Source: Paracoccus suum (GTDB taxonomy: Bacteria; Pseudomonadota; Alphaproteobacteria; Rhodobacterales; Rhodobacteraceae). Taken from it: a stretch of 32,000 nt of DNA. The notes below the pieces were generated by a model that saw nothing but the letters and a program-made list of their open reading frames with translations, was not told the origin of the DNA and searched no databases. Below, piece by piece: positions 1 to 32,000 of the stretch. The position numbers and the translations under genes were made by a program. Where the stretch lies: NCBI RefSeq assembly GCF_003324675.1, contig NZ_CP030918.1, positions 2,610,001-2,642,000 on the forward strand. Reading direction: 5' to 3'. Position 1 is the first letter of the stretch. Each line of letters starts with the position of its first letter.

Positions 1-295
1 GCAGATCCTCGGCCATCCCCGATTTTTCAAGGATGACCCCCATGAAGGTAAAGAATGGGATCGCAAGTAATGTCTCGTTCGAGAGGACCCCCCACAGGCG
101 GTCCGGCATGGTGCCGAGCAGATTCCAGTCAAGGAAGATCGAGCCGTTCGAGAGGGGCGCCAGCTCGACCCCGATAATGAAGAACAAAAGGCCGTTTGCC
201 GCCAGCGAGAACGCGACCGAATAGCCGAACAGCAGGAACAGGACCAGCGAGGCGAACATGATCGGCGCCATGTTCTGTGCGATGAATTCCATCAT
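1..295 (-). CDS. dctM: TRAP transporter large permease subunit (DctM family), N-terminal part; gene continues beyond the left edge
   Basis: Absent from the ORF track because it is open at the window edge. My reverse-strand translation from ATG 295..293 gives MMEFIAQNMAPIMFASLVLFLLFGYSVAFSLAANGLLFFIIGVELAPLSNGSIFLDWNLLGTMPDRLWGVLSNETLLAIPFFTFMGVILEKSGMAEDL. It is hydrophobic with the AIPFFxFMG...SG signature I associate with DctM. The start overlaps the dctQ stop (ATGA). Confidence 0.8.
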   Translation of the reverse strand, partial: MMEFIAQNMAPIMFASLVLFLLFGYSVAFSLAANGLLFFIIGVELAPLSNGSIFLDWNLLGTMPDRLWGVLSNETLLAIPFFTFMGVILEKSGMAEDL

Positions 296-1014
296 GTGCG
301 CGGCCCCCGGCCTTCGTTGCTGCCCGGCGCCTCATCCGGCAGCCGGGTCGAGCCGTGGCCCGGCCGCGGATCGTTGTGATCGAGCGGGCTGTCGATCGCG
401 AGGTCGAGCGCCGGATGGTCGGGATCGACCAGCTGCGCCATCTCCTGCGCGATGGCCTGGCCTTCCAGCTCGGCCGCCTCGTGATGGCTGACGAAGGGCG
501 TCGGATCGGGGATGATCCCACGCATCACGGCGATCTTCTTGATGATCTCCGACAGGCCCTGCGCAAAAAGCATTATGAACGCGGCCAGCAGCATCATCTT
601 GGCCGGCCACAGCGGCAGGCCGCCCGCGTTGTTGCTGACCTCGCCATTGCGGAACGAGCGCAGCGCCCAGGGGTAGAGCAGCCAGATCATCATCATGGTG
701 AACGGCATCAGGAACAGCACATGGCCGATCAGGTCGATCCAGTGCTGGGTCCGGCGACGCCAGCGGCCGTAGACGATGTCGATGCGGATATGCTCGTTTT
801 CCAGCAGGGTATAGGCGGCCGCGCCGAGGAAGGCGGCGCCATACAGATACCACTGCAACTCGAGCCAGGCGTTCGACGAGATGTTGAACACTTTGCGCAC
901 GACGGCGTTCGCGGCGCTGACGAGAACCGCCACCAAGATCGCCCAGCCGACCGTGCGTCCGATCAATGTGTTGATGCGGTCAATGCCGCGTGCAAGCCCA
1001 AGAAGGCCGCCCAT
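292..1014 (-). CDS. dctQ: TRAP transporter small permease subunit (DctQ family) with a long hydrophilic C-terminal tail
   Basis: ORF 292..1134, trimmed to the internal ATG at 1014 (MGGLLGLARGIDRINTLIGRTVGWAILV...), which is preceded by a GGGGGAA Shine-Dalgarno-like run. Four hydrophobic segments, and it lies immediately upstream of dctM with an ATGA overlap. The upstream 40 codons are Arg-rich and look non-coding. Confidence 0.8.
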   Translation of the reverse strand: MGGLLGLARGIDRINTLIGRTVGWAILVAVLVSAANAVVRKVFNISSNAWLELQWYLYGAAFLGAAAYTLLENEHIRIDIVYGRWRRRTQHWIDLIGHVLFLMPFTMMMIWLLYPWALRSFRNGEVSNNAGGLPLWPAKMMLLAAFIMLFAQGLSEIIKKIAVMRGIIPDPTPFVSHHEAAELEGQAIAQEMAQLVDPDHPALDLAIDSPLDHNDPRPGHGSTRLPDEAPGSNEGRGPRT

Positions 1015-1361
1015 CCAAGTTCCCCCCGTCGCCTTTTGCCGGTCTTGGGTGGATGGGGTCTGACGCCCCGTCTCTGCCCTAGGCAGGCTTCTCCTCTGGC
1101 GTCGCGCCGTGCCGCAGGATCTGCGCGCAGCCAACCCTCCGCGCCTACCTTGGCAGTCGCCACTCGGTCAAGAAGCTTGCCGCGGGAACGACAGGTCCGC
1201 GCATGAGCCTGACGTAACCGCATACAGATCGCCCGACGGATCGGTCTGATTGGCGCTTTACCTGTTCCTTTGTGCGGATAAGGTCACGGCAGTCGGCAGG
1301 CCCCTTCGCGCCATGCGTGCGCTGGGCTTGCCACACACAATAATAAGGGGGGTTCTTAACG

Positions 1362-2966
1362 ATGACCAAACTTCTTCTGACCACCGCGCTGACCTGCGCT
1401 TTTGCATTCCCGGCACTCGCGGCAAAGCCGGCCGAGGGCGAAAAACTCGCCGACAAACAAGAGTATACGTTCTGGCTGCTGGATGCGATCAAATCGATGG
1501 ATCCGGCCAAGAACACCGACGTCGAAGGTAGCGACGTCCTGCGCCAGCTGCTCGAAGGGCTGATGATCGAGGACAACAAGGGCGCCATGATCCCCGGCGT
1601 CGCCGAAAGCTTCGACGAATCCCCCGACAAGCTGACCTACACATTCCATCTGCGCGATGCGAAATGGTCAAACGGCGATCCCGTCACCGCCGGCGACTTT
1701 GTCTACGGCTGGCGCCGCGTGGCAGATCCCAAGACGGCCAGCGAATACGCATGGTTCATGGAACTGATGAACATCGAAAACGCGACCAAGGTGGTCAAGG
1801 GCGAACTGCCGCCGGACCAGCTGGGCGTCAAGGCGATCGACGACAAGACCTTCGAGGTCAAGCTTTCGAACCCGACCCCCTATTTCATCAAGACGCTGGC
1901 CCATACCTCGACCTTCCCGGTGCCGCAAAAGGTGGTCGAGGCCGAGGGTGACAACTGGACCCAACCCGGCAAGTTCGTGGGCAACGGCGCCTACAAGCTG
2001 GACAGCCACGACCTGGGCGTATCGGTCGTCATGTCGAAGAACGACCAGTATTGGGATGCGGCCAACACCATCCTGACCAAGCTGACCGCCCTGACCGTCA
2101 ACGACAACAACGTCGCCCTGACACGCTATCAGGCAGGCGAGCTTGACCGCGTCCAGATCCCCGCCGGGCAATATCCGCGCCTGAAAGAGCAGTTCCCGAA
2201 CGAGGCGATCTCGATCCCCTACGGCTGCTCTTACACCTACCTCTTCAACCTCAGCGACAAGGGCCCCGAGGCCCTGAAGGACCTGCGCGTGCGCCAGGCG
2301 CTCAGCTATGCCGTGGACCGCGACACCATCGTGGACAAGGTGCTGCAAGGCGGCCAGAAGCCGGCCTACTGGTGGACCCACTGGGCGGTCGAGGGTTTTG
2401 AGGCGCCCGACATCGAGTTCAGCAAGTGGACCCAGGCCGAGCGCGTGGAAAAGGCCAAGGCCCTGCTGGCCGAGGCCGGCTATGGCCCGGGCGGCAAGCC
2501 GCTGAAGCTGACGATCCAGTACAACACCGACGACAACCACAAGAAGCTGGCGGTTGCCGTGCAGCAGTTCTGGAAAGCCATCGGCGTCGACGCGCAGCTG
2601 GCGAACTATGAGTGGAAGGTCCACACCGACCGCCTGCAGAACCAGGACTTCGAGACCGCCCGCTATGCGTGGTGCGACGATTACAACGAAGCCTCGACCT
2701 TCCTCGATTACTTCCGCACCGAGGGCTACAATAACGGCAAGTGGTCGAACGCCGAGTATGACAAGCTGCTCGCCGACAGCAAGACCTCGGCCAACCCGGC
2801 CGAGGACTACAAGAAAGCCGAGCAGATCCTGATCGGCGACATGGCCACCGTGCCGGTCTACCACTACGCCAAGGTGGACATGATCAAGCCGGACATGCGC
2901 GGCGTCCCGCTCGAAAACCTGATGAACGACTGGTACGCGAAGGACTTCTACCGCGTGGCGCAATAA
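1362..2966 (+). CDS. oppA: Oligopeptide ABC transporter substrate-binding protein (family 5 SBP)
   Basis: 534 aa with an N-terminal signal peptide (MTKLLLTTALTCAFAFPALA). Family-5 peptide-binding-protein-like sequence throughout. AAGGGGGG Shine-Dalgarno before the ATG. First gene of an oppBCDF-type operon. Confidence 0.9.
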   Translation: MTKLLLTTALTCAFAFPALAAKPAEGEKLADKQEYTFWLLDAIKSMDPAKNTDVEGSDVLRQLLEGLMIEDNKGAMIPGVAESFDESPDKLTYTFHLRDAKWSNGDPVTAGDFVYGWRRVADPKTASEYAWFMELMNIENATKVVKGELPPDQLGVKAIDDKTFEVKLSNPTPYFIKTLAHTSTFPVPQKVVEAEGDNWTQPGKFVGNGAYKLDSHDLGVSVVMSKNDQYWDAANTILTKLTALTVNDNNVALTRYQAGELDRVQIPAGQYPRLKEQFPNEAISIPYGCSYTYLFNLSDKGPEALKDLRVRQALSYAVDRDTIVDKVLQGGQKPAYWWTHWAVEGFEAPDIEFSKWTQAERVEKAKALLAEAGYGPGGKPLKLTIQYNTDDNHKKLAVAVQQFWKAIGVDAQLANYEWKVHTDRLQNQDFETARYAWCDDYNEASTFLDYFRTEGYNNGKWSNAEYDKLLADSKTSANPAEDYKKAEQILIGDMATVPVYHYAKVDMIKPDMRGVPLENLMNDWYAKDFYRVAQ

Positions 2967-2993
2967 CGCGCGGAAGGCCCTGATCAGGCCGGT

Positions 2994-3052
2994 GGGGCGC
3001 CCTCGCCCCATCGGCCGCAGGCGATCCTGACCGGCGCGCGGGCATGCCCGCG
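2994..3052 (+). promoter_or_regulatory. Two GC-rich hairpins/palindromes between oppA and oppB (possible mRNA-stabilising or attenuating structures)
   Basis: GGGGCG-CCCT-CGCCCC hairpin at 2994..3009 and the perfect 16-nt palindrome CGCGGGCATGCCCGCG at 3037..3052. No U-tract follows either. The position between the SBP gene and the permease genes is where differential-expression hairpins commonly sit. Confidence 0.3.
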
Positions 3053-3093
3053 GATCGGTCGCGGCCCCCGAATCCAGTCAATCGGACCCCTTC

Positions 3094-4017
3094 ATGTTCG
3101 GATATATCCTGCGACGGCTCGCAGTGGCGATTCCCACGCTGCTGCTGCTGATTGTCTTTTCGTTCATCCTGATGCAGCTCGCGCCCGGCGGTCCGTTCAC
3201 GGCCGAGCGGCAGTTGCCGCCCCAGGTCATCGCCAATCTCAACGCCAAATACGGCCTTGATGATCCGGCCTGGTTACAGCTCTGGAACTATCTCAAGGGA
3301 CTGCTGCTTCATTTCGATTTCGGGCCAAGCTTCGTCTATCCCGACATCTCGGTGAACCAGCTGATCGCCAAGGGCTTTCCGGTGACGCTGACCTACGGCG
3401 TCGTCAGCTTTCTCCTGGCTGTCATTATCGGCGTGGCGCTCGGGGTGACGGCGGCCATCTGGCACAACAGCTGGATCGACACGATGGCGGTCGGCGTGTC
3501 GATCGGCGCGCAGGTACTGCCGAACTTTGTCATGGCGCCGATCCTGGTGCTGATCTTCACGCTGTGGCTCGGCTGGCTGCCGGGGGGCGGGTGGTCGATG
3601 TCGCAGCCGCGGTTCTGGATCATGCCGGTGATCGCGCTCTCGACCAGCTACATGGCATCGATTGCGCGGATCACCCGCAGCTCGATGCTCGAAGTGCTGG
3701 GCAGCAACCACATCCGAACCGCCCGCGCCAAGGGCCTGCCCGAGCGTCTGGTCATCCTGCGGCATGCACTGAAACCGGCGCTGCTGCCGGTCATCAGTTA
3801 CCTCGGCCCGGTGTTTGTCACCATGATCACCGGCTCGGTCGTGGTCGACGTCTATTTCTCGACCGGCGGGATCGGGCGCTCGTTCGTCGATGCGGCGCTA
3901 AACCGGGACTATGCGATGATGATGGGCGTGACGATCCTGATCGGCGCGCTGACCATCTTTTTCAACCTCGTGGTCGATATCCTCTACGCGTGGATCGACC
4001 CCAAGATCCGGTACTGA
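3094..4017 (+). CDS. oppB: Oligopeptide ABC transporter permease OppB
   Basis: 307 aa. The N-terminus MFGYILRRLAVAIPTLLLLIVFSFILMQLAPGGPFTAERQLPPQVIANLNAKYGLDDP aligns closely with my recollection of E. coli OppB. Multi-pass membrane protein. Confidence 0.9.
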   Translation: MFGYILRRLAVAIPTLLLLIVFSFILMQLAPGGPFTAERQLPPQVIANLNAKYGLDDPAWLQLWNYLKGLLLHFDFGPSFVYPDISVNQLIAKGFPVTLTYGVVSFLLAVIIGVALGVTAAIWHNSWIDTMAVGVSIGAQVLPNFVMAPILVLIFTLWLGWLPGGGWSMSQPRFWIMPVIALSTSYMASIARITRSSMLEVLGSNHIRTARAKGLPERLVILRHALKPALLPVISYLGPVFVTMITGSVVVDVYFSTGGIGRSFVDAALNRDYAMMMGVTILIGALTIFFNLVVDILYAWIDPKIRY

Positions 4018-4020
4018 GCG

Positions 4021-4950
4021 ATGGTGATGATCGACAAGGGCCGGATGGAAAGCCTCGGCCAGCGGCTGGCTGCGCAAGAGGTCAAGGGCCGCAGCCCGTG
4101 GGCCGACGCTCGCGCGCGGTTCCTGCGCAACCGGGCGGCGGTGGCCGGACTGGTGATCTTGCTGCTGATCGGGCTCTTTGCCCTTTTCGGCAACTGGATC
4201 GCCGCATGGTCGAACGAAGAGATCGACTTCAATGTCATGGGCAGCGCCGCCACTATGGGCATGCCGTCGATCGAGAACGGGCATTACTTCGGCACTGACG
4301 ATCTGGGCCGTGACCTATTTGCCCGGACCGTGCAGGGCACCCAGATCAGCCTGATGGTCGGCCTCGTGGGCGCGGCCATCGCCGTCGTCGTCGGCACACT
4401 TTACGGCGCGGTCGCGGGCTATGTCGGCGGGCGGGCCGATCAGGTCATGATGCGCGCGGTCGATATCCTGATGTCGATTCCCTACATGTTCGTGCTGATC
4501 CTGCTGCTGGTGATGTTCGGGCGCAGCATGTCGATGCTGTTTCTGGGTATCGGCCTGATCTCGTGGCTGGACATGTCGCGCATCGTGCGCGGCCAGACCC
4601 TGTCGCTGAAGCACCGCGAGTTCATCGAGGCTGCGCGCGCCACGGGCGTTCCGACATGGCGCATCATCATCCGCCATATCGTGCCGAACCTGTTGGGCAT
4701 CGTCGCGGTCTATGCCACGCTGCTGGTGCCACTGATGATCCTGACCGAAAGCTTCATCAGCTTTCTCGGCCTCGGCGTGCAGGAGCCGCTGACTTCGTGG
4801 GGCGCGCTCATCTCCGAAGGGGCCGGAACGATGAACTACGGCACGCTGTGGCAGCTGGCCTTTCCGCTGGCGTTCTTTGTCGTGACGCTCTTCGCGTTCT
4901 TTTTCGTCGGCGACGGCCTGCGCGACGCCCTCGATCCGAAGGAGCGCTGA
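4021..4950 (+). CDS. oppC: Oligopeptide ABC transporter permease OppC
   Basis: 309 aa. [42 protein letters not shown] and [13 protein letters not shown] closely match remembered E. coli OppC. Starts 3 nt after the oppB stop. Confidence 0.9.
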
Positions 4951-4951
4951 A

Positions 4952-6076
4952 ATGGCAGCCTTGCTCGAAACGCGCGATCTTACCGTCCGCTTTGCCACCA
5001 ACGATGGCGAGGTCAAGGCCGTGAACGGCATCGACCTTTCCCTCGCCCCGGGCGAGACACTGGGCATCGTCGGCGAAAGCGGCTCGGGCAAGTCGCAATT
5101 CGCCTTTGCCATCATGGGCCTTCTGGCCCGCAATGGCCGGGCCGAGGGCAGCGTCCGCTTTGACGGGGCCGAGATCCTGAACGCCCCAGCCAAGGTGCTG
5201 AACCGCATCCGGGCCGAAAAGATCGCGATGATCTTTCAGGACCCGATGACCTCGCTGAACCCCTATATGCGGGTCGCCGACCAGATGGCCGAGGTGCTGG
5301 TCCTGCACAAGGGCAAGAGCCATCGCGATGCGGTCAAGGAATCCGCCCGCATGCTGGATGCGGTGCGCATTCCCGACGCCAAGGGTCGCATCAACCTTTA
5401 CCCGCACGAGTTTTCCGGCGGCATGCGCCAGCGGGTGATGATCGCCATGGCGCTGCTGTGCCGCCCGCGCCTGCTGATCGCGGACGAGCCGACCACCGCC
5501 CTGGACGTGACGGTGCAGGCGCAGATCATGCGTCTGCTGGACGATTTGCGGGCCGAGTTCGGCATGGCGATGATCCTGATCACCCATGACCTCGGCGTCA
5601 TCGCCGGCAGTTGCGAGCGGGTGGTCGTCATGTATGGCGGCCGCATCCGCGAGGGCGCGCCCGTGGATCAGCTCTTCGCCTCTCCCGCCCATCCCTACAC
5701 GCGCGGGCTGCTGGCGGCGATCCCGCGGGTCGACCAGCAAGGCGAGGCCCTTGCGGCGATCCCCGGCAGCCCGCCCAACATGACCAGTCCGCCGCCCGGT
5801 TGCGCGTATGCGCCGCGCTGCGGCTGGCGGATGGAGGTGTGCACGACCACCCCGCCCGAGCTGCTGAACTGGGCGCCAGGCCGCACCCGCGCGTGCCACG
5901 CCCCGGCGCCCGAGGTGACGGACGGCCCGCTGCGCCAACTGGCCGACCTGCCCGAGGTCGCAGAAGCTGACGCGGACTTCGGCGCAGCGCAACTGGCGGA
6001 GGTCCTGCCCGACGGTGCTGTCGCTGCAGGCGGCGTTGTCGGGGTTACGCCCGAAGGCGGAGGGCCGCGCCCGTGA
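4952..6076 (+). CDS. oppD: Oligopeptide ABC transporter ATP-binding protein OppD (with about 45 aa extra C-terminal tail)
   Basis: Walker A GESGSGKS, signature FSGGMRQR, Walker [13 protein letters not shown], and the oligopeptide-type C-terminal Cys motif region (PGCAYAPRC). GAAGGAG Shine-Dalgarno inside the end of oppC. Confidence 0.9.
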
Positions 6077-6149
6077 TCCCCGCCAACTCATTTCAGAAAT
6101 CCATACCCCACGCGGGCCGTCCTGCCCGCATGAGCCCGCGAGGCCGCGC

Positions 6150-7208
6150 ATGAACCAGCCGCTGCTCGATGCGCGCGATCTGCGCGTCACCTTCAGGATT
6201 CGCCGCGAGGGTGATCTGCCCTGGACCAAGCCGCTCGGCCTGCAGGCTGTCAGCGGTGTCGACTTTACCCTCGCCCCCGGCGAAACGCTGGGCATCGTGG
6301 GCGAGTCGGGCTGCGGCAAGTCCACCCTCGCCCGGGCCCTCGTCGGGCTGGTCCCGGCCACTGGGCGTGCGGTCTGGACTGATGGCAAGGACCTGCTGGC
6401 CCTGCCGCCGTCCGAATTCCAACGCTACCGCAGTGACATCCAGATGGTGTTTCAGGACCCGCTGGCATCGCTGAACCCGCGCATGACCGTGGGCCAGATC
6501 ATCGCCGAGCCGCTGACAACCCATCACCCGGAGCTGACCCGCGAGGAGGTCAAGGTCCGGGTCAAGGACATGATGGACCGCGTTGGCCTGCTGCCGAACC
6601 AGATCAACCGCTACCCGCACGAGTTTTCGGGAGGGCAGTGCCAACGCATCGGCATCGCCCGCGCGCTGATCGTGCGCCCCAAGCTGGTGATCTGCGACGA
6701 GCCGGTCAGCGCGCTCGACGTCTCGATCCAGGCGCAGGTGATCAACCTGCTGATCGAGTTGCAGGCGCAGTTCGGCATGGCGCTGATCTTCATCGCGCAT
6801 GATCTGTCGGTGGTGAAACATATCAGCGATCGGGTCATGGTCCTCTACCTCGGCCGGGTGATGGAAACTGCGCCCACGACCGAGCTATTCTCCGAACCGC
6901 AGCACCCCTACACCCAAGCGCTGCTTTCGGCCGTGCCCATTCCCGACCCACTGTTGGAGCGGGCAAAGCGCGTGATCCCGCTGGAGGGCGAGTTGCCCTC
7001 GCCCATGGCGCCACCCTCGGGCTGCGTGTTCCGCACCCGCTGCCCGCGCGCCCGGGCCCTGTGCGCCGAGGCGGTCCCGCCCCTGACCGGCGCAGATCAC
7101 CGCACCGCCTGCCACTTTCCCGGCCCCCTGACCGAGGCGGAGATCGAAGGCGCACTCGCCCGGACCGCAGCCCGGGCCGAGGCCGCGCGGGCCGCGACCG
7201 CGGCCTGA
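6150..7208 (+). CDS. oppF: Oligopeptide ABC transporter ATP-binding protein OppF
   Basis: ORF 6015..7208 trimmed to ATG 6150 (MNQPLLDARDLRV...). Walker A GESGCGKS, signature FSGGQCQR, Walker B LVICDEPVSALD. Ala-rich C-terminal tail. Confidence 0.9.
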   Translation: MNQPLLDARDLRVTFRIRREGDLPWTKPLGLQAVSGVDFTLAPGETLGIVGESGCGKSTLARALVGLVPATGRAVWTDGKDLLALPPSEFQRYRSDIQMVFQDPLASLNPRMTVGQIIAEPLTTHHPELTREEVKVRVKDMMDRVGLLPNQINRYPHEFSGGQCQRIGIARALIVRPKLVICDEPVSALDVSIQAQVINLLIELQAQFGMALIFIAHDLSVVKHISDRVMVLYLGRVMETAPTTELFSEPQHPYTQALLSAVPIPDPLLERAKRVIPLEGELPSPMAPPSGCVFRTRCPRARALCAEAVPPLTGADHRTACHFPGPLTEAEIEGALARTAARAEAARAATAA

Positions 7209-7335
7209 CCGGCCGCGTTGCAGGTGACGCTGGCCCACCGGCCGCAGCAGCCCGCAGGCGCTACATCATAATCCGGCCTCGCGCTCGCCGGCGTCCTGCC
7301 TATTCTGGACGGACAGATTCAAAGGCGCCTTTCGT

Positions 7336-9258
7336 ATGACCACCCCTGCCGACCCCGTGACGACTACCCCCGCGCCGGGAGCGGGGGCCGAGAAAAAACT
7401 CCGCGCCCGGTTCGATCCGCAGCCGCCCCGGACTTTTGCCGCGCGCTGGGCGGCGATGCGCAACATTCCCCCGTTCCTGGCCATGGTGTGGCGCGCATCG
7501 CCCGGTCTGACGCTGGCCACGCTGGTGCTGCGCCTGGTGCGGGCGCTGCTGCCGGTCACGGCCCTTTGGGTGGGCAAGCTGATCATCGACGAGGTCGTGC
7601 GTCTGGCAGCCACTGATGGGACGCCCGCCACCCTGGTTGAATGGTGGCACGCGGGCCTGCTGAACACGCTCGCCGCCTATGTCGTGCTGGAGTTTGTGCT
7701 CGGCATCGCCTCAGACCTGCTCGGGCGGCTGGTGACGCTGACGGACAGCCTGCTGGCCGAAAAGCTGACCATCGCGATGTCCACCCGGCTGATGGACCAC
7801 GCCGCGCGCCTCGATCTGAAGGACTTCGAGGATGCCGAGTTCCAGGACAAGCTCGACCGGGCGCGGCGGCAATCCTCGGGCCGGATGCCGCTGATGGGGC
7901 AATTGATGGGCCAGCTGCAGGACCTGGTCACGGTCGCCAGCTTCGCGGGCGGCCTCGTGGTCTATAACCCTTGGCTGGTGATGCTGCTGATCATCGCGCT
8001 GATCCCGGCCTTCCTGGGCGAGGCGCATTTCAACGCCCGCAGCTATACGCTCGACTACCGGCGCACCCCCGAGCGGCGCGAGATCGACTATGTCCGCCAG
8101 CTGGCGGCAAGCGCCGATACCGCGAAGGAGGTCAAGATCTTTGACCTGCACCTGTTCCTGCGCGACCGTTACCTGTCCCTTTCACGCAGCTTTTATGCGG
8201 CGAACCGCGCCATTGCCCGGCAGCGCGCGGCATGGGGCGCCGTTTTCGCGGCGGTCGGCACCATCGGCTATTACACCGCCTACGCCTGGATCATCGGCCG
8301 CACGCTGACCGGCACCCTCAGCCTCGGCGACCTGACGTTCCTTTCTGGCAGTTTCCTGCGCCTGCGATCGCTGCTGGAAGGGCTGCTGCTCTCGTTCAGT
8401 TCGACGGCCGCACAGGCGCTTTATCTGGACGACCTGTTCGCCTTTTTCAAAGTCGGCCCGCAGATCGTCAGCCCGCCGAACGCCCGTCAGGTGCCGATGC
8501 CGATCCGGACCGGCTTTACCTTTCGCAACGTCGGCTTTCGCTATCCGAACTCGGACCGCTGGGCGGTGCGCAACCTCGACTTCACCCTGCGCGCTGGCGA
8601 GACGCTGGCCCTGGTGGGCGAGAACGGGGCCGGCAAGACCACGCTGGTCAAGCTGCTGGCGCGTCTCTACGATCCCGACGAGGGCGAGATCCTGCTCGAT
8701 GGGGTAGACCTGCGGGAGTATGACCTCGACAGCCTGCGTGCCTCGATCGGGGTGATCTTCCAGGACTTCGCCCGTTACAGCATGACCGCCGCCGACAACA
8801 TCGCCGTCGGGCGCATCGCCGCGCGCGATCAGATGCCCCGGATCGAGGCCGCCGCCAGCCGCGCCCTCGCCGACCGGGTGATCGAGCGGCTTCCGAACGG
8901 CTATGACCAGATGATCGGCAAGCGCTTTGCCAGCGGCGTCGAGTTGTCGGGGGGCGAATGGCAAAAGCTGGCCATTGCCCGCGCCTACATGCGCGACGCG
9001 CAAGTGCTGATCCTGGACGAGCCAACCGCCGCCCTCGACGCGCGGTCCGAGTTCGAGGTGTTCCAGCGTTTCAACGAATTGTCCGAGGGGCGCACCGCGA
9101 TCCTGATCTCTCACCGCTTCAGCAGCGTGCGCATGGCCGACCGTATTCTGGTTCTGGCGGACGGCCGGGTCGAGGCCGAGGGTACACATGAGGAACTTCT
9201 GGCCCAGCCCGGCCGTTATCGCGAGTTGTATGAGTTGCAGGCCGCCGGCTACCGCTAG
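7336..9258 (+). CDS. ABC transporter ATP-binding protein/permease (fused TMD-NBD exporter)
   Basis: 640 aa. The N-terminal half has several hydrophobic helices. The C-terminal NBD has Walker A GENGAGKTT, signature LSGGEWQK and Walker B VLILDEPTAALD. Confidence 0.85.
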   Translation: MTTPADPVTTTPAPGAGAEKKLRARFDPQPPRTFAARWAAMRNIPPFLAMVWRASPGLTLATLVLRLVRALLPVTALWVGKLIIDEVVRLAATDGTPATLVEWWHAGLLNTLAAYVVLEFVLGIASDLLGRLVTLTDSLLAEKLTIAMSTRLMDHAARLDLKDFEDAEFQDKLDRARRQSSGRMPLMGQLMGQLQDLVTVASFAGGLVVYNPWLVMLLIIALIPAFLGEAHFNARSYTLDYRRTPERREIDYVRQLAASADTAKEVKIFDLHLFLRDRYLSLSRSFYAANRAIARQRAAWGAVFAAVGTIGYYTAYAWIIGRTLTGTLSLGDLTFLSGSFLRLRSLLEGLLLSFSSTAAQALYLDDLFAFFKVGPQIVSPPNARQVPMPIRTGFTFRNVGFRYPNSDRWAVRNLDFTLRAGETLALVGENGAGKTTLVKLLARLYDPDEGEILLDGVDLREYDLDSLRASIGVIFQDFARYSMTAADNIAVGRIAARDQMPRIEAAASRALADRVIERLPNGYDQMIGKRFASGVELSGGEWQKLAIARAYMRDAQVLILDEPTAALDARSEFEVFQRFNELSEGRTAILISHRFSSVRMADRILVLADGRVEAEGTHEELLAQPGRYRELYELQAAGYR

Positions 9259-9277
9259 GCAGCGCCGCGAATGCGAG

Positions 9278-9302
9278 AAGGGCGGCCCGAGGGCCGCCCT
9301 TT
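9278..9302. terminator. Bidirectional intrinsic terminator between the convergent ABC exporter and ialB-like genes
   Basis: AA-GGGCGGCC-CGAG-GGCCGCCC-TTT. An 8-bp GC stem (9280..9287 / 9292..9299) with a tetraloop, A's upstream and T's downstream. Confidence 0.6.
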
Positions 9303-9322
9303 GACGCTTGTGCGTGGCGAAA

Positions 9323-10225
9323 TCAGGGCTTGGCGGGTTCGGCTGCCGGCGCCGGCGAGGTCGCCTTGACCGCATCCCAGGCCGCCGAAAAGCCCTTCAG
9401 CGACAGGGTCAGGTCGACCTTCGACTCGGCCGGTGCACCAAACGGCAGTAGCGACACGGTGACCTTGCTGCCCTTGCGCAGCGCGTCGATATCGCCCTGG
9501 CTCATGGCAACGCGGCTGAAGCAACCAATCTGCGTGCAGAAGCTGAAGGGATAGGCCTTTTGCTGGCCGGCATCGACACGGAAGCCGAGACCCGGCAGCA
9601 GGTCCGTCTCCAGCGGCGCGACCAGCGTCGCGCCGGCAGCAGCCTTGCCAGACAGCGGAACCAGCGAAACCTCGGCGACAGGGTTGTTCTCGGCATCGTG
9701 CATCAACTGGTAGAGCTCGCACGGGTCCTTGCCGTCGGCCGTCTTCTGGCAGCGCACCTGCCAATCCCCTTGGCTCTGGCCAAGGTAGAAGCCGCCGACC
9801 TGCACATCGGCCGCGGACTTGGCCGGGTTCGCTGGGGTCGCGCCGACGGGCGCCGCAACGCCGGGCGCGGGCGCGGCGCCCGGGGCAGCGGGACTTGCCG
9901 GCGTGGCAGCGGCACCATCGGCGGGCGCAGCCGGGGTGTCAGTCGCGGGGGTGTCGGCCGCCGGGGTGTCGGCCGCTGGCTTGTCCGTCGCAGCCGCGTC
10001 GGCCGCCGGGGTATCCGTCGCGGGCGTGTCGGTCGAAGGCGCGTCGGTCGAAGGCGCTGCGGTGTCAGCGCCGGCGGCCGGGGTCGTCGCGTCGGGCGCG
10101 GGCGTCGTTGCCGCGGCATCGGCGGCAGGCGTGTCCGGCGTCGCCGTCTGGGCCAAAAGCGCCGCGGGCGTCGCGCCAGCCATCAGCGCGGCCATCAGCG
10201 CAACTTTGGTCGTGAAAGCCATCAT
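9323..10225 (-). CDS. Invasion-associated locus B (IalB) family secreted protein with an Ala/Pro/Thr/Asp-rich repeat linker
   Basis: 300 aa. Signal peptide MMAFTTKVALMAALMAGATPAALLA, then about 110 aa of TPAAD/TPATD/APSTD repeats, then a C-terminal domain (GDWQVRCQK...CELYQL...FSFCTQIGCFSRV) that I recognise as IalB-like. AAAGGA Shine-Dalgarno. Confidence 0.75.
   Translation of the reverse strand: MMAFTTKVALMAALMAGATPAALLAQTATPDTPAADAAATTPAPDATTPAAGADTAAPSTDAPSTDTPATDTPAADAAATDKPAADTPAADTPATDTPAAPADGAAATPASPAAPGAAPAPGVAAPVGATPANPAKSAADVQVGGFYLGQSQGDWQVRCQKTADGKDPCELYQLMHDAENNPVAEVSLVPLSGKAAAGATLVAPLETDLLPGLGFRVDAGQQKAYPFSFCTQIGCFSRVAMSQGDIDALRKGSKVTVSLLPFGAPAESKVDLTLSLKGFSAAWDAVKATSPAPAAEPAKP
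9957..10057. repeat. In-frame 15-nt tandem repeats inside the ialB-like gene
   Basis: GGGGTGTCGGCCGCC/GGGGTGTCGGCCGCT at 9957..9986 (1 mismatch) and the perfect duplication GTCGGTCGAAGGCGC x2 at 10028..10057. These encode the 5-aa units (PAADT / APSTD) of the linker. Confidence 0.8.
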
Positions 10226-10384
10226 TTGTCCTTTCGTGGCAACGATGTTGGCCGCGATCTAGCACGCGCAGCGGGCGATGTCAGTGCCTCAAGCCGCACG
10301 ACCGACTCACCAAATCGTATAAGGATTTGCTGGAACCAACCGGACGGCGCCGGCGCGGCTTCGCCCCCGCCATGCAAAAGGCCC

Positions 10385-10416
10385 GCACTCCTCCGTGCGG
10401 GCCTTTCGTTCTCCCC
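10385..10416. terminator. Orphan terminator-like hairpin in a divergent intergenic region
   Basis: CAAAA-GGCCCGCAC-TCCTCC-GTGCGGGCC-TTTCGTT. A 9-bp stem (10390..10398 / 10405..10413), flanked by an A-run on one side and a T-run on the other, so it could terminate either strand. No annotated gene ends here. Confidence 0.45.
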
Positions 10417-10605
10417 CTGCCGGACTGGCCGGTCATCATTGGTGCGGACAGTAAGCGCCGCTCACACCCGCGTCAACAGTTTGGCCAGCGGGGCCTGCAC
10501 GGGGGATGCCCACCAATCGCGCGGACCGCCGTGCCTCCACAGTGGCGCCCCGGCGGCAAACGGTTATTCTGGTGCGGAAAATCAGCGCAGGCACAAGGGG
10601 CGGGC

Positions 10606-12183
10606 ATGGCAATCGTCGATCATGAGGCGGGAACGGTTTTTGTCGGCGGCGGCGGCCCCGATCACAAATCCCCGCAGCACCTGTTGCTGGGCTATGCCAA
10701 CCGCCACGGCCTGATCGCCGGCGCGACCGGCACCGGCAAGACGGTCAGCCTGCAGACCCTGGCTGAGTCCTTTTCGCTCGCAGGGGTCCCGGTGGTGCTT
10801 GCCGACGTCAAGGGCGACCTCGCCGGTCTCTCCCAGCCCGGCAGCCCCACCGCCCCGCAGCACGCGGCCTTTGAATCGCGCGCGGCCGAAATCGGCGTCA
10901 GCCTTGATTATCAGTCCTTTCCGGTCACGTTCTGGGACATTTTCGGCGATATCGGCCACCCGGTGCGCACCACACCGGCCGAGATGGGCCCTCTGCTGCT
11001 GTCGCGCCTGATGGGCCTGACCGAGGCGCAGGAGGGCGCGCTGAGCATCGCCTTTCGCGTCGCGGATGAGGAAGGGCTGGCGCTGCTCGACATGGCCGAC
11101 CTGCGCGCCATGCTGGTCTGGGTCGGAGAGAATCGTGCAGACCTGTCCCTGCGCTACGGCAATGTCGCGGCAGCCTCGGTCGGGGCGATCCAGCGCCGCC
11201 TGACGGTCCTTGAAAGCGAGGGCGGCGATCATCTGTTCGGCGAGCCTGCCCTGGCGCTGTCCGACCTGATCCGGGTCGACGCCTCGGGCAAGGGGGCGGT
11301 CAATATCCTCGCGGCCGAGCGCCTGATGCAGTCGCCGCGCCTTTACGCGACCTTCCTGTTGTGGCTGCTGTCCGAGCTGTTCGAGCAACTGCCCGAAGTG
11401 GGCGATCCGAAAAAGCCGGTGGTCGCCTTCTTCTTTGACGAGGCGCACCTGCTGTTTCAGGACGCGCCGCTTGCCCTGGTTGCCAAGATCGAGCAGGTCG
11501 CCCGACTGATCCGGTCCAAGGGTGTCTCGCTGTGGTTTGTCACGCAAAACCCGGCCGATCTGCCGGACACCGTGCTGGGCCAGATGGGCAACCGCGTCCA
11601 GCACGCGCTGCGCGCCTACACCGCCAAGGACCAGAAAGCGTTGCGCATGGCGGCGGAAAACTACCGGCCCAATCCGGATTTCGAGATTGCCGAGGCTATC
11701 CAGCAGGTCGGGGTTGGCGAGGCCGTGACCTCGCTGCTGGAGGCCAAGGGGGTGCCTGGCGTTTCGCAGCGCACGCTGATCCGTCCGCCTCTCAGCCGGC
11801 TGGGCCCGATCACCGAGGCCGAGCGGGCGGCGGTTATGGCGGCATCCCCGCTGGGGCTGAAATACAAAGCGCTGCTGGACCGCGAATCGGCGGCCGAACT
11901 GCTGTCGGCGCGGGCCACAGCGGCCGCTGATGCCGCCGCCGCAGCGGTGGCAGAGAAGGCACGAAAAGCCGAGACGGACGCACTGTTCGACATGCCCAAG
12001 ACCCGCGCCCGCAGCACGAACGCCAGCCTGACCATACCGCGGCAGGGCACGCCCACCGCATCTACGCGACGGGGCGATTCGATTGTCACCACATTTGGCA
12101 AGAGCGTCGCGCGCTCGGTCGGCACGCGCGCCGGATCCATGATCGTCAGAGGCGTTCTGGGCGGCCTGTTCCGCGGTCGCTGA
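10606..12183 (+). CDS. HerA-like / DUF853 (YjgR-type) P-loop NTPase
   Basis: ORF 10327..12183 trimmed to ATG 10606 (MAIVDHEAGTVFVGGGG...), preceded by AAGGGG. Walker A GATGTGKT, Walker B-like FFFDEAHLLF, and the family-typical VTQNPADLPDTVLGQMGNRVQHALRAYT. Confidence 0.85.
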   Translation: MAIVDHEAGTVFVGGGGPDHKSPQHLLLGYANRHGLIAGATGTGKTVSLQTLAESFSLAGVPVVLADVKGDLAGLSQPGSPTAPQHAAFESRAAEIGVSLDYQSFPVTFWDIFGDIGHPVRTTPAEMGPLLLSRLMGLTEAQEGALSIAFRVADEEGLALLDMADLRAMLVWVGENRADLSLRYGNVAAASVGAIQRRLTVLESEGGDHLFGEPALALSDLIRVDASGKGAVNILAAERLMQSPRLYATFLLWLLSELFEQLPEVGDPKKPVVAFFFDEAHLLFQDAPLALVAKIEQVARLIRSKGVSLWFVTQNPADLPDTVLGQMGNRVQHALRAYTAKDQKALRMAAENYRPNPDFEIAEAIQQVGVGEAVTSLLEAKGVPGVSQRTLIRPPLSRLGPITEAERAAVMAASPLGLKYKALLDRESAAELLSARATAAADAAAAAVAEKARKAETDALFDMPKTRARSTNASLTIPRQGTPTASTRRGDSIVTTFGKSVARSVGTRAGSMIVRGVLGGLFRGR

Positions 12184-12571
12184 ACGGTCCGCGAAACGGT
12201 AAGATCGCAGCGCCGGCGAGGGTCGAGGTCACCACCCTCGTCTCCGCCGGTCCCTCGCCCATCTCGGCCAGCAGGGCGATCAGCACGGTAATGTGCCGGT
12301 CAAGCATGTAGTGGCCTGACCGCTCGCGCCGCGCAGCATCCAGGCGCGCCTCCTCGATGCGGAGCCAGGCGAGCGCCTGCGCATGGCTGGGGGCGGCCGC
12401 AACACGCATCAGCCTTGGCAGGTCGCGCGCTCGGCGCCAACTGGCCTGCCCGGCCCGCGCCGCGCGGATCAGCATGCGCGGCCGTTGCGGTGCAGGGGCA
12501 TCGGGCACAATCTGTGTAAAGTCCACTAATTCTGAAGTTTTAAGGTCAAAGTTCGCGGGCAGGCAGGACAT
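12146..12571 (-). CDS. Small conserved hypothetical protein (DUF6477-like, from memory)
   Basis: 141 aa. The RPRMLIRAARAG...RRARDLPRLM...LRIEEARLDAARRE...HITVLIALLAEM pattern resembles what I remember of Rhodobacterales DUF6477 proteins. GGAG Shine-Dalgarno 7 nt before the ATG. The 3' end overlaps the convergent DUF853 gene by 38 nt. Confidence 0.55.
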   Translation of the reverse strand: MSCLPANFDLKTSELVDFTQIVPDAPAPQRPRMLIRAARAGQASWRRARDLPRLMRVAAAPSHAQALAWLRIEEARLDAARRERSGHYMLDRHITVLIALLAEMGEGPAETRVVTSTLAGAAILPFRGPFSDRGTGRPERL

Positions 12572-12784
12572 CCGAGGGCTCCGTCAAAGGGGTGGTGCGG
12601 AAGTTAAACTCAACCTTCACGGGCGTTGCGTCCTGGACGCCACGGGCGCGCGCTGCGCTACCAAATCTTTAGGTTTTATTAGTGAGTGTTGAGCCTTGTT
12701 AACCACGGACCCCGACCGACCGGGGCAAACAATCGGTGGGTTTGCCGGCTGCCTGCGCCCCGCCACGCTGAAGGGAAACTAGGG

Positions 12785-13957
12785 ATGACGCTACTGAGTG
12801 GTGACTTCGCGGCTGACCCAGCCCGCTGCGGGCTGAGCCTGCAGTCTGGTGAGGCAGGTGCGCGAGCCATCGAACCGGGCGAAGACGCGCGACTTTACCT
12901 GCGTCATGTCGAGGGGGGCGAGACGATCCGTGCCCTCGCGCGCGAGGCCGGTTGTCATGCCTCGACCATCCTGCGCCGCATCCGCCGCATCGAGGCGCGC
13001 CGCGACGATCCGCTGGTTGACGGGGCGCTCTCGCGCAAAGGCGCCGGTGCAGCCCCCTCGCCCGACGCTGCAGCCCGCACCGCCGAGGCGGACGAGTTGC
13101 GGCGCGTGCTGCGCCGCCTGGCTGAATCGGGCGCGCAGATGGCGGTCGCCTCAGGCATGGAAAAGGCGATCATCACCCGCGACGATATCCGCACCGCCAT
13201 TCTGGGCCGTCCGCTGGCCGAGCGCCTTGCCCTGAACGGTTGGGTGGTCCAGATCGGCGAGGGTCGCCTGGTCCTCTACCAGATTTCCTCGCTGGGCCGC
13301 GAGGCGCTGCGTCAGATGTTGACCGGGCAGCGCCCGGTACCGATGCCGCGTCCGTCCGACCTGGCCTCGGCGCGGCCGGTTGCCCGGCCAGCCGACCTGG
13401 GCGATCCTCACGGCATGGCGGAGTCGCAAAGCCCGTTTGACCACGTGGCATCCCACCCGCGCCTCGGCGACGCCTATATCACAGATCCAGAGGATGGCCG
13501 TACGCGCCGGGTCCGGGTGAATCTGTCCGAGAGCCCGCTGCTGGTGCTCGCCCGCCGCCGCGACCGCGACGGTCGCAGCTTTCTGACGCCCGAAATGGTC
13601 GCCGCCGGCGAGCGACTGCGCGAGGATTTCGAACTGGCCCAGATGGGGCCGCGTGTGGCGCAGAACTGGGACCGGTTCCTGACCTCGGGCATCGACGTCA
13701 GCCGCAATGCTGCTGCCGGCTTTGGCGGCGGCTCTGACAATGCGCGGGGGCGGGTCGCAGCGGCGCTGCGCGACCTCGGCCCCGGCATGGGCGACATGGT
13801 GCTGCGCGTCTGCTGTTTCCTCGAGGGGGTCGAGGCGACCGAGCAGCGCCTCGGCTGGTCGGCCCGGTCGGGCAAGATCGTCCTGCGGCTAGCGCTGATG
13901 CGCCTCGACCGGTACTACCGTGACACCTACGGTCCCGGATCGCCCATGATCGGCTGA
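12785..13957 (+). CDS. Helix-turn-helix regulator with DUF6456-like C-terminal domain (GafA-like architecture)
   Basis: ORF 12686..13957 trimmed to ATG 12785 (GAAGGGAAA Shine-Dalgarno). N-terminal HTH-like segment GETIRALAREAGCHASTILRRIRRIE. The C-terminal segment SPLLVLARRRDRDG...LTPEMVAAGERLREDFELAQ...EATEQRLGWSARSGKIVLRLALMRL looks like a second, sigma-region-4-like HTH. Confidence 0.7.
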   Translation: MTLLSGDFAADPARCGLSLQSGEAGARAIEPGEDARLYLRHVEGGETIRALAREAGCHASTILRRIRRIEARRDDPLVDGALSRKGAGAAPSPDAAARTAEADELRRVLRRLAESGAQMAVASGMEKAIITRDDIRTAILGRPLAERLALNGWVVQIGEGRLVLYQISSLGREALRQMLTGQRPVPMPRPSDLASARPVARPADLGDPHGMAESQSPFDHVASHPRLGDAYITDPEDGRTRRVRVNLSESPLLVLARRRDRDGRSFLTPEMVAAGERLREDFELAQMGPRVAQNWDRFLTSGIDVSRNAAAGFGGGSDNARGRVAAALRDLGPGMGDMVLRVCCFLEGVEATEQRLGWSARSGKIVLRLALMRLDRYYRDTYGPGSPMIG

Positions 13958-13960
13958 GAG

Positions 13961-13993
13961 GGCGGCGCGCCATCGCAGGCGCGCCGCGATTTG
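13961..13993. terminator. Hairpin terminator between the convergent regulator and peroxiredoxin genes
   Basis: GCGGCGCGCC-ATCGCA-GGCGCGCCGC. A 10-bp stem (13961..13970 / 13977..13986) followed by GATTTGCTT. Confidence 0.5.
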
Positions 13994-13995
13994 CT

Positions 13996-14562
13996 TCAGG
14001 CCAATTCCATCTGCGGCGCGGCGCGGCTGCCGGCCGGATTGGCCGCGACCCATTCCGCGATCCGCTCGGGCGAGGTCTCGCCATAGGGGTCGTCCGCGCA
14101 GTCATCGCAACGTCCGGGTTCTTCGAACCAGGCGATGATCTCGCCGTCGTCAACCACCGCGGCATAGCGCCAGCTGCGCGGGCCAAAGCCGAGGTTGTCC
14201 TTGCGCACCAGCATGCCCATGCCTTTGGTAAACTGCCCGGACCCGTCCGGGATGACCTTTACGGCCGACAGCCCCTGCGACTTGGCCCACTGGTTCATGA
14301 CAAAGCTGTCGTTCACCGACAGGCAGTAGATCGCATCGATCCCGCCGGCGGCCAGTTGCTCTGCCGCGGCCTCGAAACCGGGCAGCTGGTAGGTCGAGCA
14401 GGTGGGCGTAAAGGCGCCCGGCAGCGAGAACAGCACCACCCGCTTGCCCTTGAAATAATCGTCGGTGGTGAGAGTCTGCCAGCGATAGGGGTTCGGCCCG
14501 CCCACCGCCTCGTCGCGGACTCGGGTCTGGAAAGTCACCTGCGGCACGCGCTTGCCAATCAT
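13996..14562 (-). CDS. Peroxiredoxin (Prx5/type II, AhpC/TSA family)
   Basis: ORF 13996..14850 trimmed to ATG 14562 (MIGKRVPQVTFQTR...); a GTG two codons upstream is also possible. Active-site motif LPGAFTPTCS. The upstream 96 codons are Gly/Arg-rich and implausible. Confidence 0.9.
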   Translation of the reverse strand: MIGKRVPQVTFQTRVRDEAVGGPNPYRWQTLTTDDYFKGKRVVLFSLPGAFTPTCSTYQLPGFEAAAEQLAAGGIDAIYCLSVNDSFVMNQWAKSQGLSAVKVIPDGSGQFTKGMGMLVRKDNLGFGPRSWRYAAVVDDGEIIAWFEEPGRCDDCADDPYGETSPERIAEWVAANPAGSRAAPQMELA

Positions 14563-14700
14563 CGTCACGGTCAAATCCCTCTTTCGCTCGTCGTCTGCGT
14601 CATCCCGCGCCGCTGCAGTGCGGCATCGGTCGGGCAGGCTGATGCCCTGTCGGGGCGCGTTGATCAACCGTGACGGAAGGTCTATGTCGAATCCGACCCG

Positions 14701-15753
14701 ATGGAGGACCGAGCCGTGGATCTGATCGCGCGCGAAGGCACGCCGAATGCCGAACCCGATCCGCAGGCGCCCGCCGCCGCCGAGGGTGGCACCGGCCCTG
14801 CCCCGGCCGTCACCGACATCCCCGTGCTGCGTCATCCCGAAAAGGCCCACCGGCCCGACCAGACGCAGCCGAAAAAGCCGTCATGGATCCGCGTCAAGGC
14901 GCCGTCGGGCGCCGGCTACGCCCGCACACGCGAGATCATGCGCGAGAACCGCCTGACCACGGTCTGCGAGGAAGCCGGCTGCCCCAACGTCGGCGAATGC
15001 TGGTCGCAGGGCCACGCCACCATGATGATCATGGGCGAGATCTGCACCCGCGGCTGCAGCTTTTGCAACGTGCGCACGGGCCGCCCTGACACTCTGGATC
15101 TGTTCGAGCCGGGACGGGTCGCCCATGCCGTTCAAAAGCTGGGACTGAACCATGTGGTCGTGACCTCGGTCGACCGCGACGATCTGACCGACGGCGGCGC
15201 CGATCATTTCGCCCAGACGATCCGCGCGATCCGCCACCGCGCCCCTGGCACGACGATCGAGGTACTGACCCCCGACTTCCTCAAGTCCGATACCGGCAGC
15301 CTCGAAAAGGTGGTCGAGGCGCGGCCGGACGTTTTCAACCACAACCTCGAGACCGTGCCCGGCCTCTACCCCACGGTACGCCCCGGTGCGCGTTATTTCC
15401 ACTCGCTGCGGCTGCTGCAGCGGGTGAAAGAGCTGGACCCTGCAATGTTCACCAAGTCCGGGATCATGGTGGGCCTTGGCGAGGATCGGCAGGGCGTTTT
15501 GCAGGTCATGGACGACATGCGCGCGGCGGATGTCGATTTCCTGACCATCGGCCAGTACCTGCAGCCGACCCCCAAGCATCACCGCGTCGACCGCTTTGTC
15601 ACCCCCGAGGAGTTCGACGGCTATGGCCGCGCCGCCTATGGCAAGGGCTTCCTGATGGTCTCGGCAACGCCCCTGACCCGGTCCAGCTATCACGCCGGCG
15701 ATGATTTCGCCCAACTGCGGGCCGCTCGGCTGGCGAAGCTGGGCCAGGTCTGA
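14701..15753 (+). CDS. lipA: Lipoyl synthase
   Basis: [12 protein letters not shown] auxiliary cluster motif and radical-SAM CTRGCSFC motif, with [10 protein letters not shown] near the N-terminus. The exact start is uncertain (ATG 14701 or GTG 14716). Confidence 0.92.
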
Positions 15754-15900
15754 CGCCGCCGTGCCGCCCGTGGGCACCGCTCTGCGCTCAGCCCCGCCGG
15801 GGACCGCGGCCTGCGTTCTCGACGCGGATTCTTGAGATCGATTTGGTTGCGGTCACTGGTTCGGGGACGGACGTTCCGCCGCCGCGACTTCCCCTACAAA

Positions 15901-16869
15901 CTAGGAAGCCAATTCCTGCCCTGCGGCTTGGCTCCGCGCCGGGGCTGCCGGAGCTACCGTGTCGGACACGGTCGCCTGGACAACTTGAGCCCTGACTGCC
16001 GGCGTCCTGAGCCTTGCATAGGCCGCGCCGTCCGCGAGTTTCCGGGCCTTAGGGCGTTGGATATATGCCAGCATCTCGTAAAAGCTGCGGCGCAATTCGG
16101 CCTTCGATCGCTCGATCCCGTCCTGGTAACGGGCCACATCCCCTGCATCGGTGTGCAGATGCGACTCGATCTCTGACAGCAGCACGGGGCGCACCAAGGG
16201 CCGCCCGATGGAAGCCGCGTAATCGAGGAATTTCAGCTCGGGGTGGTCATGGTTGCCGGTCGGATCCAGCCAGATGCTGGGAATGCCGAGGCTGTCGGCC
16301 ACGATCAACCCGTGCAGCGAGGAGGACAATATCAGCCGGCAGGCGGCGATCTGCCGGACCACCGACAGTGCATCCTCGGTCCGCGGGTCAATGAGCGTTA
16401 TCTCAGGATTATCCATCTGCAGCTTCGCCAGCCGAGAATCGTCGGCAAGTCTGTGATGCGCCACAAGCCCGATGCGGTCTGTCCGCGCCGGACGCTCGGT
16501 CAGAAGGTCGGCCGCGAAAAGCCCAGGATCGCCCATCGCAATCTGTGGGCTGATGCCCAGCGTCGAGGCGGTGACCGGCCCGCGCACCGCGAACAGCTTG
16601 AGCCGGTCCAGCAGCTGGCGCCCGCCAGGATGCATGACCCCGGACCCCCAGACCGCCAGCGGCCCGACCGAGGGATCGCGGTCCTTCTGCTCAAAGCGCT
16701 TGCCGATCATTCCAATGAGCGAGCCGATGGCTGCCATATGCGCCCATGCCGCATGGCCAAATCTGACCTCGCGACCGCCACTGAGCAGGCGCACAACGTC
16801 GACCGATAAGGCGTCGCCGAAGTTCGGCATATTCCAGTAGAAAAGCTTGATGGGCGCGCGTCCGGTCAT
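15901..16869 (-). CDS. Polysaccharide pyruvyl transferase family protein
   Basis: ORF 15901..17064 trimmed to ATG 16869 (MTGRAPIKLFYWNMPNFGDALS...), preceded by GGGGAGAAAG. The N-terminal NFGD motif and the later SSSLHGLIVADSLGIP are typical of PF04230-type pyruvyl transferases as I remember them. Confidence 0.75.
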   Translation of the reverse strand: MTGRAPIKLFYWNMPNFGDALSVDVVRLLSGGREVRFGHAAWAHMAAIGSLIGMIGKRFEQKDRDPSVGPLAVWGSGVMHPGGRQLLDRLKLFAVRGPVTASTLGISPQIAMGDPGLFAADLLTERPARTDRIGLVAHHRLADDSRLAKLQMDNPEITLIDPRTEDALSVVRQIAACRLILSSSLHGLIVADSLGIPSIWLDPTGNHDHPELKFLDYAASIGRPLVRPVLLSEIESHLHTDAGDVARYQDGIERSKAELRRSFYEMLAYIQRPKARKLADGAAYARLRTPAVRAQVVQATVSDTVAPAAPARSQAAGQELAS

Positions 16870-17156
16870 CGCTTTCTCCCCGGGAGAGGTCAGACGGAAC
16901 TGATTGTGGGTAGCAACTAAACGTAGATCCGGAGGCTCGGCCGCAGCGAGAGTACGCGAACCAATCGCGATAGTGCCGACATAGAAACCCATGGAGTTGT
17001 CATACGCAGCCTCGAAGATTCGATCTCTCCGTGGCCGTTTAAGTTGGCTATGGCATCTCCACAAGACGCAACACGCCTTAAGGTTGCGGAGGCACCTTAA
17101 AATTCCGTTTGATAACAGACGACACCATTTGTGCGACCAAAATTATCATCAACCTG

Positions 17157-17173
17157 AGGCAGAATTTCTGCCT
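17157..17173 (-). terminator. Possible hemC terminator hairpin overlapping its stop codon
   Basis: AGGCAGA-ATT-TCTGCCT perfect 7-bp stem. On the minus strand it is followed by a moderately T-rich tract (GATGATAATTTTGG). Confidence 0.35.
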
Positions 17174-18119
17174 AGCTGAGAAAATCCATGAAGCCCGCGG
17201 GTGCGGTGGCAAGCAGTTCTGCCGCAAGATCATCGCCCATCCGGGCTGCATCGCTGCCGGGGCCGCGCCGTTCGCCGCGCAGGACGGCGCTGCCGTCGGG
17301 GCGCAGGATCTCGCCGCGCAGGTGCAGCGTACCGTCGGCGGCGATCTCGGCCAGGCCGGCGATGGGGGTCTGGCAGCTGCCGTCGAGGCGGCGGAGGAAG
17401 GCACGCTCGGCCGTCACCCGCGTTGCCGATGCGGGATCGTTGATGGCCGACAGCAAGGCCGCGATCTGGTCGTCGCTCGCCCGCCGTTCAACGCCGATGG
17501 CGCCCTGGGCGACCGCGGGCAGCATCTCGGAAGGGGGCACGGCCTGGGTCGCAACCGCGGACATGCCAAGGCGGGCAAGCCCCGCCATCGCAAGAAAAGT
17601 CGCGTCCGCCACCCCCTGCTCCAGCTTGGCCAGCCGGGTCTGCACATTGCCGCGAAACTCGACGAGGCGCAGGCCGGGGCGGCGATGGGCGACCTGCGAC
17701 TGCCGCCGCAGGGACGAGCTGCCGATCACGGCGCCATCCGGCATGTCGGCGAGGCTGGCGTAACGGTGGCTGACGAAGGCGTCGCGCACGTCCTCGCGCG
17801 GCAGAATGCAGTCGATCACCAGATCTTCCGGCTGCAGGACCGGCATGTCCTTCATCGAATGGACCGCGATGTCGATCTCGGCATTGGACAGGGCCTGCTC
17901 GATCTCGCGGGTGAAGAGGCCCTTGCCGCCAAGCTCGCGCAGGCTGCGATCGGTGATGCGGTCGCCCGTGGTGCGGATGATCACGATCTCGAAGGCTTCG
18001 GGCGGAAGGCCATGCGCCTCGGCCAGGCGGTCGCGCGTCTCGTGGGCCTGGGCGAGTGCGAGGGCAGAGCCGCGCGTGCCGATGCGAAGCGGGTTAAGGG
18101 GTGTCGGCGTACGATCCAT
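17172..18119 (-). CDS. hemC: Hydroxymethylbilane synthase (porphobilinogen deaminase)
   Basis: ORF 17172..18176 trimmed to ATG 18119 (MDRTPTPLNPLRIGTRGSALALAQA...). Also has GGKGLFTREIE and DIAVHSMKDMP motifs. Confidence 0.92.
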   Translation of the reverse strand: MDRTPTPLNPLRIGTRGSALALAQAHETRDRLAEAHGLPPEAFEIVIIRTTGDRITDRSLRELGGKGLFTREIEQALSNAEIDIAVHSMKDMPVLQPEDLVIDCILPREDVRDAFVSHRYASLADMPDGAVIGSSSLRRQSQVAHRRPGLRLVEFRGNVQTRLAKLEQGVADATFLAMAGLARLGMSAVATQAVPPSEMLPAVAQGAIGVERRASDDQIAALLSAINDPASATRVTAERAFLRRLDGSCQTPIAGLAEIAADGTLHLRGEILRPDGSAVLRGERRGPGSDAARMGDDLAAELLATAPAGFMDFLS

Positions 18120-18202
18120 GTCCCGCGGGCTAGCGCGAAGTCCGTCGCTTGACAACCGCCCCCCCACCGGGTGCAAGCGTCAGCCGAAGCAGCGAGGACC
18201 CC

Positions 18203-19231
18203 ATGACAAAGACGATCCTACGTGCCCTTCGCGGCGAACGCCAAGACGTGCCGCCGATCTGGATGATGCGCCAGGCTGGCCGCTATCTGCCGGAGTATCG
18301 CGCGACCCGCGCCGAGGCCGGGGACTTCCTGAAGCTGTGCTACAACCCCGAGCTGGCGGCCGAGGTCACGCTGCAGCCCATCCGCCGCTTTGGCTTTGAT
18401 GCGGCAATCCTTTTTGCCGATATCCTGCTCGTGCCGCAGGCGCTGGGGCAGGATCTGTGGTTCGTCACCGGTGAGGGGCCGCGCCTGACGCCGCTGGCCG
18501 AGGCTGGCGGCCTTGCCGCGCTGCGCGGGGCGGACGACGTCCACGACACCCTCGCCCCCATCTACGAGACCGTGCGCATCCTGTCGCGCGAACTGCCGCC
18601 CGAGGTCACGCTGATCGGCTTTGCCGGCGCGCCCTGGACTGTCGCGACCTACATGGTCGCAGGCCGCGGCAGCAAGGACCAGGGCGCCGCCCACCGCATG
18701 ATCGCAGAGGACCGCGCCGGCTTTGCTGCGCTGATCGGCCGCATCGAGCAAGCGACGATTGCCTATGTGTCGGCCCAGATCGAGGCCGGGGCCGAGGTCG
18801 TCAAACTGTTCGACAGCTGGGCCGGCAGCCTGAAAGGCACCGATTTCGACGATTTCGCCCTCGCCCCCACGGCGCGGATCATCGCCGCACTGAAGGCGCG
18901 CCATCCGCATGTGCCAGTCATCGCCTTTCCCCGCGAGGCGAAGGAGCGCTACATCGGCTTTGCCCGAGCTACCGGCGCCGATTGCCTGGCGCTCGACAAT
19001 TCTGTCAGCGCCGATTGGGCCGCCGCCAACCTGCAGCCGGACGGATGCGTGCAGGGCAACCTCGCGCCGGGCCACATGGTCACGGGCGGCCCGGCCCTCG
19101 ATGCCGAGACCCGGCGGATCGTGCAGGCCTTTTCGGGCGGCCCGCATGTCTTCAACCTCGGGCACGGGATAACGCCGGATGCGGACCCGGCAAATGTCGC
19201 CCGCATGATAGAGGTGGTGCGCGGCGGCTGA
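18203..19231 (+). CDS. hemE: Uroporphyrinogen decarboxylase
   Basis: ORF 18149..19231 trimmed to ATG 18203 (GAGGA Shine-Dalgarno). [33 protein letters not shown] is the canonical HemE N-terminus. Divergent from hemC. Confidence 0.92.
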
Positions 19232-19277
19232 CGCCTGCAGGCGAGGCTCCAGCGAAATTTGGGTCGAGGCGGTGGAA

Positions 19278-20162
19278 ATGATCTACGCAAGCGGCGCGGC
19301 ATGGCGCGAGGCGCCCGAAAAGCGGATCATGCTGTTTGGCATGTCCGGCCTTGGCAAGACGCATCTGGCGGCGATGCTCCGCCGGACGGGTGACTGGTAT
19401 CACTACAGTGTCGATTACCGCATCGGCACCCGCTATCTGGGCGAGGAGATCGCAGACGAGTTCAAGCGCGAAGCCATGCGGCTGCCGCGCCTGCGCGAGT
19501 TGCTGCTGTCCGATTCCCTGCGGGTCGAGAGCAACATCACCTTCGACAATCTGGCACCGCTGTCCTGCTGGCTCGGCAAGCCGGGTGGTCCTGACATGGG
19601 CGGGTTGCCGATCGACGAATACCGGCGGCGGCAGGACCTGCACCGCGCCGCCGAAGTCGCGGCCAGTCTCGATGCCGGTCATTTCATCCGCCGCGCGCGC
19701 GACCTTTATGGCTATCCGAACTTTGTCTGCGACACCTCCGGCTCGATCTGCGAGGTAATCGACGCTGCGGACCCGGGCGACCCGGTCCTGAACGCGCTCG
19801 CCGGAATGATGCTGCCAGTCTGGATCGAGGGCTCGCCCGAACATACATCCGCGCTGATCGAACGTTTCAACCGCGCCCCGAAGCCGATGTACTACCGCCC
19901 CGAATTCCTGACCGAGGCTTGGCAAGCCTACGGCCTGGCCCATCCCGGCCCGGTCGATCCCGACGCCTTCATCCGCTGGACCTATGCCCGCGCCCTCGCC
20001 GCCCGCCAGCCGCGCTATGCCGCCATGGCCCGCCGCGGCGTCAGCGTCACCGCCGCCGAGGTGGGCGCGCTGACCGGCCCGGACGATTTCAACGACCTGA
20101 TCGCACTTGCGATCGACCGTACCGCCGCCGCACGCGGCACGCACCAAACCGAGGTTTCCTGA
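19278..20162 (+). CDS. P-loop NTPase/kinase-like protein of unknown function
   Basis: Walker [12 protein letters not shown] about 20 aa from the N-terminus. The start is taken at ATG 19278 (GAGG 8 nt upstream) rather than GTG 19272. The stop overlaps the metA start (TGATG). Confidence 0.7.
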
Positions 20163-21085
20163 TGCCGATTACCCTGCCCGAGGATCTGCCCGCCTATGAC
20201 ATCCTGCGCAGCGAAGGCGTCATGGTCATGTCCCCGGGCCGCGCCGCGACGCAGGATATCCGGCCGCTGCGCATCGGGCTGCTGAACCTGATGCCGAAAA
20301 AGATCCAGACCGAGAACCAGTTTGCCCGGTTGATCGGCGCGACGCCGCTGCAGATCGATTTCCACCTGATCCGCATGTCCGACCACGCCAGCCGCAACAC
20401 TGCCGCCGATCATATGGAAGCATTCTATCGCCCTTTTTCGGACGTCGAGGCCTCGGGCGAGCGGTTCGACGGGCTGATAATCACCGGCGCCCCCATCGAG
20501 CACCTGCCGTTCGAAGAGGTCACCTACTGGGACGAGATGCGCCGCGTCTTTGACTGGGCGCAGAGCCATGTGCATTCGACATTCGGCGTCTGCTGGGGCG
20601 GCATGGCGATGGCCTACCACCTGCACGGCATCGAAAAGCGCGCGCTGGATGCCAAGGCCTTCGGCTGCTTCCGCCACGGCAACCTCGCGCCGGCCTCTCC
20701 CTATCTGCGCGGCTTCTCGGATGATGTTCTGGTGCCGGTCAGCCGCTGGACCGAGGTGCGCCAGGCCGACACCGAGGCTGCGGGGCTGGTGACGCTGCTC
20801 GCCTCGGACGAGGTCGGACCGTGCCTGGTCGAGGACCCGGCACGGCGCACCCTCTATATCTTCAACCACCTCGAATACGACAGCGATACCCTGAAGCAGG
20901 AATACGACCGCGACGTCGCCACGGGCGCCGCGATCAACGTGCCGGCGAATTATTTTCCCGATGACGACCCGGCCCGGGCGCCCAGCAACCGCTGGCGCAG
21001 CCACGCGCATCTGCTTTACGGCAACTGGCTGAACGAGATCTATCAGACGACGCCGTTTGATTTGGGTGAGATCGGGCGCAACTGA
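20162..21085 (+). CDS. metA: Homoserine O-acyltransferase (MetA family; acetyl versus succinyl specificity not decidable here)
   Basis: [20 protein letters not shown]..., [11 protein letters not shown], and the catalytic-Cys context FGVCWGGMA. The long upstream part of ORF 19919..21085 belongs to another frame of the preceding gene. Confidence 0.9.
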
Positions 21086-21148
21086 GGGCTGCCTTGCAGG
21101 TGGACGTGCGGGCGGGAATAGTGCCCACATCTCAGCTTGCGAGGCGAC

Positions 21149-22045
21149 ATGGCCAAGACCTCTGCCCCTGTTTCCAAGGATGTCCCGCTGGTCGGGCAGA
21201 TCACGCGGTATCTGCGCGATGGCGCGCCCGCCAAGATCCGGCGCGCGATCAAGGAGGCGGACAAGGACGACATCCTCGACACGTCTTATCCCTATCGCGA
21301 AGAGATCAAAAAGTCGGACTACGAGGCGCGGATGGAGGCGCTGCAGATCGAGCTGGTCAAGATGCTGCGCGATCTGATCGACACCGGCAAACGTCTGGTC
21401 GTCCTGTTCGAGGGTCGCGACGCCGCCGGCAAGGGTGGTACCATCGAAGTGATGCGCGAGAACCTGAACCCGCGCAGCGCTTATATCGTCGCCCTGCCAA
21501 AGCCGACCGAGCGCGAAGCGGGCCAGTGGTATTTCCAGCGCTACACCGACTGGTTGCCCGCCGCGGGCGAAATCGCGCTGTTTGATCGCAGTTGGTACAA
21601 TCGCGGCGTTGTGGAAAAGGTGTTCGGCTTTTCGACCGAGGAGCAGCGGCAGCTGTTCTTTCGCCAGCTTCCCGATTTCGAGCGCCTGCTGGTCGAGGAC
21701 GGCGTGATCCTGGTCAAGCTGTGGCTGGACGTGGGCCAAGCCGAGCAGCTGAAGCGGTTCCTCGACCGCGAGGGGGATCCGCTGAAGCAATGGAAACTCA
21801 GCTGGATCGACGTCGAGGGGTTGGCCAAATGGGACGATTACAGCAATGCCATCCGCGAGACGCTGGACATGTCGCATACGCCGGCTGCGCCTTGGACGGT
21901 CATCCGCTCGGACGACAAGCGCCGCGCCCGCATCGCGGCGATCCAAACGGTGCTGGGCGCAATCGACTATGCCGGCAAAGACAAGGACGCCATCGGCTCG
22001 ATTGATCCCCGCATCGTCGGCGGGCCAGCGACCTTGACGACATGA
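21149..22045 (+). CDS. ppk2: Polyphosphate kinase 2
   Basis: ORF 21137..22045 trimmed to ATG 21149. [15 protein letters not shown] Walker A, FDRSWYNR, and the lid-like [11 protein letters not shown] motif, all typical of PPK2. Confidence 0.9.
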
Positions 22046-22947
22046 TCGCGCTGCTGCGGTGGCTGGCCCTTGCTTGCCTGATGGCCGCGCCGCCGGGTGC
22101 CCAGGCGGCCCAACCGTTGCCGGCCTACGCCCACACCTCGGTCAATGATTTTGCCGGCGTGCTGAGCCCACAGGATACGCGGACCATAGACGAGGCCCTG
22201 ATCGCGCTGCACCGGGATACCGGGGTGCAGGGCACCGTGGTCACGCTGGAGGACCGCAGCCGCTACGGGGATGCCAGCCTCGACGCGTTCGCGAAGCGCC
22301 TCTTCAACGCCTGGGGCGTCGGCGCAGCGGATCGCAACGACGGCTTCATGGTGCTGCTGATCCCCGCGGCGCGGGAGGCGCGGATCGAGTTGGGGGCCGC
22401 CTACGGGCGGGATCGCGACATTCGCGCGGGCGCTATCATGGAGCGGGTGATGCTGCCCTCGCTGCGCGACGGGCAGATGTCGCAGGGACTGCGCGACGGC
22501 ACGCTTGCCGTGATCAACTCGATTGCCCGGCCCTTGGCGACGGGCACGGCGCCACCGCCCCACAAGCTGGGCCGTCCATGGTTCGAAAGTTTGCTGCCGC
22601 TGGCGGTGTTCGGCGTGTTCGGGGTCACCGGCCTTGGCATGGTGCGCAGCCTGTTGCGCCGTCGGCGCGGGGCGCGGTGCCAGCAATGCGGTGCAAAAAC
22701 CACTGAACGGATCGAGCCCGCGCCCGGCAACCTGCCCGGCGGCATAGCCACAGCGGGCAATATCTTGCTGCGCAGCTGCCCGGCGTGCGGCTGGACCGCG
22801 CGTGAAACGGTCACCACGCCTGTCATGCTGCCTGCGGGCCGCTGGGGACGTAATGAGCGCGGCTTTCGCGGCTTTCGTGGCGGTGGCGGCGGCGGCGGAT
22901 TCGGCGGCGGCCGCTCGGGCGGCGGTGGCGCCTCGGGGCGGTGGTAG
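22042..22947 (+). CDS. TPM-domain (YgcG-like) membrane protein with inserted CxxC...CxxC zinc ribbon and Gly-rich tail
   Basis: Signal peptide; TPM-like core [20 protein letters not shown]...[10 protein letters not shown]...[20 protein letters not shown]; one TM helix; CQQCG...CPACG; C-terminal [22 protein letters not shown]. The start overlaps the ppk2 stop (ATGA). Confidence 0.8.
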
Positions 22948-23198
22948 CGCATTGATAAGAACAGTGTGGTTGTGCAGAAAATTCACTTCTGCGACCCCGC
23001 ATTTATGCCCGCAAAGTTTAGAGCAGGGCGGCCAATCCACAGAGCCTTGTGACCGGCTCCGGTGACGGCTCCTGTGACAGCCGCCGACAGGCCCGCACCA
23101 CCGCTCGGCCGGACTCCTCCCCAAGACTACGGCGCTTGCGTGCCGCTCGGCCGCAACCTAGCATTTGCCCAGATCTCCGCATGGAAAGGCCGTAGCGC

Positions 23199-24275
23199 AT
23201 GAGTTTTCCCCGCCTTGTAATCCCGACGGGCCTTGCGCTCCGCGGCCTTGTCGCCTTCGCGCTGGGCAGTGTGGCCATGCCGGCCTTTGCTGCCGACCCC
23301 GAGCTGACGGTGTTTGATTGGGCCGGCTTCGAGGAGCCCTCGATCTTTCAGGGGTATATCGACAAGAACGGGCAGAGCCCGACCTTTGCCTTTTACGGGG
23401 ATGACGACGAGGCCTATCAAAAGCTCGCCTCGGGCTTCAAGGCGGACGTCGCCCACCCCTGCAGCCAGATGGTCTCGAAATACCGCGACGCCGGCCTGAT
23501 CGAGCCTTGGGACACGTCAAAGATCCCGGCCTTCGCGACGCTCGACCCCAAGTTTCTGAACTCGCCCGTGTTCAAGGACGACAAGGGCGTGTGGTACATT
23601 CCAACCGACTGGGGCGCGACCGCCATCGCCTACAACACGGAAAAGGTCCCGGCCGAGGATGTGGCCAGCCTGAACGTGTTCATCGACCCGAAATACGAAG
23701 GCCGGACCTCGCTGCCCGACAGCGCAGATGACGTGTGGGCCCTGGCCTACCTCGCGACGGGCGTCACCAACTGGGACAACATCACCGACGAGCAGTTCAC
23801 CGCGGCGGCCGACTGGCTGCGCAAGGCGCATGCCAATGTCAGCAGCTACTGGGCCGACCCGGCCGAGATGGCGCAGCTTATGGCCTCCGGCGCGGTCGAT
23901 GTCGCCTGGTCCTGGAACGACGGGCCGACCTACCTGAAAAAGGACAACTTTCCGGTCGGCTTCAAGCGCGACACCAAGGAAGGCTGGTCCAGCTTCTTCT
24001 GCGGCTTCGTCAACCTGAAGGACGGCCCCGGCAAAGAAGAAAAGGCCTATGACTTCATCAACGCCTGGTTGGCACCTTCAGCCGGCGTGGCGCTGCTGGA
24101 TACCATTGGCTATGGCCATACCTCAAGCGAGGCGATGAAGCAGATCACCGAGGAACAGAAGGTCGAGGCCGGCATCAACGCCATCGACGCCCCGGTGCTG
24201 GATCAGACGCCGAACCAGCCAGAGATGCGTGAGCGTCAACTGGCGGAGTTTGAAAAGATCAAGTCCGGCTTCTGA
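23199..24275 (+). CDS. Extracellular solute-binding protein, PotD/PotF (polyamine-type) family
   Basis: 358 aa. Signal peptide ending AFA-ADP. The PotD-like core WYIPTDWGATAIAYNTEKV resembles periplasmic spermidine/putrescine binding proteins. No cognate permease or ATPase genes nearby. Confidence 0.8.
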   Translation: MSFPRLVIPTGLALRGLVAFALGSVAMPAFAADPELTVFDWAGFEEPSIFQGYIDKNGQSPTFAFYGDDDEAYQKLASGFKADVAHPCSQMVSKYRDAGLIEPWDTSKIPAFATLDPKFLNSPVFKDDKGVWYIPTDWGATAIAYNTEKVPAEDVASLNVFIDPKYEGRTSLPDSADDVWALAYLATGVTNWDNITDEQFTAAADWLRKAHANVSSYWADPAEMAQLMASGAVDVAWSWNDGPTYLKKDNFPVGFKRDTKEGWSSFFCGFVNLKDGPGKEEKAYDFINAWLAPSAGVALLDTIGYGHTSSEAMKQITEEQKVEAGINAIDAPVLDQTPNQPEMRERQLAEFEKIKSGF

Positions 24276-24282
24276 GGACGCG

Positions 24283-24301
24283 GGGGCGCGCGCTGCGCCC
24301 C
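24283..24301. terminator. GC hairpin between the convergent SBP and chpT genes
   Basis: GGGGCGC-GCGCT-GCGCCCC 7-bp stem. No clear U-tract on either side. Confidence 0.35.
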
Positions 24302-24315
24302 TGCCCGACCGGCGT

Positions 24316-24960
24316 CTAGAACGCGATCTCGGCGCCGGTCTCGTCAACCTCCCAACGGGGCTGACGCCCTTGGGCTGCAGCTTCAGCGGCGAACACCGGG
24401 AAATGGACCTCGGCGGGAGTCGTGTTCTGACGGCGCAAGCACGGCTCACCGCCGATCCAGGCCCAGAGCGCCGGGTCAGGCTTGGTACGGGTCGCCTCGG
24501 CCACCAACCGCCAGCCGGGAACGGCCCGGCAAACAAGCACCCGGCCGCCCCAAGGCAGCGCCGTCTCGAGGCAATTCAGCGCCAGCAGTAGCAGCTTGAC
24601 CTCGGCCCGGGTCTGATCGCCCTGCGAGTCGAGGTCGATCCGCAGCCGCCCCCCTGCAGCCATGTCCCGCAGCAGCGATTCCAGCTCGGATTTGCTGAGG
24701 CGCTGCTCGCCCGAGGCAGGGCCAAAGGCGATGCGGAAGCACGAGATCCGGGCCCGCGCCGCAGACACGCTCTCGCCGATCAGGGTCAGTTCGGGGGGCG
24801 GCTCGGTTCCCGGCGCGGCGGTCAACTGCATCAGTTCGACGCCGTTGCCGATTGCCCCCAGCGGCGAGATCAGATCATGGCAAAGCCGCGCCGCGACAAG
24901 CGCGGCAAGACCGCCGGCTTGAGGCTGTTCATCCTCGGCCGGTGTTGCTGCGTCGCTCAT
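24316..24960 (-). CDS. chpT: Histidine phosphotransferase ChpT (CckA-ChpT-CtrA relay)
   Basis: 214 aa. LAALVAARLCHDLISPLGAIGNGVELM is the ChpT/HPTransfase phospho-His box as I know it from Caulobacter and Rhodobacter. Correct size for the family. Confidence 0.8.
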   Translation of the reverse strand: MSDAATPAEDEQPQAGGLAALVAARLCHDLISPLGAIGNGVELMQLTAAPGTEPPPELTLIGESVSAARARISCFRIAFGPASGEQRLSKSELESLLRDMAAGGRLRIDLDSQGDQTRAEVKLLLLALNCLETALPWGGRVLVCRAVPGWRLVAEATRTKPDPALWAWIGGEPCLRRQNTTPAEVHFPVFAAEAAAQGRQPRWEVDETGAEIAF

Positions 24961-24999
24961 GCCACCCTAGCCTCCGCTGGGATTGCATGGGAGGCTCTG

Positions 25000-25173
25000 A
25001 TGCTGGAAATCCTCGAGCCGGGAATGCTGGTGCGCCACCCAGGTGCGCCCGAATGGGGCGTGGGACAGGTCCAGTCTCGCATCGGCGACAAGGTCACGGT
25101 CAATTTCGCGGAGGCGGGAAAACGCGTGATCGACGGACGGCATGTCACTTTGCTCATTATTTTACCTGAGTGA
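25000..25173 (+). CDS. DUF3553 domain-containing small protein
   Basis: ORF 24877..25173 trimmed to ATG 25000 (GGGAGG Shine-Dalgarno). MLEILEPGMLVRHPGAPEWGVGQVQSRIGDKVTVNFAEAGKRVIDG matches my memory of DUF3553 proteins. Confidence 0.75.
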   Translation: MLEILEPGMLVRHPGAPEWGVGQVQSRIGDKVTVNFAEAGKRVIDGRHVTLLIILPE

Positions 25174-25296
25174 ATCGCGCGGGTTGTGGCGACGGATTTA
25201 TCGTGAGGACACGATTTTCCGCCGTCAACCTTGGGGCGTATTAATCAGGTTTATACCCGCGGGATGCGAACCAAATGGTGTATTGCTGCGCGTGCC

Positions 25297-26052
25297 TCAG
25301 ACAAACTGCTCGCGCATCAGCCGCTCGTCCAATCCGTGACCGGGATCGAACAGTAATCGGTGGCTGACCTCGCGATCGGAAGTCACCTCCACCCACAGCA
25401 CCTGCTCGACCCCGCGCGAATCGGCGTCCGCCATGACCGGGCGCTTGTCCGGCTCGAGGATGTCGAACCTGAGCCGGGCGGTATCGGGCAGGATCGCTCC
25501 ATGCCAGCGGCGCGGGCGAAAGGCGGCAATCGCGGTCAGCGCGAGCACGTCCGATTCCAGCGGCAGGATCGGTCCATGGGCGGAGTAGTTGTAGGCGGTC
25601 GAGCCGGCGGGCGTGGAGAGCAGTGCGCCATCGCACACCAGTTCCTCCATGCGCACGCGGCCGTTGACGCTGATCTGAAGGCGCGCCGCCTGGGGACCCG
25701 CCCGCAATAGGGCGACCTCGTTGATGGCAACCGCGTTGTGCTGGCGCCCGTCGATCGTCTCGGCCGTCATGGACAGCGGGTGAATGACCGTCGCCTCTGC
25801 CACTGCCAGCCGCTCGGGCAGGGCGTCGGCCACATAGTCGTTCATCAGGAAACCGACGGTGCCCCGGTTCATGCCATAGACCGGCAGTCCGTGGCGGGCA
25901 TGCAGCGTCGCCAGCATCAAGCCGTCGCCCCCGAGGGCGACGATCACCTTTGCCTTGTCCACCGGGGTCTGGCCGTAGCGCGCGATCAGATCGGCCCGGG
26001 CAAGCGCGGCGGTCGCGGTGGTGCTGGCGACGAAATGGATGGCATCGGTCAT
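25297..26052 (-). CDS. nadK: NAD(+) kinase
   Basis: ORF 25297..26121 trimmed to ATG 26052. VIVALGGDGLML (GGDG motif), NRGTVGFL, and STPAGSTAYNYSAHGPIL. Confidence 0.9.
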   Translation of the reverse strand: MTDAIHFVASTTATAALARADLIARYGQTPVDKAKVIVALGGDGLMLATLHARHGLPVYGMNRGTVGFLMNDYVADALPERLAVAEATVIHPLSMTAETIDGRQHNAVAINEVALLRAGPQAARLQISVNGRVRMEELVCDGALLSTPAGSTAYNYSAHGPILPLESDVLALTAIAAFRPRRWHGAILPDTARLRFDILEPDKRPVMADADSRGVEQVLWVEVTSDREVSHRLLFDPGHGLDERLMREQFV

Positions 26053-26239
26053 GCAAGGTTGATGGCCGTCCCTGCTGGACTTGGCAAGGCGGCTGGCGGA
26101 AACGTCGGCCCGGGGGCGCATGTCGCCCCTGCCCCGCAGCGCGCCGCAAACTGGCGCGCCGACCGCCCGGGAAAACCGCCTCTTTGCCCAGCGCGCGTGA
26201 CCCGCTAAGAACCGAGCAACCTAGGCCGAGGAGACCACG

Positions 26240-27529
26240 ATGTCCGATACCACCACCGCGTTCTTCACCCAGAGCATGACCGAACGCGACCCCGACATCG
26301 CCAAGGCCATCGGCCAGGAACTTGGCCGGCAGCGCGAGGAGATCGAGCTGATCGCCTCCGAGAACATCGTCAGCCGCGCCGTCCTTGAAGCGCAGGGCAG
26401 CGTGCTGACCAACAAATATGCCGAAGGCTACCCCGGCAAACGCTATTACGGCGGCTGCCAGTATGTCGACATCGTGGAGGAACTGGCCATCGAGCGCGCC
26501 AAGCAACTGTTCGGCGCCGCCTATGCCAACGTTCAGCCGAACAGCGGCAGCCAGATGAACCAGGCGGTGTTCCTGGCCCTGCTGCAGCCCGGTGATCGGT
26601 TCATGGGCCTCGACCTCAACAGCGGGGGCCACCTGACCCATGGCAGCCCCGTGAACATGTCCGGCAAGTGGTTCGACGTGGTCAGCTATGGCGTACGCCA
26701 GCAGGACCAGATGATCGACATGGACGAGGTTCGCCGCAAGGCGCGCGAGACAAGCCCCAAGCTGATCCTGGCCGGCGGGACCGCCTACAGCCGCGTCTGG
26801 GACTGGGCCGCTTTCCGCGAGATCGCGGACGAGGTCGGCGCCTACCTGATGGTCGACATGGCCCATATCGCGGGCCTCGTCGCTGGCGGCGTCCACCCCT
26901 CGCCCGTGCCCCACGCCCATGTCGCGACCACGACCACGCATAAATCCCTGCGCGGCCCGCGTGGCGGCATGATCCTGTGCAACGACGAAGCCATCGCCAA
27001 GAAGATCAACAGCGCCGTGTTCCCCGGCCTGCAGGGCGGCCCGCTGATGCATGTCATCGCCGCCAAGGCCATCGCCTTCAAGGAGGCGCTGGATCCCTCG
27101 TTCAAGGATTACGCCGCGCAGGTCGTCAAGAACGCGCAGGCCATGGCCGACGAGTTGATGAAGGGCGGCATCGACATCGTCTCGGGCGGGACCGACAACC
27201 ACCTCTGCCTCGCCGACCTGCGGCCCAAGGGCGTGACCGGAAAGGCGACCGAGGCGGCGCTGGGCCGCGCCCATATCACCGCCAACAAGAACGGCGTGCC
27301 TTTCGACCCGGAAAAGCCCTTCGTCACCAGCGGTGTGCGCCTCGGCGCGCCGGCGGGCACCACGCGCGGCTTTCGCGAGGAGGAGTTCCGCCAGATCGCC
27401 CGCTGGATCGTCGCCGTGGTCGATGGCCTTGCCGCCAATGGCGAGGAGGGCAATGCCGAGGTTGAGGAGCGGGTGCGCGCCGAAGTGGCCGATCTGTGCG
27501 GGCGCTTCCCCCTCTACGCCGGCCTCTGA
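26240..27529 (+). CDS. glyA: Serine hydroxymethyltransferase
   Basis: 429 aa. [21 protein letters not shown], and the PLP-lysine context [20 protein letters not shown] Shine-Dalgarno. Confidence 0.95.
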
Positions 27530-28269
27530 TGCCTGGCGGGCGCGCGCTGGCTGACACGGCCGGCGCCGCCCCGGTCCGATGGCCGGTCAACCTGCTGCAT
27601 ATCGGCAAGACCGGCGGAACCCAGCTGGCGCAGCTGGGCCTGGAGGTGAACGAGCGGCTGGGCGCCCTGGCGTTCCTCGAGCATCGCCATCCCGTCCGGC
27701 TGCGCGATCTACCGCGGCGTGGCAGCTATGCCTTCAGCATCCGCCAACCCGAGGCCCGGTTCCGGTCGGGCTTTTACAGCCGCAAACGTTGCGGGCAGCC
27801 GCGATTCTACACGCCCTGGCACCCGGGCGAGGTGCGTGCCTTTGCCGCCTTCCCGGAGGCGAATGACCTGGCCGAGGCGCTGTTCGATCCCGGCATTCGC
27901 GGCGTCGAGGCGCGCGGAGCGATCAATTCGATCAACCACACCGCGGTCCAGCAGGTCGACTGGTTCACCCCCAGCGGCTATTTCCTGCAGCAACGCCCGC
28001 CGGTCGGCATCGTGCGAACCGAGCATTTCGATGACGACTGGGCCCGGCTCGCCGCAAACCTTGGTTTTGCCGAAATCGCGCCCCGGCCTTTCGACGATCC
28101 CGTGCTGGCACATCGCAACGACTATGCGGGCACGCCGCCGCTGAGCGCGCGTGCGGTGGAAAACCTGCGGCAATGGTATGCGCGCGACGTCGCCTTCTAC
28201 GCCGACTGCTGCGCCTGGATGGAGGCCGCGCCGCCCCCGCTCGTCTGGAAAGGCCCGCCCGCGGTCTAG
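27529..28269 (+). CDS. Sulfotransferase family protein (family-2-like)
   Basis: ORF 27496..28269 trimmed to ATG 27529, which overlaps the glyA stop (TGATG). LLHIGKTGGTQL resembles the PAPS 5'-phosphosulfate-binding loop (HIPKTGGT type). The remainder has no motif I can name. Confidence 0.6.
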   Translation: MPGGRALADTAGAAPVRWPVNLLHIGKTGGTQLAQLGLEVNERLGALAFLEHRHPVRLRDLPRRGSYAFSIRQPEARFRSGFYSRKRCGQPRFYTPWHPGEVRAFAAFPEANDLAEALFDPGIRGVEARGAINSINHTAVQQVDWFTPSGYFLQQRPPVGIVRTEHFDDDWARLAANLGFAEIAPRPFDDPVLAHRNDYAGTPPLSARAVENLRQWYARDVAFYADCCAWMEAAPPPLVWKGPPAV

Positions 28270-28649
28270 ATCGCGCCGCGCCGGACCATCATCCAGATGA
28301 CCGCCGCGGCGATCAGCATCAGCCCCAGCACGGCCGCTGCCAGCGGCCCGCCGATGCGGTCGCGCCAACGGCTGAGCGCGCCGAGCGGGCGCAGGTGCTG
28401 GGTCAGCGCCAGATGGGCCCGCTGCGCCGCGCGCAGGTCAAGCTGGCGCGCGATGCGCGGCTGATGGCTCAGGCGGTCCGCCTCGGCCAGCAGCACGGCC
28501 TCGCGCCGCAGCCGCCGCGGCAGCGCCCCGCCCCGGCGTTGCAGCATGGTCGCAAGGTCCGGCACCGGCCCACGCCGCGCGCCGCCAAAGCGACTCGCCA
28601 TCAGCGCGGCCACCTCGCCCGCCCATTGCTGCACCTGCTCTGCCTGCAT
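28266..28649 (-). CDS. Hypothetical protein with C-terminal transmembrane anchor
   Basis: ORF 28266..28694 trimmed to ATG 28649 (AAGAGG Shine-Dalgarno). Arg/Ala-rich helical N-part and a C-terminal hydrophobic helix LAAAVLGLMLIAAAVIWMMV. No recognisable family. Shares a CTAG with the convergent sulfotransferase stop. Confidence 0.45.
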   Translation of the reverse strand: MQAEQVQQWAGEVAALMASRFGGARRGPVPDLATMLQRRGGALPRRLRREAVLLAEADRLSHQPRIARQLDLRAAQRAHLALTQHLRPLGALSRWRDRIGGPLAAAVLGLMLIAAAVIWMMVRRGAI

Positions 28650-28723
28650 CCCGGCCTCTTTCTGTCCTCGCGGCGCAGCATAGCAGCGTGGCAACCCGGC
28701 ACCAGACCGGCTAGCGTGCCGGC

Positions 28724-29494
28724 ATGAAGCTGAACACCATCATCACGGGCGAGCCCGGCGCCCTGCCCCCGGTCATCCTCGCGCACGGCCTGCTGGGCAG
28801 CGCGCGCAACCTCGGCGGTCTCGCCCGGCGCCTTGCGGGCCGGCGCGTGATTCAGGTCGATATGCGCAACCACGGCGACAGTGGCTGGTCGGACGATCAC
28901 AGCTATGCCGCCCTCGCCGGCGACCTGGCCGAAGTGATCGCGGCCGAGGGCGGGATCGCCGACGTGGTCGGCCACTCGATGGGGGGCAAGGCGGCGATGG
29001 CCCTGGCGCTGCTGCACCCGCAGATGGTGCGCCGACTCGTCGTGCTGGACATCGCGCCCCTCGCCTACGCCCACAGCCAGACGCCGCTGATCGACGCGAT
29101 GGCTGCGACCGACCTGACCAGCATCACCCGCCGTAGCGAGGCCGATGCGCGCCTGGCCGAACGGGTCGAGGACGCAGGCACCCGCGCCTTTGTGCTGCAA
29201 TCGCTGGAACTGCGCCCGGGCGAGCCGGCGCGCTGGAAGATGAACCTCGCGGCGCTGCGGGCGGAAATGGCAGAACTGGTCGGCTGGCCGGAGGGGCTGG
29301 CGGAGGGCGCGTTCGACGGCCCGGTTCTAGCGATTGCCGGGGCCGAGAGCGATTACATCAGCCGCGAAGGCGAGGCCGCGCTGCGCCGCTATTTCCCGCA
29401 GATTGAGGTGCAACGTATCGCCGGCGCAGGGCACTGGGTTCATGCGGATGCTGCGCAGGCCGTGGGCGATGCGGTCGCGACGTTTATCGGCTAA
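28724..29494 (+). CDS. Alpha/beta hydrolase (YbfF-like esterase)
   Basis: 256 aa. HGLLGS oxyanion region, nucleophile elbow GHSMGG, C-terminal GAGHWVHAD. Confidence 0.85.
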   Translation: MKLNTIITGEPGALPPVILAHGLLGSARNLGGLARRLAGRRVIQVDMRNHGDSGWSDDHSYAALAGDLAEVIAAEGGIADVVGHSMGGKAAMALALLHPQMVRRLVVLDIAPLAYAHSQTPLIDAMAATDLTSITRRSEADARLAERVEDAGTRAFVLQSLELRPGEPARWKMNLAALRAEMAELVGWPEGLAEGAFDGPVLAIAGAESDYISREGEAALRRYFPQIEVQRIAGAGHWVHADAAQAVGDAVATFIG

Positions 29495-29534
29495 GCGCAG
29501 CCGGGATTTGACGGTTCTGCTCGCGCGGGCCACG

Positions 29535-29559
29535 GGGTCGCCTTCGGGCGGCCCTTTTT
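29535..29559 (+). terminator. Intrinsic terminator of the alpha/beta hydrolase gene
   Basis: GGGTCGCC-TTCG-GGCGGCCC (8-bp stem with one G-U pair, UUCG tetraloop) followed by TTTTT at 29555..29559. Confidence 0.7.
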
Positions 29560-29796
29560 CGTGCTCGTTTGGGGGTGATGAAAACACTTGCGGGCCGCCG
29601 AAACTTTGGCGGAGGCGTCCGTGTCTTGGGGGGTGCGTCCTTTCGGCGCATGACGACCTAGGCATTTTGCCAAGCCAGCGAGGGGGTCGGACGGCTAGGC
29701 GGAGGGCCAGCCCCCCGCCCCCGCCTGACCCGCGAGCCAGGTGAGAAAGGGTGTTTGGATCGCCGCAGCGTTGTTGCGGGTATTTGAGCAGGTCAG

Positions 29797-29829
29797 CGCC
29801 CCCCGGGAGTGATCCTGGGGGGCGTTTTT
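29797..29829 (+). terminator. Second plus-oriented intrinsic terminator at the left border of the AT-rich cassette
   Basis: CGCCCCCC(GGG)-AGTGAT-(CCT)GGGGGGCG stem (29797..29824) followed by TTTTT at 29825..29829. The T-run is on the plus strand only, yet no plus-strand gene ends here. Confidence 0.6.
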
Positions 29830-29848
29830 AGTATGGAGCAGCTGACGC

Positions 29849-30442
29849 CTAGCCGATCATTGTATACCAATCCCTGATAGTCAGTTTAAGTCGCACCGCT
29901 TCTTCAGGTACGATATAACCACTATGGGCTATCGGTCCCCGCGCAACATTAAGCCGTTTTATCACTTTTTCAAACCGAGGAATGCTGCAGTTTGAGAACA
30001 GTCCGCGGAAATCGTCCCAGTTGGCTTTGATGATCTCGCCCAGCTCCCCGAAGGTTGTATAATCAATCCTTCGAACCGAGCGAGCTTCCAGCCCCTCACT
30101 GTCCTCGTTTTCCTTGTTCTTCTTGACGTTATCACGAACGGCTTGAGGCACCTTATCACCCCACCAGTTAGGCCCATGAAGTTCCTCCATGGTATTCGCG
30201 ATTAACTCCCTGATATCATTCTCAAGAGAATAGAACATCCGGTAGAACTCGCCCATCCGATGGGCGTCAGATCTGATCCTCTTATCAATTTGATCCAAGT
30301 GCCGGTCAATGAGTGCGTCAGTATAAAGCTCGAGATCAGTCCGGCCGGTGGAAGCATTACTTGAAGGCAGAGCCAATCGTAAATCGCGGTACGTAAGCGC
30401 GCCTTTTAGGCAAAATAATTCTACCCTCTCTGAACTCATCAT
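29849..30442 (-). CDS. Swt1-like HEPN domain protein (predicted RNase)
   Basis: 197 aa. ...IRELIANTMEELHGPNWWGDKVPQAVRDNVKKNKENE...IDYTTFGELGEIIKANWDDF...FEKVIKRLNVARGPIAHSGYIVPEEAVRLKLTIRDW follows the Swt1-type HEPN pattern (WW...VP, NW..F, then R-x4-H near the C-terminus). R168/H173 are encoded at 29924..29941. Confidence 0.75.
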   Translation of the reverse strand: MMSSERVELFCLKGALTYRDLRLALPSSNASTGRTDLELYTDALIDRHLDQIDKRIRSDAHRMGEFYRMFYSLENDIRELIANTMEELHGPNWWGDKVPQAVRDNVKKNKENEDSEGLEARSVRRIDYTTFGELGEIIKANWDDFRGLFSNCSIPRFEKVIKRLNVARGPIAHSGYIVPEEAVRLKLTIRDWYTMIG

Positions 30443-31203
30443 TCTAAGAGATTTCTTTTGAGGCTTCGGAATATCGCGTCGAAGGTACGTTCATCCTGGC
30501 TCTCAGGAAGCACAATGTTGAATTGGTATGACAACCCGAACGTCGCCGCGGCGGGGCCTGGATCCGACTTCGGTGGAAGCGGCGGGACCTTTTCCACCTC
30601 GTCGTCCCTTCTGGCTTGATTCCCGTCCGAAATAAAGTTGGCCGGTATGTATGCTTTTATATTGTTAAAAGTGTTAATTATGTGTCGAAGTACCGGATCT
30701 TTTTTGGTCAAACCGGTGATTTCTACTACGATGTCTTGAAGCTGGACGTCGGTTGCCTTATGTGCGACTTCATTCTTCCTAAAAATCTCAGGAAATGCAT
30801 TTTTTAATCCACCTAGCGCTGCCGCAGCACGCCCGGTCTCGGTCTTAAATTTTGAGTAAAGGTCCGTTGGCGAGCCATCGCTGTTAAGAAAGCCCATCTT
30901 TTTGAGTATGGGCGGCACAGAGCGGGCGCCCCCTCCCGACAATCCGAATACTGTCTCCATGTAGACGTTGCTCAGGCGGTTGGGGCGTTCGGCGGCAATT
31001 ACCGCGTCGAGGACACCCTTAATCAGACCCGGAGAAGCGGTGTAAGGAAGATTCCCCTTAATCTCCCTAGCAGCCTGCTTCTCGGAAGCGACGGTCGTTT
31101 TCGCAGCCTCGCTCTCAGCTTCTTGGACCGCCCCTCCAGCGGTGCCCGGTTCGCCTTCTTGTTCCCCTTCCCCCTCTCCAGTACCCGTGACCGGCTCTTT
31201 CAT
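30439..31203 (-). CDS. DUF5343-like protein with acidic low-complexity N-terminus
   Basis: 254 aa. The core LPYTASPGLIKGVLDAVIAAERPNRLSNVYMETVFGLSGGGARSVPPILKKMGFLNSDGSPTDLYSKF and the C-terminal FNIVLPESQDERTFDAIFRSLKRNLL resemble what I remember of DUF5343 family proteins. The stop overlaps the HEPN gene start (ATGA at 30439..30442). Confidence 0.65.
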   Translation of the reverse strand: MKEPVTGTGEGEGEQEGEPGTAGGAVQEAESEAAKTTVASEKQAAREIKGNLPYTASPGLIKGVLDAVIAAERPNRLSNVYMETVFGLSGGGARSVPPILKKMGFLNSDGSPTDLYSKFKTETGRAAAALGGLKNAFPEIFRKNEVAHKATDVQLQDIVVEITGLTKKDPVLRHIINTFNNIKAYIPANFISDGNQARRDDEVEKVPPLPPKSDPGPAAATFGLSYQFNIVLPESQDERTFDAIFRSLKRNLLE

Positions 31204-31206
31204 CCC

Positions 31207-32000
31207 TCACCCATCCATCTTCAACGCCGAAATAAACGCCGACTGCGGAATCTCCACCTTCCCGAACTGGCGCATCTTCTTCTTACCCGCCTTCTGCTTT
31301 TCCAGGAGCTTTTTCTTTCTCGTGGCGTCCCCGCCGTAACACTTGGCCGTCACGTCCTTGCGCATCGCAGACAGGGTCTCGCGCGCGATTACCCGCCCGC
31401 CGATGGCCGCCTGGATCGGGATCTTGAACATGTGCCGGGGGATCAGGTCCTTCAGCTTTTCGACCATCGCCCGGCCGCGGGCGTCGGCGCGGTCGCGGTG
31501 GACCATGATCGACAGCGCGTCCACCGGCTCGTCATTCACCAGGATCGACATCTTCACGAGGTTGTCCTCGCGGTATTCGCTGATCTGGTAGTCGAACGAG
31601 GCATAACCCTTGGTCACCGATTTCAGCCGGTCGTAGAAATCGAACACGACCTCGGCCAGCGGCAGGTCATAGACCACCATCGCCCGGCTGCCGGCATAGG
31701 TCAGGTCCAGCTGGATGCCGCGGCGGTCCTGGCACAGCTTCAGCACGTCGCCCAGGTAGTCGTCGGGCACCATGATCGTGGCCTTGATCCGCGGCTCGTC
31801 GATATGGTCGATCTGCATCGGGTCGGGCATGTCGGCGGGGTTGTGCAACTCGCGCACCTCGCCATCCTTCATGTGCAGGCGGAACACCACCGACGGCGCG
31901 GTGGTGATCAGGTCGAGGTCATATTCCCGCTCGAGCCGGTCGCGGATCACCTCGAGGTGCAGCAGCCCCAGGAAGCCGCAGCGAAAGCCAAAGCCGAGGG
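31207..32000 (-). CDS. lepA: Translation elongation factor 4 (LepA), C-terminal part; gene continues beyond the right edge
   Basis: ...[28 protein letters not shown]..., the LepA-specific C-terminal domain, and the tail [36 protein letters not shown]. The 'M' at 31950 in the ORF track is an internal GTG (Val). The frame stays open to position 32000. Confidence 0.95.

Follow-up and report, generated by a model that had tools for sequence, protein, structure and literature searches.

A foreign DUF5343-HEPN gene pair downstream of lepA in Paracoccus suum is a member of the candidate defence family PDC-M34

Introduction

In many immune and toxin-antitoxin systems the killing is done by an HEPN RNase, and the control mechanism differs from one known class to the next. 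Metal-independent endoribonuclease activity is a criterion of the HEPN superfamily. RnlA-RnlB and LsoA-LsoB pair an RNase toxin of the HEPN type with a small antitoxin protein and act in abortive infection against phage T4 in Escherichia coli, the RNase being restrained by its binding partner and freed on phage infection.

The HEPN-MNT modules, or type VII toxin-antitoxin systems (e.g. Shewanella SO_3166/SO_3165), have a two-gene layout in which a small HEPN RNase with an R-x4-6-H motif is accompanied by a minimal nucleotidyltransferase, the partner gene coming first and the two genes being tightly coupled (PMC3710099). AbiD and AbiF (Abi_2) belong to the Swt1/Abi2 clade of HEPN proteins (Anantharaman et al. 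2013), the catalytically active bacterial members of which are predicted to be defence RNases (PMC3710099). PDC-M34 is one of 145 candidate systems that Payne et al. assigned through guilt-by-embedding, and was chosen since some of its copies lie inside BREX, DISARM or type I RM systems (bioRxiv 10.1101/2024.01.29.577857). Its database entry corresponds to cassette CAS_00130, FAM_01148>>FAM_01657, with the number 97, probably a count of instances.

Here we describe a two-gene cassette of Paracoccus suum lying in a 32,000 nt stretch of DNA that was analysed as a whole and is referred to as the window. The original prediction, made from the sequence, was of an AT-rich pair behind lepA constituting a candidate undescribed defence or toxin system, in which a DUF5343-like protein would sense or neutralize a Swt1-type HEPN RNase.

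Results

The cassette consisted of exactly two minus-strand ORFs, designated gene A and gene B, directly 3' of lepA (Table 1). The overlap of the A stop codon and the B start codon in an ATGA implies translational coupling, confirming the coupled module of the original prediction. Its GC content was 0.511, compared with a mean of 0.666 (sd 0.025) in same-size windows elsewhere in the 32 kb (z = -6.1), and GC3 was 0.54-0.56, compared with 0.86-0.90 in lepA, glyA and the hydrolase gene. The sharp drop in composition that had been predicted was therefore real, but the figures offered for it were not exact: 60 nt lines in 29881..30900 contained 21 to 34 G+C, with one line of 43, rather than 21-30, and the 43 per 60 nt quoted for lepA was its maximum, the mean being 37.5. 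The higher GC content of the 5' third of gene A is due to the amino acid composition of a Gly/Ala/Glu/Pro-rich tail; GC3 in this part (0.58) was equal to that of the remaining cassette, so it is foreign too, and a host origin for it was rejected.

Table 1. Coordinates of the cassette, its protein segments and its borders within the window
Feature	Position	Strand	Basis or remark
lepA stop codon and 3 nt spacer before A start	31204..31209 (stop 31207-31209)	-	Upstream insert boundary
Gene A, DUF5343 protein, 254 aa, PADLOC PDC-M34A	30439..31203	-	ORF; Pfam and PADLOC matches
A residues 1-45, variable low-complexity N-terminal extension, predicted disordered	31069..31203	-	Alignment A1, conservation, pLDDT
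A residues 46-185, conserved helical DUF5343 core	30649..31068	-	pLDDT 82-93
A residues 186-222, variable disordered linker	30538..30648	-	Conservation about 0.2; pLDDT 46-59
A residues 223-254, C-terminal tail LSYQxNIVLPE...AIFxSLxxNLL	30442..30537	-	Conservation, pLDDT
ATGA overlap of A stop and B start, 4 nt	30439..30442	-	Read from sequence
Gene B, Swt1-type HEPN protein, 197 aa, PADLOC PDC-M34B, predicted RNase effector	29849..30442	-	ORF; Pfam and PADLOC
Codons of R168-G-P-I-A-H173, HEPN R-x4-H catalytic motif	29924..29941	-	Read from sequence
GC-rich hairpin	29795..29826		Begins 22 nt downstream of B stop codon
Non-coding spacer from B stop to convergent hydrolase gene	29495..29848		Without DNA similarity to relatives

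DNA similarity to other Paracoccus genomes, the junctions of which were also compared, stopped at 31204-31207 on the upstream side. The 3 nt between the lepA stop codon and the ATG of A leave no room for a separate promoter, and the cassette is probably co-transcribed with lepA. On the downstream side similarity to relatives ended at about 29480-29500, and since the non-coding spacer lacked such similarity, the insert ends at some point inside it. The hairpin in this spacer folded at -29.4 kcal/mol as minus-strand RNA (z = -2.9), had a T-run on the plus-strand side only, and is likely the transcript end of lepA-A-B. No Rfam match was found in the spacer, and when Rfam was searched for a non-coding RNA partner of the kind known for AbiF (RF03085), chance-level matches only were returned. 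The window contained no tRNA, integrase gene, att-like repeat or convincing flanking direct repeats. The insert comprised the two genes only and displayed none of the integrase or transposase, tRNA target and repeats that would mark an integrative mobile element. A 12 nt inverted match between the stop regions of the hydrolase gene and B (I4) was judged to be due to chance. In sum, the cassette is best explained as a self-contained module of two genes that arrived by horizontal transfer and occupies a variable site immediately behind lepA.

Both domain assignments of the original prediction were upheld by profile searches above the Pfam gathering thresholds. Protein B matched the full 115-position profile of PF18731 (HEPN_Swt1) over residues 68-197 (E 8.7e-14; 52.2 bits against a cut-off of 27.5), preceded by an N-terminal helical extension of roughly 60 residues. 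Its homologues were approximately 197 aa long and covered 96-99 % of the query, and all 24 that were aligned matched HEPN_Swt1, their weak second matches being to other HEPN families (SAV2148 and Abi_2). The Abi_2 match occurred in two of the 24 at E about 0.1, far below threshold, and the window protein itself had no match to Pfam Abi_2. The R-x4-H motif was intact, as had been claimed, and R168, H173, N165, E74 and R78 were invariant in alignment A2. Of the 77 neighbouring B genes, 76 carried the longer pattern N-x2-R-x4-H, and the remaining one stopped at a contig end. The AlphaFold model of B was all-alpha (pLDDT 86); a Foldseek search of it against the PDB gave no significant match and no HEPN structure, so it is the profile match and the motif that support the HEPN assignment.

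Protein A was 100 % identical to an NCBI DUF5343 protein of Paracoccus suum and matched PF17278 (DUF5343) over residues 53-185 (E 2.6e-28). In Pfam searches with A and 23 homologues at E up to 10, DUF5343 was the sole match and no MNT or other nucleotidyltransferase family was retrieved, in agreement with the original exclusion of an MNT as the upstream protein. Searches of NCBIfam and PHROGs were negative. Conservation in the N-terminal extension was below 0.1 (pLDDT 43-65); this segment was shared by the aligned alphaproteobacterial homologues and missing from most other family members, the majority of representatives beginning at A-profile position about 38. The linker was the least conserved part of A, and the tail (residues about 221-254) the most conserved segment, at 0.72-0.84 across 73 sequences from many phyla; the tail was modelled with a pLDDT of 81-85 and a helix at 238-252, and we infer that it binds the HEPN partner B. 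The core contained the invariant basic residues R94, K101 and K102. On the structural model a winged helix may be present, formed by H79-85, H91-103 and a short hairpin after them, an idea drawn solely from the kind of weak structure matches returned. The best Foldseek matches of the A model in the PDB were non-significant (E 0.7 or worse), a structure search against viral models in BFVD gave no significant match, and nothing meaningful emerged when the A profile and the B sequence were searched against PDB chains. The weak fold matches were mostly to winged-helix regulators, the ROQ domain and DEAH-helicase winged-helix domains.

Comparison across genomes supported the prediction that the pair would recur in unrelated hosts as adjacent, usually overlapping genes. 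In 77 of 80 loci B followed immediately 3' of A in the same orientation, and the pair ranged over Proteobacteria, Actinomycetota, Acidobacteriota, Verrucomicrobiota, Planctomycetota, Patescibacteria and Spirochaetota. At 50 of 73 A/B junctions the genes overlapped (30 by ATGA), the others being 0-17 nt apart. Pairwise identities of A and B correlated (r = 0.86, Mantel p = 0.001); judged by their sequences, the two proteins co-evolve. The 149 immediate neighbours fell into 140 Pfam families, none of which occurred more than twice, indicating that there is no third conserved gene. No conserved promoter, operator or other non-coding DNA was found upstream of A across 73 loci. The family is rare, accounting for 1,720 clusters among 1.84 billion representatives; DUF5343 genes occurred at a minimum of 514 loci in GTDB representatives.

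Low GC content relative to the flanks was general (72 of 75 loci; median -11 points). We found no copies by tblastn or blastn in 72,556 plasmids, 50,697 phage records or 5,426 E. coli genomes; absence from these sets is unusual for a highly mobile defence gene. Residence in defence islands was among the checks suggested originally. Some immediate neighbours matched models of MADS, Menshen NsnB, PARIS AriA, BrxHI, DpdJ and Shango SngC, these being few of the 149 neighbours and seen among the best 25 of 172 matched models, as family counts rather than per protein. Conversely, none of nine large flanking proteins in five loci matched known defence genes, and in the window and several other loci the cassette stood alone among housekeeping genes, outside any defence island. 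The defence-island association is therefore weak.

In the genome scan (L001-L080), three of the 80 loci adjoined lepA (L001, L003 and the genome of the window itself), and the pair was found after lepA in Pseudorhodobacter, Rubellimicrobium and uncultured relatives. Comparison of this site among relatives, as the original prediction had proposed, showed it to be empty or filled differently in other Paracoccus species (L090, L093, L094). In close relatives the lepA site held two very divergent alleles, one of which was pseudogenized (L087, L088). Decayed copies were of two kinds. In L006 and L074, B was gone and A intact, whilst in L001, L021, L022 and L026, A carried a stop codon or a 1 nt frameshift and B was intact. 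The A disruptions were single-base events in draft genomes or MAGs, one of them in a G7 run, so sequencing error is possible; if real, they show that A is dispensable as an antitoxin. The frameshifts were single-base indels at differing positions, one of them that in the G7 run, and explanations by programmed frameshifting or by an A gene truly divided in two were rejected as unsupported. As to whether B arrests growth and A rescues it by direct binding, the natural variants argue in both directions.

Both proteins matched PDC-M34 in PADLOC-DB. Protein A matched PDLC04589 (PDC-M34A) at E 7.7e-34 over positions 6-207 of 208, and PDLC04588 at E 1.1e-12. Residues 2-197 of B matched positions 1-191 of 192 of PDLC04592 (PDC-M34B) at E 1.9e-38, with further matches to PDLC04591 and PDLC04590. 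The adjacent, co-directional arrangement of A then B that characterizes PDC-M34 was present in the window. The cassette is thus a member of PDC-M34, already catalogued as a computational candidate, and the original claim that no named system contains this pair fails on the very finding that its author had said would refute it. PDC-M34 was the sole system matched in PADLOC-DB v2 (2023) at E up to 1, and no experimentally validated system was matched; for validation after 2023 the literature search was the only check and found none. In the full text of the literature we found no paper on DUF5343, PF17278 or PDC-M34, and no experimental paper.

The window copy did not differ from PDC-M34 in architecture and stood alone after lepA, rather than embedded in a defence system. 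It shared with HEPN-MNT the two-gene layout, the small, here predicted, HEPN RNase with its motif, the partner-first order and the tight coupling. It differed in having DUF5343 as the partner, and because this lacked any nucleotidyltransferase match, toxin neutralization by AMPylation is not expected. Its HEPN protein also differed from that of HEPN-MNT, belonging to the Swt1/Abi2 clade and bearing the N-terminal extension. AbiD and AbiF are of the same HEPN clade as B, but the window module has a separate protein partner and no Rfam match. RnlA-RnlB and LsoA-LsoB are alike in concept; no sequence relationship to them was detected, RnlA precedes RnlB in contrast to the A-then-B order, and DUF5343 exceeds RnlB in both size and, by a wide margin, conservation.

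A variant architecture was observed in P0469, in which a tail-less DUF5343 core was fused to a Ser/Thr kinase domain that replaced the tail. The fusion was seen twice only, on one contig from a MAG and one from a Logan metagenome (L095, L096), and its gene lay 2.6 kb from a canonical A-B pair, with a TIR-domain protein and an IS110 transposase nearby. This suggests that effectors of another class can be joined to the DUF5343 core. The kinase half matched PD-T4-6 models at E 7.6e-43, a likeness that belongs to this relative and not to the window proteins. A PD-T4-6 match was found in every S. thermophilus genome analysed (PMC11514479); the PADLOC models appear to capture conserved cellular kinases as well, and the link of the fusion to defence is therefore weak.

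Discussion

A conflict-system reading of this gene pair is reasonable, and we assign a probability of roughly 0.55 to the PDC-M34 family module being an abortive-infection or toxin-antitoxin-like system, with B as effector RNase and A as the sensor that holds it. B, a predicted RNase of the Swt1 clade, would dimerize, both subunits contributing to one R-x4-H active site, and would cleave RNA so that the infected cell ceases to grow; dimerization and RNA cleavage are proposed because other HEPN RNases behave in this way. A would be a non-enzymatic partner whose globular DUF5343 core senses or regulates, and whose strand-helix tail, carried on the disordered linker, would bind B and keep it inactive or positioned until a trigger arrives. 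The A-before-B order with overlapping codons would fix the ratio of the two proteins. The analysis establishes the identity of the domains, the intact catalytic motif, the strict pairing and co-evolution of the two proteins across phyla, the foreign composition and the membership of PDC-M34; RNase activity, toxicity, tail binding and any anti-phage role are what we infer for the pair. The tethered, conserved tail and the DUF5343-kinase fusion are consistent with the role of sensor or neutralizer originally proposed for DUF5343. More tentatively, DUF5343 may be an unrecognized immunity sensor that drives varied effectors, be it an HEPN protein bound non-covalently via the tail or, in a rarer variant, a fused Ser/Thr kinase.

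The pair could instead be a plain type II toxin-antitoxin addiction module, which persists as its loss kills the cell, with A a labile winged-helix antitoxin and repressor and with no dedicated anti-phage role. We consider this unlikely. The layout is that of type II systems, being a small, adjacent, co-directional and translationally coupled pair with A in the upstream antitoxin position and with overlapping codons, yet no upstream operator or conserved non-coding DNA accompanies the cassette, and in the window the 3 nt after lepA provide no intergenic space for an autoregulated promoter. Disordered regions such as those of A are typical of protease-labile antitoxins, and the weak fold matches are mostly to winged-helix repressors; however, the winged-helix assignment is without statistical support, and the core of A is unusually conserved, with putative recognition-helix residues invariant across phyla, unlike what locus-specific operators would lead one to expect. 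Many copies stand alone among housekeeping genes and two remnants have lost the toxin and kept the partner, as an addiction module might, but the cassette was missing from plasmids, the usual home of such modules, and the family first came to notice through copies inside BREX, DISARM or type I RM.

Rather improbable, in our view, is that A acts positively, as a targeting or activating subunit whose core binds nucleic acid or a phage component and guides to its substrate a B that alone is inactive and non-toxic. The four loci with disrupted A and an intact B that kept its catalytic motif point in this direction, though the disruptions may be sequencing errors, and the remnants that lost B and kept A suit a costly effector better than a harmless one. 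A highly conserved core with invariant basic residues and weak fold likeness to RNA- or DNA-binding winged helices (ROQ, DEAH winged-helix) would also fit, but nucleic-acid binding by A remains putative. Fusion of the core in cis to a kinase effector is likewise what would be expected of a sensor or adaptor domain.

Finally, a housekeeping RNA-processing pair tied to lepA and translation, rather than a conflict system, is very improbable, for although A starts 3 nt past the lepA stop codon, the pair follows lepA in several genera and eukaryotic Swt1 and Las1 show that HEPN proteins can serve core RNA metabolism (PMC3710099), loci elsewhere have unrelated neighbours, the site is empty or otherwise filled in other Paracoccus and held by a pseudogene in some relatives, the composition is strongly foreign and the family is rare.

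The pair is already catalogued, and this corrects the record: follow-up should cite and build on PDC-M34. It constitutes a compact (about 1.35 kb), phylum-spanning module with a control partner that is absent from searchable papers, and it offers several experimental handles, namely R168 and H173, the tail at 223-254, the corrected start of the 197 aa B protein, the kinase-fusion variant and the decayed copies. Were the module inert or purely selfish, it would be one more low-GC toxin-antitoxin-like insert. If instead DUF5343 is an immunity sensor that drives varied effectors, PDC-M34 would act in true abortive infection and would control its HEPN nuclease in a new way, distinct from AMPylation by an MNT, from inhibitors of the RnlB type and from control by CRISPR or cOA.

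Identity and catalogue status of the cassette

The cassette downstream of lepA was originally predicted to be an undescribed defence or toxin system, on the view that no named system has this gene pair. That view was wrong, because PADLOC-DB v2 already lists the pair as PDC-M34: the DUF5343 protein (A) matched PDC-M34A (E=7.7e-34) and the Swt1-type HEPN protein (B) matched PDC-M34B (E=1.9e-38), with neither matching any other system in that database. PDC-M34 corresponds to cassette CAS_00130 (FAM_01148>>FAM_01657), which carries the number 97 (probably a count of instances), and is one of 145 predicted, untested 'phage defence candidates' drawn from genes located inside BREX, DISARM and type I RM systems (Payne et al. 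and supplement, bioRxiv 10.1101/2024.01.29.577857). Two later papers put other such candidates to the test, M34 not being among them. Full-text literature on DUF5343, PF17278, PDC-M34 and Swt1-like HEPN yielded nothing past a 2013 HEPN survey, which covers active bacterial Swt1/Abi2-clade HEPNs without a DUF5343 partner (PMC3710099). The cassette is an instance of a catalogued, uncharacterized candidate family rather than an undescribed system, and a specialist running PADLOC would already see the PDC-M34 flag here.

A is 100 % identical to an NCBI protein from Paracoccus suum, the species from which the window comes. A matched Pfam DUF5343 above the gathering threshold (E=2.6e-28, residues 53–185), and A and 23 homologues matched this family alone, even at E values up to 10. 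As had been proposed, A is therefore not an MNT nucleotidyltransferase or other Pfam-defined antitoxin. Its N-terminal extension was found in aligned alphaproteobacterial homologues and was missing from most other family members, whilst its C-terminal tail displayed 72–84 % column conservation, the highest in the protein across phyla. Foldseek with the A model gave no significant match (best E=0.7). The weak matches were mostly winged-helix regulators, an RNA-binding ROQ domain and DEAH-helicase winged-helix domains, and this model-based winged-helix likeness may serve as a lead rather than a result.

The assignment of B as a Swt1-type HEPN protein with an intact R-x4-H motif held: it matched HEPN_Swt1 above the gathering threshold over the full profile length (E=8.7e-14, residues 68–197). 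All 24 aligned homologues matched HEPN_Swt1, and their weak secondary matches were to other HEPN families. R168 and H173 (RGPIAH) were invariant in this alignment, as were N165, E74, R78, R121, S122 and D127. The public P. suum annotation of B (DRW48_12900, protein P0125) has 135 aa and starts at the internal Met63. Because homologues of ~197 aa align across 96–99 % of the longer ORF and the PADLOC model spans residues 2–197, the right reading, judged from these alignments, is the 197-aa ORF whose ATG overlaps the A stop.

Positions of features in the window, protein A and compared loci
Feature	Position	Strand	Details
Gene A, 254 aa	30439–31203	-	ORF
Gene B, 197 aa	29849–30442	-	ORF
ATGA overlap	30439–30442	-	TGA stop of A/ATG start of B
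lepA stop codon	31207–31209	-	3 nt before ATG of A
Hairpin	29795–29826		Starts 22 nt past B stop; stable, -29.4 kcal/mol, z=-2.9
Alpha/beta-hydrolase gene	End at 29494		Convergent to cassette
A, N-terminal extension	Residues 1–45		Variable, disordered
A, helical core	Residues 46–185		Conserved; pLDDT 82–93
A, linker	Residues 186–222		Variable, disordered
A, C-terminal tail	Residues 223–254		LSYQxNIVLPE...AIFxSLxxNLL
P0469 gene	L095 6001–7374; L096 6001–7374		L095, MAG contig; L096, Logan metagenome contig
A disruptions	L001 ~10339; L021 ~10600; L022 ~10460; L026 ~10363		One frameshift in G7 run

Organization and composition

ORFs read from the sequence bore out the predicted layout, with exactly two minus-strand ORFs in the cassette region overlapping stop to start. 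Since the spacer between lepA and A is so short, lepA and the cassette most likely share a transcript in P. suum. Cassette GC content was 0.511 compared with 0.666 ± 0.025 for windows of equal size in the rest of the 32 kb (z=-6.1), and GC3 was 0.54–0.56, the lepA, glyA and hydrolase genes having values of 0.86–0.90. The sharp drop first reported was thus qualitatively correct, but its per-line counts were slightly off, 60-nt lines actually holding 21–34 G+C with one line at 43, against a lepA mean of 37.5. The 5' third of A, though richer in GC, is foreign too (GC3 0.58), its higher total GC being due to a Gly/Ala/Glu/Pro-rich tail.

The 355-nt spacer 3' of the hydrolase gene contained two terminator-like hairpins (29534–29555 and 29795–29826), both with T-runs on the + strand. 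The second has no annotated + strand gene reading into it and may be a tail-less terminator of the minus-strand lepA-A-B transcript. A 12-nt inverted match (ATCGGCTAAGCG/CGCCTAGCCGAT, 29486–29497 and 29846–29857) covers the stop codons of the hydrolase and HEPN genes; both proteins end in Ile-Gly, most HEPN homologues ending in L/M-E, and the match probably arose by chance.

Pairing and distribution

Scanning a single genome for each species identified at least 514 loci with a relative of A, of which 80 were kept, from Alpha-, Beta- and Gammaproteobacteria, Actinomycetota, Acidobacteriota, Verrucomicrobiota, Planctomycetota, Patescibacteria, Spirochaetota, Bacteroidota, Nitrospirota and others. 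The pair recurred in these unrelated genomes, with a B homologue directly downstream of A on the same strand in 77 of the 80 loci and overlapping genes at 50 of 73 clean junctions (ATGA in 30), the remainder lying 0–17 nt apart. One of the three loci without B ends at a contig end; the others retain an intact DUF5343 gene, with B reduced to its first ~45 codons (L006, 10684–10911) or an IS element, with a transposase-like ORF, in its place (L074, 5897–7300). Pairwise identities of A and B were correlated (r=0.86, Mantel p=0.001), and in 72 of 75 loci the cassette was poorer in GC than its flanks (median -11 points). The 149 immediate neighbours represented 140 Pfam families, each seen at most twice, and included no third conserved gene. 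A and B form a tight unit that is mobile and self-contained.

Defence-model matches among neighbours included, among the matches listed, MADS mad3/mad8, NsnB, AriA, BrxHI, DpdJ, SngC and PD-T4-10; nine large flanking proteins that were spot-checked had no such match, and many copies stood alone among housekeeping genes, for example in Caulobacter. Searches of plasmids (72,556), phage records (50,697) and E. coli genomes (5,426) by tblastn and blastn recovered no copy, and a PHROG search also gave no match. Out of 1.84 billion representatives, an exhaustive HMMER search picked up 1,720 clusters (E ≤ 1e-3). The family is small, with members almost uniformly of 205–245 aa.

A variable insertion site after lepA

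Paracoccus genomes share the order NAD kinase, glyA, small ORF, hydrolase and lepA. DNA similarity to relatives ended exactly at the lepA stop (31204–31207) and, on the other side, at the hydrolase gene end (about 29480–29500). Aligning the site in relatives, as had been suggested, revealed an interval of about 720 bp holding a single small ORF in P. sediminicola, and so a nearly empty site. The interval held entericidin-like and other small ORFs in P. litorisediminis, with a classic terminator 3' of lepA, and cytochrome b561, a DksA/TraR-like gene and other ORFs in Paracoccus sp. S-4012. In the latter, two small overlapping ORFs of 104 and 130 aa without Pfam matches, ~210 nt downstream of lepA (L090 8643–9342, minus strand), may be another two-gene module in this hotspot.

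The same cassette was present 3' of lepA in Pseudorhodobacter (L001), Rubellimicrobium (L003) and uncultured relatives (short metagenome contigs L087–L089). The L089 copy was intact, its proteins being 61 % (A) and 65 % (B) identical to those of the window. The L087/L088 allele was very divergent (A 31–39 %, B 45 %) and pseudogenized, with frameshifts in both genes (L087 2403–3745, L088 1651–2990), an identical structure in two independent metagenome assemblies, and its A start overlapped the lepA stop as TGATG. The flanking hydrolase was 76 % identical for both alleles, so two very different alleles occupy one orthologous site. In Paracoccus and related Rhodobacterales, the spot right after the lepA stop (window 29495–31209) is a variable point at which insertions recur, with cargo that differs by species or is nearly absent (L090, L093, L094, L001, L003 and L087–L089). 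A tRNA, an integrase and flanking repeats were looked for, with none seen; speculatively, the cassette might have arrived by recombination via flanking homology among Rhodobacterales.

Proposed function

A relative of A, P0469, carries the DUF5343 core (residues 1–143) and then, where the tail would be, a Ser/Thr kinase domain (Pkinase, E=8.4e-33). On both contigs a canonical M34 pair (2220–3391) was located 2.6 kb upstream of the P0469 gene, and just past that gene L095 has an IS110 transposase and a TIR-domain protein (9282–10688). The best PADLOC match of the kinase was PD-T4-6 (E=7.6e-43), to which we give modest weight because its models seem to pick up conserved cellular kinases as well (PMC11514479). 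Taken together, the anatomy of A and this fusion suggest that the core has a sensing or regulatory role and can be joined to more than one kind of effector, and that the tail is an adaptor holding the HEPN partner.

Our main reading, at a probability of roughly 55 %, is that B is an HEPN RNase effector that would cause growth arrest and that A would act as its sensor and holder via the tail, the two forming a module of the abortive-infection or toxin-antitoxin-like kind. A simple type II addiction module whose antitoxin binds DNA is unlikely, given that conserved operator DNA was not found, P. suum has no promoter space between lepA and A, and the plasmids searched carried no cassette. Less likely again is that A is a positive targeting subunit. 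Four loci with A disrupted by a stop codon or single-base frameshift beside an intact HEPN gene and R-x4-H motif favour it, but these single-base events may be sequencing errors, and the remnants that kept A and lost B (L006, L074) point the opposite way. A housekeeping role tied to lepA is highly improbable: the cassette is patchily distributed and foreign in composition, and some sites are empty or carry pseudogenized copies, all of which contradict it.

No function is known for the DUF5343 partner domain, which is absent from the searchable literature; testable handles on this family are the conserved tail of A, its replacement by a kinase in the fusion, the revised start of B and the hotspot behind lepA.
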